The translations under genes were made by a program, and so were the position numbers. This document shows, piece by piece, positions 1 to 64,000 of a stretch of 64,000 bases of DNA. Position 1 is the stretch's first letter, and every line of letters starts with the position of its first letter. The notes below the pieces were generated by a model. That model was not told the DNA's origin. It saw only the letters and a list, made by a program, of their open reading frames with translations, and did no database searches. The DNA is from an uncultured virus (IMG/VR IMGVR_UViG_3300027708_001828) (taxonomy: Duplodnaviria > Heunggongvirae > Uroviricota > Caudoviricetes), in the IMG/VR virus record IMGVR_UViG_3300027708_001828. One strand, 5' to 3'.

Positions 1-232
1 CGTGTGGAGTGTGCGGGTCTCCTTCCTGATCGCTGAATCTGTGATGCTTTCTATGTATAGCTACCCATTGTTTGGTAACCATACCAGTTGTTAGCCATAG
101 CCAACAGCGCATAAAATGGCTTAAGATTGGGTGGAATATAATTCCTTTGTGTGCTTGTCCTCTGTGTAAGAACAGAGTGACTGAAATGATAGTAATATGT
201 GTTACTACAAGAGTGTATATAATAATGTCCAT
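1..232 (-). CDS. Fatty acid desaturase (5' part, runs off window start)
   Basis: Read manually: MDIIIYTLVVTHITIISVTLFLHRGQAH...WVAIHRKHHRFSDQEGDPHTPH; His boxes; near-identical to 43314..44027. Confidence 0.85.
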   Translation of the reverse strand, partial: MDIIIYTLVVTHITIISVTLFLHRGQAHKGIIFHPILSHFMRCWLWLTTGMVTKQWVAIHRKHHRFSDQEGDPHTPH

Positions 233-239
233 TATATAC

Positions 240-605
240 TTAGTCGTCTCCAGCGGCGCCTTTTATCTCTTCTTTAGTAGCTCTACGTTTGCCAATAGGA
301 GTTTCTTCGACTGCTTCTTTCTTACGTTTAGCATTGATTTCTTTATCTGCTTCTATACGTTCTTGCTCGATAGTTTTACCACGCAATTCCATAACAGTTT
401 CTACTTTCTGGTTAAGACGTATAAGATCGTTATCGAGCATACGAATACGATCAATGAGTGCAATAAGAGTTCCATTAGCTTGCCCTATAACTGGCTTGAT
501 TTCTGTGGTTACCCATGTCCACACATAGTAGATAAAGTATCCCATTCCTGCCGCAGCCACAATGGGGAATCCATACTTGTTAACTAGATCAACTAGGCTG
601 TCCAT
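240..605 (-). CDS. Small membrane protein with GFPI motif and coiled coil (YvrJ/holin-like)
   Basis: One TM segment after YGFPI; paralog of 44939..45274. Confidence 0.6.
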   Translation of the reverse strand: MDSLVDLVNKYGFPIVAAAGMGYFIYYVWTWVTTEIKPVIGQANGTLIALIDRIRMLDNDLIRLNQKVETVMELRGKTIEQERIEADKEINAKRKKEAVEETPIGKRRATKEEIKGAAGDD

Positions 606-786
606 TTACTCGATGTCCTTTGTTAAACTGCTCTACTGCTTCTAATTTGACCAACATGGCTCGGCCATTGCGATTGACAATTTTAAAACAATCTCCGCCT
701 TTCCAGCCCAGCTTGTCTATATCTAGTTCTTGATCTAATAAAATACGGTTGGGTTCTAAGTCCCATTCGTAATCATAGTATTTCAT
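589..786 (-). CDS. Hypothetical protein
   Basis: Paralog of 45407..45601 (YDYxWDLEP...LGWKxGDCFK). Confidence 0.75.
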   Translation of the reverse strand: MKYYDYEWDLEPNRILLDQELDIDKLGWKGGDCFKIVNRNGRAMLVKLEAVEQFNKGHRVNGQPS

Positions 787-1064
787 TAGTCTTTCCTTTG
801 ATCTGATTGTTCAGCTCTAGCTATGCGATCATAGTCTGGTTGTAGTCCCAATGCATGACTAACTTTGACATCAATGCGTTGTAGTTGATTGGTCATGGTG
901 TCAACACGACTGTCTAAGCCTTTGATGATGCCACCCATGCCGTTGACACTGCTAGTCACTCCAGCAAGAATAAATTTCAAAGTCAGGAAAACAAAGTAAC
1001 CAGCCGCACAGGCACCCGCAATAGGAAACCCTAACTCTGCTACTAGTTTAAAAAAATCGCCCAC
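786..1064 (-). CDS. Small membrane protein with GFPI motif (YvrJ/holin-like)
   Basis: GTG start, GGAG RBS; paralog of 45601..45882. Confidence 0.6.
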   Translation of the reverse strand: MGDFFKLVAELGFPIAGACAAGYFVFLTLKFILAGVTSSVNGMGGIIKGLDSRVDTMTNQLQRIDVKVSHALGLQPDYDRIARAEQSDQRKD

Positions 1065-1082
1065 TGTCGCTCCTTACAGTTT

Positions 1083-1295
1083 TTAAGCGTATGTACTACG
1101 TTCTTCTGGTGTTATACTTGATATTGCACTATGTACTAATTCGCCGTTAGTATCATAAATTTTAATCACGTGTGCTTCACTTTCTGTCGCATGTTCAATG
1201 GCTTCTTCAACTGTGTCAAAAAAGTGTTTTAAAGTATTCAAAATTCCATCTTCCCAGTGATGATGTTTTGCATAATATTTTTCGTGTTTTCCCAT
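1083..1295 (-). CDS. Hypothetical protein
   Basis: Paralog of 1634..1831 (WExGI...EEA...IKxY...YA). Confidence 0.7.
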   Translation of the reverse strand: MGKHEKYYAKHHHWEDGILNTLKHFFDTVEEAIEHATESEAHVIKIYDTNGELVHSAISSITPEERSTYA

Positions 1296-1304
1296 GTCAA
1301 TCCT

Positions 1305-1610
1305 TTAAATTGTATTCAAATGTACTACTTCTTCTAATTCAGTAATACCGTGTAATTGTTGATACTGTAATCGATCAGCTTTTACATTTTGAATTGCAGA
1401 AGAGCCTTGCCATAGGGCATAATCGTTTGCTGATGGAAAATATATCGAACGCATCAATGTTAATTCATCGTTGCTAATAACTTCCATTGGATATAATTTG
1501 TAAGATTTTTCTGCTTCCAATGCAGTATTCAGTAAAGCCCCTGACAACACATAAAAATTTACGGCTGTGGATGGGCGAACTCTCTTGAATAGTACTAAAA
1601 CTCCTGCCAT
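1305..1610 (-). CDS. Hypothetical protein
   Basis: ORF in operon, AGGAG RBS. Confidence 0.65.
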   Translation of the reverse strand: MAGVLVLFKRVRPSTAVNFYVLSGALLNTALEAEKSYKLYPMEVISNDELTLMRSIYFPSANDYALWQGSSAIQNVKADRLQYQQLHGITELEEVVHLNTI

Positions 1611-1633
1611 GCTACGCTCCTTGTTTCTAGTAT

Positions 1634-1831
1634 TTATGCGTATAAATTGTTACTTGGAGTTTGGGTTGCAGAGTATAATACTTCGTTATCGTAATAAACT
1701 TTTATAGTTTCCGCCATGCCATACGCCCTAGCATAGCTTAAAGCCGCTTCTTCGGACAGGAATTCTATAGTATTACCGCGTATAATACCGTTTTCCCAAG
1801 TGAACATTTTAACTAGGTATTTGTAAGCCAT
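1634..1831 (-). CDS. Hypothetical protein
   Basis: Paralog of 1083..1295. Confidence 0.7.
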   Translation of the reverse strand: MAYKYLVKMFTWENGIIRGNTIEFLSEEAALSYARAYGMAETIKVYYDNEVLYSATQTPSNNLYA

Positions 1832-1834
1832 GTT

Positions 1835-2890
1835 TTATCCGCCGAAGTAGTTAGACCAAATCTTAGCAGTTTGATCTGTATAATGTGTAAGACTATGCTG
1901 ATGTGTTTCGGCATTTAGATGTGGAAATTTATATGATAAGTGCAGTTTTTCAATGATGCTTTTGCTACTGTTTGGATCTGCACTAAACTCCTTTACCGCC
2001 CAAGGGATTTCATCTGCATTGCCAATTAACGGAACACCTTGGCTAATTAAATCGGCACCTACAATATTGAATGTTTCACTTAGATTACATTGTAGCCCTA
2101 TATCCATAGTTGCACATAGTTCTAAGAATTCTTCTCTTGGACGCCACAAGTGATTGACTAACTCGTGCCCACGGCCGTTTATCTGTTGGAATATACTTTT
2201 TAAGTTTTTAATAACAGGGCCGCCCTGCATTTCGATACGGCCAGCATTGACATGGAATCGTAATTTTTTACCAATTTCATCAGCAAACCCTATAGCCGCT
2301 AATGCTTGTAGTATATGATTCTTCAATGGACGTATTGCTCCAAAGCAACTTATATCGATAGTGTCCTTGGCGGTGTCTAGTACTTTAGAAGTATACGTTT
2401 GCGGATAGTAGTTAGGCAAATAAATTACCTTTTCATTAGTTTGCTCGTCTGTCCAACTGTTACGATGCTTCAAATATATTTTGATATCTTCCATCATACG
2501 TGGCGCATTGATAGCAAGCACAATATTTCTGCAACCAGAATAATCAGCTAGCCAATCAAATGCCATGCCTTCTCCAGCAAGGAACGGTGTTTCACTATGC
2601 ACACGTATAATCCATGTTACCTTAGGATGTAATCTTTGTAATACTGCAAACTTTTCAGGAATGACCCATATTGCTTCTATAATACATTGTGTGGGTCTAT
2701 GCAGTGTTACAAACTTATCTATGCGATTATAATCTTCAACAACTTCCAAATGACTTTCAATGTTGTGTTCAATCAGCATGTCGTTCATGAATTTGGCACT
2801 GTTATACAGACCCGTGCTTAGACCAACGTGAGTATGCTCTTTGGCATCAAAATCAGGACGACGTTTTAGAATGAATAGAACTTTTGACAT
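1835..2890 (-). CDS. Glycosyltransferase-like (GT-B/GT4) protein
   Basis: FGAIRPLKN and SETFNIVGADLISQGVP resemble GT4 C-terminal motifs. Confidence 0.6.
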   Translation of the reverse strand: MSKVLFILKRRPDFDAKEHTHVGLSTGLYNSAKFMNDMLIEHNIESHLEVVEDYNRIDKFVTLHRPTQCIIEAIWVIPEKFAVLQRLHPKVTWIIRVHSETPFLAGEGMAFDWLADYSGCRNIVLAINAPRMMEDIKIYLKHRNSWTDEQTNEKVIYLPNYYPQTYTSKVLDTAKDTIDISCFGAIRPLKNHILQALAAIGFADEIGKKLRFHVNAGRIEMQGGPVIKNLKSIFQQINGRGHELVNHLWRPREEFLELCATMDIGLQCNLSETFNIVGADLISQGVPLIGNADEIPWAVKEFSADPNSSKSIIEKLHLSYKFPHLNAETHQHSLTHYTDQTAKIWSNYFGG

Positions 2891-2958
2891 GTGTTCTCGC
2901 TACTGTGTTATCAGTATTTATGCTAATACTAGCATATAAAGATTACGAGAAGATTAAT

Positions 2959-3052
2959 GCTCACTTTAGAGATTACTAGGTAGCGAATCGTTCGTCTCTA
3001 GGCAGCAGCCGCCTACACCATCGGTAACAAGTACCGGTCCTAAGGTGTGTTC
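2959..3052. ncRNA. Structured element, copy A (unidentified)
   Basis: Homologous to 44843..44935 with compensatory changes. Confidence 0.65.
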
Positions 3053-3065
3053 TTATATACTTTAT

Positions 3066-3848
3066 TTACCTACCTATGTATACCTGCGGCTGAGCTTCTT
3101 GCCTACGTTGTTCTTCACTCTTGGGAAATAACCCATCACCGTATTGCGGATATTTTTTCTGACGATCATATGCTACATACATCATGGTAAAACCAAAAGT
3201 AAAAATTATTAAGATAATAGCAACTCCTACTATTGCTTCGTCTCTAAGTCTCTTCATCCGGGCCGCACGTCTTCTGTCGTGTACTGCTTGTTGTTTCATC
3301 TGGGCTGTGATGAGAACACTTTGTTCTTTGCCCATTTGCTTCATCATGGCTTCTACTTCTGTATACAATGCTCCAAGTTCCGGTGGACTTTGATATACCA
3401 TTAGTTCACGTAGTTCTATACTCATCTGTTCTAATTGTTTTTTCATTAGAACACGTTGTAAAGCACGTTTGCCTAAACTGTCATCACCGTGATAAATTTC
3501 AGTTTTGGCGCGGCGCTCTTCTTCTTCAAAGATAGCCATACACTTGTAGAAGTTATCGTAATATGCGCCAAGATGATTGCCAATCTCTGTATAGACTCCT
3601 GTAGTCTCGCCTGAGTTAGCTTTTTTGTTTAATTCTATTACACGATTTTTTTCTTCTATGTAGGCATTCTTCTGTGCTACAGTAGGAGGTTTTTCAGGAG
3701 GATGAAGTTTGTGGAACTGATCGTCTAGATCTTTGAGTACTTCTTTAACTTCGCCAGCCGCGCCCTTAATATCTTTGTAAAGTTTGCAACCGGCCTTAAC
3801 CGCGGAGACTGCTCCATTGGCAAGGGCAAATAGGGTAATAGGATCCAT
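3066..3848 (-). CDS. Hypothetical coiled-coil protein with C-terminal TM
   Basis: 260-aa ORF, hydrophobic segment near C-terminus. Confidence 0.75.
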   Translation of the reverse strand: MDPITLFALANGAVSAVKAGCKLYKDIKGAAGEVKEVLKDLDDQFHKLHPPEKPPTVAQKNAYIEEKNRVIELNKKANSGETTGVYTEIGNHLGAYYDNFYKCMAIFEEEERRAKTEIYHGDDSLGKRALQRVLMKKQLEQMSIELRELMVYQSPPELGALYTEVEAMMKQMGKEQSVLITAQMKQQAVHDRRRAARMKRLRDEAIVGVAIILIIFTFGFTMMYVAYDRQKKYPQYGDGLFPKSEEQRRQEAQPQVYIGR

Positions 3849-3860
3849 TACCCTGGATCC

Positions 3861-4445
3861 TTAGAAGAATAAGAATACGCCCTGAAGACTTAAAAGTATG
3901 CCAATACCTGCTACTACAAAACTACTCCAGAACAACATCATACTAACAGCAAGAATACTTGCCGATAATACAACAATTGCTAACTGGTATGCGGTGCTTG
4001 CATAACCAATCCAAGGACTACGTGTCTTAGCATCATCTCGTTCTGCTTCTAAGGCTTTGGCCTTAATCATTAAATCTTTCTTACCTTCTTTAGGTTCGTT
4101 TTCATAACGATCAATCTTTGCGGCCATTTCTGCGGCACGGGCTTTATCGCCGTTGTGTTGGGCTTCGTACAGATTTTGTTCTGCTAGACTTTGCTTGATT
4201 GATTTGGCTTGATAAAAGCTATAAGTGTCGTTGGCTTTGATAGTATTGTTTAATACTGTGCTACCCAACTTGCCGCCATACCATGCGTTAAGTGCAAGAC
4301 ATAATGCAAATATGTTAATAACCATACCTGCTTTGTCTTTAATCTTTGCTTCGCGTTCGCTACGTGAGCCAACTGGTGGCTTTGGTGCGTCTGGGTCTTT
4401 TGGTGTTTTGTTGATTAAGTTCAACACTGAGTCTATAAGTGCCAT
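3861..4445 (-). CDS. Membrane protein, DUF4337-like
   Basis: Start reassigned to MALIDS (GGGAG RBS); YSFYQAKSIKQ motif and 3 TM segments. Confidence 0.6.
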   Translation of the reverse strand: MALIDSVLNLINKTPKDPDAPKPPVGSRSEREAKIKDKAGMVINIFALCLALNAWYGGKLGSTVLNNTIKANDTYSFYQAKSIKQSLAEQNLYEAQHNGDKARAAEMAAKIDRYENEPKEGKKDLMIKAKALEAERDDAKTRSPWIGYASTAYQLAIVVLSASILAVSMMLFWSSFVVAGIGILLSLQGVFLFF

Positions 4446-4565
4446 TGATTCGCTCCCGGCTTGTGTTAATATACTAGTATTTATAACTTTTTGGTTAATA
4501 TACAAGCCAGCTAAATACATTGTGGCGTACTAGCGCCGGCAAATATACTAGATCAGGAGAATTTC

Positions 4566-6536
4566 ATGTCATTAAATCCACTTACAGGGCAACGCGAAGG
4601 TTCAGCTATGCCACAACGAGTACGCGACGTACTAGGACGTTTAAAAGTATCAGTACACCAAAACGTATACGAAGCTGACTTTGAATACGGAACACAACCC
4701 CTACGTTGGGAAATTGTAACACAAGGCAGTGGTTCAGTTGCCTCTGTTCCCGGATCGGGTGGTGTGCGTATGCGTGTTACCAATGCGGCAGGCGATATTG
4801 CATTGCGTCAAAGTCGTCCATATCACAGATATCAACCAGGTAAGACCATGTTCATGGCCACAGGTTGTCAATTTGGTGTAGCCACTGCGTCGCAAGTTCA
4901 ACGTGTGGGGTTCTTTGATGACTCAAACGGTGTATTTTTTGAACAAGGTGTTGCCACACAAACTAATCCATACGGCATGTATGTGGTGGTGCGCAGTGAC
5001 GCAGGTGGCACAATACAGGAAACACGTTGGGGATTAGACAGCTGGAACGGCGATCTTAATAATATTCGTCAATTAGATTTCACACGTATACAGATGTTCT
5101 GGATTGAATATGCATGGTACGGAGCTGGTGCAACACGTTTTGGTTTCTGGATCAACGGTGAACCGGTGATTGCACATCAAATTGGCTGGGCCAACTACAA
5201 CAACACAGTCAACGCAACTGGACCACAAACTCAGCCTTGGGCACGTACAGGTAACTTGCCAGTGCGCTATGAAATCCGTAACATAAATGCAGTGGTACCT
5301 AATCCCAGCGACATGTATCACTATGGTGTGTCGGTTATCGTTGAAGGTGGACGAGACGAACAGCGTGGTTTTACATACTCATATGGTTTGCCAAATACTG
5401 TACAAACTCGTTCAGTAAGTCCATCCACAACACGTTTTCCATTGTTGACAATCCGTGGACGCCAGTTTGGTACGCAGGAATACGGCACAGTTTATGCGTC
5501 ATCAACTGGTGCGACAATTACATCAATCGGGGCGGCAGTGAGTTGTAACCTTACAGCCAGCATTTCAGGAACTACACTAACAGTCACGGCTACCAATTCG
5601 GGAACAATCCAAGCTGGACAACAGCTAACTGGTTTTGGTGTTGCATTTGGCACATATATAACTGGTGGTAGTGGGTCAACTTGGTCAGTAAGTATCAGTC
5701 AAACTACTGCGTCAACAACCATTACTGGATATAGTGTAACTATAACATTCCCAGCGGCCACATTTACCAGCGGACAGTTTAATGGACGCATGATATTCTT
5801 CCCAGGACAAGGCGGAACAGCATTAGATAAAAACGGTATTGTTGCTCGTGTGATTGCTACCAGCCCAACAACATTGATCGTTGCTGATCCTGTAACAGGT
5901 GGCGCATTGACATCAACGCCTAGCGTTGGTACTCCTCCAGCCGCAAGCGCAATGAGTGGAGGTGTAACTGGTGGATATACATTTACAGTTGGTACTATAT
6001 CTGGAGCCACAGTTGGTATGAGTGTAACTGGCACTGGTATTAGTCCGGGCAGTATTGTTAGTGCCATTAATGGTAGTGTAGTTACCATCAACCAACCATT
6101 GACAGCCAACAGTGCAGGCAATGCTACATTTGTAGCAGGCTACTGTATTGGACTAATTAATCGTGGACAATTACTACCACGTCGTTTGATGGTGTCATCA
6201 GATACACGTTGCGTGGTTGAAGTTATTGCAGGTAGTATCACTAATAACAGCACACTAACTGGTGCAAACTTTGTACCAATGGCCAGCTCAGGATCGACCA
6301 ACAGTTTCGCTGAACGTGACTTTAGTGCTACTGCTGTAGCTGGCGGCGAAGTTGTGTTTGCGTTTACACTTGCTAGTGGTTCAGGATTGCAGGATATTGA
6401 CTTCAGCTACTTCTTCCCCTTGTATAACAGTATTAGAGGAAATCAAATTGATCAATTAACAGTTGCAATTACTACAATTAGTGGCACTACATCAGTTGTT
6501 GGTGCGCACTTGATCTGTCAAGAGGCTATGAGTTAA
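4566..6536 (+). CDS. Virion structural/fibre-like protein
   Basis: 656 aa, T/G/S-rich; AGGAG RBS; TAAATA upstream. Confidence 0.6.
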   Translation: MSLNPLTGQREGSAMPQRVRDVLGRLKVSVHQNVYEADFEYGTQPLRWEIVTQGSGSVASVPGSGGVRMRVTNAAGDIALRQSRPYHRYQPGKTMFMATGCQFGVATASQVQRVGFFDDSNGVFFEQGVATQTNPYGMYVVVRSDAGGTIQETRWGLDSWNGDLNNIRQLDFTRIQMFWIEYAWYGAGATRFGFWINGEPVIAHQIGWANYNNTVNATGPQTQPWARTGNLPVRYEIRNINAVVPNPSDMYHYGVSVIVEGGRDEQRGFTYSYGLPNTVQTRSVSPSTTRFPLLTIRGRQFGTQEYGTVYASSTGATITSIGAAVSCNLTASISGTTLTVTATNSGTIQAGQQLTGFGVAFGTYITGGSGSTWSVSISQTTASTTITGYSVTITFPAATFTSGQFNGRMIFFPGQGGTALDKNGIVARVIATSPTTLIVADPVTGGALTSTPSVGTPPAASAMSGGVTGGYTFTVGTISGATVGMSVTGTGISPGSIVSAINGSVVTINQPLTANSAGNATFVAGYCIGLINRGQLLPRRLMVSSDTRCVVEVIAGSITNNSTLTGANFVPMASSGSTNSFAERDFSATAVAGGEVVFAFTLASGSGLQDIDFSYFFPLYNSIRGNQIDQLTVAITTISGTTSVVGAHLICQEAMS

Positions 6537-6539
6537 TAA

Positions 6540-6950
6540 ATGCTGGTCAAAGAAATACTCACCGAAGGCTTGAACAAGAAAGCAACATTTGCTATCCTGC
6601 ATGACTTTGTACGATTTGCTGCCGAAGACTTGGAGCTCAAGAGCTTGCCACAGTTTGACTTTGTGTTTGACTCGAAGCAAAGTGTTGAGAACAAGAGCTT
6701 TGGTGGGTATAGGCCTGGAGCGGAACACATTACTATCACTGTAAAGCATCGTCATATCAACGATGTATGCCGTACCTTAGCACATGAGCTGGTACACTAT
6801 TCACAAGATCTAAAAAGTGAACTAGAAGATGATGGTGCTGGTGCTACTGGATCGCCACAGGAAAACGAAGCTAATGCCCGTGCCGCGGTTATCATGCGCA
6901 ACTGGGGCAAGAAGCATCCTGACTACTTTGATAAAGAATCAATAGAATAA
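6540..6950 (+). CDS. HExxH zinc metallopeptidase-like protein
   Basis: TLAHELVH plus downstream ENEANA. Confidence 0.6.
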   Translation: MLVKEILTEGLNKKATFAILHDFVRFAAEDLELKSLPQFDFVFDSKQSVENKSFGGYRPGAEHITITVKHRHINDVCRTLAHELVHYSQDLKSELEDDGAGATGSPQENEANARAAVIMRNWGKKHPDYFDKESIE

Positions 6951-6961
6951 AGAGTCAAATA

Positions 6962-6980
6962 AAAAGGCCCCGTAGGGCCT
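6962..6980 (-). terminator. Intrinsic terminator between convergent genes
   Basis: aggccc-cgta-gggcct with A-run on the left. Confidence 0.6.
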
Positions 6981-7019
6981 AGTAGTATTATATTGCACTT
7001 CTGCAAACAAAGCTATGCT

Positions 7020-7286
7020 TTACTTCTTTGTGCCCGTATTTACGAACCCATAGAACTTTTCAGCGGCTTCCATGATCTTGTCCATACCTGGAAACTCTGG
7101 CATTGCCACTGTGCTGACAACTTGTCCAGTTTTCTCATCACGAGCAACTGACATTTCCCAGCCCTTGAACTTCATATGATATTCATCCATAACAGCGTCT
7201 TTGGCCATGGCCAACACATCTGTACGGATCTCGTAGCCGTTTTTGCTGAACTTGACTTCTGGTAGTTTTGGAGTAAAATCAGACAT
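7020..7286 (-). CDS. Hypothetical protein
   Basis: 88-aa ORF with RBS. Confidence 0.75.
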   Translation of the reverse strand: MSDFTPKLPEVKFSKNGYEIRTDVLAMAKDAVMDEYHMKFKGWEMSVARDEKTGQVVSTVAMPEFPGMDKIMEAAEKFYGFVNTGTKK

Positions 7287-7492
7287 TATTTTGCTCCTTT
7301 GCGAACTGTGTTTTTGGCATTGGCCACTAGTGTTTGTGCTAGGTCCAAGGTGGTATCAACCCAGCCTTGATAAAACTTAGTTTGTGCTTCGATCAGTGTG
7401 ACTAATTTTGACTGCACTTCTTTGTCAGATACGAATGTATTGACGATTGTTTTCTTGCCACTTTGAATGGCGTCGATTGCTTGATTAAACAT
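7286..7492 (-). CDS. Hypothetical helical (phasin-like) protein
   Basis: Start reassigned to MFNQAI (AGGAG RBS). Confidence 0.55.
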   Translation of the reverse strand: MFNQAIDAIQSGKKTIVNTFVSDKEVQSKLVTLIEAQTKFYQGWVDTTLDLAQTLVANAKNTVRKGAK

Positions 7493-7687
7493 TTTAAATC
7501 TCCTGTGTGTAATGTTTGTGTGTTTGTAACAACGTTTGCTGTTACAGTTAGTATATATGCCTTTTGTGAAAAAACATAGTGTAATGGTTATCTTGCTATA
7601 AACAAGTATGTGACTATGGCCGCAATCGCCCATGCCGCACACTTCTCACCGTACTTGGCTTCAAATCGTGCAATGGCTTCTGCCATA

Positions 7688-7807
7688 TTATGCTCCGTAT
7701 ACAGCTTTGGCTTCTGCAACACGACCTTGACGAGCAAGCCAAGCCGCATGACGTGCTTCACCTACTGATACTAATACATGCCATACTGTGCTCAGAATAG
7801 TTTTCAT
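7688..7807 (-). CDS. Small hypothetical protein (39 aa)
   Basis: MKTILSTVWHVLVSVGEARHAAWLARQGRVAEAKAVYGA; overlaps stop of upstream gene. Confidence 0.5.
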   Translation of the reverse strand: MKTILSTVWHVLVSVGEARHAAWLARQGRVAEAKAVYGA

Positions 7808-7989
7808 AATCCACGGCTCCAGTATTGTCCTTCAGCCTCATACTGGCGTGTCCAGTATTCTACATCAGATGCATTTGTTGGACGCTTGCTGTTGATATAT
7901 TGTTCCAAACGGCTTTGGTAACCTGCCTTAGGGAACATTTCGCCTAGTCTTTCCATAAGAGCTAGCATTTTGCTTGATAAAGTTTTCAT
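7804..7989 (-). CDS. Hypothetical protein (DUF3563-like)
   Basis: LEQYINS...DVEYWTRQYE pattern; GAGG RBS. Confidence 0.5.
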   Translation of the reverse strand: MKTLSSKMLALMERLGEMFPKAGYQSRLEQYINSKRPTNASDVEYWTRQYEAEGQYWSRGL

Positions 7990-8135
7990 TTTGTGATATC
8001 CTCTGTTAGTGTATGTAGAATTGTGTCCTACCATGTATTTAGCACATCAGTATAAACCATGATAATTTTCAACCCATTTGATATAATTAAAAGTAGACTG
8101 TATAATTCAATAAATAACACACAACGAGAAAGAAC

Positions 8136-8396
8136 ATGCGTAAAAGCACCCGTAGTATTCTACAAGAACTTAGCGATATAGGCATTAGCCGCGATACTGA
8201 TCTAGTGATAGAAAGCCGCGGATCCAACATCATTGCCAGCGCAGTTAACCTTCTCAGTATGATACGCGAACACTACGATGTGGAAACTGCCGCTGAACTA
8301 GAACGCAGATTCATAAATTCAATCAAATCCAACGATGCAACCAAGTTCAAACGTGGTATCAAGCGCATCCAAGAAGGCAAAGACACACAGGTATAA
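8136..8396 (+). CDS. Hypothetical protein
   Basis: 86-aa ORF after TAAATA. Confidence 0.75.
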   Translation: MRKSTRSILQELSDIGISRDTDLVIESRGSNIIASAVNLLSMIREHYDVETAAELERRFINSIKSNDATKFKRGIKRIQEGKDTQV

Positions 8397-8520
8397 AATA
8401 CCAGCTTGAAATTGAGCATATCTAGCCAATTTTTATTCAAACTACTAAATAATTATACAAAGGCCTTTTAGGAAGGTCGCTCGAAGAGTTCGAGCAGTAT
8501 GGTAAGATTAGGAGAATATT

Positions 8521-9033
8521 ATGCCATCATTATTAAACACAACAGTCGCCGCCAACTACGGCGCAATGTCAAAGCAAGACACATACGCAACAGGCGCAGC
8601 CTTTAGTGCATTCGGTACACGCCCACTACGTTTGCTCAAAGTTGTACTATCAAGCGGTTCATTGAATGACCTACGTTATCAAGACGGAACAACAAGCTCA
8701 ACATCATATGCTGATGCCAACAGCTTGTTTGGTCAAGTGGTTCGCGCTATGCAAACCAACGCTGAAATCTATTTTGTTGGTCAACCTGACGCAACATCAT
8801 TCTTAGCACTTGTTGCTGGCGACACAGTAGATGACGCAGAAACTTCAAGCAACGTTGCTGGTACAGGTTACGGTCAATTGGAAGCCACAATCAAAGCTAC
8901 CATTGACGGACGTACAGCCGCTGGTCATGGTGCTGGTGCCGCTGGTACAGCAACTACAGTTACAATTACAGCAAGTGGTACTGCCGCTAACCCTAACTTC
9001 TTTGTTGGTGGTGCTTTAGGTACATTCGCTTAA
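8521..9033 (+). CDS. Probable virion structural protein
   Basis: A/G/T-rich, strongly biased codons, AGGAG RBS, terminator follows. Confidence 0.6.
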   Translation: MPSLLNTTVAANYGAMSKQDTYATGAAFSAFGTRPLRLLKVVLSSGSLNDLRYQDGTTSSTSYADANSLFGQVVRAMQTNAEIYFVGQPDATSFLALVAGDTVDDAETSSNVAGTGYGQLEATIKATIDGRTAAGHGAGAAGTATTVTITASGTAANPNFFVGGALGTFA

Positions 9034-9073
9034 TTTGTAAATTAAGTTTATTCTCAGGGATGGGAAGCAAATC

Positions 9074-9096
9074 AGGACTCTTCGGAGTCCTTTTTT
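9074..9096 (+). terminator. Intrinsic terminator
   Basis: aggactc-ttcg-gagtcct-T run. Confidence 0.85.
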
Positions 9097-9113
9097 GTTG
9101 GCTTAAATACTGC

Positions 9114-9515
9114 ATGGAATACAAACTATACACTCTAGTGGATATTACTCACACAGGACAACACAGGACCGAACCCGGTAAAGAATCACTGCGTTGGAAA
9201 GAACAAAACTTTCAAACTGTTATACAAACTTTGGGCATAAGATCCAATATACTTTACAGCAGTGGCCCTATTGCATCTGAAGTTGCTGGCAAACTGATTG
9301 GCTTTGACACTGATAAAATCATACGTGTGTGGCGATTTGATTTTAGCACAGACCGTGAGCATGTGTATGAATCCAATGGAGACCCCGTTGGCGCACTGAT
9401 AGAAGATTTTACACTGGTGCCCTATATAGCAGGTCTAGATGAACGTATGGAACAACGATACGCAGTGTTCAACACTGAAGATCCGGGTAAGAATATTGCA
9501 TTCTTCGCTAAATAA
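9114..9515 (+). CDS. Hypothetical protein
   Basis: Start reassigned to MEYKLY after TAAATA. Confidence 0.7.
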   Translation: MEYKLYTLVDITHTGQHRTEPGKESLRWKEQNFQTVIQTLGIRSNILYSSGPIASEVAGKLIGFDTDKIIRVWRFDFSTDREHVYESNGDPVGALIEDFTLVPYIAGLDERMEQRYAVFNTEDPGKNIAFFAK

Positions 9516-9620
9516 CATTGTAGGCAAATTCAGTACACGTAAACACTTAGGCATTCAATCATACATTAGGCACATGACTCGGAGCGAGTCCCTGACTTAT
9601 CACATTGGAGATGCCTTAAC

Positions 9621-10022
9621 ATGGCCACAAAAGAAGCAGTTGCACAACTAGCCGCAATACCCGAGCGTGTAAGCGTACTAGAAACCAAAGTAGAAAACAT
9701 AAACGAAAAACTGGTTGATCTCAAATCGGATGTCAGAGACATGCACGACTGTTTGGATCAAACTCGTGATACAGTTCTAGCACAGTTAAATGTTATGACT
9801 AACGAGTATCGCACCAATGCTGAAAAATATTACGATCACGCCAATCATCTAAATGAATTGCAAACAGCCCAACACAATGAACTAGCTGGTAAAATTAACG
9901 AGTTGGAAAAAGTCAAAAGCAAGTGGACCATGTACGCCATGTCAGCGTTGGCCTTTGCCGCTGGCACTGGCTGGATCAACGCTATCAACTTCCCACACAT
10001 ATTAAAGTTCTTAGGCTTGTAA
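9621..10022 (+). CDS. Coiled-coil protein with C-terminal TM
   Basis: Heptad pattern, hydrophobic tail. Confidence 0.7.
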   Translation: MATKEAVAQLAAIPERVSVLETKVENINEKLVDLKSDVRDMHDCLDQTRDTVLAQLNVMTNEYRTNAEKYYDHANHLNELQTAQHNELAGKINELEKVKSKWTMYAMSALAFAAGTGWINAINFPHILKFLGL

Positions 10023-10038
10023 TTCTGTTAAATACAGA

Positions 10039-10722
10039 ATGAACGCATTAGAATTCATCGATCCAAATCCTCATCATCATGATCTCAACCCCGTCATATG
10101 GGATGACAAAGTCATGCGCCCTGAAATACAACATCAGCTACTGAAGATTGCACGGCATTTCATATCTTATCTAGATACCCCTAATCTCAAGCTCAAAGAC
10201 GTCACACTCAGCGGCAGTTCAGCAGGATACAACTACAGCAAGTTCAGCGATATGGATCTGCATCTAGTGGTCAACTCAGAAGAAACATTTACAGCTGAAA
10301 AGAATCAATACAATTCAACTCACGACATAGAGATCAAAGATATTCCTGTAGAGCTTTACGTGCAACCAGCTAGTCAGCCTCATCACAGCGAAGGTATATA
10401 CAGTGTGCTAAAAGGCCAATGGATACACGAACCTGTACACAAAGAACCCACAACAGATCCCAAAGACATAAAAAGCAAAGCTCGTAGTTATGCTCACAAG
10501 ATAAACAGTGCCATGCGTAGCAAAGATTTGACCAAGTGCAAAGAAGCTATGGAATCACTCAAACGACTGCGCAAAGCAGGACTAGAATCAGGCGGCGAAC
10601 AAAGCGTGGAAAATCTAGCTTTCAAACTACTCAGAGCTAGGGGACAAATTGATAAATTGCGTAAATACATAGATAAACTAACAAGTGCTGAATTAAGCCT
10701 CGGGGAAAACAATGAAGATTAA
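10039..10722 (+). CDS. Pol-beta superfamily nucleotidyltransferase
   Basis: GS...SDMDLHLVV motif and third acidic residue (VELY). Confidence 0.7.
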   Translation: MNALEFIDPNPHHHDLNPVIWDDKVMRPEIQHQLLKIARHFISYLDTPNLKLKDVTLSGSSAGYNYSKFSDMDLHLVVNSEETFTAEKNQYNSTHDIEIKDIPVELYVQPASQPHHSEGIYSVLKGQWIHEPVHKEPTTDPKDIKSKARSYAHKINSAMRSKDLTKCKEAMESLKRLRKAGLESGGEQSVENLAFKLLRARGQIDKLRKYIDKLTSAELSLGENNED

Positions 10723-11464
10723 AGACATATTAGGTGAAGACGGAATAACAGTCCAAAGTGTAACCGGCGACAAAGCCAAGCTGTCAAACGGCACTGAAAT
10801 TGATGCCAAGACACTGACACCTGACTCAGCACATCCGGGACAGCTGACCATGCCGCAAATGGATCCTGCCGCCATCAAACCGGGTGCTATGGTCAATCAA
10901 GGTGAGCAGTCAGAGGACATGGACAACGATCCCCTGGCACAGCAGTATGTTCAACAGATCAATCAATTCATGCAACAGGCTACAGAGCCTTGGGAAAAGG
11001 CACAGTTACAAGCACGTCTAAAGGCTGTGCAAGATGGACAAGTGCCACGTTCAGCCAACGGCGGTGCAATCAAACAACTGCCTCCACGTGAATGGGAAGC
11101 AAACCTAGCCAAAACTGCTCCGTCGACTCTAGTTCGCATGCTGGGTGTGTTTGGTACCAGTGCGTACAGCCCTGAATATCTCAAACAACACAACATGTTG
11201 AGTCGAGGTCTTGATCACATTGGGCTTGAGGAAGCTGACCTAACTGAAAAGAAACACAAAGACACTATGGCGCAAGGCGGCAGCGACATTGGTGGCGACA
11301 ATGGTGGAGACAAGGGCGATGATTTTATCGATGATGTGAAAGACAAAGGCTATGAACGTAAGAATCGTAATCCCGGATCCGGCAATCGCGGTCCTATTTC
11401 GGGTGGTAAGTTGAAAGAAACTGATGAGCTGTACAAGTGGCTCACCATCGCTGGTCTAAAATGA
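10712..11464 (+). CDS. Hypothetical (possible internal head) protein
   Basis: MKIKDILGE N-terminus. Confidence 0.65.
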   Translation: MKIKDILGEDGITVQSVTGDKAKLSNGTEIDAKTLTPDSAHPGQLTMPQMDPAAIKPGAMVNQGEQSEDMDNDPLAQQYVQQINQFMQQATEPWEKAQLQARLKAVQDGQVPRSANGGAIKQLPPREWEANLAKTAPSTLVRMLGVFGTSAYSPEYLKQHNMLSRGLDHIGLEEADLTEKKHKDTMAQGGSDIGGDNGGDKGDDFIDDVKDKGYERKNRNPGSGNRGPISGGKLKETDELYKWLTIAGLK

Positions 11465-11673
11465 AAATAAGCGAGCTATTGACTAATTTCGTTATCTATA
11501 CTTCCATTGAGGAACAGCAGATACTAGAAAAATTGGACCAGCCTGTTAAACTATCTAGACTCAGTGAGCATGATCAATTTAAAGTGCAGGCCATGATACG
11601 CAAAAGTCTAGTGGTCAAAATAGGTATGGAAGATCCCATGGTGGTAAAGAACAAGGACCTTGATTTCCAATAG
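11461..11673 (+). CDS. Hypothetical protein
   Basis: Start MKISELL. Confidence 0.65.
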   Translation: MKISELLTNFVIYTSIEEQQILEKLDQPVKLSRLSEHDQFKVQAMIRKSLVVKIGMEDPMVVKNKDLDFQ

Positions 11674-11702
11674 CATCATCTGTGCAGGATAAGTACTGTG
11701 CA

Positions 11703-12164
11703 ATGAAACAATCATCTAAAACCAAAAAACCCCAAGGTCGCGTGATCAAAGAGCTGGCACAGCACTTTGAAGAGGATCTCAAAAAATCACTGCCCATAAG
11801 CATACAGCCCAATGGCACTATAGTGTACAAAACATATTATATCAAAAAGAACTCACGTGAAAACTGGGGTTTGTTCAATATAAACAGCCACGATCAAGTC
11901 AACGAATTTTATCTCAAAACCTGTGCGCTTATGGCAGCCAAGGCCTACAGCAGTGTAAATTTAGATAAATTCTACGAAATCAAACGTGCAGACAATCTTT
12001 ACTGGGCTAACTATTGCGATTTGCAAGTGTATCGCAAAAATATCAAGACTGCCAAAGAATTTGAGAGATATTTGATCTTGTTAAATAAACTTGAACACAC
12101 AGAATTCCTAACTGAACATTACAAGGAAAAGATTTCCATGATGTTTAAGTGGAGTTTTGTATAA
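11703..12164 (+). CDS. Hypothetical protein
   Basis: ORF in operon. Confidence 0.7.
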   Translation: MKQSSKTKKPQGRVIKELAQHFEEDLKKSLPISIQPNGTIVYKTYYIKKNSRENWGLFNINSHDQVNEFYLKTCALMAAKAYSSVNLDKFYEIKRADNLYWANYCDLQVYRKNIKTAKEFERYLILLNKLEHTEFLTEHYKEKISMMFKWSFV

Positions 12165-12167
12165 ATA
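12160..12167 (+). promoter_or_regulatory. T4-type late promoter TATAAATA (representative; also 32013-32020, and TAAATA before many genes)
   Basis: Exact T4 gp55 consensus just upstream of ORF. Confidence 0.6.
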
Positions 12168-12194
12168 CTTACAATATAGCTTAGGGATACCACC

Positions 12195-13226
12195 ATGCAG
12201 ATTAGAGAATTATCAAAACCAGTTACAGCTAAACAGCTTAACGAAAACTTAGCCAAACAATATGGCTACAAACTAAACTTAGAAAAGTTTAGCGATGTGC
12301 AATTAGAAGATGCACGTAACAAGTTACGTACCAAGCTGAGTCAGCTTGAACTTAGTGAAAACTATGATGCCATCAACGAAAATCCCGACTATCAAAAGAC
12401 CAAAATCATGCTGGACTGTATCAATACAGAAATTTTAGAGCGTGAGGCAATTGCAGAGGGCACAAAAGACCTACCAGGCAATCAAGAAAAGATTGATGTT
12501 GCAAAACCAAAAGGCAAAATTGACGGCAAGGACATGGCCGCTCTACGTGCAATGAAGAAAAAGAAAATGGAAAGTGTAAATCTAGCATTAATGGTTAAAA
12601 AGGCTCGTGAGCATTCAGTTCCAACCAAGTGGATCGAATCGGCAATCAGCCGTATCAAACTAGGCGAAACAGATCAGCAAGAACTAACAGCAGAATTAAC
12701 AACACGTTATGACCTAAGTGAAGGCCAAGCCAACTATATTGTATATCTAAAAGAAGGTGAGCAAACCAAGGCAGAAGTAATTATGGCCACTAAAGACATG
12801 GTGGACCAAATTACAGGCTGGTACGAAGATGTGGCTCAATTAAAATCTGAGCATCTTCTAGAACTATTAGACTCTATAAGAGAAGCACTAGGCAGTGACG
12901 TTGCCAGCAAATATGAACAGGCAGTCAAGCCTGCACTGGATCAGATCTATTCATCAATTGAACAAGCACGTCAAGGCATATCATCAGGCCTAGCTCTAGT
13001 ATCAGGTGGCGAAGCTCCTGGTATGATGGGAGCACCAGCTCCAACAGGCATGCCAGGCGAAGACGCAGGTATGGGTGGTGAAACACCTCCGATGCCCGGT
13101 GAAGCACCAGACATGGGTGCAGAAACTCCAGCACTACCAGGTGCAGAAGCAGGCCGTGAGAAGCGTGAAAGCATTGACTACAGCCGCCGCTTAGGCATGA
13201 TGTTGGCTCAATCAAAAAAAAACTAA
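12195..13226 (+). CDS. Acidic helical prohead core/scaffold-like protein
   Basis: LxE motifs, P/G/A-rich linker; ends in A9 slippery run. Confidence 0.55.
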   Translation: MQIRELSKPVTAKQLNENLAKQYGYKLNLEKFSDVQLEDARNKLRTKLSQLELSENYDAINENPDYQKTKIMLDCINTEILEREAIAEGTKDLPGNQEKIDVAKPKGKIDGKDMAALRAMKKKKMESVNLALMVKKAREHSVPTKWIESAISRIKLGETDQQELTAELTTRYDLSEGQANYIVYLKEGEQTKAEVIMATKDMVDQITGWYEDVAQLKSEHLLELLDSIREALGSDVASKYEQAVKPALDQIYSSIEQARQGISSGLALVSGGEAPGMMGAPAPTGMPGEDAGMGGETPPMPGEAPDMGAETPALPGAEAGREKRESIDYSRRLGMMLAQSKKN

Positions 13227-13579
13227 ATGAAAACCTGGATCCCTTGGTAATGTTACTGAGGGATGAACAGGCCAAAGCCAATCGCGAATTTGCCGCAACT
13301 GGCAATGAAACTTCTGCTCCACTGTCGTGGAAAGCGATTAACCAACTGATCAGTGCATCAGGCAACCCAGAAGTGTCTTACGATGAGTTTGCACAACGTT
13401 GGGACAGTCAAGAGCCAGATGATCAAATACTCAAACAATTGGTAGCTAGATTTGATGGTCAGGGTCTTGTGATCAAGACCAAAGGTTCCGGTTCACAACC
13501 TGACATGGGTGAGCCCAATCCTGGAAAATCCAGTGTAGCTGCCGCGGCAGATCAAGCAACAGATCGAGCGTTTGCCTAG
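13220..13579 (+). CDS. -1 frame extension of 12195..13226 (or separate weakly initiated ORF)
   Basis: Frame is open from the A9 run: KLNENLDPLVMLLRDEQ... Confidence 0.55.
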   Translation, partial: KLNENLDPLVMLLRDEQAKANREFAATGNETSAPLSWKAINQLISASGNPEVSYDEFAQRWDSQEPDDQILKQLVARFDGQGLVIKTKGSGSQPDMGEPNPGKSSVAAAADQATDRAFA

Positions 13580-13608
13580 TTGACAAGTTACACAAGTTAG
13601 TGTAAACT
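13580..13608 (+). promoter_or_regulatory. sigma70-type promoter
   Basis: TTGACA-17-TAAACT. Confidence 0.65.
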
Positions 13609-13614
13609 AACCTA

Positions 13615-14334
13615 ATGTCACTACTAATAGAAAGGTTCAACTACACACCTATCAACAGACAAAGTGTAGAAGGTAAGCGTTTGTACGCACTTCCAGACGG
13701 AACCAAAGTTCCCAGTGTTACCACAATCCTTGACAAGACCAAAAGTCAAGAAAAGATTGATGCACTCAACAATTGGAAAAAACGTGTGGGTGAAGCCAAG
13801 GCACAGGAAATTGTAACTGAAGCCAGCGGACGTGGAACTAGGATGCACAAGTTCCTTGAAGACTATGTCAAGTCGGGCATTGTTAACGAACCCGGAACTA
13901 ATCCTTACAGCAAGCAAAGTCATATTATGGCCAAGCATGTGATTGAAAAGGGTCTATGCAATGTTAATGAAATATGGGGTGTAGAAGTTCCCTTATATTA
14001 TCCGGGACTATACGCAGGCACTACTGACGGATGCGGATTGCATCTCAATGATCAAAGCATATTAGATTACAAACAAACCAACAAACCCAAAAAAGAAGAG
14101 TGGATTGAAGATTACTATCTTCAGTTGACTGCTTATGCTCTAGCACACAACCAAGTACATGGCACTAACATATGCAAAGGTGTAGTTTTAATGTGTGTTA
14201 GTCCTAAAATGAACGACAAACTTGAAGTTATAGAACAACCCGTTTATCAGGAATTTATCTTAAAACCCCAAGATTTCAGCTACTGGGAAAGCAAGTGGTG
14301 GGATAGGGTGGAACAGTACTACGGTAAGAACTGA
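13615..14334 (+). CDS. PD-(D/E)xK exonuclease
   Basis: PSVTTIL, RGTRMH, AGTTD, DYK, QLTAY motifs. Confidence 0.85.
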   Translation: MSLLIERFNYTPINRQSVEGKRLYALPDGTKVPSVTTILDKTKSQEKIDALNNWKKRVGEAKAQEIVTEASGRGTRMHKFLEDYVKSGIVNEPGTNPYSKQSHIMAKHVIEKGLCNVNEIWGVEVPLYYPGLYAGTTDGCGLHLNDQSILDYKQTNKPKKEEWIEDYYLQLTAYALAHNQVHGTNICKGVVLMCVSPKMNDKLEVIEQPVYQEFILKPQDFSYWESKWWDRVEQYYGKN

Positions 14335-14361
14335 TAAATATCTCATAAGAGGATATTTTTC

Positions 14362-16371
14362 ATGGCCGTATATCAGATATCAAGAATACAAGTACGTCGC
14401 GGACAAGCGAATAGTGGTACAGGATTGCCACAGCTAGCATCTGGCGAAATGGCTTGGGCTATCGATACACAGCAATTATACATCGGTAGTGGTGCTGTAA
14501 GCGAAGGCGCTCCGGCAGTCAGCAATATCCGTGTTCTTACAGCGCAGGATCTGGGTCTACAAGGTAACTTGTTGGGACTAGCACAGTATGTGTATGGATC
14601 CAGTAACAGCTCTATTATTACAGGACCCAACGCCAACAGTCCTGTAGGACGCACTGTTAATACGAGACTGGATGATCAAATAACCACAGCAAATTTTGGC
14701 ACAATAGCAGACGGTGCCACAGATGATACCGCCGCACTACAACGTGCTATCAATCAATTGTTCCTAAACCCTAGCCAGGTCAGCTGGCAGAATACCAACA
14801 GTGCAGTCAAAACCAGGGCAGTGCTGACAATGCCGCCTGGCAATTATTATACCTCTGATACCTTGTACATACCCAGCTATACCAATCTGGTAGGAGCAGG
14901 CATAGACAAGACCATAATCAATTATCATCCCAAACAATACAGCATATCGGGCACATCAACGTATAACAATGCTATTTTGGCTGCAACAGTCGCCTCTTCA
15001 ACATATGTAGGCTATATCGTTACATGCCCAGCCAGTCCTACCGCGATTCCAAACAACACTACAGTTACAGGATTTACCGCAGGAGTAAGTTTGACACTGA
15101 GCAACAATGCGGCAGCCGGTTTATCTGGCGCTACATTTGTGTTGACCAGTCCTAAACCCGCGGTGCAGTTTGTTAACGACAACTCCACAGCAGGCTCACC
15201 TGATCCAGTAGCTGCCAGTACCACAACACAGGCCCGCAAGATACGCATCACTGATTTGACAATCTCAACCGCAACCGGACTCAATACTTTGATGCAATGC
15301 AATTCAGTGCGTGAAAGCAGATTTGAAAATATTGGATTGAATGGCTATAATAGTCAAACGCCATTTTCTGGAATTATCAATAACAACAGTATAGGTATAG
15401 CACTCAACAGCCCTATATCAGCTCAAACACAAGATAACATCTTTAGGAACATCAGAGCAACAGGATTGACCTATGGTGTGTATTCTTATCAGGATATTAC
15501 ACACTACTGCGAATTGGCAAATAACTTATTTGAGAACTGTTATTTTGCCAACAGCCTGATGGGATTCTTTTTAGGTAATGGTTACGTTTATAATATTGGT
15601 ACTAGCCCTACAGGTCCAATTCAAACACAGATAGTCAATAATAAATTTTATTATATACAACAAGAGGCAATTTATATTGCAGCCGGAACCGGAACCACTG
15701 TACAAAACTGCAAATATACCTATGTTGGTAACAATGGCGGAACCAACTTGGTAAGCACTTATCCTCAAGTGTATTTTGCGACCTATGGCAATTCATCAGT
15801 AGGTGATATCAGTGATAGAGATACTAATCTTGCCAACCCAAATACCAGTAGCAACCCAACATTTGCATTGATACCTTATGTACCTGTAGTGAGCGGACAT
15901 GGTACTTATTCATACACTGGCAATTCCTCATTGTCGCTGAACTATACAGTGTCGGCTACACAGATTTTTAAATTGCCATTGACTTGGTTGTCCAGCCAAA
16001 CTGTTCCCAAAGCCACTTTGTTCAGTACAGTTTCTCCTGCAGGTCCAACAGGGCAGATAATATATTCAGTACCCTACGTCTATGCCAGCAACAAAAATTT
16101 TACCAGACAAGGCATCCTAACCATCACAGCTGATGCGGCAAATCAACAGCTACAGTTAAGCGATGAATATAACTTTGCCGGAGCCGATGCAAGTCCAAAT
16201 ACTACATCGTCTATTGCGACCAATTTAGATTTTCAAGCTCAGTTCCTAGACAAGAACGGAGTCCTTACTTCTATCAGTAGTTTGGCTCCTTTCTCTATAG
16301 TAGTCACCTATATCAATACCCTATCCAGTGATAGCGGCACTTTCAGCTATACATACAACTCAGTATTCTAA
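14362..16371 (+). CDS. Tail fibre/tailspike with pectate-lyase-like beta-helix
   Basis: IQVRRG...LASGE N-terminus; FG..ADGATDDTAALQRAI; PPGNY. Confidence 0.7.
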   Translation: MAVYQISRIQVRRGQANSGTGLPQLASGEMAWAIDTQQLYIGSGAVSEGAPAVSNIRVLTAQDLGLQGNLLGLAQYVYGSSNSSIITGPNANSPVGRTVNTRLDDQITTANFGTIADGATDDTAALQRAINQLFLNPSQVSWQNTNSAVKTRAVLTMPPGNYYTSDTLYIPSYTNLVGAGIDKTIINYHPKQYSISGTSTYNNAILAATVASSTYVGYIVTCPASPTAIPNNTTVTGFTAGVSLTLSNNAAAGLSGATFVLTSPKPAVQFVNDNSTAGSPDPVAASTTTQARKIRITDLTISTATGLNTLMQCNSVRESRFENIGLNGYNSQTPFSGIINNNSIGIALNSPISAQTQDNIFRNIRATGLTYGVYSYQDITHYCELANNLFENCYFANSLMGFFLGNGYVYNIGTSPTGPIQTQIVNNKFYYIQQEAIYIAAGTGTTVQNCKYTYVGNNGGTNLVSTYPQVYFATYGNSSVGDISDRDTNLANPNTSSNPTFALIPYVPVVSGHGTYSYTGNSSLSLNYTVSATQIFKLPLTWLSSQTVPKATLFSTVSPAGPTGQIIYSVPYVYASNKNFTRQGILTITADAANQQLQLSDEYNFAGADASPNTTSSIATNLDFQAQFLDKNGVLTSISSLAPFSIVVTYINTLSSDSGTFSYTYNSVF

Positions 16372-16569
16372 GCCAAACAACTAGACAACGCTATAAAATG
16401 CGTATATAATTTAGTTTATCAGCGTGATAAGAAAAGTTAGAACTACGAAATAGGGCAAAATTGTTCTAAATTGTTGTCTTTGAATAGAATTTTAGCGCCA
16501 TTCTATTCTCTAATAAATACTACCTAGACACATTAAGTACAATACACAACCTATTCAAAGAAACAGACA

Positions 16570-18891
16570 ATGATAAAGATTACCGTAATAAAGAGAAGTG
16601 GCAACAAGGAAGATCTAGCAGTAGAAAAATGGCAAGCCCAAGTTGCAAAAGTTTGCCAAGGTATTGCCGATGTTAGTCAATCAATGATTGAGATCAAAAG
16701 TCAGCCACACTTTTATGATGGTATCACTACAGCAGAGATCGACGGCATTACACTACGTGCCATAGTAGACCTAATCGATGTAGAATCGAATCCGGATGTA
16801 GGTCACACCAATTATCAGTATGTGGCAGGCAAACAGCGTTTGTCAATGCTACGTAAAGATGTATATGGACAATATGAGGTTCCCCACCTCTACACAATCG
16901 TCAAGAAGAATGTTGATGTAGGACTGTACACTCCGGAACTGCTGGAGTGGTACACTGAAGATGATTGGAACCGAATGAATGACATGCTGGATCATGAAAA
17001 AGATGAACAGTATGGATATGCGGCTATTGAGCAGTTGATTGAAAAATATTTGGTACGCAATCGTGCGACAAAGGAAATTTATGAAACTCCACAAATTAGA
17101 TATATTGTGGCAGCGGCTACTGTGTTCCATAAAGAAGAACCTAACAGTGCTAGGATGCGTTATATTAAAGAGTATTATCAAGCCGCTTCAGATGGTTTGT
17201 TTACTTTGGCTACTCCTGTGCTGGCTGGTCTTGGAACTCCTACTAAGCAATTTAGTAGTTGCGTTCTTATTCGTAGCGATGATGATTTGGATTCCATTTT
17301 TGCCTCTGGTGAAATGATGGCCAAGTATGCCAGCAAACGTGCAGGCATTGGTTTAGAAATTGGTCGATTACGTCCACTAGGTAGTCCTATCCGTGGTGGC
17401 GAAATTATGCACACTGGCATGATCCCATTCTTAAAGAAATGGTTTGGTGATCTACGCAGTTGCAGTCAAGGAGGTATCCGTAATGCAAGTGCTACTGTGT
17501 TTTATCCCATTTGGCATCTACAGTTTGATGATCTTATTGTTCTTAAGAATAACCAAGGAACAGAAGAAACTAGGGTTCGACATATGGACTATGGAGTGGT
17601 ATTGTCTGCCTTCTTCTGGAGACGATTTCGAAATAAGGAAGCTATAACTTTCTTTGATCCCAATCAAGTACCTGACTTGTATGAAGCGTTCTACAAGAAC
17701 ACGCCCCTGTTTGAAGAGTTATATGTCAAATATGAAAAGCGCAAAGATCTACGTACCAAGACTATGAGTGCCGAAGAAGTATTCAAGAGCGGAATACTAA
17801 AAGAGCGTACAGATACTGGACGTATCTATCTTGTGTTCATTGACAATGTACAGAATCAAGGACCATTCGATCCTGAATACCACACTATCTATCAAAGTAA
17901 TCTCTGTTGTGAAATACTATTACCTACTAAATCTTTCAAGCGTCTTGATGATGTGGATGGCCGTATTGCTCTTTGCACACTCGGCTCGATCAACTGGGGA
18001 GCATTCCGCAATCCAGAAGACATGCGCCGTGCTTGCCGTATTTTACAGCGTAGTCTATGCAACATACTTGACTACCAAGATTTTCTAAGTATACAGAGCA
18101 AACTCAGCAATGATGAGATACAGCCACTAGGCATTGGTGTTACTAACCTAGCCTACTGGCACGCCAAGCGTGGCCTACGCTATGGCGAAAAAGATGCATT
18201 GCAGGACGTTAAGAGTTGGATGGAACATCAGGCCTTTTACTTGACAGAAGCCACAGTCGAACTAGCCAAAGAACGTGGTGCTTGTCAGCATAGCTCACAT
18301 ACACGATACGGCAAAGGCATCTTTCCCTGGGAACTTAGAGCCAAAGGTGCTGACCAGTTGGCAAACTTTGCTCCCGAACTTGACTGGGAAACACTGCGTA
18401 CCAATATGAAAGAATACGGTGTGCGCAATGCTACGCTTATGGCTATTGCTCCAGTGGAGTCTAGCAGTGTTGTTATCAATTCAACTAATGGCATAGAAAT
18501 GCCAATGAGCTTGATTAGCACTAAGGAAAGCAAAGCAGGATCGTTTACACAGGTTGTTCCCGAGTATCATAAACTCAAGAACAAGTATCAAATGATGTGG
18601 GATCAAAAGGATTGTACAGGTTATTTAAAAACTGCGGCAGTGCTAGCGGCCTATGTGGATCAGAGTATCAGTACTAACACTTTTTATAATCCAGCACACT
18701 TTGCTGATCGTAAAGTTCCAACCACATTGATTGCCAAGAACTTGATGCAAGCACAGCTATGGGGTTTAAAGACATTCTACTACAGTTTGATCAACAAAGC
18801 AGGCAGTAAACAAATAGCAGAAGAAGCTCCCACAATGTTAGAAGCTATTGATTTTGACAACGAAGAAGATTGCGAGGCATGTAAGCTATGA
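16570..18891 (+). CDS. nrdA: Ribonucleotide reductase class Ia alpha subunit
   Basis: ATP cone, QFSSC, SNLCCEI, C-terminal CEAC. Confidence 0.97.
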   Translation: MIKITVIKRSGNKEDLAVEKWQAQVAKVCQGIADVSQSMIEIKSQPHFYDGITTAEIDGITLRAIVDLIDVESNPDVGHTNYQYVAGKQRLSMLRKDVYGQYEVPHLYTIVKKNVDVGLYTPELLEWYTEDDWNRMNDMLDHEKDEQYGYAAIEQLIEKYLVRNRATKEIYETPQIRYIVAAATVFHKEEPNSARMRYIKEYYQAASDGLFTLATPVLAGLGTPTKQFSSCVLIRSDDDLDSIFASGEMMAKYASKRAGIGLEIGRLRPLGSPIRGGEIMHTGMIPFLKKWFGDLRSCSQGGIRNASATVFYPIWHLQFDDLIVLKNNQGTEETRVRHMDYGVVLSAFFWRRFRNKEAITFFDPNQVPDLYEAFYKNTPLFEELYVKYEKRKDLRTKTMSAEEVFKSGILKERTDTGRIYLVFIDNVQNQGPFDPEYHTIYQSNLCCEILLPTKSFKRLDDVDGRIALCTLGSINWGAFRNPEDMRRACRILQRSLCNILDYQDFLSIQSKLSNDEIQPLGIGVTNLAYWHAKRGLRYGEKDALQDVKSWMEHQAFYLTEATVELAKERGACQHSSHTRYGKGIFPWELRAKGADQLANFAPELDWETLRTNMKEYGVRNATLMAIAPVESSSVVINSTNGIEMPMSLISTKESKAGSFTQVVPEYHKLKNKYQMMWDQKDCTGYLKTAAVLAAYVDQSISTNTFYNPAHFADRKVPTTLIAKNLMQAQLWGLKTFYYSLINKAGSKQIAEEAPTMLEAIDFDNEEDCEACKL

Positions 18892-19988
18892 GTAAAGAAC
18901 AATATAATTTAAAAACAAAGACAGACTACCTTAATCGTAAGATGTTCTTAGACCCAGCGGGCCCAGTTACTATCCAACGATTTGAAGAAGTTAAGTACAA
19001 AAAGATTGCAGACTTTGAAGCTACTGCACGTGGCTTCTTTTGGCAACCAGAAGAGATTAGTCTAAGCAAGGACTCTAACGATTTTAAAGATGCCAGCGAT
19101 GCAGTCAAGCATATTTTTACCAGTAACCTACTACGCCAAACAGCTCTTGACAGTTTGCAAGGTCGCGGCCCTACACAAGTTTTTACACCAGTGTGCAGTT
19201 TGCCCGAAGTAGAAGCACTCATGTACAACTGGGGCTTCTTTGAAACCAACATCCACAGCAAGAGCTATAGCCATATCATTCGTAATATCTACAATGTGCC
19301 CAAAGATGTGTTTAGCACAATACACGACACAGAAGAGATTGTGGGCATGGCCTCAAGCGTGGGAAATTATTATGATGCATTGCATGTTATAAACTGCCGC
19401 AAAGAAGCAGGCGAAAAGATCAATGAAAAAACTCATATCAAAGCAATTTGGTTAGCATTGCATGCCAGCTATGCGTTGGAAGCATTCCGCTTCATGGTTA
19501 GTTTTGCTACAAGTCTTGCAATGGTAGAGAACAAGATCTTTATTGGCAATGGCAACATCATCAGTTTGATTCTACAAGACGAACTGCTACACAAGGGTTG
19601 GACTGCCTATTTGATCAATCAAGTGATCAAAGAAGATCCGAGATTCGCTGAAGCCAAAGCAGAATGTGAAGCAGAAGTTTATGCACTGTATGCGGATGTG
19701 ATACGTGAAGAAAAGGCGTGGGCAGATTACCTGTTCAAGATGGGTCCGGTGATCGGACTTAATGCGGCTATTCTCAAAGACTTTGTTGACTATACAGCAG
19801 TTGGCGCATTAAAAGATATTGGCATCAAGTACCAATCCAATGCACCTAGGTCTACTCCTATTCCTTGGTTCAATAAACATAGCGACACCAGCAAAAAACA
19901 AACAGCATTACAAGAAAACGAATCAACTAACTATGTGATAGGTATCATGGGTGAAGGCATTGACTACGATGAGTTGCCCGTGCTATAA
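18888..19988 (+). CDS. nrdB: Ribonucleotide reductase beta subunit
   Basis: FWQPEE, ETNIHSKSY, DELLH. Confidence 0.97.
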   Translation: MSKEQYNLKTKTDYLNRKMFLDPAGPVTIQRFEEVKYKKIADFEATARGFFWQPEEISLSKDSNDFKDASDAVKHIFTSNLLRQTALDSLQGRGPTQVFTPVCSLPEVEALMYNWGFFETNIHSKSYSHIIRNIYNVPKDVFSTIHDTEEIVGMASSVGNYYDALHVINCRKEAGEKINEKTHIKAIWLALHASYALEAFRFMVSFATSLAMVENKIFIGNGNIISLILQDELLHKGWTAYLINQVIKEDPRFAEAKAECEAEVYALYADVIREEKAWADYLFKMGPVIGLNAAILKDFVDYTAVGALKDIGIKYQSNAPRSTPIPWFNKHSDTSKKQTALQENESTNYVIGIMGEGIDYDELPVL

Positions 19989-20006
19989 TAACAAAAAGGA
20001 ACTAAT

Positions 20007-20234
20007 ATGAAAGCAATAGTATGGAGTAAAAATGCCTGTCCGTTTTGTGATCAAGCCAAGGGCTTGCTCAAAATGAAGGGAATAGAGTTTGAAGAACGCA
20101 ATATGAGCAAAGATTGGACCAAGGAGCAGTTGATGGCCGCTGTGCCCAATGCCAGAACTGTGCCGCAGATATTTATAGATGATAAATTAATAGGCGGGTT
20201 TCAAGAACTAAAGAAACATTTTGAAAAGGTATAA
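20007..20234 (+). CDS. Glutaredoxin
   Basis: CPFC, TVPQIFI, IGGF. Confidence 0.95.
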   Translation: MKAIVWSKNACPFCDQAKGLLKMKGIEFEERNMSKDWTKEQLMAAVPNARTVPQIFIDDKLIGGFQELKKHFEKV

Positions 20235-20235
20235 T

Positions 20236-20526
20236 ATGTTAATTAATAAAGGAATAGCAGAAGGCGAAGTGGTCACAATCAAAACTACAGCCGGTGAAGA
20301 AATTGTGGCTAAATTAGTTACAGATGGTCCACTCAGTGTTACTGTTAAAAAACCTCTTTGTCTCACTGCTACCAAAGACGGGATTGGCCTAGTGCCGTTC
20401 TTGTTTACCACAGATCCTGACACAGAAATTAGCATTAACAAAAACAGTATAATGGTTCTTGCGCCAACTATCAAAGATGCCGCAGATCGTTATACAGAAC
20501 AAACAACTGGTATTAAACTGGTATAA
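20236..20526 (+). CDS. Small beta-rich (Sm-like) hypothetical protein
   Basis: VVTIKTTAGEEIVAKL. Confidence 0.55.
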   Translation: MLINKGIAEGEVVTIKTTAGEEIVAKLVTDGPLSVTVKKPLCLTATKDGIGLVPFLFTTDPDTEISINKNSIMVLAPTIKDAADRYTEQTTGIKLV

Positions 20527-20540
20527 TTAAAGGAAACACA

Positions 20541-20732
20541 ATGAGCACACAATATCAAAAATTCACATCATTAGTAGAATCAATGGAATCAGACTTTGAA
20601 AAGTTTTATGACAAGGGCGTAAGCGCCGCGGGCACACGAGTTCGCAAACACTTGCAAGAATTGGCCAAACTTTGCAAAGAAGGGCGCAATGACGTAACAG
20701 CAGTTAAGAACGCCAAGAAAGAAGTCAAGTAA
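20541..20732 (+). CDS. Hc1/histone H1-like small protein
   Basis: KFYDKGVSAAGTRVRKHLQEL resembles the Hc1 N-terminal domain. Confidence 0.6.
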   Translation: MSTQYQKFTSLVESMESDFEKFYDKGVSAAGTRVRKHLQELAKLCKEGRNDVTAVKNAKKEVK

Positions 20733-20740
20733 ATGCCAAC

Positions 20741-22072
20741 ATGACTATCACTGTTGTATCAATCCCTGCAACATTAACCGTTGATGTAAACAATGCGTTT
20801 ACCATGCAGGGTATTTTTAATTCAATATACAGCAGTCTTCCTCCGCCTACTGTGGTCAGCTCAACTGGCATAGTAGGCGGCATCACTAGTATAAATCCAA
20901 CAGAAGGCCCTTGGTCGGCCAGCATCTCCGGAATGTCATCCACAGCTGGATTGTCTATAGGTGATAGAATTACTGCCACTTCGGGCACTGGCACATTGTA
21001 TGGTGCCACTCCGGTAAGCTGTACTGTAGACAAGATAGGATCTAATAATACTATTGAGTATACTGTAGTTGGAGGCACAACACCAACATCTGGTACCATA
21101 ACAAATATTACCAAATATCAATACACAGTAACAGGTATCAGTTTGGCTATGATAGGCTTGCCTTGCAAAACTGAAGGTGTAATTGACAGCTATATGGACA
21201 TCAAGGATGCAGTGGCGCGATTGTACAATTACTGTATGAAAAGTTATTTGGAACCCATATGGAAAGTACTCAATGAACTGCTGAAGGCATTAGAAGCGGT
21301 AGTGGGCAGTTTGTTTTCCGTGGATCTCACAATACCGGTGTTGAATCTCACTATTAGCGATTTGTTCAGCGATAACTTGTACAATAAGTTGACTATCAGT
21401 ATCACAAACTTGTACAACAACGCAAGAGAAGATTTGCTTTCTTTGCTTAGGTTTTTAGGTATTCCGTTTCAACCGTTTTCGGGTGTTGATTCACCACAAA
21501 CAGATATTGCCAGTATTGTAAAAAATGCCATGGTCAGCCTGTGGGGACAATTGATTAAAAAACTGGCTGACATACTGCAAGCAATAAAAACCGGATTGAC
21601 TGCGTATGATATTTTAACAAATCCTGGATCATTTTATCGTCCATTAACTACTATTTGGGTTGATGTAACTGATGCAATTTTAGGAAAAATTTCATTATTC
21701 TTTTTAACAGGCGGTCCTAGTGTGCAAGAAATATTAAATGCCTTGGAGGACTTTGTAAAGTCTGCACTGAAGAAAACCACAGTAACAGCTCAAGAGATCT
21801 TGGACTATCTCACAGGATTCACACTGCCAGTGTTTGGCAAGCCATTTGATTGGGATTTGCCATTCCAGGGCGGTGTTCGATCTCCGCTGAAAGATCTCAA
21901 TCAACTGCTGGGCGATATCAAAAATTATTGTACAAACTACATAGCTCTAATACTGGCAGCATTTGTCAAGGCTATCAGTTCTATCTTAAGTGTATTTTCA
22001 CTCAGTGTGTCTTTTCCGGTGCTAAGTATTAATTATACCGCATGTGCAGTTGTGAACAACCCAGGAACCTAA
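20741..22072 (+). CDS. Hypothetical, probably structural protein
   Basis: 443-aa ORF. Confidence 0.65.
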   Translation: MTITVVSIPATLTVDVNNAFTMQGIFNSIYSSLPPPTVVSSTGIVGGITSINPTEGPWSASISGMSSTAGLSIGDRITATSGTGTLYGATPVSCTVDKIGSNNTIEYTVVGGTTPTSGTITNITKYQYTVTGISLAMIGLPCKTEGVIDSYMDIKDAVARLYNYCMKSYLEPIWKVLNELLKALEAVVGSLFSVDLTIPVLNLTISDLFSDNLYNKLTISITNLYNNAREDLLSLLRFLGIPFQPFSGVDSPQTDIASIVKNAMVSLWGQLIKKLADILQAIKTGLTAYDILTNPGSFYRPLTTIWVDVTDAILGKISLFFLTGGPSVQEILNALEDFVKSALKKTTVTAQEILDYLTGFTLPVFGKPFDWDLPFQGGVRSPLKDLNQLLGDIKNYCTNYIALILAAFVKAISSILSVFSLSVSFPVLSINYTACAVVNNPGT

Positions 22073-22459
22073 ATGGCCTATTCAGACAAAGTAATCGATC
22101 ACTATGAAAATCCTCGCAATGTAGGATCGTTTGATAAAAATGATCCCACAGTGGGCACTGGCATGGTGGGAGCACCTGCCTGTGGCGATGTAATGAAACT
22201 GCAAATCAAAGTAGACACAGATGGCATCATTACCGATGCTAGATTTAAAACATATGGTTGTGGCAGTGCCATTGCCAGCAGTTCACTTATCACGGAATTG
22301 GTCAAGGGTATGAGTTTGGATCAGGCAAGTTCAATCAAGAACAGTGATATTGCACAAGAGCTGGCTCTTCCTCCGGTCAAGATACATTGTAGTATTCTAG
22401 CAGAAGATGCTATCAAGGCAGCCGTAAATGATTACCGTAACCGAAATAGCTCAAGCTAA
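22073..22459 (+). CDS. iscU: Fe-S cluster scaffold IscU
   Basis: DHYENPRNVG, APACGD, GCGSAIAS, LPPVKIHCS. Confidence 0.97.
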   Translation: MAYSDKVIDHYENPRNVGSFDKNDPTVGTGMVGAPACGDVMKLQIKVDTDGIITDARFKTYGCGSAIASSSLITELVKGMSLDQASSIKNSDIAQELALPPVKIHCSILAEDAIKAAVNDYRNRNSSS

Positions 22460-22754
22460 GATCAAACTGAATTTGGCTAAGCGTGGGCGTGGCGTCGGCA
22501 TACGTATAGGTGTTAGAACCACAGGATGCAGTGGTTTGGCCTATACCATGGAATATGTGGACAAGTACGAAGCTGAAGTGGGTGTTACTAATTTTGGACA
22601 TAAAGATTTTGTATTATTGGTAGATGCCAAAAGTCTAGTTTACTTAGATGGGCTGACCATGGATTGGGTTCGCAATGGGCTCAATGAAGGATTTGATTTT
22701 GCCAATCCAAATGAAAAAGATCGTTGCGGATGCGGTGAGTCATTTAGAGTTTGA
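22428..22754 (+). CDS. iscA: Fe-S carrier IscA
   Basis: TTGCSG, CGCGESF. Confidence 0.95.
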   Translation: MITVTEIAQAKIKLNLAKRGRGVGIRIGVRTTGCSGLAYTMEYVDKYEAEVGVTNFGHKDFVLLVDAKSLVYLDGLTMDWVRNGLNEGFDFANPNEKDRCGCGESFRV

Positions 22755-22779
22755 CAAGTTCCAAAAGTGATGTTATAAT
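22751..22779 (+). promoter_or_regulatory. sigma70-type promoter
   Basis: TTGACA-17-TATAAT. Confidence 0.8.
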
Positions 22780-22816
22780 ACTTGTATTGTTATAACTTTT
22801 GGAGTCAAAATTGAGT

Positions 22817-23209
22817 ATGCACTTAGAAGGTCCGTGGCTATCAACCACAGGCAAGCAAAAAGGCCGCAAGAAATTTGCTTCAGCAGAGCATGCTCGCAAG
22901 GCACGCGAGCAAGAAGCCAGTTGGAAGGAATTGCTCAAACGGCAGGGAATCGAACTTGAAGAAAAGAAACGTCGACGTGCTATGGCCAGTGAAAGTTTAG
23001 GTAGCACTTACAGTTTGAAGATTCCAGAAGGCCGCAATACCACAGCACATATCCCCAGCAGAGACACTGGTGGCGGTGTAGCCACGTTGCCTCCGGCCAA
23101 AGTTTATACAGGAAACATGGTAAAAGGCATTGCGACCATGCATAAGAGCAACGCAGTACCAGTTTTTAGTGATGAACAAGCAGTTGACATTAGTCGCATG
23201 AGGCGTTAA
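22817..23209 (+). CDS. Basic hypothetical phage protein
   Basis: GIATMHKSNAVPV C-terminal motif. Confidence 0.7.
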   Translation: MHLEGPWLSTTGKQKGRKKFASAEHARKAREQEASWKELLKRQGIELEEKKRRRAMASESLGSTYSLKIPEGRNTTAHIPSRDTGGGVATLPPAKVYTGNMVKGIATMHKSNAVPVFSDEQAVDISRMRR

Positions 23210-23383
23210 ACTGTGACTAAGTATAAACATAGTGTTATTCCCCTGGTAACAGAGGATAACTATATATTGTCCCCGAAGGATTTTGGGACAAACAGCAGTA
23301 AGGCTAATTTTTACAGGAGAAATATACAGCCAATTTTTAATGATGGTACTAGCGATACCTCATCCAGCGTAAAGGAGAAAACA

Positions 23384-23914
23384 ATGATACGCATTATCAA
23401 AATAGTAATAAATGTGCTAGTCGTACTAGCCATTGCATCTGTAGCACAACAAGCAGTTTCAAGAAAGTTTGAACGTCTTGAACAGGCTCGCGAAACAGCA
23501 AGCCCAATTACAGCCAAAATGAGACAAACTCAATTAGATTGTCTGGCTCGTAACATATACCATGAAGCAGGCGGTGAACCTTTTGAAGGCAAAGTGGCCG
23601 TGGCTCAGGTAACAATCAACAGAACCGAAAGTGGTCAATTCCCTTCTGACATCTGTGGTGTAGTCTATCAAAAAAATGTAGTCTACGAACGTGTACTTTG
23701 CCAGTTCAGCTGGTATTGTCAAGGTCCCAGTGCCATGAAACCAATGAACGGGCCTATATATACTGAAAGTATGGAAGTAGCCAAAAAGGTGCTACTAGAA
23801 GGATTCCGCTTGCCGGATTTAAAGAAAGCTCTATACTTTCATGGGGATTATGTACAACCCGGTTGGGGCAAGAAACCAGTGGCCAAAATTGGCCGTCACA
23901 TTTTTTATGATTAA
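23384..23914 (+). CDS. Cell wall hydrolase, SleB/Hydrolase_2 family
   Basis: CLARNIYHEAGGE, VAQVTINR, CQFSW, IGRHIFY; N-terminal TM. Confidence 0.9.
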   Translation: MIRIIKIVINVLVVLAIASVAQQAVSRKFERLEQARETASPITAKMRQTQLDCLARNIYHEAGGEPFEGKVAVAQVTINRTESGQFPSDICGVVYQKNVVYERVLCQFSWYCQGPSAMKPMNGPIYTESMEVAKKVLLEGFRLPDLKKALYFHGDYVQPGWGKKPVAKIGRHIFYD

Positions 23915-23926
23915 TCAAGGATAATT

Positions 23927-24268
23927 ATGAACGCAATAGTTGAAAAAATCAAAACAGGAATCCACGATCTATTTGATTTGGATTTGTTAGTTAAAAATCT
24001 CAAAGAACACGCACCGCATGTGAGTGCAGAAACAATGGGGTGGGTAGCAGTTATTCTGCTACATTTGGCCACTATTCCCACGATGCTGGCAGTCCTAACA
24101 GGATTAACAGAGAAAATGCCACCGGTTGACATGGTTTTGTTCAGCTGGGCTGGGCTATTTTGCTTTTTTATCAAAGCCGCGATCCAAAAGGACTTTTTGA
24201 ACATTGTAACCATTGGATTCGGCTTCTTTTGCCAAGCCGCTGTACTAGCACTAATAGTGTTTAAGTAA
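23927..24268 (+). CDS. Small membrane protein
   Basis: 3 hydrophobic segments. Confidence 0.7.
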   Translation: MNAIVEKIKTGIHDLFDLDLLVKNLKEHAPHVSAETMGWVAVILLHLATIPTMLAVLTGLTEKMPPVDMVLFSWAGLFCFFIKAAIQKDFLNIVTIGFGFFCQAAVLALIVFK

Positions 24269-24307
24269 TCGACATGCTAAATATACTATATAACAAGGAG
24301 TATCCAA

Positions 24308-25012
24308 ATGGCTGGATCAGGATTTCAATTAGATAGTAATCAGTTAACACCAACTGCTTATCGTATCAGCATCAATACAAATACCAACTTTGCTACCACT
24401 GGAACAGCAGGCGGCGGCGTGAACCCTTACGATTGGGACAGTTCAAATTACACAAATGCTACAGCAATGTCAGCGGCGCAGGCACTGTTGCTGGCCCAGG
24501 GCAATGTGCGTTGGAACAACATTGTTCAACAATTGAGCACAGTTTCTGATTGCCGCATTTTGGATGTGGTCATCACTGGTGGCGGAAGCCCAGCTGGTAC
24601 AGATGCTACTTCAGCAAATACCGCAGTGGCATTTACTGTGGTGTTTGATCGTGCTTCTGTTATTGTTGGCAATTGGAATGCTTGGTTAAAAAGCCAAGGC
24701 GCAACAGCCAACGGTACATTCACCAATGCAGATGGTTCAACTGGTACAGCCTACAACAGTTTGAATGCGTCAGGTACAGTTGCTATCAACACTACAGCAC
24801 TGGCAGTTCAAGATATGATTGCCACTGCGCTGGTAGCAGGCGGAGCAAGCGCAGGATACACTAGAAACTTCCGCGTATACAGTCCTTCATCACTCGGTGA
24901 CTCACAAGTCAAAGTCACTGTTCTTCAACCATGCACCCCAGCACAAGCGTATACCGGCGTAGGTACCGCAACCTTAATTGACACTATTGGGCTGGTAGGC
25001 GTACCATTATAA
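24308..25012 (+). CDS. Probable virion structural protein
   Basis: A/T/G-rich; TAAATA and AGGAG upstream. Confidence 0.6.
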   Translation: MAGSGFQLDSNQLTPTAYRISINTNTNFATTGTAGGGVNPYDWDSSNYTNATAMSAAQALLLAQGNVRWNNIVQQLSTVSDCRILDVVITGGGSPAGTDATSANTAVAFTVVFDRASVIVGNWNAWLKSQGATANGTFTNADGSTGTAYNSLNASGTVAINTTALAVQDMIATALVAGGASAGYTRNFRVYSPSSLGDSQVKVTVLQPCTPAQAYTGVGTATLIDTIGLVGVPL

Positions 25013-25025
25013 TCGAAAGACAGGA

Positions 25026-26177
25026 ATGATATTAGCGTATCTACTACTACTAACAGGTTTAACAATATCGGCGGTCGCAATCTACTACTCAGTGGTAGGT
25101 TTGACCGCTATCTTTTCTGCCGCGGCCATACCCATTATTATCATGGGGTCAGCTCTTGAGGTAGGTAAACTGGTGTGTGCAAGTTGGCTCAAAGCCAATT
25201 GGGAACGTGCTCCACGTTTCATGAAGTACTACATGGTCATAGCAGTTGTAGTACTGATGCTGATTACGTCAATGGGCATATTCGGATTCCTTTCAAAAGC
25301 CCACAACGATCAAACCCTAGTCAGTGGAGACGTTGGCAGTAAGATCGCAATCTATGATGAAAAAATCAAAACCGAAAAAGAGAATATTGAAGCAAACCGT
25401 AAGGCACTTAAACAGATGGATGAGGGAGTGGACCAAGTACTGGGTCGCTCAACAGATGAAAAAGGTGCCGACAAAGCTGTGGCTATGCGTCGCTCCCAGC
25501 AGAAAGAACGTGTTAGACTTCAAGCTGAAATATCACAGTCGCAGAAGTCTATCGCGGAACTTAATGATGCCCGTGCGCCTATTGCCGCCGAGGTACGTAA
25601 AGTCGAAGCAGAAGTTGGGCCAATTAAGTATATCGCGGCGTTCATCTACGGCACAGCGCCAGACGAAACAATGCTGGAACGAGCAGTAACTTGGATCATT
25701 ATCCTTATTGTAGTTGTATTTGACCCATTGGCAGTTATCATGTTGTTAGCCGCACAGATGACATTTGGTTGGAAGAAAGAACAAGAACACGTACCGGAAG
25801 AAATACCAGTTGTATCGACACCAGCTGATGAAATATTGAAACAGGGTGTTACCAACAGTAGCCCTGCCGATAATATACCGTTGATCACAGAATACGAAGG
25901 CGTTATAGCGGCAGGAACTCCCGAAGTTTTAGACGACAAGCCTGCAGAAATTATTGAAGAAACAGAATTGGACAAATGGAACAAAATGGTGGAAGAAGCT
26001 GAACGAGCTATTGTAGAACCTGGTCCTAGTTTAGAAGAACGTTTGGCATCCGGCGAGTCCTATGTGGACAGTGAGGGCAACGAGAATCCAGTGTACTCGG
26101 AAGAAGACGGCTCAAAAAAAAAGACCTATATGATCAAGGACCCTACGGGGCAGATCCAAGTCAAGAACAGAGAATAG
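25026..26177 (+). CDS. Membrane-anchored coiled-coil protein
   Basis: 3 N-terminal TMs, coiled coil, 4th TM (VFDPLA). Confidence 0.75.
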   Translation: MILAYLLLLTGLTISAVAIYYSVVGLTAIFSAAAIPIIIMGSALEVGKLVCASWLKANWERAPRFMKYYMVIAVVVLMLITSMGIFGFLSKAHNDQTLVSGDVGSKIAIYDEKIKTEKENIEANRKALKQMDEGVDQVLGRSTDEKGADKAVAMRRSQQKERVRLQAEISQSQKSIAELNDARAPIAAEVRKVEAEVGPIKYIAAFIYGTAPDETMLERAVTWIIILIVVVFDPLAVIMLLAAQMTFGWKKEQEHVPEEIPVVSTPADEILKQGVTNSSPADNIPLITEYEGVIAAGTPEVLDDKPAEIIEETELDKWNKMVEEAERAIVEPGPSLEERLASGESYVDSEGNENPVYSEEDGSKKKTYMIKDPTGQIQVKNRE

Positions 26178-26452
26178 AGTATGTTCAAAATGAAGAACAA
26201 TCCACTGATACCATTTGGTCTAGACTTAGCGAAAGAATTGTACACAGGCCAGTAGATGAGCTATATAAAGCATACCATGAAGGAGCATTCAAAGATTTTA
26301 CAGTAGACGAGTCGGAGATTGAACTGTGTAATTTTGTCAAACAAACAATAGACACAGGGCCTAGATTCTATGACTATGCGGCAGAAAAAACAGCATATTT
26401 TGAAAAACGAATATATGAACTTAGGAAAAATAACTTTAATAACACCCCCTGA
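26120..26452 (+). CDS. -1 frame extension of 25026..26177
   Basis: 110 open codons with no ATG, beginning at A_AAA_AAG. Confidence 0.55.
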   Translation, partial: KDLYDQGPYGADPSQEQRIEYVQNEEQSTDTIWSRLSERIVHRPVDELYKAYHEGAFKDFTVDESEIELCNFVKQTIDTGPRFYDYAAEKTAYFEKRIYELRKNNFNNTP

Positions 26453-26831
26453 CAAATTGTTCAATAACAATTTGAGCTACCTTTTGGTCAAGCCCAGCAA
26501 CTTTGTCAAATCACAATTCCAAACCATACTGAGTCATGGTCTAGAAGATTTGAATGTGTTTATATTTGACAACGATGATACAGACATCAGTTGGCTGTTA
26601 AGTTCCAGCTATCAAGCTGATTGTATTATTATTGATGTAGACAACTGTGATCCCCAAACACACAAGTTTGTTACTCTATTGCTGATGCATCCCAATGCAT
26701 ACTATATGACCAAGGATGAAACAACTCCGTATCATCTTATCAGCCGTAATAGAATTTACGATCTAAATTGGATAATAGAAAAAATCAAAGCAGAAGAGGA
26801 AGAAGGCCCAGAAGATGAACCAGAAGAATAA
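26415..26831 (+). CDS. Hypothetical protein
   Basis: Start reassigned to MNLGKI. Confidence 0.7.
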
Positions 26832-27045
26832 AGGTACAGGTGTCACTGTCAAGGACGGAGAGAACATCAATCAGGCCTTGCGTAGATTCAAACGTAAGAT
26901 TGAGGATTCAGGGCTTTTGGAAGATTTACGGGCTAAAGAATTCTACGAAAAACCTACCACTGAACGCAAACGTAAAAAAGGTGCGGCCCAAGCACGTTGG
27001 AAAAAGAAGCTGAAAGATCAGCAATTACCCAAAAAAATGTATTGA
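26815..27045 (+). CDS. rpsU: Ribosomal protein bS21
   Basis: ALRRFKRK...[14 protein letters not shown]. Confidence 0.9.
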
Positions 27046-27070
27046 CACACTGATCTAAATCTGTTATAAT
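27042..27070 (+). promoter_or_regulatory. sigma70-type promoter
   Basis: TTGACA-17-TATAAT, 5 nt before ATG (leaderless). Confidence 0.8.
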
Positions 27071-27075
27071 AAGGT

Positions 27076-27657
27076 ATGCTTACTGACATTATGATAGATT
27101 TGGAGACTCTAAATACAACTCCAGACGCAACCATCCTAACTATAGGTGCTGTTAAATTTGATCCGTTTGGATTAGAATTAAAAGAACCTGCAATGAAAAG
27201 CTTCTACTGTAAAGTAGATGTTGATTCGTGTGATAGGATCGGTCTTACCACTAGCGATGACACAATAGAATGGTGGGCAAGTCAAAGCAAGGAAGCCCAA
27301 GAAGCGGCTTTTGATCCCGAAGGAAGAATTGATATTGAAGAAGCGTTTGCGCAACTGTATAAATTCTGTTGGGGCGCAAAACGTGTATGGTCAAACGGTT
27401 CATGTTTTGATATTGTGATCTGCGAACATGTGTTCCGTAAAATCAATCGAGCTTGCCCATGGAAGTTTTGGGAAGTACGTGATGTACGCACTGCTTTTGA
27501 TCTAGGCATCAATCCTCAGCGTCCTCCTATTACAGCTCACCATGCGCTAGAAGATGCATGGAATCAAGCAGTGGGTATTCAGAATGTCTACAATACTCTA
27601 CGCACTTCGACTACATATGAAGGTAAGATGCTACAACCGTTTATTAATCAGAGGTAA
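27076..27657 (+). CDS. DEDDh 3'-5' exonuclease
   Basis: MIDLETL, WSNGSCFD, HHALEDA. Confidence 0.85.
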   Translation: MLTDIMIDLETLNTTPDATILTIGAVKFDPFGLELKEPAMKSFYCKVDVDSCDRIGLTTSDDTIEWWASQSKEAQEAAFDPEGRIDIEEAFAQLYKFCWGAKRVWSNGSCFDIVICEHVFRKINRACPWKFWEVRDVRTAFDLGINPQRPPITAHHALEDAWNQAVGIQNVYNTLRTSTTYEGKMLQPFINQR

Positions 27658-27659
27658 AA

Positions 27660-27941
27660 ATGGACAGTCAAACTAAAGAAGTAATGGACATTCTACAAGA
27701 AGAATGTGCCGAGGTAATACAAGCGGTTAGTAAAATCAGCCGTTTTGGGCTCGATAATCTCAAGCCAGGAAAACCTAAAACCAACAGGGAACACTTGGAA
27801 GAAGAACTAGGCGATTTACAAGCAATGGTAGATATTCTACAAGAGCTTGACATTGTTAGCTTTGCCAACATTGAAAAAGCCGCAGAGGCTAAACGAGAAA
27901 AACTTAAAATTTGGTCAAATATTTTCAAGGAAAAAGTCTGA
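27660..27941 (+). CDS. MazG-like NTP pyrophosphohydrolase
   Basis: EECAEVIQ...EEELGD. Confidence 0.8.
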   Translation: MDSQTKEVMDILQEECAEVIQAVSKISRFGLDNLKPGKPKTNREHLEEELGDLQAMVDILQELDIVSFANIEKAAEAKREKLKIWSNIFKEKV

Positions 27942-28009
27942 CTGAGATAAATATTTACGTGCTAAAATGCCGTAAGGGTTTAAGTACACGGACATAGAGT
28001 CCAAATTTA

Positions 28010-28027
28010 CTTGCTTAATTAAAGGAG
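28010..28027 (+). promoter_or_regulatory. ROSE-like RNA thermometer hairpin (dnaK)
   Basis: CUUGCUU pairs with the AAGGAG SD. Confidence 0.5.
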
Positions 28028-28033
28028 AAAATT

Positions 28034-29947
28034 ATGAGCAAAATCATCGGTATCGATTTAGGTACAACAAATAGCTGTGTGGCAATCCTGGAAAACGGAG
28101 TTGCCAAAGTAATTGAAAACAGCGAAGGTGCGAGAACAACACCATCAATCATTGCATATACCAAGGACGAGATCCTAGTAGGTGCAACAGCAAAACGACA
28201 AGCAGTCACAAACCCAAAGAATACAATCTACGCCAGCAAGCGCCTTATTGGTCGCAAGTTTGACGAGAAAGAAGTACAAAAAGACATCGACTTGATGCCT
28301 TATTCAATTATCAAAGCTGACAACGGTGACGCTTGGATTGAAGCCAACGGCGAGAAACTTGCTCCACAGCAGGTGTCAGCTGAAGTGCTACGTAAAATGA
28401 AAAAGACAGCAGAAGACTATCTGGGTAAAGAAGTTACACAGGCAGTTATCACTGTGCCTGCTTACTTCAACGACAGCCAACGTCAAGCAACCAAAGACGC
28501 AGGACGTATCGCTGGACTAGAAGTTCTACGTATCATCAATGAGCCAACAGCGGCCGCATTGGCATATGGTGTAGACAAGCAAGACAAGAAAGATCGTAAG
28601 ATCGCTGTGTATGACTTGGGTGGTGGTACATTTGACATCTCCATTATTGAAATTGCCAACATTGACGGCGACAAGCAAATTGAAGTGTTGAGTACAAACG
28701 GTGACACATTCCTAGGTGGTGAAGACTTTGACCAAGTTCTTATGGATCATTTGGTAGCAGAGTTTAAGAAAGACAATGGTATTGACCTAAAGCAAGACGT
28801 GCTGGCTTTACAGCGTTTGAAAGAGTCTGCTGAAAAGGCCAAGATTGAATTGTCTAGTGCCGCAAGTACAACTGTTAACTTGCCATACATCACAGCAGAT
28901 GCCAGTGGTCCAAAGCACATGAATGTGACTATCAGCCGTGCCAAGTTTGAGCAAATGGTTGAGAAACTGATCGAGCGTTCAATTGAGCCATGTAAGATTG
29001 CTATGAATGATGCCAAAGTTACAGCCGTAGATATCGACGAAGTTATCCTAGTTGGCGGCCAAACACGTATGCCCAAAGTGCAAGAAGCAGTTGAGAAACT
29101 GTTTGGCAAGGCACCACGCAAAGATGTCAACCCAGACGAAGCAGTGGCCGCAGGTGCCGCAGTACAAGGCGCTGTTCTAGCAGGCGACAAGACAGACGTG
29201 CTGTTGTTGGACGTGACTCCATTGACATTGGGTATTGAAACAATGGGCGGAGTGTTTACCAAGCTGATCAGCAAAAATACAACTATACCAACCAAACACT
29301 CACAAACATTCTCAACAGCAGAAGACAATCAACCAGCTGTGACAATCAAAGTTGCACAGGGCGAGCGTGAGTTGTTTAAGTATAATAAGATGCTAGGTGA
29401 GTTCAATCTAGAGGGTATTGACCCTGCACCACGCGGTATGCCACAGATTGAAGTCACACTAGATTTAGATGCAAACGGTATCTTGAATGTAAGTGCCAAA
29501 AATAAAACCACTGGCAAAGAAAACAAGATAACTATCAAGTCTGATTCCGGACTAACTGAAGCTGAAATCCAACGTATGGTTCGTGAAGCTGAAGAAAATG
29601 CCGAATCAGACAAGAAGGCAGCAGAATTGATCGGAGCACGTAATCAAGCTGAAGGTACTACACACAGTATCAAGAAAGACTATGAAACGTATAAAGATCA
29701 ATTGACTGAGGAAGAAAGAACCAAATTTGACGAAGCAGTAAAAGCAGTGGAAACTGCTTGTGCTGGTGAAGACAAAGAGGCGATTGACAAATCAGTACAG
29801 ACTTTCTTTGAAGCCGCTGGTCCGGTTATGACTAAAAAACAAGCCGCTGAATCAACGACAGACGAAACCCCAGCTCAAAGCCAATCAGCTCAAGAGCAAA
29901 CGGTTGATGCTAGCTTCACAGAAGTTGACAAAGAAGAAAAGAAGTAA
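28034..29947 (+). CDS. dnaK: Chaperone DnaK (Hsp70)
   Basis: [17 protein letters not shown], full length. Confidence 0.98.
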
Positions 29948-29958
29948 TATAATGTAAT

Positions 29959-30005
29959 TGTAGGACGCCTTCGGGGTCCTACACATTCTTGCTTAATATA
30001 AGGAG
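29959..30005 (+). promoter_or_regulatory. ROSE-like leader (hsp20)
   Basis: 5' hairpin, then CUUGCUU-loop-AAGGAG. Confidence 0.55.
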
Positions 30006-30012
30006 ATTAAAA

Positions 30013-30444
30013 ATGGCAACAATGCAATTAAAAGCGGTGAGTCCAGCAGACTTCGCCAATCTAAGTAGAGCCTTAATTGGCTTTGATCAAATCTTTAACC
30101 AAAGATTGCAACAAGCAAACAGTAACTATCCTCCACACAACATTGTGAAGTATAGTGACAGTGAATATGCTATTGAAGTAGCAGTGGCAGGTTTCAGCAA
30201 AGAAGAAATCACAGTAGAAGTTGACCAGGATCAATTGATTGTTCGTGGTGTTCAGGGTGAAGTAGTAACCGAAGGTAAGGAATACTTACATCGCGGACTA
30301 GCTAGCCGAAACTTCGAACAGACATGGACACTGGCTGAATACATGGAAGTTAAAGATGCCGAAGTCAAAGACGGTATGTTGGTCATTCAAATTGACCGCA
30401 TCATGCCAGAAGCACTGAAGCCTCGACAAATTGTAATTAAATAA
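30013..30444 (+). CDS. Small heat-shock protein (IbpA/Hsp20)
   Basis: NYPPHNI, AVAGF, YLHRGLA, DGML. Confidence 0.93.
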   Translation: MATMQLKAVSPADFANLSRALIGFDQIFNQRLQQANSNYPPHNIVKYSDSEYAIEVAVAGFSKEEITVEVDQDQLIVRGVQGEVVTEGKEYLHRGLASRNFEQTWTLAEYMEVKDAEVKDGMLVIQIDRIMPEALKPRQIVIK

Positions 30445-30487
30445 TCAACGGGGGAGGAAACTCCCCCTCTTAATAGAAAGAGCTAGA

Positions 30488-30790
30488 ATGTCAAATACAG
30501 ATGTAATGATCGATGAGAAGATCAAGATACGTGCTACCGAACCCCGACGTTGGAAAGTCATCTTGTTAAATGACGATTCTACTCCTATGGAGTTTGTTAT
30601 TGTTCTACTAGTAGATATATTCAAGCATACAGTTGACAGTGCCAAAGATGTCATGCTCCAAGTACACGAAACTGGCTCCGGCGTAGCTGGAATCTATAGT
30701 TTTGAAATAGCAGAAGCCAAAGCAGTTGAAGCTACCAATCAAAGTAGACAAGACGGCCATCCTCTGCAGATAAAGCTGGAGGAAGAATGA
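30488..30790 (+). CDS. clpS: Clp protease adaptor ClpS
   Basis: VILLNDDSTPMEFV, VHETG, HPL. Confidence 0.92.
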   Translation: MSNTDVMIDEKIKIRATEPRRWKVILLNDDSTPMEFVIVLLVDIFKHTVDSAKDVMLQVHETGSGVAGIYSFEIAEAKAVEATNQSRQDGHPLQIKLEEE

Positions 30791-31344
30791 GCCTTAGAGA
30801 ATTGACCAAAGACGCACATACTAATGCAGAGCGTCAAGAATTTGTTAAAATACTGTTCAGTGGCAATATCAATCCCAAACTGTATGCAGTATTTTTAAAA
30901 AATCAACATCCGCAGTATGAAATAGTAGAAGTGTGTGCCATGATGCATCCTGGACTGCTGTCCGGCATGCCCGATGTTCGTCGTGCCCCCCATATTCTAG
31001 CAGACTATGAGGAACTGTGGGATGATGAAACAGACGGTAAACCGCACATTTTAAAAACCACAGATAACTATTGTAAACATATCTTGAGTATCAAGGATGA
31101 TCCTAAAAAACTGATGGCACATATATATGTGCGCCATATGGGAGATCTAGCAGGCGGGCAGATGATAGCTAAGAAAGTTCCAGGTGCTGGTCGAATGTAT
31201 CAATTTGAAGATCCTGAAAAACTCAAAACAATGATACGTGAAAAAATCAGTGACGATATGGCTGACGAAGCTAAACTGTGTTTTGACTTTGCTACAGAGA
31301 CATTTAAAGAAATGTTGGAATTAGTCGAATACAAAGATGAGTAA
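30787..31344 (+). CDS. Heme oxygenase
   Basis: LRELTKDAHTNAE, AHIYVRHMGDLAGGQ. Confidence 0.9.
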   Translation: MSLRELTKDAHTNAERQEFVKILFSGNINPKLYAVFLKNQHPQYEIVEVCAMMHPGLLSGMPDVRRAPHILADYEELWDDETDGKPHILKTTDNYCKHILSIKDDPKKLMAHIYVRHMGDLAGGQMIAKKVPGAGRMYQFEDPEKLKTMIREKISDDMADEAKLCFDFATETFKEMLELVEYKDE

Positions 31345-32017
31345 AGTTTGGGATACACTAATAGATATCCAACAACTTTTAGAGGATAATTTTGAGCGCA
31401 CTGGCACTGAAGTTTTCGAGCCTGGAATGGATCGTTTTAACCAACCTGGCTGGGTTAATAGGGTATGGACTAGTGATCTCTATCGCCGTGCTCACGTTGA
31501 TGTGGTTGACGCGAGAGATACTAAAGGCCTTTGGATGATGCACTGTTGCATCTTTCCACATACACATAATCCTGCTCCAATTTACGGCTTTGATGTCATA
31601 GCTGGCAAGAACAAGATAACTGGCTGTTTTCATGATTACTCTAAAGCAGGCGATGCTGACCATCCAATGATGCAATGGTTTGCAGGAGAAGTAGCCAAAC
31701 TGGAATGGCGCAAAGAACGTGCTTTACCTGAATGGGCTACTAATATATTCAGTAAAAGTATGGTAGCCGCGGGCAATGTACAAGACGAAACAGAGCTAGA
31801 ACAGATTACCGACCTAGCTAGAACTACAGTAGCACACTATCTGAGCACAGTAGCAGAAACTAACAATACTGCTGAAAACACTACAGAAGCACAAAATTAC
31901 TATGCACAGAATCAAAAGTGTAACCCGCATACACCCCGTGTAATGGTCAGTTTAGGTCTAAGCGAAGAAGATGTTGAACATTTCATACAGGAATGCCTGT
32001 TCCCTGAAATAGTATAA
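31337..32017 (+). CDS. Ferredoxin-dependent bilin reductase (PcyA/PcyX-like)
   Basis: RRAH, MHCCIFP, PIYGFD, QKCNPHT; follows heme oxygenase. Confidence 0.85.
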   Translation: MSKVWDTLIDIQQLLEDNFERTGTEVFEPGMDRFNQPGWVNRVWTSDLYRRAHVDVVDARDTKGLWMMHCCIFPHTHNPAPIYGFDVIAGKNKITGCFHDYSKAGDADHPMMQWFAGEVAKLEWRKERALPEWATNIFSKSMVAAGNVQDETELEQITDLARTTVAHYLSTVAETNNTAENTTEAQNYYAQNQKCNPHTPRVMVSLGLSEEDVEHFIQECLFPEIV

Positions 32018-32027
32018 ATATTACACT

Positions 32028-33587
32028 ATGCGTGTAATTGACATTTTAAACGAATCTACTGATATTAATTCTGATTTGCAATCTATTATTCATTCTGTTG
32101 AAGATAATCCCGAAATAGCTCGTGAAGTTCTTCAGACGATTACTGATATGACAGATCAAATTGAGCAAGTCTTACAGACTGAACCAACGCCTGCAGTTAA
32201 TCCCCAACTGCAACCCCAGCCCCAACAACAACCTGAACAAGAACTAGAACCTGAACTAGATCAAGAATATGATGATGCAACAGACTCGTATCCAGGACAA
32301 CCAAACGGCCCAGAACAACACCCAGAGCAACCTTTGTATGAAAATGACGATACTGCTATCTTAACACTTGAACAGGAATTAAACAAATTCAAAAAATACC
32401 ATGACCTGCTGATTGCTCAAGGGTTGATTGATGACGCTAATGAATTTGCATCGGCCATAGCTAATTTAAAAAATGAAATAGACAGCAGAACAAATCCGGA
32501 TGTTACTCGAGACGAAGTAGAAAAAAATATTACTGCTAGAGTAAAAAAACTTTCGCAACTGACCGATCTAAAGGTAAAAAAAGCTGTAGGTTCGGCATTG
32601 GCAACTGCATGGTTTAACGGTAAGGAACGTGGAATAGGCCATCAACTAATTTATCAATTTCTAGATGATTGTGCAGATGACAGTACCAAGCCAATTGATT
32701 TACCTACTATAGTTGCCAATGGCGGCGATGGTACGTTGGTTCCTTCAAGCAGTCCATATTTTAATTTATTAATCGATCTTGGTAAAATAAATCCCGGATC
32801 AGGAAACTCCGCATCTGGTCAAGGTGAATGGATGCTGGTGCTAGCGGGTAAAAATACTGAAAAGATCCATCCGGGAGACATTGGGATAGTAAGACCAGAT
32901 GGACCATCTCTCAAAATCGAAGTAAAAGCATCTGATAGTCCTAAAGAAGATTATGCACAAAAAGGCGGTACAGGAGTTAGTGATTTTGTACTCAGTTGTG
33001 GGAAACTTGATGTACGCAAAGCAAAAGAGATAATGGAGTTCTGGACCAATGAGGTATTAGGACAGAGTCATGTAGTTCCTGCACTGGGCGATAAGAATAT
33101 TTCAGCTCTTAATGAAACAGTCTTTATGCCAATGAATGCGAAAAGGGCTGGTAGTGTACAAAAAATGTTCAAAGAAATGTATCTAGCTGTTGCACCAGAG
33201 CCCAGTATGCTTCAGTATATCAATAACATTGTAGAATCTATTCCTAAAAATGGCAAAATTGATTACAAAACAACCAGCGCACATGTGGCAGTACTGGCGG
33301 CTGCGCATTATCAATTAATTAACAAACACCAATCATTATTACTGTTAAATATTCCAACACTAAGTTACTCTGTTGTCAACGATCCAGCTACTATGCAGGA
33401 TCTAATAGCTAGCTTAGAAGAAAATATAACTATTTCGTCTATAATTGATTTTAGACCAAACCCTAGCGCATTGGCAACATTTAAAAAAATAATAGCCAAA
33501 GTTCCAAAAAAGAAAAAAACTGAATCAATTTCTGAACACAGACAAGCTCTTGCAGAAGTTGACAGTCTTCTCCGCAAACTATTTTAA
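32028..33587 (+). CDS. Hypothetical protein, possible PD-(D/E)xK-like domain
   Basis: GQGE...GDI...IEVK; MRVIDILNE N-terminus. Confidence 0.55.
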   Translation: MRVIDILNESTDINSDLQSIIHSVEDNPEIAREVLQTITDMTDQIEQVLQTEPTPAVNPQLQPQPQQQPEQELEPELDQEYDDATDSYPGQPNGPEQHPEQPLYENDDTAILTLEQELNKFKKYHDLLIAQGLIDDANEFASAIANLKNEIDSRTNPDVTRDEVEKNITARVKKLSQLTDLKVKKAVGSALATAWFNGKERGIGHQLIYQFLDDCADDSTKPIDLPTIVANGGDGTLVPSSSPYFNLLIDLGKINPGSGNSASGQGEWMLVLAGKNTEKIHPGDIGIVRPDGPSLKIEVKASDSPKEDYAQKGGTGVSDFVLSCGKLDVRKAKEIMEFWTNEVLGQSHVVPALGDKNISALNETVFMPMNAKRAGSVQKMFKEMYLAVAPEPSMLQYINNIVESIPKNGKIDYKTTSAHVAVLAAAHYQLINKHQSLLLLNIPTLSYSVVNDPATMQDLIASLEENITISSIIDFRPNPSALATFKKIIAKVPKKKKTESISEHRQALAEVDSLLRKLF

Positions 33588-33676
33588 TATATTAGTAATC
33601 TGCGTATATAATACACTAGTATAATTCTCTGTTCTCACGGCTTAAATAATAATAAGACCTAGTGGGAGCGAAGACC

Positions 33677-34123
33677 ATGTCTAAATTGGCGATACTATTG
33701 CTATCCTTAATGCCTATTGTGTGTGTTTCTGCACCCATAGGCGACTATCAATTCAAAAGCCCTAGCTTTAACGGTGTAGGTTACAGTTCTCACGTGCTTA
33801 CTATCGAAAATCAAGAATTCACTCGACAGGTACAAGTTAAGAAAGATATACAAGCCGCATTAGACAAAGCCAAAGCTGACGCGGCTAACACCAACATATC
33901 TAAGTTTCTAAACAACTTGGAAAGTCGTATCTATGCACAGATCAGTCAAAATTTAGCCACTGCCATGTTTGCCAATGGCGGCACTAACAGCGGCACATTA
34001 AACTTTGAGGGTAATACTATATTCTGGTCAAAGGATGGCACGGCCGTAACAATGACAGTCACCGATGTCACTGGAAATCAGACCACTGTAGTAATTCCTC
34101 TAAGTCAATTCCAATTCCAATAA
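33677..34123 (+). CDS. csgF: Curli assembly protein CsgF-like
   Basis: Signal peptide, YQFKSPSFNG; adjacent to csgG. Confidence 0.75.
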   Translation: MSKLAILLLSLMPIVCVSAPIGDYQFKSPSFNGVGYSSHVLTIENQEFTRQVQVKKDIQAALDKAKADAANTNISKFLNNLESRIYAQISQNLATAMFANGGTNSGTLNFEGNTIFWSKDGTAVTMTVTDVTGNQTTVVIPLSQFQFQ

Positions 34124-34124
34124 T

Positions 34125-35360
34125 ATGAAAAAGATTCTACTTGCACTTATTGTTGTGATGCTGAGTGGATGTGCAGTGATCCAAAGCACAGGGTTGACTG
34201 AAGTAGATCCCACATTGACAACTCAACGTGTTAATATCAAAAAAGAATTTGATAATATGCCTGCGCCAGCTAACGGCAAACCTGTCAGTGTTGCAGTTTA
34301 TGGATTTACAGATAAAACAGGACAACGTAGACCACAACCAAATGTGGCCAGTTTGAGTACAGCAGTTACACAAGGCGCTGAAACATTCTTGATACAGGCC
34401 TTGCAAGGTGTTGGACAAGGTCGCTGGTTTGAAGTAGTGGAACGTGTGGGTATTGATAACCTCACTAAAGAACGTACCATCATTAGACAGATGCGCGAAG
34501 CATACGAAGGTGCCAATGCCAAACCTTTGATGCCTATGCAATTTGCAGGTATAATCATGGAGGGCGGTATTGTAGGATATGATGCTACATCTACCAGCGG
34601 CGGCGCTGGCATGCGTATATTTGGTATTGGCAAACAAACACAGTGGTCAACAGACACAGTGACCATTAGTTTACGTGCTGTCAGTGTCAATACAGGTAAG
34701 GTGTTAGCTGTGGTTACTGTACAAAAAACTATTTTATCAACAGCAGATAGTGCAACAGCATTGAAGTTCTTTGATCAGGGCACACAGGCATTTGAAGCAG
34801 AGATGGGTCTAACAATCAACGAGCCAGGAACCTATGCAGTCAAGGCCGCAACAGAGATGGCTGTAGTTGAGTTGATCAAAGAAGGAGCAAGAAAAGGCAT
34901 ATGGGAATACAAGCCGGACACTCCGGTAGTTTTACCAGCACCTGTAGTTGAAAAGAAAGCTCCAGTAATCAGTAGCGAGATTAAGAAAGAAGTAGAGGAG
35001 AAGAAAGATGTCGTGGTTCAACCGCAGGCCGTGCCCGAAACAAAAACAGAAACCATACCCAGTGCCCCCGCAGAAGTAAAGGTTGAAGAAAAGAAAGCTG
35101 AAGTAAAGAAAGACAATGTCAAACCCAACGAAACAAAAATAGCACAAGATACTGCTAGATCGTTATTTGGCAAACGTAAATTGAAAGAAGATTCTTATTT
35201 GTATTCGGAGCAGGATTATACAAGCGTTAAGAAGTGGCAGTTCAAGAAAGGCACAGTGGTAGATGTAAGACAGCCTGGAAGTGAAGGCTGGTTTAGAGTA
35301 ACAGACAGTGAATCAAGGGGCGGATGGATTCGTACAGAGCAGTTAGAGGAAGTAAAATAA
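34125..35360 (+). CDS. csgG: Curli secretion channel CsgG with C-terminal SH3-like domain
   Basis: Lipobox LSGC, VAVYGFTDKTGQ, STAVTQGA, VVER..DNLTKER. Confidence 0.9.
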   Translation: MKKILLALIVVMLSGCAVIQSTGLTEVDPTLTTQRVNIKKEFDNMPAPANGKPVSVAVYGFTDKTGQRRPQPNVASLSTAVTQGAETFLIQALQGVGQGRWFEVVERVGIDNLTKERTIIRQMREAYEGANAKPLMPMQFAGIIMEGGIVGYDATSTSGGAGMRIFGIGKQTQWSTDTVTISLRAVSVNTGKVLAVVTVQKTILSTADSATALKFFDQGTQAFEAEMGLTINEPGTYAVKAATEMAVVELIKEGARKGIWEYKPDTPVVLPAPVVEKKAPVISSEIKKEVEEKKDVVVQPQAVPETKTETIPSAPAEVKVEEKKAEVKKDNVKPNETKIAQDTARSLFGKRKLKEDSYLYSEQDYTSVKKWQFKKGTVVDVRQPGSEGWFRVTDSESRGGWIRTEQLEEVK

Positions 35361-35582
35361 GGTGTTGTTTTTTTAACAGTGTTGATTTTTTTACACCTTA
35401 GATGTAACGAAAAAATAACAGCAGTACTAAATTAAAGTCAACAATGTAGTAAATATTTTACAAAGGAAAAAGATGTAGCGAGAACAGTAGTACTAAAGGA
35501 ACAGAGTTCCAAGGAGCGATGAGGGGATAAACTAAGCGTTTGTAAACAGTTACAAACAAGGTGTTCCAACCCAAATCAAGTA

Positions 35583-36506
35583 ATGATGATGAAAACATCA
35601 AGTTTAAAAGGCGCTGGTAAGTTGTCGCGAAAATTACTTACAATTCTTATGGTGTCTGCAATGCCACCATTGGGCTATGCTGTTGACAACAGTATCTACA
35701 TCGATCAGACGGGGAGTAATGCTGTGATTAATATTACTCAGGATGGTGCAGGTAATACAGTTAAAGCATTGACAAGCAACAGAACAGATGCGGCTATAAT
35801 TAATGCCGATGGTGCTAATATTGCAATAACACAAGTTGGATCGGGCAACACAGTATCGTTAGGAGTATCGGCATCAGTAACAAGTGGTATATCTACCGAT
35901 ATTACATATTCTACAGGTACCAGTGGAGTAACCGGATCAACAGCCATATTCAATGTTAATGCAGGTGGTACTCAATCAAATGCAAGCAAGACCAGTATTA
36001 ATGTGTTACAAACTGGCAACAGCTCTAAATTTGAAGCCGATGTCACAGGTACGGGCAATAGTATAAGTGCTACCACAGCAGGACCAAGTGACGATGTGTA
36101 TTCTAAAATGCGTGGAAGCAGTAACACAGCCAATGTCAGTTTTAGCGGTACCGGCGGCTCAAACCAAGCAGTACTTGATCAATCAGGTAGCGGCAGTAAT
36201 GCCATTGGAATCAATGCAAGTAGTACAGGTAACTATTTTGGTGTAACACAAGTTGGTAGTTTGAATACTGTTACAGTTGGCGGATACACATCCGGTGCGT
36301 TAGCAGGCGATGACAACACTGTGTTAATTCAACAAAATGGTACAAGTAACTTGGCTAATTTAGGAATTACAGGTGCTAGTAATAGTGTTAATATTAACCA
36401 AGGCGGCACCGGCCAAGATGCTAATGTAAAAATTAGCGGCGCAAGTAACACTGTTAACATTAGTCAAGGCGCTGGCAGTAATTTGTTAACTCCGCTATCT
36501 CGTTAA
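35583..36506 (+). CDS. Curlin-repeat-like secreted protein
   Basis: Signal peptide; repeated QxGxxN units. Confidence 0.7.
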   Translation: MMMKTSSLKGAGKLSRKLLTILMVSAMPPLGYAVDNSIYIDQTGSNAVINITQDGAGNTVKALTSNRTDAAIINADGANIAITQVGSGNTVSLGVSASVTSGISTDITYSTGTSGVTGSTAIFNVNAGGTQSNASKTSINVLQTGNSSKFEADVTGTGNSISATTAGPSDDVYSKMRGSSNTANVSFSGTGGSNQAVLDQSGSGSNAIGINASSTGNYFGVTQVGSLNTVTVGGYTSGALAGDDNTVLIQQNGTSNLANLGITGASNSVNINQGGTGQDANVKISGASNTVNISQGAGSNLLTPLSR

Positions 36507-36507
36507 C

Positions 36508-37632
36508 ATGGTTAAATTTTTAATAGGCGTTGTAGCTCTGTTAGCAATCTCACAGAGCTACGCGGCTATTGGCACCATAACTGAACAAGTGAACGCGGCA
36601 CCAACAGTAACACGCAAAACTCAAAATATAGTTGGAACCAAAGGCACTGGTATGGAGATGAACGATACTGTTCGCACAACTCAGGGCAAGGTTGGGATAA
36701 CATTCGAAGATCAGACCAAAGTACAAGTAAATGAAAACAGCAAACTAGTCATTGATGACTTTGTATACGATGCCAAGAAAGGCGCAGGTAAACTATCTCT
36801 TAATATGGCGTTGGGCACTGTGCGCTATGCATCAGGACAGATAGCCAAAAATAATCCGCAGAATGTGGGTATCACTACACCAAGTGCCACTGTCAGTGTG
36901 CGTGGTACAGACTTTACTGCTACAGTAGATGAACTGGGTCGTAGTACATTTATTCTATTACCCAGCTGTCCCAGTGATAGACTAACTCGTACTGTTAGCG
37001 ATATTGAAACAAACTGCAAAGTTGGAGAGATTATTGTTGAAAGTGATGCTGGCCAAGTCGTATTAAATCAGGCGTTTCAAGCTACTAGAGTAGATAATAG
37101 AGGCACACCTCCTAGCCCGCCTGTCATATTAAAACTTAGCGAAGGTGCCATCAACAACATGATGATTGTTGCTCCTCCTAAAGAATTAAATCAAGATCAG
37201 CAAAAAACTAACACAAAATTTGAAATGAAAAATGCATTAGACATGAATTTTCTCAAAGAACAAGGGCTTGCTAATGTGTTGGATCAGCAACAGCAAGAAG
37301 TATACCAAGACAAACTAGCACGTAATTTCCTTGATCAGAACTTTCTTGCAAATATACTAGACATTATCGATAGTATGATGAAGGCACAGATGAATTTATT
37401 AAATACTACAAGTAATAGATTACTTCCAGATTACAATGCTCTAACCGGGATTGTGGTAGACATACAAGAACCCAAGATCACACTGAGCAGGGATGATGGC
37501 AGTAATGTGATGAGTGTAACTACTCCTACAAGTCAAAATACCACGATCTACATGACACAAGGTGCCATGGATACTATTAAGAATAGAGTTAATAGCGGAG
37601 GCAGCACAGTTATAACGCTGATACAGAGATGA
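36508..37632 (+). CDS. FecR-domain protein
   Basis: D.VRT..G.V.I.F.D, TPSATVSVRGTDF. Confidence 0.85.
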   Translation: MVKFLIGVVALLAISQSYAAIGTITEQVNAAPTVTRKTQNIVGTKGTGMEMNDTVRTTQGKVGITFEDQTKVQVNENSKLVIDDFVYDAKKGAGKLSLNMALGTVRYASGQIAKNNPQNVGITTPSATVSVRGTDFTATVDELGRSTFILLPSCPSDRLTRTVSDIETNCKVGEIIVESDAGQVVLNQAFQATRVDNRGTPPSPPVILKLSEGAINNMMIVAPPKELNQDQQKTNTKFEMKNALDMNFLKEQGLANVLDQQQQEVYQDKLARNFLDQNFLANILDIIDSMMKAQMNLLNTTSNRLLPDYNALTGIVVDIQEPKITLSRDDGSNVMSVTTPTSQNTTIYMTQGAMDTIKNRVNSGGSTVITLIQR

Positions 37633-37792
37633 TAAGACAATCAAATTCCAGTTACGTTGAATCGCAAAGACGCAGACAAAAAGAAAAAGAAGCGATAGCT
37701 CGTGATAACTTAATCAAAGGTATGATAATAGCTCCTATATATTTGTTAGCTTGGTTTCCTATAGTGTGGATAATATCTAAGGTATTTGGCAA

Positions 37793-38380
37793 ATGAAATT
37801 CTTAATAGTTGCGATAGTCATATCTATGGCCGGTTTGCAATGTTCAAACACTAAGGCTGCCGATAATACTATTATCATCGATCAAATAGGTAGCGGCAAC
37901 ACGACTACAATAGTTCAAGATGGCAGTGGCAATACTGCCAGTGTAACAGCTGGATCTACTAGTGCTGTTGATTATAATGTGTTTGCCATAACACAACAGG
38001 GTAATAATAAGACTGCAAGTATAGAACTAAAATCAGGAATTAATAACACATTTAATATACAACAAGATGGCACAGGTAATCATAATGCTAGTATACAAAA
38101 CATGATCGGATCGGGTAATAATGTTACAGTAACACAGCAAGGCGCAGGCAATCATACTCTTACAGTTACCAATCCAAACAATGCTACTAACAATGGCAAT
38201 ACTGTAACAGCAACACAAACGGGCGGAACAGGCGCCGACAAAACATTCAATTTATATTTTAATGGTGCTACAGGTGCCGGTGTTACTATCAATCAAACTA
38301 ATCCTACACAACCGGATCAAGCAGGTATGAACATACAATGCAATCCGTGTGGGTCAGGATGGAGCTATACTAAGTTTTAA
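37793..38380 (+). CDS. Curlin-repeat-like secreted protein
   Basis: Signal peptide; QIGSGN, QDGSGN, QQGNN, QDGTGN repeats. Confidence 0.75.
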   Translation: MKFLIVAIVISMAGLQCSNTKAADNTIIIDQIGSGNTTTIVQDGSGNTASVTAGSTSAVDYNVFAITQQGNNKTASIELKSGINNTFNIQQDGTGNHNASIQNMIGSGNNVTVTQQGAGNHTLTVTNPNNATNNGNTVTATQTGGTGADKTFNLYFNGATGAGVTINQTNPTQPDQAGMNIQCNPCGSGWSYTKF

Positions 38381-38477
38381 GAGATAAATAAAGTACGGGC
38401 ACAAAATAGGGTGTCGCTGGAACCCGTAATCAGCACTGGACCATTTTGGTCCTTTTTTACCCCTGAAGGAGTCTGGT

Positions 38478-38609
38478 ATGAAAGTTAAAAAATTAGTAAT
38501 GAAACTTAACAAAGCCGAAGTTGAGCATAATTTAAAGAAAGTTAAAGAGTTTTGGTTTAAGTTGTTAAAGAAAAGTTTAAAACACAAGCACACAGAATCA
38601 GTAAGATAA
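38478..38609 (+). CDS. Small basic protein (43 aa)
   Basis: MKVKKLVMKLNKAEVEHNLKKVKEFWFKLLKKSLKHKHTESVR; AAGGAG RBS. Confidence 0.55.
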   Translation: MKVKKLVMKLNKAEVEHNLKKVKEFWFKLLKKSLKHKHTESVR

Positions 38610-38628
38610 TTGTAACATTCTTGTAACA
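38610..38628 (+). promoter_or_regulatory. Pho-box-like direct repeat
   Basis: TTGTAACA repeated at 11-bp spacing. Confidence 0.5.
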
Positions 38629-38658
38629 ACAGTAACTCAATACTGCGATAAATATGGT

Positions 38659-39429
38659 ATGACACCGAAAACTTATCGCAGTATTTTTATTTCCGATGTA
38701 CACTTAGGCACACGCGACTGCCAAGCTGGCAAACTCAACAACTTTCTCAAACACAACACCTGCGAAACATTGTATCTTGTAGGAGATATCATTGATGCGT
38801 GGAAAATCCAACAAAACAAATGGCGATGGAAACAGGCGCATACCAATGTCGTTCGTAGGGTTCTTGGTCACGCTAAACGTGGCACTAGGGTTGTATACGT
38901 GGCTGGAAATCATGACGAATTCCTGCGCCCGATGATACCATATGGATTTAGCTTTGGACTTGTAGAAATACACAATCAAACCGAACACATAGGCGCAGAC
39001 GGCAAGCATTATCTTGTTACACACGGAGATTTGTTCGACGGAATTACCCGACTCGCGCCATGGCTGGCGTTTTTAGGTGATAAATTATACGATCTTGTGC
39101 TAGATTGGAACAGTAGATTCAACTGGGTTCGCCACAAATTAGGCTTCGGTTACTGGAGTTTGAGTAAATATCTAAAGCATAAAGTCAAGAAGGCATCGGA
39201 CTTTATGTTTCAATTTGAACGTAATTTAGCGGGCTACTGTAAGAAACGTGGCTATGATGGCGTGATATGCGGACATATACATCACGCAGAAATCAAACAA
39301 ATAGACGGTGTTACTTACATGAATGACGGTGACTGGGTAGAAAGTTGTACAGCATTAGTAGAACATCACGACGGCACCTGGGAAATTGTTACATGGACAC
39401 AAGAAAATGACCGTACTACTACTGACTAA
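38659..39429 (+). CDS. Metallophosphoesterase, PlcP/LpxH-like
   Basis: ISDVHLG, GDIID, GNHD, HGD, GHIH, NDGDWVE. Confidence 0.88.
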   Translation: MTPKTYRSIFISDVHLGTRDCQAGKLNNFLKHNTCETLYLVGDIIDAWKIQQNKWRWKQAHTNVVRRVLGHAKRGTRVVYVAGNHDEFLRPMIPYGFSFGLVEIHNQTEHIGADGKHYLVTHGDLFDGITRLAPWLAFLGDKLYDLVLDWNSRFNWVRHKLGFGYWSLSKYLKHKVKKASDFMFQFERNLAGYCKKRGYDGVICGHIHHAEIKQIDGVTYMNDGDWVESCTALVEHHDGTWEIVTWTQENDRTTTD

Positions 39430-40285
39430 ACAAAAGTCCGGATATGAGCGCAAGAGGCTAGAGCATAGCTTTGCTGAGAAGAAAATGGATGTGTTGATCA
39501 GCCATCCTAGCAAATTTGACATTGTACTCACTAGCGTAGTAAGTCAAAGTGTCAAACATTTGGGCAAAGATTTCCCCTGGCCCGAATTGGTCTTGACTCG
39601 TTCAGGCGCTGGTGAAAATAGTTTTAATCTTGCACTGCTCAGAGAATTTGAACAAGCTCTTGTTCCTGTGATCAATACAGCTGGCAGTATTGAAATAGCC
39701 CGCGACAAACTGCGCACCAATCAAATATTGGCAAACAACGGCCTACATGTTCCCAGAACAATGATGTTTAGATTTCCTGTAGACTACGATCTAGTTGAAA
39801 AGGAAATTGGATTTCCTTGTGTTGTCAAAGTAGTTACAGGGAGTCAAGGTAATGGAGTTTACCTGTGCGATACTAGAAAAGAATTTAAAAAATTAATGGG
39901 CATTGCAATTGGCCTCGGCAACAAAAAAACTTTGATTGTACAGGAATATCTAAACGAGAGAGTTGGGGAAGATTTACGTGTACTTGTAGTAGGCGGCAAG
40001 GTAATAGGCGCCATGCGTCGCATCAGTAACAACGATTTTCGTGCCAACATTAGCCAAGGCGGATATGGTGAACCATTTAAAGTTACTGAAGAGATAGATT
40101 TTCTCAGCAGAGAAAGTGCTAAGATATTGGGGTTAGATATTGCAGGAGTTGACTTGCTATTCAACAAAGGAAGTTTTAGTATATGCGAAGTTAATAGCAA
40201 TCCCGGATTCAAAGGATTTGAAACTTATTGCAATGTAGATGTAGCAGATGCTATAACAGAATACGTAAAGTTTAGGATTCAATGA
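39407..40285 (+). CDS. RimK-family ATP-grasp ligase
   Basis: GSQGNGV, QEY, DLRV, FRANIS, EVNSNPG. Confidence 0.9.
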   Translation: MTVLLLTKQKSGYERKRLEHSFAEKKMDVLISHPSKFDIVLTSVVSQSVKHLGKDFPWPELVLTRSGAGENSFNLALLREFEQALVPVINTAGSIEIARDKLRTNQILANNGLHVPRTMMFRFPVDYDLVEKEIGFPCVVKVVTGSQGNGVYLCDTRKEFKKLMGIAIGLGNKKTLIVQEYLNERVGEDLRVLVVGGKVIGAMRRISNNDFRANISQGGYGEPFKVTEEIDFLSRESAKILGLDIAGVDLLFNKGSFSICEVNSNPGFKGFETYCNVDVADAITEYVKFRIQ

Positions 40286-41283
40286 CAAAAACTATTTTAA
40301 TTATCACAGATAATCTAAAGGACCAGATCAATGGTGTTGTTACGACTTACAAAAATATTGAGACGTGTGCTGTTCGTGACGGTTATAACGTTGTGGTGTT
40401 GGATCCCGGGTGGTTCCGCTACATTGATTGTCCTGGCTACAACGAAGTCAAGATTGCCTATCCCCGGAACCTCGGCAAGAAGATTGAGGAGATATCTCCG
40501 GATTATATCCATATCGCCACAGAGGGTCCTTTGGGTTTGTGGGCTCGAGCATATCTTTCATTGGGTAATATTCGCCACAATACCGCTTATCACACTAAGT
40601 TTCCTGAAGGGCTCCGAAAGCTATTTGGCGTACCTGAGTCACTTACCTGGAGATTTGTACGCTGGTTTCATAAGCATAGTGGCAAAGTTTTAACAACTAC
40701 AGACTCAATGGTTAAGGAATTAAAGGCACATGGATTTGATGGCGAAGTTATTCCATGGACTCGTGGGGTTGATCGTACAATCTTTACTCCAGCACTTAGA
40801 GAAGAAGTTCTAGCAAAATATTTGCTGTGTGTTAGCCGTGTGAGTAAGGAAAAGAATTTAGAAAAGTTTTTTGAGCTAGACTATCCTGGCTATTTAAAAA
40901 TAATGGTAGGCGATGGACCTATGCTAGAAACTTACAAGAAAAAATATCCCGATGTACATTTTACAGGATTTAAAACAGGTGTAGATTTAGCTCGATACTA
41001 TGCCAACGCTGAAGTGTTTGTATTTCCTAGTCAATGGGAAACATTTGGTATTGTAATGATAGAAGCAATGGCCTGCGGAACTCCCGTAGCCGCGTTTCCA
41101 TGTCAAGGTCCGGAAGATGTTATTGATCAAGGCGTAACTGGATTTATGAATGAAAGTCTAGAGGATGCTGTTACAGGTTGTTTACAATTAAACAGAGGTT
41201 ATGTTGAAATGGGTAGTCAACGTTGGACTTGGGAAAAGGCTTGGCAAATATTCCGTGACAACCTAGTGGAAAAATCCAGATAA
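40282..41283 (+). CDS. GT4 glycosyltransferase (Agt-like glycolipid synthase)
   Basis: QINGVV, HIATEGPLG, RVSKEKN, ETFGIVMIEAMACG. Confidence 0.88.
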   Translation: MTKTILIITDNLKDQINGVVTTYKNIETCAVRDGYNVVVLDPGWFRYIDCPGYNEVKIAYPRNLGKKIEEISPDYIHIATEGPLGLWARAYLSLGNIRHNTAYHTKFPEGLRKLFGVPESLTWRFVRWFHKHSGKVLTTTDSMVKELKAHGFDGEVIPWTRGVDRTIFTPALREEVLAKYLLCVSRVSKEKNLEKFFELDYPGYLKIMVGDGPMLETYKKKYPDVHFTGFKTGVDLARYYANAEVFVFPSQWETFGIVMIEAMACGTPVAAFPCQGPEDVIDQGVTGFMNESLEDAVTGCLQLNRGYVEMGSQRWTWEKAWQIFRDNLVEKSR

Positions 41284-41290
41284 ATACTGG

Positions 41291-43333
41291 ATGTTAAAGA
41301 AACTCATCCTAAGCCCGTGGACTGCACTGCTGACTCTAGTGTTGGTAGTGGGCATACGCATTGCAGATCCCTCATTTGTTGAAAGCGTACGACTACGCTA
41401 TTTTGATACATTAATTGTAAACAAAGAACCAACATTTAATAATATTATCACGGTCAACATAGACGAAGCTAGTCTAGACAAATACGGCCAATGGCCACTA
41501 CCAAGGGTTAACTATGCTGAAATTATTGAAGACCTTTATCATCGTAATGCTGGCCTTGTTGTGCTTAACGTGCTCATGGCTGAGCGTGATCGTACTGGTG
41601 GAGATAGGGATCTGGCCTCCACTCTTAAACATTATCCGGTAATACTTCCTAGCGTTCCCAGTAATCAAACAAAGAATACACCACGTGTTCCAGGCAGTGC
41701 TGTACTAGCACCAGAATGGTTAGATCAAATTGTTCAGTATCCTGGACTTGTTGCCAACATCTCAAGTTTAGAAAATAGTGCGGCCGGTGTTGGTATTGTA
41801 AACACGCTACCAGAGATAGATGGTGTCAATCGTCGTATGCCTTTGATTGTGTCAGTTGACGGCAAACTTTATCCATCAATGAGTTTAGAAACTCTGCGTG
41901 TGGCCGCAGGTGACACAACATTCCAAGTTAAGTTGTTTGAAGGTGGCGTTGAGAAAATGCGTATCCCCAAGTTTGGGCCTGTGACTACAGATAATCTGGG
42001 GCGTGTTTGGATTGATTGGAGTCAACAAAATCGTAGTTTTAGTTTGATTAACTTACCCAAAGATTTAGAAGGTGCTGTTGTTATAGTAGGACCTACAGCC
42101 GCAGGTATCGGTAATCCGTTACCAACTAGCAAAGGCGCAATATGGCCTCATGATGTACAAGCCGCTGTTATTGGCACAATGATGAATGGAGTTGTTATAC
42201 AACGGCCTGATTGGGCAGACGGTGCAGAAATATTGGGCTTATTGACCGCAGGTATTTTATTATTATTTTTAACAAGGTGGACTTATGTTGGTATTGGCGC
42301 AGGTGTTGTTATTATTGGCTCTATTATTCCTCTATGTGGACTCGCATATAGCAGTGGCTTACAACTCGTGGATGCGACTGTTCCGGTCGGGGGCCTTGTT
42401 TTGGTTATGCTTCACGCTTATGGTGTTAAGTTTGTAAGTGAATACTTACAGAAACAAGCAATCAAGAAACAGTTTGCTGGCTATTGCAGTAAGGAAGTAG
42501 TCGAACTACTACAAAAAGATCCAGACTTGATCAAGCGTGGTGTACGTAAAGACGTAAGTGTCATGTTCAGTGATCTACGTGGCTTTACTCCTATTGGTGA
42601 ACATTACGGAGATGATGTTGCTGGCTTGGGCAAGTATATGAACGGATACATGGACAGCATTAGTCGTCCCATGCTAGATAATAATGGAATGATTATCAAG
42701 TACGTAGGCGATGCAAGTATGCACATACACGGTGCCCCTATTGAAGATCCTAATCACGCTAGAACAATAGTTGCTGTTGGACTTGAAATGCTAGACAAAG
42801 TAGACGAGTATACTAACATTATGGAAGCACAAGGATTGCCACCAGCCGCAATGGGTTGGGGTTGTAACTCAGGTATTGGCTTTATCGGTGAGATGGGTTC
42901 AACAGAACGACACAGCTATGACATCTTGGGTGACATGGTTTCAACTGCGGCACGACTAGAAGCACGTTGTAAAGCATATGGTGTATTGTGTATTATTGGT
43001 GCTGAAACATACAACCGTACTAAGGATGATTTCTTCTACTTGTATTTGGATAACTTACAACCAAAAGGTAAAACTGTAGCAGATGCTATCTATACAGCAT
43101 TACGAACCAAAGGCAACGACTACAGTAAAGAACTTGCCACACACAATAAGATGCATATCCTGTACAAAGAAAAACAATTTGATGCGGCTGCTATATTGTG
43201 TGGAGAATTGAAAGGCAAGTTTAGCGGACAAATGGACAAGTACTACAAAATGTGGATTGAACGCTGTGCGTTTATGAAACAGCAAGATCTAGGCGATGAT
43301 TGGAACGGTGAGTTTATTGCTCACGAGAAATAA
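41291..43333 (+). CDS. CHASE2-domain class III adenylate/guanylate cyclase
   Basis: GQWPLPR, DGVNRR, TMs, FSDLRGFT, KYVGD, AARLE. Confidence 0.92.
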   Translation: MLKKLILSPWTALLTLVLVVGIRIADPSFVESVRLRYFDTLIVNKEPTFNNIITVNIDEASLDKYGQWPLPRVNYAEIIEDLYHRNAGLVVLNVLMAERDRTGGDRDLASTLKHYPVILPSVPSNQTKNTPRVPGSAVLAPEWLDQIVQYPGLVANISSLENSAAGVGIVNTLPEIDGVNRRMPLIVSVDGKLYPSMSLETLRVAAGDTTFQVKLFEGGVEKMRIPKFGPVTTDNLGRVWIDWSQQNRSFSLINLPKDLEGAVVIVGPTAAGIGNPLPTSKGAIWPHDVQAAVIGTMMNGVVIQRPDWADGAEILGLLTAGILLLFLTRWTYVGIGAGVVIIGSIIPLCGLAYSSGLQLVDATVPVGGLVLVMLHAYGVKFVSEYLQKQAIKKQFAGYCSKEVVELLQKDPDLIKRGVRKDVSVMFSDLRGFTPIGEHYGDDVAGLGKYMNGYMDSISRPMLDNNGMIIKYVGDASMHIHGAPIEDPNHARTIVAVGLEMLDKVDEYTNIMEAQGLPPAAMGWGCNSGIGFIGEMGSTERHSYDILGDMVSTAARLEARCKAYGVLCIIGAETYNRTKDDFFYLYLDNLQPKGKTVADAIYTALRTKGNDYSKELATHNKMHILYKEKQFDAAAILCGELKGKFSGQMDKYYKMWIERCAFMKQQDLGDDWNGEFIAHEK

Positions 43334-44027
43334 GTTTTGCAAGTCCTAATAAACTAAAAAGTCTCAGCCACATATAACCAATATCAAATTCAAACCAGCG
43401 GCGACTCAGTTTAACGCTTGCTGGATTAAGATGATGGTTATTATGAAGTTCTTCACCGCCCACCACAATGCCCCAAGGAACAATGTTGCGACTACTATCA
43501 CGAGTAGTTCCGTTCTTGTAACCATACCAATGTCCTATACCGTTGATAACTCCAGCGGCCCAAAATGGAATCCATATCATTTGCACACCCCACACTACAA
43601 ATCCCCACGGTCCAAAGAACAATAGATCTATGATCAGCATTAGAAGAATACCGAGGCGGCTATGGGGTGTATAAATGTTACGCTCAATCCAATCGTCAGG
43701 AGTACCTACTCCAAACTTGTTGACCATGTCTGTGTCTTTACTTGCTAGATGATAAAGGCCTGCACCTTTGAAAAATACACGAGCGATGCCGTATACGTGC
43801 GGGCTATGCGGATCACCCGCATTATCACTAAATGCATGATGCTTACGATGTATAGCCACCCATTGTTTGGTTACCATACCAGTTGTAAGCCATAGCCATG
43901 CTCGCATGAAATGGCTTAGTATCGGGTTGAATGCGATTCCCTTGTGCGCTTGGCCTCTGTGTAAAAACAAAGTAACGGAAACGATAGTGATGTGTGTGAC
44001 TACAAGTGTGTATATAATTATGTTCAT
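43314..44027 (-). CDS. Fatty acid desaturase
   Basis: HRGQAH, HRKHH, HNNHH His boxes. Confidence 0.92.
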   Translation of the reverse strand: MNIIIYTLVVTHITIVSVTLFLHRGQAHKGIAFNPILSHFMRAWLWLTTGMVTKQWVAIHRKHHAFSDNAGDPHSPHVYGIARVFFKGAGLYHLASKDTDMVNKFGVGTPDDWIERNIYTPHSRLGILLMLIIDLLFFGPWGFVVWGVQMIWIPFWAAGVINGIGHWYGYKNGTTRDSSRNIVPWGIVVGGEELHNNHHLNPASVKLSRRWFEFDIGYMWLRLFSLLGLAKLISREQ

Positions 44028-44039
44028 TATATACTTATC

Positions 44040-44198
44040 TTAGGAGCCGCCAACCAGTTTATTAAATGCAGGTTGTTTGCCATCTTTACGCGGTTTAGCA
44101 GTGCCACGCAGTTGCCCGGCAATACCTGCTTTTTGCCCAACTTTTGCTCCGGCAAAATAATATTTTTTTGCTTCGTTAGTAAATTCACTTGCCCGCAT
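44040..44198 (-). CDS. Small basic protein (52 aa)
   Basis: MRASEFTNEAKKYYFAGAKVGQKAG...KLVGGS; read manually. Confidence 0.55.
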   Translation of the reverse strand: MRASEFTNEAKKYYFAGAKVGQKAGIAGQLRGTAKPRKDGKQPAFNKLVGGS

Positions 44199-44817
44199 GT
44201 TTCTTCCTACCAGCTTTCATATTGGCTAACCAATGTGCTAACTGTCCTTTGCGTCCGCCTTGCTTGGCAGTTTTGCGCAGACTACTGACACTGGCTTTGG
44301 TATTGATACCATGGCGTTTGGCATCACCTTTGTCTTGGGGATTGCGTCCGTCAGCAAAGTTTTCCGGCAACGATCCGTATGCTTGTTGTTGTTTAATCCA
44401 TTGTTCCAAGGCAGCATATTCGCTTGCACTAAATTGGGGTTGTTGTCCTTTAGCGTTGGCATCTTTAATACGCTGTAAGTACATTCTTATGTGTGGCGGG
44501 GGAACTGTGTCCAAGGCAGCTTTATCTGCAGCCACAGCCGCTCGCATTGTTGATAAACTACTAGTAGGTTTTGTTGCAGTTTTGACCACAGGCTTTGACA
44601 AGAAACTCATGAGTCCTTCATCTACATCTTGTTTTTCTAGATACCGTTTGACTTTGAGTAGTTGTGCTTGATTCAAGTCGTCTAAATGTTCTTTACCCGT
44701 CAACCTTTTGGTGAGAGCAAGAAAGCTGGGCTTGTCATCCCATTTTACACCTTTGGCATCGGCCAGGGTGTGTATATTTTTGGGAGTTAGACCTTCTAGG
44801 ATTTCTTTAACTTTCAT
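44185..44817 (-). CDS. Hypothetical (possible internal head) protein
   Basis: MKVKEILE start; ENFADG motif. Confidence 0.65.
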   Translation of the reverse strand: MKVKEILEGLTPKNIHTLADAKGVKWDDKPSFLALTKRLTGKEHLDDLNQAQLLKVKRYLEKQDVDEGLMSFLSKPVVKTATKPTSSLSTMRAAVAADKAALDTVPPPHIRMYLQRIKDANAKGQQPQFSASEYAALEQWIKQQQAYGSLPENFADGRNPQDKGDAKRHGINTKASVSSLRKTAKQGGRKGQLAHWLANMKAGRKKHAGK

Positions 44818-44842
44818 ACAGCTATTTATTCAAGAAAAGGCC

Positions 44843-44935
44843 ACACTTTAGGGATTGCCGGTAGCGAATCAGTTTTCCCAAGGCAGTGGCCGCCTATTCA
44901 CATTCGGTAACTAGTACCGGTCCTAAGGTGAATTC
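44843..44935. ncRNA. Structured element, copy B (unidentified)
   Basis: Homologous to 2959..3052. Confidence 0.65.
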
Positions 44936-44938
44936 TTT

Positions 44939-45274
44939 TTATTTTTTATTTTTGATATTGTCAGCTTCGTCCATGGCATCATGGAACTTGACGTTGGCTT
45001 GTGCTTCCACTATGGCAGTTTCCATAACACGATCTGATTCGATCATCTTGCCACGAATGGTCAGCACTGTGTTGACTTTTTGATTCAAACGAATTAGGTC
45101 ATTGTCCAACATGCGTACACGATCTATCAGTGCGATAAGCACAGTGTTGGCATCGTTGATAACAGGCTTGATTTCTTTGGTTGCCCATTCCCACACATAC
45201 TTGATAATGAAACCCATTCCCACAGCCATTACTATGGGAAATCCGTACTTGTTGACTAGATCTACTACATCCAT
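44939..45274 (-). CDS. Small membrane protein with GFPI motif
   Basis: Paralog of 240..605. Confidence 0.7.
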   Translation of the reverse strand: MDVVDLVNKYGFPIVMAVGMGFIIKYVWEWATKEIKPVINDANTVLIALIDRVRMLDNDLIRLNQKVNTVLTIRGKMIESDRVMETAIVEAQANVKFHDAMDEADNIKNKK

Positions 45275-45414
45275 TACAGCACCTTACCTAATACATATCC
45301 CACTACAAACACAATAGCACAGAATTTTAATAAATCTCTATCAGTCCAAATCTGATGATCGATACCAAATTCTGCTATGCTTTGCGGCATTCTGTTTATT
45401 TTTTGTTTATTCAT
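45274..45414 (-). CDS. Small membrane protein (46 aa)
   Basis: Fills the gap with overlapping start/stop; C-terminal TM. Confidence 0.5.
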   Translation of the reverse strand: MNKQKINRMPQSIAEFGIDHQIWTDRDLLKFCAIVFVVGYVLGKVL

Positions 45415-45601
45415 TGCAGTTCACCTTGTGTCCTCGAGCAAATTGCTCTACTGGGTCCAACTTGACTAGCATACTACGGCCGTCACGATTGACAACTTTG
45501 AAACAGTCGCCATGTTTCCAGCCCAGTGCATCTATGTTTAATTCGGGGTCAAACTTGATGTACTCGGGCTCTAGGTCCCAGTCGTAATCGTAATGCCTCA
45601 T
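45407..45601 (-). CDS. Hypothetical protein
   Basis: Paralog of 589..786. Confidence 0.75.
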   Translation of the reverse strand: MRHYDYDWDLEPEYIKFDPELNIDALGWKHGDCFKVVNRDGRSMLVKLDPVEQFARGHKVNCNE

Positions 45602-45882
45602 TAATCTCTCCTTGCATCGTTCTTGCCGTCTGCACGGCTGATACGGTCTACATCTGGCCGTAAGCCGAGAGCATTTGATACAATAGTGTCAATGCGGATT
45701 ACATCATGGTTCATGGTTTTTACACGATTATCAAGTGCTGTGATAATACCAGCCATGCCCTTTACGCTACTAAGGACACCTGCCAGTAACAACTTGATCG
45801 TTAGATACACAAAATAGCCGCCTGCTAGTGCTGCCGCGACAGGAAACCCAAGGTCCCCGATGATTTTGAAAATTTCGCCCAT
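45601..45882 (-). CDS. Small membrane protein with GFPV motif
   Basis: Paralog of 786..1064. Confidence 0.7.
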   Translation of the reverse strand: MGEIFKIIGDLGFPVAAALAGGYFVYLTIKLLLAGVLSSVKGMAGIITALDNRVKTMNHDVIRIDTIVSNALGLRPDVDRISRADGKNDARRD

Positions 45883-45988
45883 TTCCGATTCGCTCCCGGT
45901 ATAAAAGTATTTATGCTATTTCTAGCCAAAATGCATTGCTATCTTGCTAGAAAGGATATATAATACTAACTGTACAAAGGAGAGCACT

Positions 45989-46096
45989 ATGCCGAGTCCT
46001 CGTAGAGTTTCGCAAATTTTAAAAGGTAAAAAACCACCTAGGCCAAAGACTGTAAAAGCTATGGCTAAACGGGTAGTCAGGAGAAAATCAAAATGA
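45989..46096 (+). CDS. Very basic micro-protein (35 aa)
   Basis: AAGGAG RBS; TTGCTA-17-TATAAT promoter upstream. Confidence 0.6.
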   Translation: MPSPRRVSQILKGKKPPRPKTVKAMAKRVVRRKSK

Positions 46097-46164
46097 CACA
46101 AGGTCGCGTAAAATCAGTCAAAGCTAGAGCCAAACGTGCAACTCGTAAAGCACGTAACAAGTAA
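46093..46164 (+). CDS. Very basic micro-protein (23 aa)
   Basis: ATGA overlap with upstream ORF; AGGAG RBS. Confidence 0.55.
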   Translation: MTQGRVKSVKARAKRATRKARNK

Positions 46165-46174
46165 TAGCAAAAGA

Positions 46175-46518
46175 ATTGTTGTACAAGCCTTAAAGTAAGG
46201 CATTCTGGACGCGGGTTCGACTCCCGCCAGGTCCACCATAAGCATATTAGGTCGTTGAGTTAAAAAGTCGCATGTGATGCGCTCAGACTAAAATAGTATG
46301 CTTTTGATGGGCCTGCCATGGTTTCGACAGGGTGAGATAGGATAAAGGTCAACACGTGGGGTCACGTAAAATACAAATAAAGTAAATGCAAAAGCAAATA
46401 CATTCGAGTATTTCCAAGTTCCTGTAACATTAGCTACTGCTAATGATGCAGAATTTGCAATCGCAGCCTAAGAAACTGCACTCGCGAGGTAGGACTTACC
46501 TTGTCATCAAAACAACCA
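46175..46518 (+). ncRNA. ssrA: Circularly permuted (two-piece) tmRNA
   Basis: T arm + CAGGTCCACCA (ends 46238) precedes GGGCCTG...TTCGAC (46309); G3-U pair; tag ORF 46388-46471 ends ANDAEFAIAA; outer ends approximate. Confidence 0.9.
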
Positions 46519-46545
46519 AAAAGGCACTTTCGAGTGCCTTTTTTA
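46519..46545 (+). terminator. Intrinsic terminator
   Basis: aaggcac-tttcga-gtgcctt-T run. Confidence 0.85.
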
Positions 46546-46620
46546 TTGACCAGTAAACAATTTGCATATATAATAGGGTACTGTGTAAAAACAGTCATTT
46601 TAATTAAAAGGAAGTAAAAC

Positions 46621-47073
46621 ATGAAGAAAATTGCAATCGCAACCCTATTGGCCCTAGCGGCCGCAACAGCCAGTGCTGTAGAAGTTGGCGTCAACGGATC
46701 GTACGATTACGGTTCACCAACCCAACGTCCAGGTGCAGGTATCACAATCGGTCAGAAATATGACAAGTTTGGTGTCACTGCTGGATTTGATCGTTACTCA
46801 AAAGGTACAGATCAAAACAAGTGGACACTGGTTGGTTCATATGATGTGTATTCAGTCGGTGCCGCAACGTTCGCAGTCAAAGCTGGTGCCGCATATTTGG
46901 ACAACTATGGTAATGTTGCTGATGGTTATGCTGGTCTAGTTGGCACAGGTGTCAGCTATGCAGTTGCTAAGAATGTTGCATTGACAGCAGACTATCGCTA
47001 TCAGTTCGGCCAGTCACGTGTTAACCAATTTGATGGCAACACAATTTCTACAGGCATCAAGGTCTCATTCTAA
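46621..47073 (+). CDS. Outer-membrane beta-barrel protein
   Basis: Signal peptide, amphipathic strands, C-terminal Phe. Confidence 0.85.
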   Translation: MKKIAIATLLALAAATASAVEVGVNGSYDYGSPTQRPGAGITIGQKYDKFGVTAGFDRYSKGTDQNKWTLVGSYDVYSVGAATFAVKAGAAYLDNYGNVADGYAGLVGTGVSYAVAKNVALTADYRYQFGQSRVNQFDGNTISTGIKVSF

Positions 47074-47094
47074 TTTTTAATTAGAAAAACATCA

Positions 47095-47116
47095 AGGGAC
47101 CTTAGGGTCCTTTTTT
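47095..47116 (+). terminator. Intrinsic terminator
   Basis: ggacc-ttag-ggtcc-T run. Confidence 0.8.
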
Positions 47117-47163
47117 GTTAATGGAAAATATTGTGGCGATTTTGCCACATTATCACTAGGTTC

Positions 47164-47192
47164 TTGACAAGTGATATAAATACATATATAAT
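47164..47192 (+). promoter_or_regulatory. sigma70 promoter P1 of tRNA region
   Basis: TTGACA-17-TATAAT. Confidence 0.85.
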
Positions 47193-47263
47193 AGAAGCTG
47201 TGTTAGAGATGCTTCGTTAAAAAAGTTTGTTGTCCAAAAACAACAAAAAGATTTACAAAGTAG

Positions 47264-47292
47264 TTGACAACAACGTCGAGAGGCGTTATAAT
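47264..47292 (+). promoter_or_regulatory. sigma70 promoter P2 of tRNA region
   Basis: TTGACA-17-TATAAT, exactly 100 bp after P1. Confidence 0.85.
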
Positions 47293-47351
47293 TAACACAT
47301 GAACTAGCAATTCCGCTAGTAAAAACAAAAAGGTTTAAAAGAGAAAACAAA

Positions 47352-47501
47352 ATGCAATCTTGCAATAGACATCATCAGTTTAATACGATGCCCAAACAGG
47401 TAGGCGTTATAGCCTCTTATTGGTCAGCGATTAACGGCGGAAGTCTGTCATTAGATCGTACACCAGAGATTACAAGGGTCCGGGAGGGCTGGGATGACTA
47501 G
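47352..47501 (+). CDS. Putative attenuator leader peptide (49 aa, all 20 amino acids)
   Basis: MQSCNRHHQFNTMPKQVGVIASYWSAINGGSLSLDRTPEITRVREGWDD; 3' end overlaps antiterminator. Confidence 0.7.
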   Translation: MQSCNRHHQFNTMPKQVGVIASYWSAINGGSLSLDRTPEITRVREGWDD

Positions 47502-47569
47502 GTAACAACTTAGAAACATTTCAAAACTTCAAGGACCCTAGGATTAAAACCCTGGGGTTTTTTGTTTTT
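47475..47569 (+). terminator. Attenuator: antiterminator 47475-47539 vs terminator 47533-47569
   Basis: AGGGTCC/GGACCCT competes with GGACCCTAGG/CCTGGGGTTT + T run. Confidence 0.75.
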
Positions 47570-47581
47570 AGGAAAGGAAAA

Positions 47582-47758
47582 ATGGAACAGATAGATTACG
47601 AAAAATTAAATCAACGCATTGTTGAACAGGCTTATGAAACTGCTTTTGGTCCTACATTGGATAAAGAACAGCTTCAAAAACTTATTCAAGATAAGTTTGA
47701 ACGTGCTAGAAAATATCACGAAGCGTTAGCGAAAGCACCGACGTTCAGTGTAAACTAG
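47582..47758 (+). CDS. Small hypothetical protein (58 aa)
   Basis: MEQIDYEKLNQRIVEQAYE...; AGGA RBS. Confidence 0.6.
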   Translation: MEQIDYEKLNQRIVEQAYETAFGPTLDKEQLQKLIQDKFERARKYHEALAKAPTFSVN

Positions 47759-47996
47759 TACAACGTGTGAAGATACCAGTAACGAGGACTGGGCCCTGCA
47801 CGTAAAACATGGGGCGAACGGGCGGCCTATCGGATGGAACTCCTCTTCTGGAGCTAAAAATGGTAGCGTATCGAAGCATTCTCGGGCCGATAGAGGCAAG
47901 TGGGTTCATCCATGTAGAATGCTTCGATACACACTTTCCAACACTACCTGAAATAGTGCTTGACATAGTCAACGGAGAGTGTTAAAATTAAAATCT

Positions 47997-48085
47997 GGAA
48001 GTGTGCGCTGAATTGGTTGAAGGCAACGGACTGTAAATCCGCCACATAAGAAACATTGTTGGTTCGAATCCAACCACTTCCACCA
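47997..48085 (+). tRNA. tRNA-Tyr(GTA)
   Basis: Cloverleaf, long variable arm, CCA. Confidence 0.9.
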
Positions 48086-48090
48086 AATTT

Positions 48091-48165
48091 GGTCCTGTCA
48101 TATAGTGGTTATTATACCGGCCTGTCTAGTCGGATATCGGGGTTCGATTCCCCGCAGGATCGCCA
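48091..48165 (+). tRNA. tRNA-Asp(GTC)
   Basis: Cloverleaf, CCA. Confidence 0.88.
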
Positions 48166-48173
48166 AGTATATT

Positions 48174-48250
48174 CGGAGTGTAGCGCAGTCTGGTAGCGCA
48201 CCTGGTTTGGGACCAGGGGGTCCAAGGTTCGAATCCTTGTACTCCGACCA
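48174..48250 (+). tRNA. tRNA-Pro(TGG)
   Basis: Cloverleaf, CCA. Confidence 0.95.
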
Positions 48251-48257
48251 ATTTTAT

Positions 48258-48332
48258 GCACGGTTCGTCTATCGGTTAGGACACTGGCCTTTCACGTCAG
48301 TAAGACGGGTTCGATTCCCGTACCGTGTACCA
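48258..48332 (+). tRNA. tRNA-Glu(TTC)
   Basis: Cloverleaf, CCA. Confidence 0.92.
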
Positions 48333-48334
48333 AG

Positions 48335-48525
48335 AACGTTCCGCTTTGTTAGCGGATACTGTGACCCGCAGGATGGGAAGTGAGGTGACTCTCAAGGGTG
48401 GTTCTAGTCTTACCGAACTAGCGTTAGCAACACGATAGCGGTCCCTGTCGGGAAGCGGGTGGAGGGCATGCGTGATGGACCTAGTCCTGATGTGCTATAA
48501 TTACCGCCGAGGGATGTCAGAGCTT
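48335..48525 (+). ncRNA. Unidentified GC-rich structured RNA candidate
   Basis: Non-coding spacer with several hairpins. Confidence 0.45.
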
Positions 48526-48527
48526 TT

Positions 48528-48601
48528 CCTCTTGTAGTTAAATGGTATAACAGTCGGCTGATAACCGGCCATTACAAGTTCGATTCTTGTCGAGAGGACC
48601 A
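48528..48601 (+). tRNA. tRNA-Ile(GAT)
   Basis: Cloverleaf, CCA. Confidence 0.9.
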
Positions 48602-48629
48602 ATTTTTAACAAAGAACAAAGGAAATGTT

Positions 48630-49007
48630 ATGTCATATAGTGACTGGAATAACTCTGCTAAAATAGCAGACATGGTAGGTAAAACTTTTACAAGTGTAAA
48701 AGCAGATGGCAACGAGTTGGTGTTTGAAAACAGCGTGGATCGTTATGTGTTCTTTCATGCACAAGATTGTTGCGAACATGTGCGCATTGAAGACATCGCG
48801 GGCGACTTGAGCGACCTAGAAGGTGAACCTTTAGTAATAGCAGACGAAGTTGAAGGTGAAAGCCCAGCTGACTTTGAAGCATACGAAAGTTACACTTGGA
48901 CATTTTACAAGTTCGCTACTCGCAAGGGCTATGTGGACGTGAGATGGCTAGGAGAAAGCAACGGGTACTACAGCGAAAGCGTAAACCTAGGATACGAAAC
49001 AGTTTAA
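48630..49007 (+). CDS. Hypothetical acidic phage protein
   Basis: HAQDCCEHV...WLGESNGYYSE. Confidence 0.8.
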   Translation: MSYSDWNNSAKIADMVGKTFTSVKADGNELVFENSVDRYVFFHAQDCCEHVRIEDIAGDLSDLEGEPLVIADEVEGESPADFEAYESYTWTFYKFATRKGYVDVRWLGESNGYYSESVNLGYETV

Positions 49008-49057
49008 TTTTATAAAAGGAGATCTGTCATGACCAGTGACAAGAGTGATAAGATGAT

Positions 49058-49132
49058 GGGGGTATAACTTAACGGCTAAAGTAGCGGGCTTTTAACCCGT
49101 AAATCAGAGTTCGATTCTCTGTGCCCCTACCA
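49058..49132 (+). tRNA. tRNA-Lys(TTT)
   Basis: Cloverleaf, CCA. Confidence 0.9.
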
Positions 49133-49307
49133 TATAAAAACATACTGGATCTTCTAGTGGACTAAGACGCTGGCAAATAGGTCGGTGAACGTGGTGTTCA
49201 AATCCCACTCTAGTGTGTTTCTATATGGTATTACTTGTAGATAAATCGAGATTGTTTTTTAATCTCTTTAATCTTTTTCCTATACTTGAAACGGATGTAT
49301 AAAGATT

Positions 49308-50111
49308 TTAAAAATGCAAACATTTAATCTTCTCAGCTAGATCTTTGGCTATTAGATCGTGTCCGGATTGCGTAAAATGCCATTGGGGCAAGTAGTCAGC
49401 ATTTGTTATTTCTTCCAAAGATTTAGCAGTTAGTTTAAAGTCATAAAACTCTTTTAACAACTGCTGTTGGATATCATTTAACAAGATTGGATCTTTTTCA
49501 TTCACTATTAGATCGACCTCTTGCCCTTTTAGGTGCGGTTCTTCCAAAGGTTGATTTAACTTAGTAGGCGAGATACGTAACAGATAACAGGGTATATTTT
49601 TAGAACGAAGTAGTCTTACAGCATATAGCACAGACACATAGTCTTCAACCATCGTAAGCGATTCGTTAAAAAATTCAAGAAAGAATTCTTGCATGATATT
49701 GTTTTGTCTACTATTTAAAAAATGAGTCGGCCAGTTTGGTTGTAGAACTGCACTGTTTACTAGGTTATTTGAATAATTCACTAGTAGTCGATTATGAGTA
49801 GTCATTTGAATCACTGCTACAGTATCATCGTAGTGGTTTTCAGGAAATTTTAAAATAGCTCGCATAGCTATTTCTTTATTGGAAATACCTCGTAGGGCAA
49901 TATTTTCAATCTCTGCATTGAGTAGATTGCCTACCAATGATGGGTAACAATATTGTTTATTATATTCGTTTATTTGTTCATCGGATGCAGACCTAGTAGC
50001 TTTACCAGCTTGAAACACATTCATAGCGGTGTATTGGGGGACGAATTTTTCTTCCCATAGCTCTGTACCAGCGGTAATACTGCATCCTGCGAAAACGATT
50101 TTTTTAATCAT
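49308..50111 (-). CDS. SGNH-hydrolase-like hypothetical protein
   Basis: GCSITAG, GISN, HF...GH. Confidence 0.55.
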   Translation of the reverse strand: MIKKIVFAGCSITAGTELWEEKFVPQYTAMNVFQAGKATRSASDEQINEYNKQYCYPSLVGNLLNAEIENIALRGISNKEIAMRAILKFPENHYDDTVAVIQMTTHNRLLVNYSNNLVNSAVLQPNWPTHFLNSRQNNIMQEFFLEFFNESLTMVEDYVSVLYAVRLLRSKNIPCYLLRISPTKLNQPLEEPHLKGQEVDLIVNEKDPILLNDIQQQLLKEFYDFKLTAKSLEEITNADYLPQWHFTQSGHDLIAKDLAEKIKCLHF

Positions 50112-50138
50112 AGTAAAATATTTATTATAATTTTTTAC

Positions 50139-50214
50139 AGTAGAGTAGCATAGCGGCTAATGCACCACCTTCATACGGTGTTTATCGTGGGTTCGAGTCC
50201 CACCTCTACTACCA
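50139..50214 (+). tRNA. tRNA-CAT (elongator Met or Ile2)
   Basis: Cloverleaf, CCA; identity not resolvable by eye. Confidence 0.85.
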
Positions 50215-50218
50215 AATT

Positions 50219-50294
50219 GGAAGTTTAGCTCAGCTGGTAGAGCGTCTGCCTTACACGCAGAATGTCGGCGGTTCGATCCCGTCAACTTCCACCA
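50219..50294 (+). tRNA. tRNA-Val(TAC)
   Basis: Cloverleaf, CCA. Confidence 0.95.
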
Positions 50295-50300
50295 AACTGT

Positions 50301-50374
50301 TGGGGGTTAGTTAAATGGTATAACCGCGGATTTTGATTCCGCTATTAAAGGTTCGATTCCTTTACCCTCTGCCA
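50301..50374 (+). tRNA. tRNA-Gln(TTG)
   Basis: Cloverleaf, CCA. Confidence 0.9.
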
Positions 50375-50380
50375 ATCAAT

Positions 50381-50456
50381 GGTGTCTTTAGTGTAGTGGC
50401 CTGCACCCTGCTCTGTGAAAGCGGTAGTACCGGATCGATACCGGTAAGGCACCCCA
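50381..50456 (+). tRNA. tRNA-His(GTG)
   Basis: G-1/C73, CCA; atypical ATCGA T loop. Confidence 0.85.
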
Positions 50457-50461
50457 AACAT

Positions 50462-50537
50462 GCTACTTTAGCTGATGTGGTCATAGCGGCGGTCTGAAGA
50501 ACCGTTGAACCAGGTTCGATTCCTGGAGGTAGCACCA
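50462..50537 (+). tRNA. tRNA-Phe(GAA)
   Basis: Cloverleaf, CCA. Confidence 0.9.
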
Positions 50538-50540
50538 AGT

Positions 50541-51044
50541 TTTGTAAGTGTTAGCAAGAGAAAGTCACGCTGTCTAGGTTTCTTCGAAGGACCGAAACAG
50601 TAGAAGGTGATGGGTTCGACACCCACTAGGTCCATTGAGGCGACTAAACTGGACAAGTATTCCAAGTAACTTATCCTGACCCTGCCGGCTCAATTACAAG
50701 GGAAAATGGTTGCGATGAGAGGGACGCAACAACTTACAAATTCAACAGACCCCCGCTTTGTCAGGTTGTGCGGTAAACAATCTGACACTTACTAAGTAAT
50801 TGTATTAGTAAAAGATTTAAGGTGTGATAGTGTTTCGCAAGAACTTTGAGGATGCCGGAAGCGTTCAAAGAGGATAGTTATAGACTATAACACTGATTGG
50901 CAGATAGAGTTGGGTATTGTTTTCAGCATTGACCCAACAGTCGATCACGCATTCCATGTTAGGCGAGACCAAAAGAGCAGATCTGAAAAGTCTGGGTCGC
51001 CACTGCTAACGCAAAACCAAAACTCTGTGAATCTTTTACTAATA
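50541..51044 (+). ncRNA. Large structured non-coding region (two stem-closed domains)
   Basis: Closing stems 50541/50740 and 50803/51044; many internal hairpins. Confidence 0.55.
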
Positions 51045-51051
51045 TCTTTAT

Positions 51052-51127
51052 GCGGGCGTAGCTCAGTTGGTAGAGCATTACCTTGCCAAGGTAAATGTCG
51101 AGAGTTCGAACCTCTTCGCCCGCTCCA
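51052..51127 (+). tRNA. tRNA-Gly(GCC)
   Basis: Cloverleaf, CCA. Confidence 0.95.
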
Positions 51128-51181
51128 AATTATGGCTCCTAGACTTGTTCACATAGTGTCCCCTGGGAGTTTTTCTTTTAT

Positions 51182-51271
51182 GCCCGGGTGGCGAAATTGG
51201 TAGACGCACTTCTCTCAAAAGGAAGAAGGAAAAACACCTAGTTGTGAGTTCGAATCTCATCCCGGGCACCA
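51182..51271 (+). tRNA. tRNA-Leu(CAA)
   Basis: Cloverleaf, long variable arm. Confidence 0.9.
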
Positions 51272-51273
51272 AT

Positions 51274-51365
51274 GCCAGCGAGACTTGACAGTCAGAGAGG
51301 TTTTATAAACCTTTTAGCGCCAGATTAGCGTTCTTGAGAGGGTTTGATTCCCTCCGCTGGTACCA
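51274..51365 (+). tRNA. Atypical tRNA with TAT anticodon (Ile?)
   Basis: 7-bp acceptor, tiny D arm, long variable arm, TTTGA T loop, CCA. Confidence 0.7.
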
Positions 51366-51366
51366 C

Positions 51367-51440
51367 GCTCTTATAATTTAATGGTAGAATGCCTCCTTGG
51401 TATGGAGGCAATGATGGTTCGATTCCCTCTAAGAGCACCA
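51367..51440 (+). tRNA. tRNA-Thr(GGT)
   Basis: Cloverleaf, CCA. Confidence 0.88.
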
Positions 51441-51445
51441 AACAC

Positions 51446-51520
51446 CTGGCTATAGTACAATGGATAGTACAATGAGCTTCTACCTCATGAATGTGGGTTC
51501 GATTCCTGCTAGCCGGACCA
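51446..51520 (+). tRNA. tRNA-Arg(TCT)
   Basis: Cloverleaf, CCA. Confidence 0.9.
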
Positions 51521-51528
51521 ATCAATAT

Positions 51529-51603
51529 CGGCCATTGGTGAAATGGATATCATCTCTGTCTTCGAAACAGAGGGTGTGGGTTCGATTCCTGCATGGCCGG
51601 CCA
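51529..51603 (+). tRNA. tRNA-Arg(TCG)
   Basis: Cloverleaf, CCA. Confidence 0.9.
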
Positions 51604-51632
51604 CGATAAGTCAAATATATTTCACAAAGATG

Positions 51633-51661
51633 TTGACACACAGCATCAGATGTTGTATAAT
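51633..51661 (+). promoter_or_regulatory. Internal sigma70 promoter for second half of tRNA array
   Basis: TTGACA-17-TATAAT. Confidence 0.85.
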
Positions 51662-51714
51662 AGTTGTATACTAGGCAACTGGTACAATAGTTCTTTAAAA
51701 AATTAAAAGCAAAT

Positions 51715-51797
51715 GCCCCGATGGTGGAATTGGTAGACACGCTGGTCTTAGAAGCCAGTGCGCAAGCGTCCGAGTTCGAGTCTCGGTTGGGGCACCA
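51715..51797 (+). tRNA. tRNA-Leu(TAG)
   Basis: Cloverleaf, CCA. Confidence 0.93.
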
Positions 51798-51987
51798 TAT
51801 AAATGCTTTCTGAGTAGCTACAGTGGAACACCGAAATACCGGTCAATGTCGACCATGTACCGGGACCGGCCATGAAGAGTGGGGCTACCGTGGATTCAAG
51901 CGCCACAGAGAGCACCTATATGATCGAGTCTTGGACACGCAGACTTTAAAACGAGGTGGAAGTAGGTGGAAGCCCTACACCTAATAT

Positions 51988-52061
51988 CGCGGGATAGAGT
52001 AACGGTAATTCAGAAGTCTCATAAGCTTCAGATCTTGGTTCGATTCCAGGTCCCGCTACCA
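51988..52061 (+). tRNA. tRNA-Met(CAT), initiator-like
   Basis: CGCGGG start with 1-72 mismatch; lacks the three G-C anticodon-stem pairs. Confidence 0.82.
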
Positions 52062-52067
52062 AATAGA

Positions 52068-52157
52068 GGAAATGTGGCAGAGTCCGGTTTATTGCAACAG
52101 TCTTGAAAACTGTCGAGTCGAAAGGCTCCGTGAGTTCGAATCTCACCGTTTCCGCCA
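52068..52157 (+). tRNA. tRNA-Ser(TGA)
   Basis: Cloverleaf, long variable arm. Confidence 0.93.
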
Positions 52158-52163
52158 AGTTGA

Positions 52164-52237
52164 GTCTCATTAGTATAATGGCAGTATAGCGGTCTCCAAA
52201 ACCGTTGGTCGGGGTTCGAGTCCCTGGTGGGACGCCA
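52164..52237 (+). tRNA. tRNA-Trp(CCA)
   Basis: Cloverleaf, CCA. Confidence 0.9.
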
Positions 52238-52247
52238 AATGTCAATT

Positions 52248-52331
52248 GCGAGAGTGGAGAAATGGTATACTCAAGAGACTTAAAATCTCTCGTCGAAAGG
52301 CATGCGGGTTCGAGTCCCGCTTCTCGCACCA
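52248..52331 (+). tRNA. tRNA-Leu(TAA)
   Basis: Cloverleaf, CCA. Confidence 0.92.
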
Positions 52332-52350
52332 TTCATAAAGGAGATGTAGT

Positions 52351-52494
52351 ATGTCAAAAAGAGAAGATGTTCTAAACAAGGCATACGGCAACGTGCCTCG
52401 TGAAATTGGATTTAGCATAGTATGGGATTTCCTGCCAACTTGGCGCGGTGTGCGATACTACTGGCATAAATTAATACGTAAGATAACAAGATAA
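52351..52494 (+). CDS. Small hypothetical protein (47 aa)
   Basis: MSKREDVLNKAYGNVPREIG...; AGGAG RBS. Confidence 0.55.
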   Translation: MSKREDVLNKAYGNVPREIGFSIVWDFLPTWRGVRYYWHKLIRKITR

Positions 52495-52500
52495 GCAAAA

Positions 52501-52588
52501 GGATAGTTGGCCGAGTGGTTAAGGCAACGGTTTGCTAAACCGTCGTTCCGAAAGGGGCGCATAGGTTCGAATCCTATACTATCCGCCA
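52501..52588 (+). tRNA. tRNA-Ser(GCT)
   Basis: Cloverleaf, long variable arm. Confidence 0.93.
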
Positions 52589-52635
52589 GTACATAGGAGA
52601 TATACTCTCCGCCATTTTTTAAAAAGAGAAAAACT

Positions 52636-52857
52636 ATGATGAAACCAGGCAAGACGTTCAATTTGAACAAACAAACCAAACGCTTTATGGCCACGTTTGT
52701 GAACGCAGAAGATCGTAATCATTTCAAACGCATGATGATCGATGCACAACTGTGCAGTGAAGTTGTTATCAAGAGTGCACCGCGTGACAAGAATGCACCG
52801 CGTGGTACTGCCAACTATCAAACTAACGATACAGGTACAGCAAGTACCGCAGTATAA
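52636..52857 (+). CDS. Hypothetical protein
   Basis: 73-aa ORF, coding-like codon use. Confidence 0.7.
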   Translation: MMKPGKTFNLNKQTKRFMATFVNAEDRNHFKRMMIDAQLCSEVVIKSAPRDKNAPRGTANYQTNDTGTASTAV

Positions 52858-52866
52858 AAGCATTAT

Positions 52867-52942
52867 TCCGCAGTAGCTCAGTCGGTAGAGTAGATGACTG
52901 TTAATCATTTGGTCGGTGGTTCGAGCCCACCCTGTGGAGCCA
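52867..52942 (+). tRNA. tRNA-Asn(GTT)
   Basis: Cloverleaf, CCA. Confidence 0.93.
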
Positions 52943-52947
52943 GGATT

Positions 52948-53023
52948 GGGGGATTAGCTCATTTGGGAGAGCACCTGCTTTGCAAGCAGGGGGTGGTCGG
53001 TTCGATCCCGACATCCTCCACCA
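52948..53023 (+). tRNA. tRNA-Ala(TGC)
   Basis: Cloverleaf, G3-U70, CCA. Confidence 0.95.
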
Positions 53024-53075
53024 AGATCACCATTACACACGGTGTACAATAGGATAAGTAGTGTGTAACAAATTT

Positions 53076-53151
53076 GCCGGTTTAGCTCATTTGGTAGAGC
53101 GCCGCTCTTGTAAGGCGGATGTGGTCAGTTCGATTCCGACAACCGGCACCA
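53076..53151 (+). tRNA. tRNA-Thr(TGT)
   Basis: Cloverleaf, CCA. Confidence 0.92.
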
Positions 53152-53541
53152 AGTTTAAACATATTGAAATCTGTAAAAAGATCAGGTTTGGTATCCCAGT
53201 CACTATGATAGGCATAGCCCATATACTCAATACACCACAATATGTTTATTCGTTTCCCGGGACTACTGGCCGTAACCCAAGTAGCGTAATTACAGTAACG
53301 ATAACTGTACGGTGCATTGGATCTACCGCAAGGCCCGCTATATGGGCGACTTGAGAAATCACAAAGGCAGAGCACTAACTGTCTATATGGAAACATGCGG
53401 TACGGACACCAAGCCTAGTCTAGGGCATTCGGGAGAGTGTAACTAGACACTTTAATCAAACACACTTAGCCTAGCTATAAGCTAGGTTGCAAGGACCACA
53501 CACCATCTTAGAAAAAAGTGTTAAGTGTGTTTGATTAAAGT

Positions 53542-53615
53542 GCGGGATTAGTTTAATGGTAAAACAGCAGATTTCCAATCTTCGGTCAAGAGTTCGATTC
53601 TCTTATCCCGCTCCA
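53542..53615 (+). tRNA. tRNA-Gly(TCC)
   Basis: Cloverleaf, CCA. Confidence 0.9.
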
Positions 53616-53635
53616 ATTTTTAAAAAGGAAAACAA

Positions 53636-53896
53636 ATGAAAGCAAGTCATATTTTGGTAGCCACACGTGAACAAGCTGATGCAATCTTGGCTGAAGCAAC
53701 TGCATTGAATTTTGGATCACTTGCACAGCAGTACAGCTCATGCCCCAGTAAAGCACGTGGTGGCGACTTGGGCGATTTCGGCCCAGGTCAAATGGTCAAG
53801 CCGTTTGAAGATGCTACTGTGGCAACAGCAGTTGGTGCTATTAGCCAGCCAGTGCAAACACAATTTGGTTTTCACTTGATCCATCGCACTGGATGA
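53636..53896 (+). CDS. ppiC: Parvulin-type peptidyl-prolyl isomerase
   Basis: ASHILV, SSCPS..RGGDLG, MVKPFE, TQFGFHLI. Confidence 0.93.
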   Translation: MKASHILVATREQADAILAEATALNFGSLAQQYSSCPSKARGGDLGDFGPGQMVKPFEDATVATAVGAISQPVQTQFGFHLIHRTG

Positions 53897-54453
53897 TAAT
53901 AGATTCAAACGATCTTTGCCGCAAGTATGATTACAGTAGTTTGATCTCAGCTACCGAAAACGACACAGCCATAGGCATTATCAAAAGTATAATCGAAAGC
54001 GGCAACTACTTTAAAAACTCGCCTCCGTTTCAAACACAGGAAAATTTGTTTGGCAGATCCGAGGCAGTTTGGTTGAAATATCGTATGACATTTTTGACCA
54101 GTGTGTTTTTATATTTGGGACACGAAGCCAGAGTCAGCAACATGATGGCTTGGAGTTTTATGACCAATTTGAGCACAGTAGAAGATCGTGACAAATATTG
54201 GCATCATCATGACAAACATTCGGGCAAAAGCCTAAGCGGAATCATGTACTTGCACATCCCCGACGATGTGAAGGATTTTGACACATGTGGCACCGAACTG
54301 GCACCCAATGGGCCAGAGTCTCCTGGCAAATTTTTTGTACGACCCAGTTACTGCTCGTGGATTATCTATCCCAGCAACATTTGGCATAGACCAGGTATTG
54401 TGCAAAGTGACAAATATCGATTTATTTTAGCCGCAGACGTTGACTACGAGTAA
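53893..54453 (+). CDS. 2OG-Fe(II) oxygenase-like protein
   Basis: WHHH, LSGIMYL, YPS.IWH, R. Confidence 0.6.
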   Translation: MIIDSNDLCRKYDYSSLISATENDTAIGIIKSIIESGNYFKNSPPFQTQENLFGRSEAVWLKYRMTFLTSVFLYLGHEARVSNMMAWSFMTNLSTVEDRDKYWHHHDKHSGKSLSGIMYLHIPDDVKDFDTCGTELAPNGPESPGKFFVRPSYCSWIIYPSNIWHRPGIVQSDKYRFILAADVDYE

Positions 54454-54489
54454 AATAGATGTTATAATAACGTTTTAACGGAGATATCA

Positions 54490-54723
54490 ATGCGAAATAC
54501 AACACTTAGCCGTGGTCCAGAAATTGACAGAGAACTGTGCTGTAGCAAAATGGGGACTGGTATGTATGATCTTGTTCTGGCAGCCACAGCTCGAGCAAGA
54601 GAGATCCGTCGTCAGCATAGAAGCAGTGAGTCATATGAGCATATCTATCCAATAGTAACTGCTATACTGGAAATCCAACAAGGCAAGATTGATCCAAAAG
54701 AGTATCTCAAACGAGTACGTTAA
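54490..54723 (+). CDS. rpoZ: RNA polymerase omega subunit-like protein
   Basis: YDLVLAATARAREI...IVTAILEIQQGKI. Confidence 0.75.
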   Translation: MRNTTLSRGPEIDRELCCSKMGTGMYDLVLAATARAREIRRQHRSSESYEHIYPIVTAILEIQQGKIDPKEYLKRVR

Positions 54724-54728
54724 TTCGT

Positions 54729-54806
54729 GCAACGGTGGCAGAGCGGCCCAATGCACCGGATTGCAAATCCGTAAAACCGGGGGTTCAAATCCCTCCCGTT
54801 GCTCCA
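54729..54806 (+). tRNA. tRNA-Cys(GCA)
   Basis: Cloverleaf, U73, CCA. Confidence 0.9.
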
Positions 54807-54816
54807 TAAATAACAC

Positions 54817-54845
54817 TTGACATCTATGGTAATAGGTGTTATAAT
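54817..54845 (+). promoter_or_regulatory. sigma70-type promoter
   Basis: TTGACA-17-TATAAT. Confidence 0.8.
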
Positions 54846-54872
54846 TTTATTTTAAGAAATCAAGGAGCAGAA

Positions 54873-55115
54873 ATGCGCGAATACGAAAGCATCCAAGGCG
54901 ACAATTTAGAGGAAGCGGATCAAGCACAGCTATTGTCTACTGCTCTAAGTGCAGACGCTGTGGCCAAGATCAGAGCCAGTATCCCTACTGGGCCCAGTTT
55001 GAGTCATTGCAACGAATGCGGAGAAGAAATTCCGCTTGCTAGGCAACGAGCATTGCGTGGATGCATGACCTGTATCGATTGTCAAACACTTAGCGAAAGA
55101 AAGAAGTTAGGATAA
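54873..55115 (+). CDS. DksA/TraR C4 zinc-finger protein
   Basis: EEADQA; CNECGEEIP.AR...CIDCQ. Confidence 0.9.
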   Translation: MREYESIQGDNLEEADQAQLLSTALSADAVAKIRASIPTGPSLSHCNECGEEIPLARQRALRGCMTCIDCQTLSERKKLG

Positions 55116-55282
55116 TGAAAATCCAATTTACAAAAGAAACTATGCCCGACGAACTGTACAATACGCTCCTACAGCACTTTGTAAACGAAGCAGTTGGACT
55201 AGGGGTAGAAGTAAACAAGTTTACCCAGTTTGATAATTGGGTAATTGAATGTACCGTGGATGCAAAAGAATCGGTGCATTAA
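55115..55282 (+). CDS. Small hypothetical protein (55 aa)
   Basis: TAATG overlaps at both ends. Confidence 0.6.
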   Translation: MKIQFTKETMPDELYNTLLQHFVNEAVGLGVEVNKFTQFDNWVIECTVDAKESVH

Positions 55283-55743
55283 TGCCCAAGTGTTATCAAT
55301 TAATCGGAGTTCCCTGCGCAGGAAAAAGTACTTGGACTAAGAGCCAGCAATGGATCTTAGGTATGGAGTATGTAAGTACTGACCATCATGTAGAAGTCTA
55401 TGCTGAACAGCAAGGTAAGACTTATTCAGAAGTGTTTAAGGATTACATGCCTAGAGCAGTTGAACTAATGGCACAAGAAGTCGTAGATGCTAGAACAGCA
55501 GGACGTGATGTGATTTGGGATCAAACTAGTACTACAGTTGCTAGCCGTGCTAGGAAGTTTAATATGCTTCCTGACTATTGGCACATCGCTGTGGTGTTTC
55601 CGACTCCTGAAATCGCAGTATTGAAAGAACGTTTGGCTAGCCGTCCAGGCAAAGAAGTTCCTTGGGAAGTTGTACAAGGAATGATCGATAATTTTGAATA
55701 CCCTACTAACGAAGAGGGTTTCAAAGAAATTTGGAGGGTATAA
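55282..55743 (+). CDS. P-loop kinase (AAA_33/PNK-like)
   Basis: GVPCAGKST, DQT, R...R lid. Confidence 0.8.
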   Translation: MPKCYQLIGVPCAGKSTWTKSQQWILGMEYVSTDHHVEVYAEQQGKTYSEVFKDYMPRAVELMAQEVVDARTAGRDVIWDQTSTTVASRARKFNMLPDYWHIAVVFPTPEIAVLKERLASRPGKEVPWEVVQGMIDNFEYPTNEEGFKEIWRV

Positions 55744-56210
55744 TGCCTTGGATTGAAAACGTAGCCGCAAGTGATATCCCAATTGGATTCCATCACGATG
55801 CTGGCCCTAATAGTATGCTGATCAGTATAGTTGATCCTGCAAGCTGGCGACCTGAAGCCAAACACCAATTCAAAGAGCGCCACAACTTTGAGTTTTTGGA
55901 TGTGGAAGAAAAGGATTCGGTACTGGAAGAATCAATGAAGTGCAGTCATGAGCAGGCCGCAGAGCTTGTTCGTTTGCTACAACACGCATTGGACAACCGT
56001 ATGAATGTAGTGGTCCATTGCTTTGCAGGCATTTGCCGTTCGGGCGCAGTTTGCGAAGTAGGGATTATGATGGGATTTGACGACACAGAACGCTTTCGTA
56101 GTCCAAATCTTTTGGTTAAGCATCGTATGATGAAGCAGTTGGGTTGGACCTACGATGAAAACGAAAAGCCCAATATCGACGACTGGCGTACTTTTAGATC
56201 GGTTGACTAA
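55743..56210 (+). CDS. Cys-based (tyrosine/dual-specificity) phosphatase
   Basis: VHCFAGICRS. Confidence 0.85.
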   Translation: MPWIENVAASDIPIGFHHDAGPNSMLISIVDPASWRPEAKHQFKERHNFEFLDVEEKDSVLEESMKCSHEQAAELVRLLQHALDNRMNVVVHCFAGICRSGAVCEVGIMMGFDDTERFRSPNLLVKHRMMKQLGWTYDENEKPNIDDWRTFRSVD

Positions 56211-56260
56211 TTGGCAAATTGAGTGTATAATAATATATTAAACAATGAAAGGAGGGCAAG

Positions 56261-56866
56261 ATGCCTAGTGTTTTTCTAGTAAGTGATACGCACTTTGGAC
56301 ACAAAGGCGTATGCCACTTTACACGTAACGATGGTGTTACAAAACTTCGCCCATGGGACTCGCCCGAGGAAATGGACGAAGCAATGGTCAAGGCGTGGAA
56401 CGAACGGGTAAAGCCCACAGACAAAGTCTACCATTTGGGCGACGTTGTTATCAATCGTAGAGCGTTGGATATCATGCATAGACTTAACGGCGACAAAGTG
56501 CTGATTCGTGGTAATCACGATATCTTTAAAGACACAGACTATCGTGAACACTTTAGAGAACTTAGAGCTTATCACGTTATGGATGGTATGATCCTTAGCC
56601 ATATTCCGTTACACTCAGATTCAATGGGTCGTTTTGGTGTTAACATTCACGGTCACACTCACGCAAATCGTGTGAAAAAAGCTCGTGGGGTTGATGCTAG
56701 AACTGGGGAAGTTCTGTACAGCGAAGAGAACGATGTGCGCTACCATTGTGTATGCGTGGAACAAACCCCAGACTTCGCTCCAATTCTGTTTGAAGATGTC
56801 ATAAAGAACATCGAAGCAGAAGGCGGGAGTGTAGGATTCCGCAACGGAAACGGTCCTACTATGTAA
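56261..56866 (+). CDS. Calcineurin-like metallophosphoesterase
   Basis: SDTHFGH, LGD, GNHD, HGHTH. Confidence 0.88.
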   Translation: MPSVFLVSDTHFGHKGVCHFTRNDGVTKLRPWDSPEEMDEAMVKAWNERVKPTDKVYHLGDVVINRRALDIMHRLNGDKVLIRGNHDIFKDTDYREHFRELRAYHVMDGMILSHIPLHSDSMGRFGVNIHGHTHANRVKKARGVDARTGEVLYSEENDVRYHCVCVEQTPDFAPILFEDVIKNIEAEGGSVGFRNGNGPTM

Positions 56867-56881
56867 TATAGTAGCACTTTA

Positions 56882-56907
56882 ATAGGGCCTTCGGGCCCTA
56901 TTTTTTT
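56882..56907 (+). terminator. Intrinsic terminator
   Basis: atagggcc-ttcg-ggccctat-T run. Confidence 0.88.
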
Positions 56908-56983
56908 GGCTCTACGTTATGCTCATTTTAATAAATACAGTATAATAATCATCAACCAGATGACAGCATAACGGAGATAGCAC

Positions 56984-59056
56984 ATGTCGCTACAAATTAG
57001 ACGCGGAACTGATGCCCAAAGACAAGCAGTAACTTTTGACTTAGGCGAAATTTTATACACAACAGATACTAAGAAACTCTTCATTGGTGACGGTGCCACG
57101 TTGGGCGGTGTAAATGTTCTTGCTAGCTCAGCTGGTACTGGACTAAGTTGGAATTCAACTACACAAACACTAAACTTTTCAGGAACATTAAGTGGTTATA
57201 CCACAGATAACCTAGCACAAGGTACAGTCAACTTATACTATTCACCCACACGGGCGAAAGCTGATATAGCTACCATGTTTACTGCTACAGGATCTAGTAC
57301 AGTGACAGGAACAGTTACAGCTACCACAGCCACTACAATTTCATTTGTAGGCGCAGTGTCTAGCATCAACGGTGTAGGTATACTAACGTACACCAGCGGC
57401 ACAGTACCGCAGATTGGCATGGTTATAACAGGTACCGGTATCAATGCAAGCCCTGCCACATACATTGTTTCAGGTACTAGTCCCACATTTATTTTAAATC
57501 AAGTACCTACAGCCGCAGGTACAGGCGTAGCAATACAGGGTGTGATATCACTGGTCACAGTCAGCTCGGCTGCTGGACTGGTAGCATTAGAACCTTTCTT
57601 AGTAACAGGATCAGGAGGTGGTGGTCTATCACCTAGCACCTACTATATCATTAATCCTTCAGCCGGTACCAATCAAATTACCCTGGCAACAACTCAAGCT
57701 AATGCACAGAACAGTGTTGCAATAACTACACTAACGACTGCTACATTATCTGCTACTAATTTTAGTGCTGGCGGCCCTGATGCTAATGTTACGTTTTCTT
57801 ATAATTCTGTAACTGGCACTATGAGTGTCAATTCAGCTGGTTCGGGACTCACAGCTATATTGCAAGATAGTAGTCCAACATTGGGTGGAAATTTAACGCT
57901 CAACGGTAACACAATTAGTGGCAATGGCAACATCAATATTACAGGACAAATTCTTGCTAATGTTATATCAACAACTTTAACTAGTGTTAGCGGAACACAA
58001 GTGTTGTTGGTTTCTAATACAAATATGCGAGTAGGAATGCCTATAGTGTTTGGCCTTACAAGCCAAACAGCAGTGACTACAGGTAATATTATTCCGTATT
58101 TGACATATTATGTTGCGAGCGTATTAGCCGGTAACTATATTACTATATCAACCACAATCGGCGGAACTGCGTTCAATGCCGGCACTGCTAGTGGTACGAT
58201 GTTTGTTACAGCCAACGGGCTGGATACCGGCGTTGTAACTGCTAGTTCAGTTAATGTTAATTCAATGTTAACATTCAGAGACATGACATATCCCGCAAAC
58301 ACTACTGAATATCAAATTTCAGGTATTAGCGGCTATTTTGTATTTGGACAAGCAAGCGCACCTCAGAACTTTGTGTTCAATACCAACTCAGCTGACCAAC
58401 CATTCACTATTAGAGGTGCTACTACTGGGAATTTTGGAAACCAGCCTAATCTTAAGTTTGGAAGTTCGAGAGGAACCGTGGCAGCGCCACTGATATGCCA
58501 AAACGGTGACTCAATCGGTCTAATCAAGTTTGATCCCTACACTGGTATTGCTAGCATGGGCGGCTATAGCAATGGTGCATTTATTACGGCATATGTAAGC
58601 GATTCAACCTTCGTGGCAAATGCCGCGCTAGTAAATACCACCATCGCTATCGGTAATGATGCTGATATTGGAACTGGTACATATACTACATTTGCACCAG
58701 GTGGAGTTGTAACAGTACCGGTCCTTACTAGAAACTTAGTAAACGAAGTTACCAATTTTATTGCTGTTGGTAGTAGTACCACTTATGCATTGAGTACCAC
58801 AGCAACTAATAATATCTTAATAACTAGCGGTAGTTATACAGCAACACTAACGTTTCCTAGTTCCGGACTACGTGATGGACAACTTGTCAAATTTACTGTT
58901 GCGGCAACTGCATCAGCATTTACATTGACTTTGGCATTAACTGCCGGTCCCACTTTGATAGGAACATTTGCAGGTGCAGTTGCAACCTCTGCATCGACAG
59001 CTACAACTTATTCCTACATATATAGGGCCAGTAATACTAGTTGGTATCGAGTTTAA
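56984..59056 (+). CDS. Tail fibre-like protein
   Basis: LQIRRGT...GEILYTTDTKKLFIGDG N-terminus; DSSPTLGGNL; T/G/S-rich. Confidence 0.75.
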   Translation: MSLQIRRGTDAQRQAVTFDLGEILYTTDTKKLFIGDGATLGGVNVLASSAGTGLSWNSTTQTLNFSGTLSGYTTDNLAQGTVNLYYSPTRAKADIATMFTATGSSTVTGTVTATTATTISFVGAVSSINGVGILTYTSGTVPQIGMVITGTGINASPATYIVSGTSPTFILNQVPTAAGTGVAIQGVISLVTVSSAAGLVALEPFLVTGSGGGGLSPSTYYIINPSAGTNQITLATTQANAQNSVAITTLTTATLSATNFSAGGPDANVTFSYNSVTGTMSVNSAGSGLTAILQDSSPTLGGNLTLNGNTISGNGNINITGQILANVISTTLTSVSGTQVLLVSNTNMRVGMPIVFGLTSQTAVTTGNIIPYLTYYVASVLAGNYITISTTIGGTAFNAGTASGTMFVTANGLDTGVVTASSVNVNSMLTFRDMTYPANTTEYQISGISGYFVFGQASAPQNFVFNTNSADQPFTIRGATTGNFGNQPNLKFGSSRGTVAAPLICQNGDSIGLIKFDPYTGIASMGGYSNGAFITAYVSDSTFVANAALVNTTIAIGNDADIGTGTYTTFAPGGVVTVPVLTRNLVNEVTNFIAVGSSTTYALSTTATNNILITSGSYTATLTFPSSGLRDGQLVKFTVAATASAFTLTLALTAGPTLIGTFAGAVATSASTATTYSYIYRASNTSWYRV

Positions 59057-59652
59057 TAATTAAAATAATCGATATCTCGAGCATGTAATTTGGCAATAGA
59101 TTTTATGCTAGCATCGTTAAAATACTGTTTATATTCATAGTGGTCATACCCACTTATATCAGGTAAAGGAATATCGCAATTTAGATATTCCTTTATTTTT
59201 TTGAAATCTCGTTCTAGTGTTTCCGCCTTACAAACAAAATCAACGTTCTCATCATTTACATGTATAAAGTCAACTTGATTTGTAAAACGAGTAAACCATC
59301 TGGGGAAATTAAATTCTATATCCGGATCGCAGTAGTCTGCTACCCATTCATTAATTGGTTTTAAATCTAACAATGTTTGATTATTCCAATCTAACCAATA
59401 TCCTTCTGTGCTTATCTTACGGAATAGACTATACACACGTTGCCATGGGTTACGAACAACAGTCATAGTCTTAGCATACGGGTATCGGTCCTTTACCATG
59501 CCCAAGTGTGGATGATCAATCATCCACGGCTCAGCATCCTTAACATCAAAATTAGTTTTGAGCCAATCACTAATAATTTTCTTCATGGCCATACCTGTAC
59601 GAGGTACATGTACATAGGCTAGTTCAGGAGATGAAATATAAAAAGTCCCCAT
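59053..59652 (-). CDS. Sulfotransferase-family protein
   Basis: VHVPRTG, VRNPWQRVYS, ETLERDF. Confidence 0.75.
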   Translation of the reverse strand: MGTFYISSPELAYVHVPRTGMAMKKIISDWLKTNFDVKDAEPWMIDHPHLGMVKDRYPYAKTMTVVRNPWQRVYSLFRKISTEGYWLDWNNQTLLDLKPINEWVADYCDPDIEFNFPRWFTRFTNQVDFIHVNDENVDFVCKAETLERDFKKIKEYLNCDIPLPDISGYDHYEYKQYFNDASIKSIAKLHARDIDYFNY

Positions 59653-60419
59653 TATTTTTTAATAATCCTAATTACTTGAGCCATTAGATCCCATTCCCAC
59701 CATAATTTTCTAGTGTTCCAATCTCCGGGATTAGCATGATGGTTATTGTGCCAACCGTCTCCCAGACTCACAAGATTAGCAATCCAGCTGTTAGTACTTC
59801 GATCCTTGGTTTCAAAGTTTCTATAACCATGCCCGTGCCCAAATACATTGACTACTCCGATAAGGTGCACAGTCATGCTGGCAGGTACGACGTAGACAAA
59901 TAACCAAAGTATAGGATCGATCACCACCAGCACCAACGAAAATACAAAAATAATTTTAAAATAATTATTAAAGATAAATTTGTGTACAGGTTTTTTCATT
60001 AGATCTTTAACATAGGCCACTGGGATATTAGGGATAGCCCAATCATAGCCCCACCACACTTTTAAAGCCTGTGTAATATCAAGTTTATCATTAATATATG
60101 GACTGTGCGGATCACCTTCCTTGTCTGATCTAGCATGATGCTGTCGATGCAATCCTACCCAACTTATAGTAGGGCCTATTGTCGATATTACACTAATCAG
60201 ACTTAGTGCATTTTCAAGCCATGGATGTGTAGTAAAACTCTTGTGTGTTAATAGTCTATGCAATGTTACTACACTACTGATAGGACCAATAATAAGCCAT
60301 GATACAAATGCAATACCTAGGAGATAGTACTGTGCCGTCACTAATGCATACACTATTGCAGGGACAGCCGCTATATGATTAAACGCTTGTAGTAGTCTAA
60401 TTTTTGTATTTAAATTCAT
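59652..60419 (-). CDS. Fatty acid (delta-9-like) desaturase
   Basis: HRLLTH, HRQHH, WHNNHH. Confidence 0.9.
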   Translation of the reverse strand: MNLNTKIRLLQAFNHIAAVPAIVYALVTAQYYLLGIAFVSWLIIGPISSVVTLHRLLTHKSFTTHPWLENALSLISVISTIGPTISWVGLHRQHHARSDKEGDPHSPYINDKLDITQALKVWWGYDWAIPNIPVAYVKDLMKKPVHKFIFNNYFKIIFVFSLVLVVIDPILWLFVYVVPASMTVHLIGVVNVFGHGHGYRNFETKDRSTNSWIANLVSLGDGWHNNHHANPGDWNTRKLWWEWDLMAQVIRIIKK

Positions 60420-61030
60420 TTACCTTGTTCCAGTTGTTGCCACTCGTTGTCGTCGATAATTTTAGTATTCCAATTTACAAAAGCGCCGGGCGTTGTTTCA
60501 TAGTATACAAAATTCTGCCAACATTTTTGTACAGGCCATGGGCATGTTTGTATATAACCGGCACCCAACGTCCATTTATTATCGCTTGCAATGGCCATTT
60601 GATTGACCCAAGTATCCCACCAACGCTTTCCGCCTCGGTTGCGATTTTGCATAGTAATCAAATATAAATCGTAGTTGTTTACTTTTTCTAATGCATCGAT
60701 TAACTTACAGGTTACTCTAAACCCATCAGTCATATCCGTAGGCTTCATGCGAAACTCAGGAAATGTATAAAGCCTGTTAATCATCTTTGCTACGTTTTTT
60801 GGGTAACGATCGTCTCTGAATACTCCGCCCATTACCATAGGTTTGCCTGTGCTGGTTTGATAGACTACCCCATACCCTGTGTGATGCTCTACCACTAAAT
60901 TTTCCTCAGTATAGTTATGTCGTAACCAGTTGTCTTCCTTTAGGCAAAGCTGTCTAGCTTCTTCAAATTTTGGAAGAGACTTGTAGTATATAACTATGTG
61001 GGTATCTTGTACATCATATCTGTTTTGCAT
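60416..61030 (-). CDS. Hypothetical protein (GNAT-like?)
   Basis: NRLYTFPEFR. Confidence 0.55.
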   Translation of the reverse strand: MQNRYDVQDTHIVIYYKSLPKFEEARQLCLKEDNWLRHNYTEENLVVEHHTGYGVVYQTSTGKPMVMGGVFRDDRYPKNVAKMINRLYTFPEFRMKPTDMTDGFRVTCKLIDALEKVNNYDLYLITMQNRNRGGKRWWDTWVNQMAIASDNKWTLGAGYIQTCPWPVQKCWQNFVYYETTPGAFVNWNTKIIDDNEWQQLEQGK

Positions 61031-61069
61031 GAAGTAATATTTACTTAAATATGCGTAGGTGGGAAAAAA

Positions 61070-61699
61070 ATGTTAGATAACGCAGTAACCAAGTTAAACT
61101 TCACAATTAAATTAGATAGTTTAAGAGAATACTATCATATTCTAGCGGCTGAGTATGACCATTTAAAATGGAATTGGGAACGTCACGGTAATGATATAAC
61201 TGAAGAATGGCGCAACCGTATGATGTCAGACAAGGGCACATTACTTCCGTATGGATGGGCTATACAGAGTAATTTAGTTGATATAACTATCCCATGTCCA
61301 CCATATAACATTAGTACCCATGATCGATGCGACTATAGAAATACTGAATTAGCATTTGGACTTGTGACTAAACTACAGGAACTAATGCCGTATACATACC
61401 GTTGGAGTTTAGTAGTACAGCCACCTGGCGGTAAGGTGACTAGGCATACTGATCAGGGTGATGAATACACTGCACACATTCCAATATACGAGGCACCTGC
61501 CGCAGTTTTTAAATTTTGGGATACAGACGAATCTCAACGATTATTTAATATGGATGCCGACGGCACTGTTTATCTAGTAGATACTATTATTCCTCACGAA
61601 ACAGAAAACTATGATACTACAGATAGAATAGGACTAGTGTTTAGATTTAAAAGAGATGACTTGCCCAAGTTACTAAACATTACTGGCGAAATATCATGA
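61070..61699 (+). CDS. 2OG-Fe(II)/Asp-Asn beta-hydroxylase-like protein
   Basis: HTD, HIPI, PHETEN, R. Confidence 0.65.
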   Translation: MLDNAVTKLNFTIKLDSLREYYHILAAEYDHLKWNWERHGNDITEEWRNRMMSDKGTLLPYGWAIQSNLVDITIPCPPYNISTHDRCDYRNTELAFGLVTKLQELMPYTYRWSLVVQPPGGKVTRHTDQGDEYTAHIPIYEAPAAVFKFWDTDESQRLFNMDADGTVYLVDTIIPHETENYDTTDRIGLVFRFKRDDLPKLLNITGEIS

Positions 61700-62337
61700 C
61701 TGTAATATATACTCCTATAGATATAGAATTTGATGTACCTAATGAACAAGATGTAATTGACTGGTTTCATGCTAATAAAATAACCGACAACGACTATTGG
61801 GAATATAAAGAAGGCCGACACGAATGGTGTTATGTAGCATTGCGCGAAGAACCCAAGGATTGGCGATCATATCGTGCATGGTTAGATTGGGCTGAAGAAC
61901 GCAAGCCAATTGACAATCCTGGCATATTCTTTTATCCTGGATTTGAAGAAAAGTTTCCAGGGCTGGCAAAGTGCGTTCGAGAATTGCCGTTCGATCAAAT
62001 AGGCACTAGCGGATTTATTATGCAAATAGGCACTATCCCTCCACACCAAGATGCTACCTATGATATGACCGAGCCTCGCCGCTATATTATCTATATAACT
62101 GATCCTGCATATAACACATTTCATCTTCTACACAAAGGTAAAAAGATTTGGCCGCAAATAGATCCTAAATATCGATGCTTTGCGTTCAACAATACAGACG
62201 TTGAACATGCCGCAGACCCTACCAGTAGAACTAAAATATTGTTAAGTACTGTTGGTATAATGAATAAAGAAAAGCACGAAGCTTTATTAAAACGCAGTAT
62301 AGAAAAATTTAAAGACAAGGTGATATATGGAGTTTGA
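61696..62337 (+). CDS. 2OG-Fe(II) oxygenase-like protein
   Basis: PPHQD...FAFNN...H. Confidence 0.55.
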   Translation: MTVIYTPIDIEFDVPNEQDVIDWFHANKITDNDYWEYKEGRHEWCYVALREEPKDWRSYRAWLDWAEERKPIDNPGIFFYPGFEEKFPGLAKCVRELPFDQIGTSGFIMQIGTIPPHQDATYDMTEPRRYIIYITDPAYNTFHLLHKGKKIWPQIDPKYRCFAFNNTDVEHAADPTSRTKILLSTVGIMNKEKHEALLKRSIEKFKDKVIYGV

Positions 62338-63016
62338 ATATTATTATAATCATGTACCCGGTGAAGAGCCTAGCAGGAATAATTTAATTTATACTAGTCT
62401 TATAGATAAAAAGAAAAAGGTGTTTGTACAATGGTACTATAATGATACGGATTATCATCAAGGACAAAATGAAGTTGTTGATCCTAAACTGATGGAAGAA
62501 AAGTTTCATAGAGAATTACATTTTTTGAGCAACATGGCTTGGCGCAATCCACATATGGTTCCAAAGATTATAGAAGTTAATGTTCCAGAGCGTAAAATAT
62601 ATTTGGCTATCAATGGCGAGGATTTTTGGAATCAAGCAAAATGTAGCGTTGAAAATTATGACAACGTATTGCCTGACTGGCAAGAGCAAATGTTAGCAAT
62701 ACTTCAAGCACACAAAGACAGAGGTTGGTATAAATTTAGTTTACATCCTAGCAGTTACTTTATTGTAGACGGTAAATTAAAAAGTATAAATTATTTTTTT
62801 ACATACAGTAGCAATGAAGGCCCTATTAGCATCGCAGATCATGCAAGTCATATATACAGTGCAAGACAAGATATTATGCGAAAACAAGTTGACGCGATGG
62901 GGTTAGACTGGGATGCTCCACAACCGCTAGATAAATTACAGCAGTTATGTTTTGAAAGTTTTAGAACAAATTATCCAGATGACTTTATAGCAAAGGCCAA
63001 AGCAATATATGATTAA
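62327..63016 (+). CDS. Hypothetical protein, kinase-like fold possible
   Basis: RE.HFL, VPKI, SLHPSSY (degenerate). Confidence 0.5.
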   Translation: MEFEYYYNHVPGEEPSRNNLIYTSLIDKKKKVFVQWYYNDTDYHQGQNEVVDPKLMEEKFHRELHFLSNMAWRNPHMVPKIIEVNVPERKIYLAINGEDFWNQAKCSVENYDNVLPDWQEQMLAILQAHKDRGWYKFSLHPSSYFIVDGKLKSINYFFTYSSNEGPISIADHASHIYSARQDIMRKQVDAMGLDWDAPQPLDKLQQLCFESFRTNYPDDFIAKAKAIYD

Positions 63017-63803
63017 AGGAATTAATGGACAGCCGTATATAGACATGTCTCCATATATTGATATGTGTGCATTTGATCGTTTGCAACCTGAAATACTAAG
63101 AGGCTTTGCAGATGCACGTGAATATGCTAAAGAAGGCACTTGGATGAAACCTGCTTTTAAAATAGAGGATATGAGTTACATTCCAAATTGGAAACCTATC
63201 TATAAAGCAATTGAAGAATTTTTGGCATTGCCGGATGACAATCCGATTAAACAAGGCGGCATTGACTTGTACAGAGATTTCCAAGATTTTACAATACGCA
63301 ATAGATTTACGCGATATATCAAGATGGCTATGGGCGCATACGATCCTTACATCTATTATTTCCTATGGGAACAAGGTAGTTGGGACGATCGTGACTCACC
63401 GCGCAAACTCACACCCGAAGCTGAATATTTTCCGGGAGTAGTCAAATGGATTGAGGATATGATCGAACATCGTATTTTTGAAAGCATTGGCAGAGTTATT
63501 TTCTTTCACTGCGAAGCCGGTGGTATTCCGTTTGAACATAGAGATCTAGATGGCGAAAAAGGATTACAACAAGGGTATACCGATAATGTAAATGAATTCA
63601 TACACATACGCCCTAACACAAAGAAACCTTTTTACCTGTGGGATCCCGAAACACGTAATCACACATATATTAATAGTCGTGCCGCATGGTGGAATGACCA
63701 AGACTGGCATGGTGGTAATCCTATTATGGAGCAAAGTTACGGTTTACGTATTGACGGAAAATTTACAGAAGAATTTAAATTAACGATAGCCAGTAAAGGT
63801 TAG
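63009..63803 (+). CDS. 2OG-Fe(II) oxygenase-like protein
   Basis: EHRD...DWHG...RIDG. Confidence 0.55.
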   Translation: MIKGINGQPYIDMSPYIDMCAFDRLQPEILRGFADAREYAKEGTWMKPAFKIEDMSYIPNWKPIYKAIEEFLALPDDNPIKQGGIDLYRDFQDFTIRNRFTRYIKMAMGAYDPYIYYFLWEQGSWDDRDSPRKLTPEAEYFPGVVKWIEDMIEHRIFESIGRVIFFHCEAGGIPFEHRDLDGEKGLQQGYTDNVNEFIHIRPNTKKPFYLWDPETRNHTYINSRAAWWNDQDWHGGNPIMEQSYGLRIDGKFTEEFKLTIASKG

Positions 63804-64000
63804 CAAGTATTTGGGAACTAGTCCTATATTAGTTCCAGCATGCCAGCTGTGTATGTGGTTGTACTGATAGATGATTCCCTGCGGTTCATTATAATAAGCA
63901 TCCTGTTCGGTAACGAATACATGTCCCGGCGCAGGTTTACTTAAGAAACAAAAAAATCTCACTAGTTCGCCTAACTGCTTGTGCTCTTCTTCCCATGGAT
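63780..64000 (-). CDS. 2OG-Fe(II) oxygenase-like protein (3' part)
   Basis: Frame open to window end; SWHAGTNIG..PK. Confidence 0.55.
   Translation of the reverse strand, partial: PWEEEHKQLGELVRFFCFLSKPAPGHVFVTEQDAYYNEPQGIIYQYNHIHSWHAGTNIGLVPKYLLTFTGYR

Follow-up and report, generated by a model that had tools for sequence, protein, structure and literature searches.

The 64,000-nt stretch of uncultured viral DNA analyzed here (hereafter the window) carries two similar intergenic sequences of ~95 nt, raising the question of whether each controls the operon that it follows, as a sequence-only reading had proposed, or belongs to something more general. Both copies, A and B, are members of a large, widespread and undescribed family of structured elements in uncultured phages. 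As the comparisons below suggest, the role of the element is probably to act on the ribosome or to mimic it, rather than to serve as a regulator confined to the operon that it follows.

Two copies of a structured phage element

A covariance model built from phage copies (R1) found exactly two copies in the window, both on the plus strand, with no other match below E 3. Plus is used here for the strand in the same sense as 23S rRNA; the flanking genes lie on minus. The parts of the two copies are as follows.

2951..3057, plus: copy A, whole (R1 89.3 bits, E 5.4e-22, model positions 1-100 of 100)
2959..2964, plus: A, 5´ strand of pseudoknot helix P1, GCUCAC; its GCU pairs with AGC at 3007-3009 inside the Px loop
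2968..2999, plus: A, P2, AGAGA (2968-2972) with UCUCU (2995-2999), enclosing P3 and loop L3
2979-2989, plus: A, P3 closing pair G2979-C2989 and L3, GUAGCGAAU (2980-2988), which contains GGUAGCGAA, identical to 23S 1929-1937
3000..3014, plus: A, hairpin Px, AGGC (3000-3003) with GCCU (3011-3014); the 7-nt loop AGCAGCC carries the 3´ strand of P1
3015-3019 and 3044-3048, plus: A, P4, ACACC with GGUGU; 3´ domain 3015..3054
3022-3026 and 3032-3036, plus: A, helix-69-like hairpin P5 in the 3´ domain, CGGUA with UACCG
3035-3046, plus: A, CGGUCCUAAGGU, a 12-mer identical to 23S 1920-1931
3050-3054, plus: A, tail UUCUU
44833..44940, plus: copy B, whole (R1 76.2 bits, E 2.2e-18)
44839-44844 and 44886-44891, plus: B, P1, GGCCAC with GUGGCC
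44851-44854 and 44876-44879, plus: B, P2, GGGA with UCCC
44861-44869, plus: B, L3, GUAGCGAAU
44881-44884 and 44892-44895, plus: B, Px, AGGC with GCCU
44896-44901 and 44928-44933, plus: B, P4, AUUCAC with GUGAAU; 3´ domain 44896..44940
44905-44909 and 44915-44919, plus: B, P5, CGGUA with UACCG, containing GUAACUA, identical to 23S 1910-1916
44918-44929, plus: B, CGGUCCUAAGGU, identical to 23S 1920-1931, with a U-rich tail in the same domain

The homology of the two ~95-nt stretches, already noted in the sequence-only reading, is borne out by 83% mean column identity over 154 aligned columns and by the R1 matches to both. That reading had also placed each copy after the last stop codon of a short minus-strand group of membrane-protein genes. 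Both copies do lie 3-13 nt past the stops of minus-strand ORFs (3066..3848 and 44939..45274), but they are not at the end of the gene run, since minus-strand genes at 1835..2890 and 44185..44817 come after them. A crude hydropathy scan gave TM-like segments in several of the upstream proteins (two in the DUF4337 protein, one in a 260-aa, two in a 93-aa and one in a 46-aa protein).

Across the family the element measures ~85-110 nt and usually occurs once per genome, mostly in freshwater phages. A strict pattern was matched by 92 loci in uncultured phage contigs, and at least 181 distinct sequences were gathered when looser scans were included; the bearers, many hundreds of contigs, range from small phages to ones of ~350 kb. 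No model in Rfam 15 matches the element. A scan of the window at gathering thresholds returned 29 matches, all tRNA or tmRNA, and at E up to 10 both copies gave chance matches only (best, mir-1976 at E 0.72). Among 20 divergent members the sole match was L20_leader at E 0.45, located on a flanking terminator. Twister, pistol, hatchet, hammerhead and HDV-like models gave nothing on either strand at E up to 10, and twister-like and SRP-like strings in the element likewise found no Rfam support. BLAST against 50,697 GenBank phage records gave no match, nor did BLAST against E. coli genomes, a database size at which 12-mers are undetectable. A literature search for the loop words returned primers and no description of the element, and six element words are absent from six supplement files of PMC10690425 (10,006 candidate viral structured RNAs), three further files of which may list it.

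The element consists of two hairpin domains and an H-type pseudoknot, all backed by covariation. On the plus strand, the 5´ strand (GCUCAC in A) pairs with the 7-nt loop of the downstream hairpin Px to form the pseudoknot, which went unnoticed in the sequence-only reading; hairpin P2/P3 with its invariant loop GUAGCGAAU lies within the pseudoknot, and the 3´ domain (P4, often with P5) exposes GGUCCUAAGG. Both stem pairs that had been named from the two copies proved to be true family helices, AGAGA/TCTCT versus GGGA/TCCC being P2 and ACACC/GGTGT versus ATTCAC/GTGAAT being P4. In 113 distinct relatives, 88.3% of cells are paired versus 65.7% in shuffles (0 of 500 shuffles reach 88.3%), and 13 of the 14 pairs tested change on both sides. 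The pseudoknot helix P1 is paired in 97.1% of cells with both-sided changes in all three pairs, and Px in 97.8% with changes in all four. P1 occurs as GCUAC/GUAGC, GCCAC/GUGGC, GGU/ACC and CCUACA/UGUAGG in the family and as CCUACA/UGUAGG, CCCCCA/UGGGGG and CCCUC/GAGGG in more distant variants, while Px takes the forms AGGC/GCCU, GCCC/GGGC, GGCC/GGCC, CGCC/GGCG, GCGC/GCGC and ACCC/GGGU. The P3 closing pair is Watson-Crick in all 181 sequences. P5 is missing altogether from many members; where present, its stem covaries and UAAC is kept in its loop. About 30 unpaired nucleotides are near-invariant. Two further pairings were considered. That of L3 (GUAGCG) with CGCCUAC was rejected given that the center block varies (AGGC/GCCU to GCCC/GGGC and others) while L3 is constant, and that of the L3 GAA with the tail UUC was set aside, its variants showing no consistent covariation.

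The invariant loops and 23S rRNA

On sequence identity, the invariant exposed words of the element are copies of the universally conserved domain IV of 23S rRNA, in the helix 69-70 region. The 12-mer CGGUCCUAAGGU (DNA CGGTCCTAAGGT) is that of E. coli 23S 1920-1931, with the match extending up to 1919-1933 in some members; the L3 word GGUAGCGAA (DNA GGTAGCGAA) is that of 1929-1937; and GUAACUA (GTAACTA) is the helix-69 loop, 1910-1916. The rRNA parts covered are thus the loop and 3´ strand of helix 69, the 69/70 junction and the start of helix 70. In 112 of 121 family members the top short-BLAST match falls at 23S 1910-1929 on the sense strand. When R1 was run on the E. coli rrn operon (filters off, a 4.9-kb search), the best match was 23S 1842-1942, sense (16.7 bits, E 0.004), the next having E 1. 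Together with the adjacent exact words, this match gives collinear similarity to 23S rRNA beyond chance, with the 5´ half aligning weakly.

A lone 12-mer match is not significant (24.3 bits versus up to 26.3 in 200 shuffles), and the argument therefore rests on several adjacent matches at family-invariant blocks and on the covariance-model match. A windowed 7-mer statistic was reached by 14 of 1000 shuffles for copy B and was not significant for copy A. Infrequent L3 variants have instead a different word from the same helix of the rRNA, ACGAATGGCGT (23S 1966-1976) in L174 and TGGCGTAA (1971-1978) in L132, L207 and L212; such swaps within one helix would suit pairing with helix 70 more than recognition by a protein. 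The link to rRNA itself came from a scan of genome contigs, which gave six matches. Three are genuine elements on phage-like contigs of MAGs. The other three are chance matches; two fall within coding sequence and the third within a 23S gene that carries an intron, and it was this last that led to the rRNA connection. Similarities of the Px loop and its flanks to 16S rRNA (AGGCAGCAG at 349-357; AGCAGCCGC at 520-528, in the 530 loop) were treated as chance (E 0.35, and the loop varies within the family), as was the 7-mer GCUCACU at 23S 1099-1105.

Element and 23S rRNA nevertheless differ. Compared with helix 69, the 69/70 junction and helix 70 (E. coli 1906-1976), the element has identical words and a hairpin at the helix-69 position; unlike domain IV, it is a ~95-nt unit in phage intergenic DNA outside any rRNA gene, its stems differ and covary independently, its pseudoknot has no evident rRNA counterpart, and the word of 1929-1937 is displayed in the loop of a hairpin of its own, further upstream.

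Leaders, neighboring genes and the transcribed strand

The sequence-only reading had noted that on the gene strand the hairpin loop is complementary to the ribosome binding site of the first gene in the same operon. This complementarity (10 of 11 nt) was confirmed and extends to both window copies, the leader at the copy B operon having been missed previously.

4447..4457, minus: leader/RBS word GGGAGCGAAUC (11-mer GGGAGCGAATC), directly before the ATG at 4445 of the DUF4337 gene (3861..4445, minus), the first gene of the operon ending in copy A
45887..45897, minus: the same 11-mer, before 45601..45882 (minus), the first gene of the operon ending in copy B; it can form the hairpin CCG-GGAGCGAAU-CGG

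With up to one mismatch, GGTAGCGAATC has five matches in the window versus 0.55 expected, and none of 100 shuffles reaches five. The leader word GGGAGCGAAUC is itself a 23S-like word in the sense orientation, with one mismatch, and is complementary to L3 on the same strand. Calculated RNA-RNA duplex energies for the element with the leader and with 23S rRNA were dominated by long spurious duplexes.

The same complementarity is present in the relatives L057, L064 and L066. Among 75 loci with up to 1.5 kb of flank, a matching leader was found in only four, all of one lineage, and the leaders are confined to two gene families in that lineage. Eight other element-bearing phage records, among them ones of 357 kb and 342 kb with completeness ratings of 100% and 95%, have the loop word alone and no such leader. 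Loop and leader thus do not generally co-occur in relatives, nor do they covary, because the 11-mers are identical everywhere. From these sequences, the invariance of L3 appears better explained by its identity to 23S 1929-1937 than by pairing with a leader, and a loop that complements an RBS in a single genome can owe this to the likeness of both to rRNA. Of the riboregulator or long-range mRNA pairing that had been proposed, the structured element, the covarying stems and the leader complementarity stand, but not as the general function of the family. The alternative offered in the sequence-only reading, DNA inverted repeats bracketing a cassette, lacks support, as only the 11-mer is common and nothing like terminal repeats is present.

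Flanking genes, abutting promoters and two flanking terminators favor the gene strand (minus in the window, antisense to 23S rRNA) as the transcribed one. Both flanking ORFs are opposite to the plus strand in 47 of 74 loci, most of the others being without one flank, and within 3 kb of 68 loci 433 of 488 ORFs are opposite, counts that represent few independent observations because they come largely from one syntenic phage clade. The promoter of the next gene adjoins the element, with TTGACA at offset 9 in 21 loci or an ATAAATA box right after GAGC, which leaves no room for a plus-strand promoter. In L359 and L404 an intrinsic terminator lies ~10 nt or less past the element in the gene orientation. 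The neighboring genes are diverse across the family (virion proteins, radical SAM, ferritin, desaturase, isocitrate lyase, terminase).

Folding measures gave mixed answers. P2 appositions are about equal (G.U 31 versus A.C 39 in 121 distinct helices), a wobble count over all positions gave only noise, and whole-element MFE has no strand preference (62 versus 56 of 119). Domain MFEs favor plus (109 versus 48 and 111 versus 44 of 158), a point against the gene-strand reading. If the element descends from an rRNA gene, rRNA-like folding would be inherited by the sense strand, a further point against. Strand answers from neutral helix alignments were opposite for the 5´ and 3´ domains and are partly artefactual. 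Neither end resembles an intrinsic terminator closely: the gene-orientation end, AAAGUGAGC, has no U-tract, and on plus UUCUU comes after P4, the helix closing a large multiloop, an arrangement that is terminator-like at best. Plus-strand downstream hairpins with U-runs in the L033 and L073 groups were discounted, being inside coding sequence for an Ala/Gly-rich C-terminus. Contigs, which carry no strand or end information and indicate presence only, cover parts of the window region in two lake metatranscriptome runs and one probable DNA run, and a 188-nt contig from an RNA library spans copy B (44796-44983) with 0 mismatches; no weight was given to contig ends or to gaps in coverage downstream of B.

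Candidate functions and known systems

The best reading, which we hold tentatively and at somewhat less than an even chance, is that phage mRNAs carry the element at their 3´ ends, where its anti-23S loops pair with 23S-like sequences. The element would be made as part of a phage mRNA on the gene strand, where it immediately follows a stop codon and precedes the next promoter or terminator. Its loops would then read CCUUAGGACC and GAUUCGCUACC, antisense to 23S ~1910-1937, and could base-pair, loop to strand, with 23S-like RNA; across the family the partner would be host 23S rRNA, and in the lineage of the window the 23S-like leader GGGAGCGAAUC over the RBS of the same operon's first gene may be an additional one. 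A broader proposal, which we consider rather unlikely, is that uncultured T4-like and jumbo phages possess a miniature replica of the corner between the ribosomal subunits (23S helix 69/70), scaffolded by a pseudoknot, that acts directly on host ribosomes or ribosome-directed defenses, either as an anti-23S RNA capturing or blocking the 50S subunit or nascent 23S rRNA, or as a decoy disarming a helix 69-70 factor. If true, such a ribosome-acting miniature would be a new class of phage-host RNA weapon, with the 23S-like leaders of the window phage wired into the same system.

The main rival, in our judgment unlikely but a serious contender, is a small plus-strand RNA, antisense to its neighbors, that presents the helix 69/70 corner in miniature and titrates a ribosome-recognizing factor. 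Candidate targets would be a ribosome-directed toxin or defense nuclease, a modification enzyme, an assembly or recycling factor, or the 30S bridge partner, and the 23S-like leader hairpins would bind the same factor. Every conserved word is sense to 23S rRNA on this strand, P5 keeps a helix-69-like hairpin with a UAAC loop despite its covarying stem, and the domain folding energies point the same way; in addition, TATAAAGA, which resembles a -10 box, occurs on plus 18 nt ahead of copy A and of L064 and also precedes the L333 structures, and the leader B hairpin shares a 17-mer in the same sense with an L333 hairpin. Against this, most loci have no conserved plus-strand promoter because the neighbor's own promoter or start codon abuts the 5´ end, the terminators of L359 and L404 stand directly upstream in the plus orientation, and the element is consistently oriented opposite to its neighbors. 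Many members lack P5, and L3 variants with the other strand of helix 70 are hard to square with one protein site. We give a small probability to a riboregulator or 5´-3´ pairing within one mRNA that controls membrane-protein translation as the primary function: complementary leaders do precede the first genes of both window operons and of the homologous operons of L057, L064 and L066, but their scarcity and invariance described above, the diversity of neighboring genes and a loop word fixed by 23S identity all count against it.

A similarly small probability goes to a site acting through both DNA strands, such as an rDNA-like recombination, homing or replication site or a cruciform. The near-equal numbers of G.T and A.C appositions would follow from a requirement that both strands fold, and the single copy per genome lies at a module boundary, whereas the pseudoknot and loop-specific conservation are typical of RNA. 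Integron attC sites combine paired core sites (RYYYAAC ... GTTRRRY) with an associated integrase; the core-site pattern is missing from most members, and across 68 loci the 8 kb around the element contain no recurrent family of endonucleases, integrases or recombinases. Homing endonucleases of the I-CeuI type cut a 23S site whose core the 3´ domain does contain, and GGTCCTAAGGT overlaps the I-CeuI site, but the right half-site is missing beside the left half. PMC2790883 places the I-CeuI site in a conserved part of the 23S gene, with a CTAA overhang, and describes a differing site in Actinobacteria. The chances are slight that the element is an ordinary 3´-end structure (terminator, processing site or exonuclease block) whose 23S likeness is a relic or coincidence. 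Its position between stop codon and next promoter in most loci, and the single copy at the boundary of structural and replication modules, would suit such a role. The hairpin is not followed by a U-tract in the gene orientation, though, separate canonical terminators follow it in L359 and L404, invariant loops and a pseudoknot far exceed what such roles need, and the rRNA words are exactly the invariant blocks, with variants switching to neighboring rRNA words. A self-cleaving ribozyme or ligand-sensing riboswitch of a new class is very improbable; size, pseudoknot and the near-invariant unpaired nucleotides are in its favor, but no Rfam ribozyme or riboswitch model matches at E up to 10, a promoter separates the element from the next gene in many loci, and rRNA identity accounts for the invariant bases.

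If the link to the ribosome is confirmed, a common phage element would consist of the words that large-subunit rRNA conserves most strongly, those at the bridge to the decoding center, and would form a direct RNA-level connection between phage and ribosome of which we found no description in Rfam 15, GenBank phages or the literature. Even with a modest function, the element is a well-supported new structured-RNA family with a pseudoknot, compact, highly conserved and open to clear tests.

Several known systems share single features with it. Leaders of r-protein operons, such as the L20 leader, are cellular structures in the 5´ UTR of the regulated r-protein gene that mimic a protein-binding rRNA site. 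The phage element would likewise be an mRNA-borne structure copying an rRNA site, but it lies 3´ of genes, with no r-protein gene nearby, and its gene-strand words are antisense. Rfam also holds orphan "downstream element" motifs of phage structural genes (e.g. Mu-gpT-DE), conserved structures of unknown function after late genes, a position that the element shares; it differs in its rRNA-identical loops and pseudoknot. Kissing-loop antisense RNAs and 3´-UTR-derived sRNAs present short complementary words in hairpin loops. The element would do so too, with an RBS target in the window lineage, but its conserved target word would be that of an rRNA, not an mRNA, and the element is kept across phages with unrelated neighbors. 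PeSL cassettes of T4-type phages combine a stem-loop with an early promoter at module borders, in many near-identical copies. Like them, the element directly precedes a promoter, of the early type (TTGACA-N16/17-TATAAT) or the late type, and does so in a variable part of T4-like genomes; unlike them, it is present in one copy per genome, with a complex covarying fold and rRNA words in its loops.

A homologous pair and its family fold

The sequence-only reading had taken 2959-3052 and 44843-44935 to be homologous, and this held: mean column identity was 83% over 154 columns with flanks (pairwise alignment), and both were found by R1, a covariance model built from 113 phage relatives. Over the 64-kb window R1 detected only these two copies; the next match (E 3.2) was the leader of operon B, the minus-strand gene group that ends in copy B.

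Copies of the element detected by R1
2951-3057, +, copy A (89.3 bits, E 5.4e-22)
44833-44940, +, copy B (76.2 bits, E 2.2e-18)

Copy A lies in the gap between minus-strand ORFs 3066..3848 and 1835..2890, and copy B in the gap between minus-strand ORFs 44939..45274 and 44185..44817. The window is phage-like, and the tmRNA and 28 tRNA genes detected with Rfam 15 at gathering thresholds, all on the + strand, suggest that it comes from a large phage that carries a translation kit of its own. The four small ORFs ahead of copy B (44939-45882, -) have a holin/spanin-like look, without a family assignment in support; some products have TM-like segments (two in the 93 aa protein, one in the 46 aa protein), and the 111 aa protein is a phrog_18771 member.

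Translation-related RNA genes
46126-46562, +, permuted tmRNA (two-piece type), tag AKANTFEYFQVPVTLATANDAEFAIAA
47997-54806, +, 28 tRNA genes, after the tmRNA

The family is large and is undescribed in the libraries examined. In IMG/VR contigs, a strict three-block pattern matched 92 stretches and a looser one, with the loop and 3´ block alone held constant, at least 120; among the matches listed for the central block only, elements were mixed with chance coding matches. At least 181 distinct element sequences were gathered from these scans. The Rfam 15 check that the earlier reading had called for matched no known motif to the element, either in the window scan at gathering thresholds or with both copies at E up to 10, and with 20 divergent members gave a single match (E 0.45) located on an adjoining terminator. 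The element was not found by BLAST against 50,697 GenBank phage records, nor in the literature searched, where a catalogue of 10,006 viral candidates, covered in part, could list it unnamed. Of six pattern matches in 185,579 prokaryote genomes, three were due to chance and the other three were genuine copies carried by phage-like MAG contigs. Two copies per genome, as in the window, is unusual: in five large phage records, among them those of 357 kb (rated 100% complete) and 342 kb (rated 95%), R1 found a single copy each. One locus, L038, lacks 26 nt of the 3´ domain (TCCTAAGG...GTATG) compared with the otherwise identical L029 and L037, through a deletion that is natural or else an error of assembly.

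Order of the family fold (+ strand)
1, P1 5´ strand GCUCAC, then UU
2, P2 around P3, which is capped by the invariant loop L3 (GUAGCGAAU)
3, hairpin Px, AGGC-AGCAGCC-GCCU, with a 7-nt loop that pairs with the P1 5´ strand
4, single A, then P4 around an optional hairpin P5 and the invariant GGUCCUAAGG
5, tail UUCUU

The two covarying stems described earlier are P2 and P4 of this fold; new beyond them is an H-type pseudoknot, formed by pairing of the Px loop with the P1 5´ strand. Decisive here was a pattern scan with the centre left free, in which the central block differed in 104 of 110 distinct sequences among the matches listed, with compensatory changes. The Px stem occurs as AGGC/GCCU, GCCC/GGGC, AGCC/GGCU, GGGC/GCCC, GGCC/GGCC, CGCC/GGCG, GCGC/GCGC, ACCC/GGGU and CAGC/GCUG, and the Px loop covaries with the 5´ end of the element (GCUAC/GUAGC, GCCAC/GUGGC, GCUGC/GCAGC, GGU/ACC), as does the P1 5´ end with the loop in distant members (CCUACA/UGUAGG, CCCCCA/UGGGGG, CCCUC/GAGGG). 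Across 113 distinct sequences, standard pairs filled 88.3% of cells compared with 65.7% after shuffling (0/500 shuffles reached 88.3%), the covariation score was 0.518 compared with 0.140 for shuffles and at most 0.130 for partners slid by 1-3 columns, and 13/14 pairs had changes on both sides. Paired cells amounted to 97.1% for P1, 76.9% for P2, 82.2% for P3 and 97.8% for Px. The P3 closing pair was Watson-Crick in 181/181 sequences gathered, changing from G-C to A-U in one clade. A pairing of L3 with CGCCUAC was ruled out by the centre-free scan, L3 being constant where the central block varies.

Invariant blocks and helix 69/70 of 23S rRNA

The element was compared with E. coli rrlH, annotated as 23S rRNA (23S position = L460 position + 1801), because a chance pattern match fell in a 23S gene (L454).

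Element words in the 23S sequence (sense)
23S 1920-1931, CGGUCCUAAGGU, both window copies
23S 1929-1937, GGUAGCGAA (L3 and closing G), both window copies
23S 1910-1916, GUAACUA, P5 of copy B

Some members reach ACGGUCCUAAGGUAG (23S 1919-1933), and the tail UUCUU is similar to UUCCUU at 23S 1939-1944. In standard numbering, 23S 1906-1924 is helix 69, the arm forming bridge B2a at the decoding centre, and 1925-1931 is the junction to helix 70. This stretch of the 23S gene is the I-CeuI site, which PMC2790883 places in a conserved part of that gene, with a CTAA overhang.

A single 12-mer match was not significant alone (24.3 bits, with up to 26.3 in 200 shuffles), and a crude 7-mer coverage statistic gave 14/1000 shuffles for copy B and nothing for copy A. 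The exact words within 30 nt of one another in 23S are, however, exactly the family-invariant blocks; our rough count puts the chance of the 12-mer plus the adjacent 9-mer at an estimated ~1e-3 or less. The best short-BLAST match fell at 23S 1910-1929, sense strand, in 112/121 members. Built from phage copies only, R1 run over the whole rrn operon with filters off had its top match at 23S 1842-1942, sense (16.7 bits, E 0.004), and its runner-up at E 1. With L3 unconstrained, 31 of 42 distinct 5´ domains carried the canonical loop and 11 a variant; the variants ACGAAUGGCGU in L174 (23S 1966-1976) and UGGCGUAA in L132, L207 and L212 (23S 1971-1978) come from the other strand of helix 70 in that rRNA. 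It is the clustered words, BLAST positions, R1 top match and helix-70 loop variants taken together that led us to accept the invariant blocks as 23S rRNA words. Matches between the Px loop and 16S (349-357, 530 loop) were rejected as chance (E 0.35, positions varying within the family). Mimicry of rRNA and antisense RNAs displayed in loops are both familiar; as far as the searches show, a phage element that sets words of helix 69-70 in a pseudoknot is new.

The 23S gene in L454, from a Pseudohongiella MAG, has an insert immediately ahead of AACGGUCCUAAGG (~1917/1918), with ...CCAUG as its last bases, that has the look of a helix 69 group I intron; by chance it contains GUAGCGAAUC 56 nt upstream.

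Loop-complementary leaders in the window

The loop had been proposed to pair with the RBS of the first gene of its own operon, and complementarity was confirmed for operon A, which ends in copy A, as well as for operon B. Allowing one mismatch, GGTAGCGAATC has five sites in the window compared with 0.55 expected: the two L3 loops (+), two minus-strand GGGAGCGAATC leaders and an unrelated hairpin at 47862. Both leaders read CCGGGAGCGAAUC, with the first-gene AUG 1-5 nt later.

Leaders complementary to L3
4447-4457, -, GGGAGCGAATC, operon A
45887-45897, -, GGGAGCGAATC, operon B

Co-occurrence of loop and leader did not extend through the relatives. The leader was present in 4/75 loci with flanks of up to 1.5 kb, namely L057 and L064 (DUF4337 homologues of operon A) and L066 and L071 (operon B homologues, or near-identical DNA), and all 11-mers were identical, hence without covariation; eight other element-bearing records had the loop word only. 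Apart from one change, the leader itself matches 23S 1929-1939 in sense. In our reading, the pairing is how one lineage uses a loop that owes its fixed sequence to something else.

G002, a near-identical record of the phage, has two further leader-like words beyond the window, each in the loop of a hairpin within a non-coding stretch. This stretch (L333, G002:C1:100300-101200, positions ~180-400) is strongly structured, lies downstream of a minus-strand ORF and had no Rfam match at E up to 1. Its two hairpins have 9-nt loops, GGAGCGAAU, with a bidirectional terminator-like hairpin in between, and the 17-mer ACCGGGAGCGAAUCGGA is common to the first of them and the operon B leader; L333, as a copy or as an antisense, may partner the leaders. 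At 47862-47950 (+), a long inverted repeat (GTATCGAAGCATTCT ... AGAATGCTTCGATAC) opens with GGTAGCGTATC and is closely followed by a TTGACA ... TAAAAT promoter-like site and then the first tRNA; the likeness of GGTAGCGTATC to the loop word looks coincidental.

Working strand and possible roles

Both flanking ORFs are opposite to the + orientation in 47/74 distinct loci (the others being 11 '-/none', 7 '+/-', 6 'none/-', 1 '-/+', 1 'none/+' and 1 none), and 433/488 ORFs within 3 kb are on the gene strand (68 loci, 8-kb flanks), counts that are not independent because one clade dominates. The loci are largely one syntenic clade: among the 68, virion proteins are upstream in 59, an 86-aa regulator downstream in 49 and polymerase in 55, and the conserved neighbours include a T4 gp43-type DNA polymerase (phrog_262, E 2e-201). 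The stop of the upstream ORF is within a few nt of the element, and the promoter of the next gene adjoins its other end. In 158 distinct flanks, TTGAC[AT] was found within 40 nt in 32 (offset 9 in 21, correctly spaced -10 in 22), and many others have an ATAAATA(C)U box, similar to the T4 late promoter, directly after GAGC with ATG 4-8 nt further.

We tentatively favor a role in gene-strand mRNA, which is antisense to 23S, with loops that would pair with a 23S-like RNA. The element would be carried at the 3´ end or between cistrons and display two loops antisense to 23S 1910-1937; across the family these would pair with host 23S, either in mature 50S or as nascent rRNA, and in the window phage also with the 23S-like leaders. 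Putative effects are 50S capture or blocking, disturbed 50S assembly, or first-cistron control. The main rival, rather unlikely in our estimate, is a small RNA from the + strand that would titrate some factor by imitating the helix 69/70 corner. This strand, sense to 23S, has a TATAAAGA box 18 nt upstream of copy A and is favored by domain MFEs (109 vs 48 and 111 vs 44 of 158), but since the neighbouring promoter abuts the element, most loci have no room for a + strand promoter, and the canonical terminator hairpins ~10 nt or less past the element in gene orientation in L359/L238 and L404 suit a 3´-UTR element and are awkward for a + strand gene. Whole-element MFE favored no strand (62 vs 56 of 119). 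Wobbles in 121 distinct P2 helices were 31 G.U and 39 A.C, with clear single cases of either, a parity unusual for RNA of either strand.

The complementary leader at the first gene of both window operons would suit the operon-specific regulator originally proposed, yet its restriction to two gene families of one lineage makes this improbable as the primary role. We give equally little credence to a DNA-level, rDNA-like site, slightly less to an ordinary 3´-end element with relic similarity to 23S, and least of all to a ribozyme or riboswitch, which seems very unlikely.

Two lake metatranscriptome runs contained parts of the region as contigs, without strand or end information; one 188-nt contig from an RNA library, likewise without strand or ends, spans copy B with 0 mismatches. 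A recurrent box, (T)AGCATAAATACT or on the other strand CATATAAAGA, similar to T4-type late promoters, occurs ~20-25 nt upstream of the leaders at 4447 and 45887 (-) and adjoins copy A at 2930-2942 (+) and 2917-2929 (-), where the two form the palindrome TATTTATGCTAATACTAGCATATAAA. In the T4-like phages of the L001-L092 and L334-L453 flanks, the interval from the last virion gene to the regulator/DNA-polymerase block is an auxiliary-gene hot spot, with genes for radical SAM/SPASM, ferritin/Dps, fatty-acid desaturase, isocitrate lyase, dCMP deaminase, cupin and ferredoxin.

Follow-up and report, generated by a model that had tools for sequence, protein, structure and literature searches.

An all-amino-acid leader ORF and a predicted attenuator ahead of tRNA genes in uncultured freshwater jumbo phages

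In the phage genome described here, a large array of tRNA genes is preceded by a short open reading frame (ORF) that contains all 20 amino acids and ends inside a predicted RNA hairpin that competes with a transcription terminator. Comparison with relatives indicates that this leader element belongs to a large family spread among uncultured freshwater jumbo phages, and that the amino acid composition of the leader is under selection. Because ORF, hairpin, and terminator were all found again in relatives, the architecture of a translation-coupled attenuator with an all-amino-acid leader is well supported. We consider it probable that a ribosome-mediated attenuator is at work here, one that gauges general decoding capacity and whose leader ORF has been selected to hold every amino acid.

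The window (the whole stretch of DNA that was analyzed, 64,000 nt in length) comes from an uncultured freshwater jumbo phage. A 265,680-bp IMG/VR contig contains a stretch identical to it, and the nearest record (G001) shows complete identity over positions 47000-48100. There were zero matches when 46600-48000 was compared by blastn with 50,697 phage records, and tblastn of the 49-amino-acid leader peptide returned chance-level matches alone (E ≥ 2). The nearest cultured relatives, located via a neighboring protein of 680 amino acids, are Methylophilales phage Melnitz and Pelagibacter phage HTVC008M (36-45% identity, with 45% for the Melnitz protein). Melnitz has four scattered tRNAs without an array, and a cultured model is thus absent among the relatives found. 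An Rfam cmscan of 45500-55500 (E ≤ 1) detected the tmRNA, the tRNAs, and weak chance hits elsewhere, leaving 47150-47990 empty; in the same region and at the same threshold there was no match to the Rfam leader families (Trp_leader, His_leader, Leu_leader, Thr_leader, etc.) or to the T-box riboswitch model. The features of the locus, with coordinates counted from the first base of the window, are as follows:

46126-46545, plus strand: beta-type tmRNA (cmscan)
Between the tmRNA and the leader promoters, plus strand: OMP-like gene with its own terminator
47164-47192, plus strand: promoter P1, TTGACA-17-TATAAT, 12/12 consensus positions
47226-47247, plus strand: small hairpin GTTGT..ACAAC plus A-tract between P1 and P2, kept in the alignment
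47264-47292, plus strand: promoter P2, TTGACA-17-TATAAT, 12/12, predicted start ~47299
47303-47320, plus strand: 5′-terminal hairpin of the leader transcript (−7.7 kcal/mol, z −5.4)
47339-47344, plus strand: weak SD-like AAGAGA in an A-rich leader
47352-47501, plus strand: leader ORF, 49 codons, 20 amino acids, 36 distinct codons
47475-47539, plus strand: predicted antiterminator hairpin (−29.3 kcal/mol, z −5.9)
47531-47570, plus strand: predicted intrinsic terminator, stem 47531-47562 and U-run to 47570 (−16.2 kcal/mol)
47582-47758, plus strand: first gene behind the switch, 58 codons, good SD AGGAAAGGA, helical protein
About 47776-47930, plus strand: conserved structured RNA between the switch and the tRNAs
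47960-47988, plus strand: promoter, 11/12 with extended TG, 9 nt before the first tRNA
47997-54806, plus strand: tRNA array, 28 tRNAs, 20 isotypes, 27 distinct anticodons

An initial annotation of this DNA had described several of these elements, and its description of the window was borne out; the promoter at 47960-47988, the 58-codon ORF, and the structured RNA were absent from it. The two perfect sigma70 promoters that it named do match at 12/12 positions each (47164-47192 and 47264-47292), and the ORF that it placed at 47352-47501 has the 49 codons, the complete set of amino acids by codon 39, and the 36 distinct sense codons that were claimed. Arginine is encoded by AGA, CGT, AGG, and CGG, and the codons ATA, TTA, and CCC also occur, again as noted there. 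Its caveats were equally well founded, namely that the ribosome binding site is weak (AAGAGA, 47339-47344) and that the array has a separate promoter at 51633 (12/12). The 28 tRNAs of 20 isotypes lie downstream as described (47997-54806). The proposed hairpin segments (AGGGUCC/GGACCCU, GGAG/CUUC, UGGGAUG/CAUUUCA, and CUAGGU/ACUUAG) fold as claimed, and ACCCU is common to the hairpin 3′ arm and the terminator.

It is important to note how little the amino acid content of one such ORF can tell. Among random 49-mers with the composition of the phage, 2.1% have the complete set of 20 amino acids, as do 220 of 10712 (2.05%) windows of 49 amino acids taken from its long ORFs and nine of 206 mechanical ORFs of 40-60 amino acids in the window. 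In a single sequence the all-20 content is therefore a 2%-4% chance event, and the observation is a lead rather than a finding. Only across relatives does the content lie far beyond chance. The leader has no codon runs; all 20 residues are present, with Cys, Tyr, His, and Trp mostly single. As for the product itself, AlphaFold gave no confident fold (mean pLDDT 57, pTM 0.13), there was no Pfam or PHROG profile match to the 49-amino-acid sequence, and an Atlas search with it returned matches below 0.9, to unnamed clusters only.

The first three homologous leaders came from loci around a neighboring DUF7448 gene, and two invariant DNA words gave 44 and 108 IMG/VR stretches. An nhmmer profile of 34 distinct sequences matches 156 of 234 sources. 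The 137 profile-matched loci that cover the ORF core were retained (17 partial matches were excluded), and the leader ORF is intact in 136 of them. These loci yielded 70 distinct peptides, and the removal of one (L206, which has lost its start) left the 69 of 43-53 residues that are used below. In addition, a profile made from 34 of the 70 peptides identified 424 clusters at E ≤ 0.001 in a collection of 5.8 billion proteins; among the 120 of these that were listed, all are “hypothetical” or unnamed, and without a Pfam domain. Pairwise identity of the 69 leader peptides has a median of 59% and a minimum of 21%. The peptide has two strongly conserved motifs, DRTPEI and FNTMPKQxG, and an invariant Trp; conservation of DRTPEI and FNTMPKQ lies far above compositional need, to a degree that is partly forced by the search patterns. 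Over codons 2-40, pN/pS is 0.47 (based on the 36 of 69 sequences that align without indels), and a value of about 0.47 fits what would be expected of a translated frame with a loosely constrained sequence.

All 20 amino acids are present in 63 of the 69 distinct IMG/VR leader ORFs. The six exceptions are without Cys (four cases), Val (one), or Lys (one). We compared this count with three sets of randomized families. In column shuffles, all-20 sequences numbered 25.2 on average and 37 at most, and none of 5000 reached 63. Tree-aware simulations, which use a tree built from DNA and keep for each column the number of changes and the residue repertoire, gave 19.1 on average and 53 at most (0/2000 reached 63), and when the root was set to an observed all-20 sequence the average was 21.7 and the highest count 50 (0/1500). 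The excess arises because a residue that is lost at one site reappears at another. Thus, Cys is spread over 11 alignment columns, yet is single-copy in 55 of the 69 leaders; Tyr occupies 10 columns (single-copy in 57) and His seven (single-copy in 62). An independent sample, the 120 listed of the 424 database relatives, contains 98 leaders with 20 amino acids, 20 with 19, and two with 18, and Cys is the missing residue in 18 of these 22 incomplete leaders. As a control, a neighboring family of proteins of 48-58 amino acids, encoded by the same genomes, has 14-18 amino acid types, with all 20 in none of 40 distinct members. The expectation of the initial annotation, that relatives would keep the ORF length and the full amino acid set despite divergence of the peptide, held. 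Isoacceptor coverage, which it also named, exceeds only weakly what is expected of an all-20 sequence.

Claims at the level of codons are soft. By wobble, the window leader covers 25 of the 27 anticodons of the array, as do 0.3% of control windows; among control windows that are themselves all-20 (n = 31), 13% match this coverage. The leader has a CAI-like value of 0.593, compared with 0.754 ± 0.055. Across the family, leaders have 36.8 distinct codons versus 33.3 expected, with 68 of 69 above expectation, in a comparison of related sequences to which the letters of the stem contribute. The position of codons relative to the stem also matters. All 20 amino acids occur upstream of the stem in 56 of 69 leaders, the sole Val codon is within the stem in eight of 69, and in 67 of 69 a gap of only 10-13 nt separates the stem from the Glu codon of the invariant DRTPE, which is the sole Glu codon of most leaders. 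In a simple model, Val (8/69) and Glu (67/69) may therefore escape sensing.

The same design recurs in unrelated sequences. Of 80 DUF7448 loci, 75 have no match to the leader profile, and these were searched for ATG-initiated ORFs of 30-65 codons no more than 1300 nt upstream of the first tRNA on the same strand. They contain 46 distinct small ORFs, eight of which have a terminator within 110 nt. Among those eight, four are all-20 (39-46 codons), two have 19 amino acids (36 and 41 codons), and two have 16-17, whereas all 20 occur in none of the 38 small ORFs without a terminator (hypergeometric P ~4e-4). Five of these leaders (L029, L025, L010, L024, and L061) share no sequence with the main leader family. 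When the 3′ arm of the terminator is withheld from the fold, its 5′ arm pairs in all five with the final 15-28 nt of the ORF, and each builds the three-part switch from different letters. Two of the five are apparently leaderless, with a −10 hexamer 3-7 nt before the ATG.

Turning to the switch itself, the 5′ arm of the antiterminator hairpin in the window consists of the last nine codons of the ORF, and the stop codon (47499-47501) is located at the hairpin top. When both segments are folded jointly, the hairpin (A:B, −29.3 kcal/mol) wins over the terminator (B:C, −16.2 kcal/mol). The counts for relatives that follow refer to 69 distinct sequences from the DRTPE codons through the U-run. Because MAFFT shifted the conserved stems by one column, pairs were counted from sequence anchors. 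The base helix GGGUCC:GGACCC is present in 67 of 69 relatives, and the pair flanking it is A-U in 44, G-C in 18, G-U in six, and A-C in one (n = 69). Mean free energies for the family are −24.3 kcal/mol for the hairpin versus −14.6 kcal/mol for the terminator, and in 63 of 69 the first nucleotide of the stop is positioned 1-5 nt ahead of the final paired nucleotide in the 5′ arm. Every one of the 56 distinct hairpins has z < −2. Once the conserved outer 8 nt are removed from each side, the inner parts form six sequence classes, and 53 of the 56 still give such a z. RNAalifold, applied to 57 of the 69, recovers only the terminator, in which one pair varies (U-G/C-G/U-A). Both stems are thus kept in relatives, as the initial annotation had anticipated for competing structures.

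Owing to frameshifting indels, the C-terminus of the leader peptide alternates among RVRE, QGSR, and PGSQ. The letters of the stem and the position of the stop are kept although the tail changes frame, which marks this end of the ORF as constrained at the RNA level. Local hairpins do exist inside the leader ORF, none of which pairs with arm A. Given that a 1:2 hairpin of the trp type is not evident in the leader, absence of translation would be expected to give read-through. Contigs from RNA libraries that are identical to the window cover 47210-47631 in X6 and 47482-47735 in X8 and thereby bridge the terminator (at 47379-47631 in X6), with DNA carry-over as a possible source. One such contig covers 47058-47208, upstream of P1, and so may reflect either DNA carry-over or read-through from upstream. 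Transcript ends, levels, and regulation are not readable from these contigs, and gaps in their cover are meaningless.

The 5′ part of the transcript is conserved as well. A promoter equivalent to P2 (at least 11/12) is found in 55 of 59 distinct upstream regions of relatives, and a second one (at least 11/12) lies further upstream in 52 of the 59. The hairpin and A-tract at 47226-47247 is possibly an UP-like element or a binding site. Incidentally, the promoter module yields a second nhmmer match in relatives. The 5′-terminal hairpin has z < −2 in 56 of 59 relatives (43 distinct sequences), and the fold of the whole leader transcript has z −5.4. The leader ATG (47352) is 60 nt past the −10 hexamer, and in the family a conserved A-rich sequence (AAGAGAAAACAAA) is found 5′ of the conserved ATG.

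Behind the switch, relatives retain more than tRNAs. An ORF of ~50 codons, homologous to the 58-codon gene of the window, begins 13-19 nt past the U-run in 42 of 63 relatives; the 58-amino-acid protein has no Pfam or PHROG match. The structured RNA is present in 61 of 63 distinct downstream regions. Its model, from 14 sequences, has 34 pairs, 22 of which show compensatory changes, and the Rfam scan at E ≤ 1 assigned no family to 47776-47930. As identities for this RNA, RNase P, T-box, 6S, GOLLD, and ROOL were considered, and none is supported. A tRNA on the same strand follows 424-1177 nt past the ATG in all 63 distinct downstream regions, and ARAGORN lists a downstream tRNA for 43 of the first 44 loci.

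The control that could be exerted over the array needs to be considered with some care. In the window, the array is interrupted by ORFs and by promoters at 51633 (12/12) and 54440, and no further leaders were found behind the other array promoters at 51633 and 54817. The near-consensus promoters at 47960, 51633, and 54440 imply that the switch would gate only part of array transcription, and owing to them most tRNAs of the window could be made without read-through. With respect to the first tRNA, most relatives are different: the interval that separates it from the terminator contains a promoter scoring 11/12 or better in 14 of 63 distinct cases, the window being one of the 14, and is free of such a promoter in 49. 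Nor does leader content follow the array one to one. Such matching was considered and is contradicted for Cys, as the four records with Cys-less leaders (three distinct leaders) all encode tRNA-Cys. The reading of the initial annotation, in which the attenuator is a general sensor that switches on the tRNAs, therefore stands as regards an architecture that is kept in relatives, and is weakened as regards control, which is limited by the array promoters and by the mismatch between leader and array.

How the element would work can be outlined as follows. The tandem strong promoters would begin a transcript of ~260 nt, and ribosomes would translate its ORF of 43-53 codons, the final codons and stop of which form arm A of the long hairpin. 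That the leader ORF is translated is argued from its composition and from pN/pS. The 3′ base of the hairpin (B) doubles as the 5′ arm of the predicted terminator (B:C). A ribosome that arrives at the stop in time would cover A, and since its footprint there should fall short of the terminator stem, ~30 nt downstream, B would be left to pair with C and transcription would end. If instead the ribosome is delayed before A, or was never loaded, the stronger A:B hairpin would form first, and polymerase would continue through the small protein gene and the structured RNA into the first part of the tRNA array. With all 20 amino acids represented, mostly singly, slow decoding of any of them should open the switch. 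It would then be a general gauge of charged-tRNA supply rather than of one amino acid. We infer both the direction of control and the signal sensed, which may be tRNA cleavage, starvation, or a general slowing. According to PMC4824070, the ribosome represses a terminator that lies only a few bases past a gene, and termination recovers as the distance grows; the spacing between leader stop and terminator fits this effect.

Could the leader be an ordinary small early gene? Its 49-amino-acid peptide would then be functional in itself (e.g., as a host-takeover microprotein), the hairpin and terminator would end and stabilize the mRNA, and the all-20 content would be incidental. The strong conservation of DRTPEI, FNTMPKQxG, and the invariant Trp agrees with such a gene, as do a pN/pS below 1, the fact that gene callers predict the leader as a protein (424 clusters), and the unit's own strong promoters and terminator. 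However, a small gene offers no reason for Cys, Tyr, and His to shift among 7-11 positions while staying at one copy, for an all-20 count above every tree-aware simulation, or for unrelated leaders of 39-46 codons before tRNAs to be all-20 too. Likewise, the tail changes frame while the stem letters stay, the stop codon is in the hairpin top in 63 of 69, and the peptide is without a confident fold or any lead from Pfam, PHROG, or Atlas. We therefore judge this explanation improbable. An even lower probability attaches to the idea that the terminated ~260-nt transcript is a small regulatory RNA acting in trans, as rnTrpL does, with the ORF secondary. Strong nucleotide conservation (which in some stretches of the ORF extends to synonymous sites), a 5′ hairpin of good stability and a terminator like those of many sRNAs, and a z of −5.4 for the whole transcript are all in its favor, and there is precedent in that attenuator-derived sRNAs are known (PMC6614838). 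What makes it very improbable as the main function is that an RNA cannot by itself select amino acid composition or keep a frame open (136/137 loci). An sRNA function would be compatible with attenuation.

A further alternative accepts a translation-coupled switch and assigns it another output or polarity. The switch might mainly set the level of the small protein and structured RNA, or transcript stability, with tRNAs as passengers; or it might serve timing, being open early, before ribosomes load, and closed later. In line with this, 61 of 63 relatives have the structured RNA behind the switch and 42 of 63 have the small ORF, the tRNAs of the window are served by promoters of their own, the joint fold defaults to the read-through state, and leader content does not follow the array. 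Against it, tRNAs on the same strand follow in 63 of 63 (without a strong intervening promoter in 49), and an all-20 content points to decoding supply, which tRNAs would restore most directly. Overall, we regard another output as unlikely, although as the most serious of the three, and continue to favor the attenuator that senses decoding capacity. Its most far-reaching form, which we advance only tentatively, is a cis-acting gauge of jumbo phages: a minimal amino acid checklist that would open a tRNA/noncoding RNA operon upon shortage of any charged tRNA (as a result of host shut-off, starvation, or anticodon-nuclease defense), would have evolved several times with unrelated sequences, and would represent both a class of attenuator not described before and the phage version of a stringent response.

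If this is true, a virus controls its decoding capacity on demand, and the logic of attenuation has been put to a different use. It would also help to explain the timing and dosing of the tRNA arrays of large phages. Whether such arrays serve codon usage or evasion of defense is still debated, and the proposed sensor would provide a testable link between tRNA arrays and host defenses that cleave tRNAs. In practical terms, it would offer a compact and portable part for reporting that any charged tRNA is in short supply. The evidence that composition is under selection, with residues that move and are not given up (loss does occur in six of 69), is unusual in itself.

The abstracts returned by full-text literature searches included no published all-amino-acid leader and no attenuator before phage tRNA genes. 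Textbook attenuators sense one or a few amino acids on behalf of biosynthetic operons. The closest of these are the leader-peptide attenuators of amino acid operons in E. coli and Salmonella (trpL, hisL, leuL, pheL, thrL, and ilvL). As in the trpL type, the phage element has a promoter-proximal short ORF whose translation would choose between antiterminator and intrinsic terminator, with the stop and last codons in the 5′ arm of the antiterminator and ~60 nt from the stop to the U-run. The trpL type differs in having runs of regulatory codons, whereas the phage leader holds all 20 amino acids, mostly once; in controlling biosynthetic enzymes rather than tRNAs, a structured RNA, and a small ORF; and in its 1:2 hairpin, which is not evident in the phage leader, where lack of translation should give read-through. 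Multivalent attenuators, such as the ilvGMEDA leader (Ile/Leu/Val) and the thr leader (Thr/Ile), are similar in that mixed regulatory codons allow one leader to sense several amino acids. These are limited to two or three amino acids with repeated codons, in contrast to the phage set, which is complete and usually single-copy.

A second group of known systems comprises leader ORFs that sense translation inhibitors (ermCL, cat leaders, bmrB-bmrCD, vmlR, and toiL-topAI). There too, slowing of a ribosome on an upstream ORF remodels the RNA and opens downstream expression, and some of these leaders respond to many translation stresses. They differ in relying on specific arrest peptides or drugs and in controlling resistance genes, and to our knowledge none has been reported to be constrained to hold all amino acids. 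The T-box and the RelA-dependent stringent response share with the phage element a coupling of gene expression to the charging state of tRNA. However, a T-box reads one uncharged tRNA by RNA-RNA contact and RelA is a trans-acting protein, whereas the proposed reader in the phage is the translating ribosome, acting in cis. In mechanism, then, the phage element is probably a leader-peptide attenuator, a variant that is new in its content and its target.

The interval between the switch (the candidate attenuator) and the first tRNA of the array contains a structured RNA that is conserved in 61 of the 63 distinct downstream regions compared among relatives, that is, IMG/VR loci with a homologous leader. 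It is listed here with the other features around the switch and the array.

Features flanking or within the tRNA array (coordinates, strand, description)
41291-43333, +, adenylate/guanylate-cyclase-like protein, common to phages Melnitz and HTVC008M
43314-44027, -, fatty-acid desaturase domain protein (Pfam E 8e-14), adjoining the cyclase-like gene
46126-46545, +, phage-encoded tmRNA of the betaproteobacterial (permuted) type
46621-47073, +, 150-aa protein with a signal-peptide-like start
47582-47758, +, conserved helical protein (48-58 aa in its family)
47776-47930, +, conserved structured RNA, ~155 nt (RNAalifold)
51274-51365, +, 92-nt "tRNA-Ile(tat)" call (ARAGORN)
54491-54724 and 54874-55116, +, two small ORFs at the array's end, preceded by consensus promoters

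RNAalifold, applied to 14 sequences of the structured RNA, predicted 34 pairs, 22 of them with compensatory changes. Its loops AACGAGG and GCACNUAAAACA are conserved, and the stretch CGGGCGGC does not vary; a search of Rfam returned no match at E<=1. The apical insert of relative L107 resembles a tRNA T-arm. In the window and in 42 of the 63 relatives, the terminator is followed first by the gene for the helical protein, for which no family was found in Pfam or PHROG.

Within the array, Rfam offers for the odd 92-nt gene only a tRNA-Sec-like hit of 30.6 bits, below threshold, and the gene recurs in relatives L091, L097, L115, and L122. Some relatives (L094, L119, and L123) have a tRNA-Arg(TCT) immediately 5' of their leader promoter, separate from the array that follows the switch.

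Upstream of the switch, the tmRNA, which encodes the tag peptide AKANTFEYFQVPVTLATANDAEFAIAA, is also present in relatives L107, L116, and L118. The adjacent 150-aa protein matches OmpA_membrane and Porin_2 weakly, with E values of 9e-5 to 3e-4 that lie at the cut-off, and may be a small phage-encoded outer-membrane beta-barrel.

One of the two small ORFs closing the array has two Cys pairs and, by eye, what we take to be the look of a DksA/TraR-type zinc finger; the other may resemble an RNA polymerase omega-like helix. The cyclase-like protein shares 36-45% identity with its counterparts in Melnitz (a Methylophilales phage) and HTVC008M (a Pelagibacter phage).
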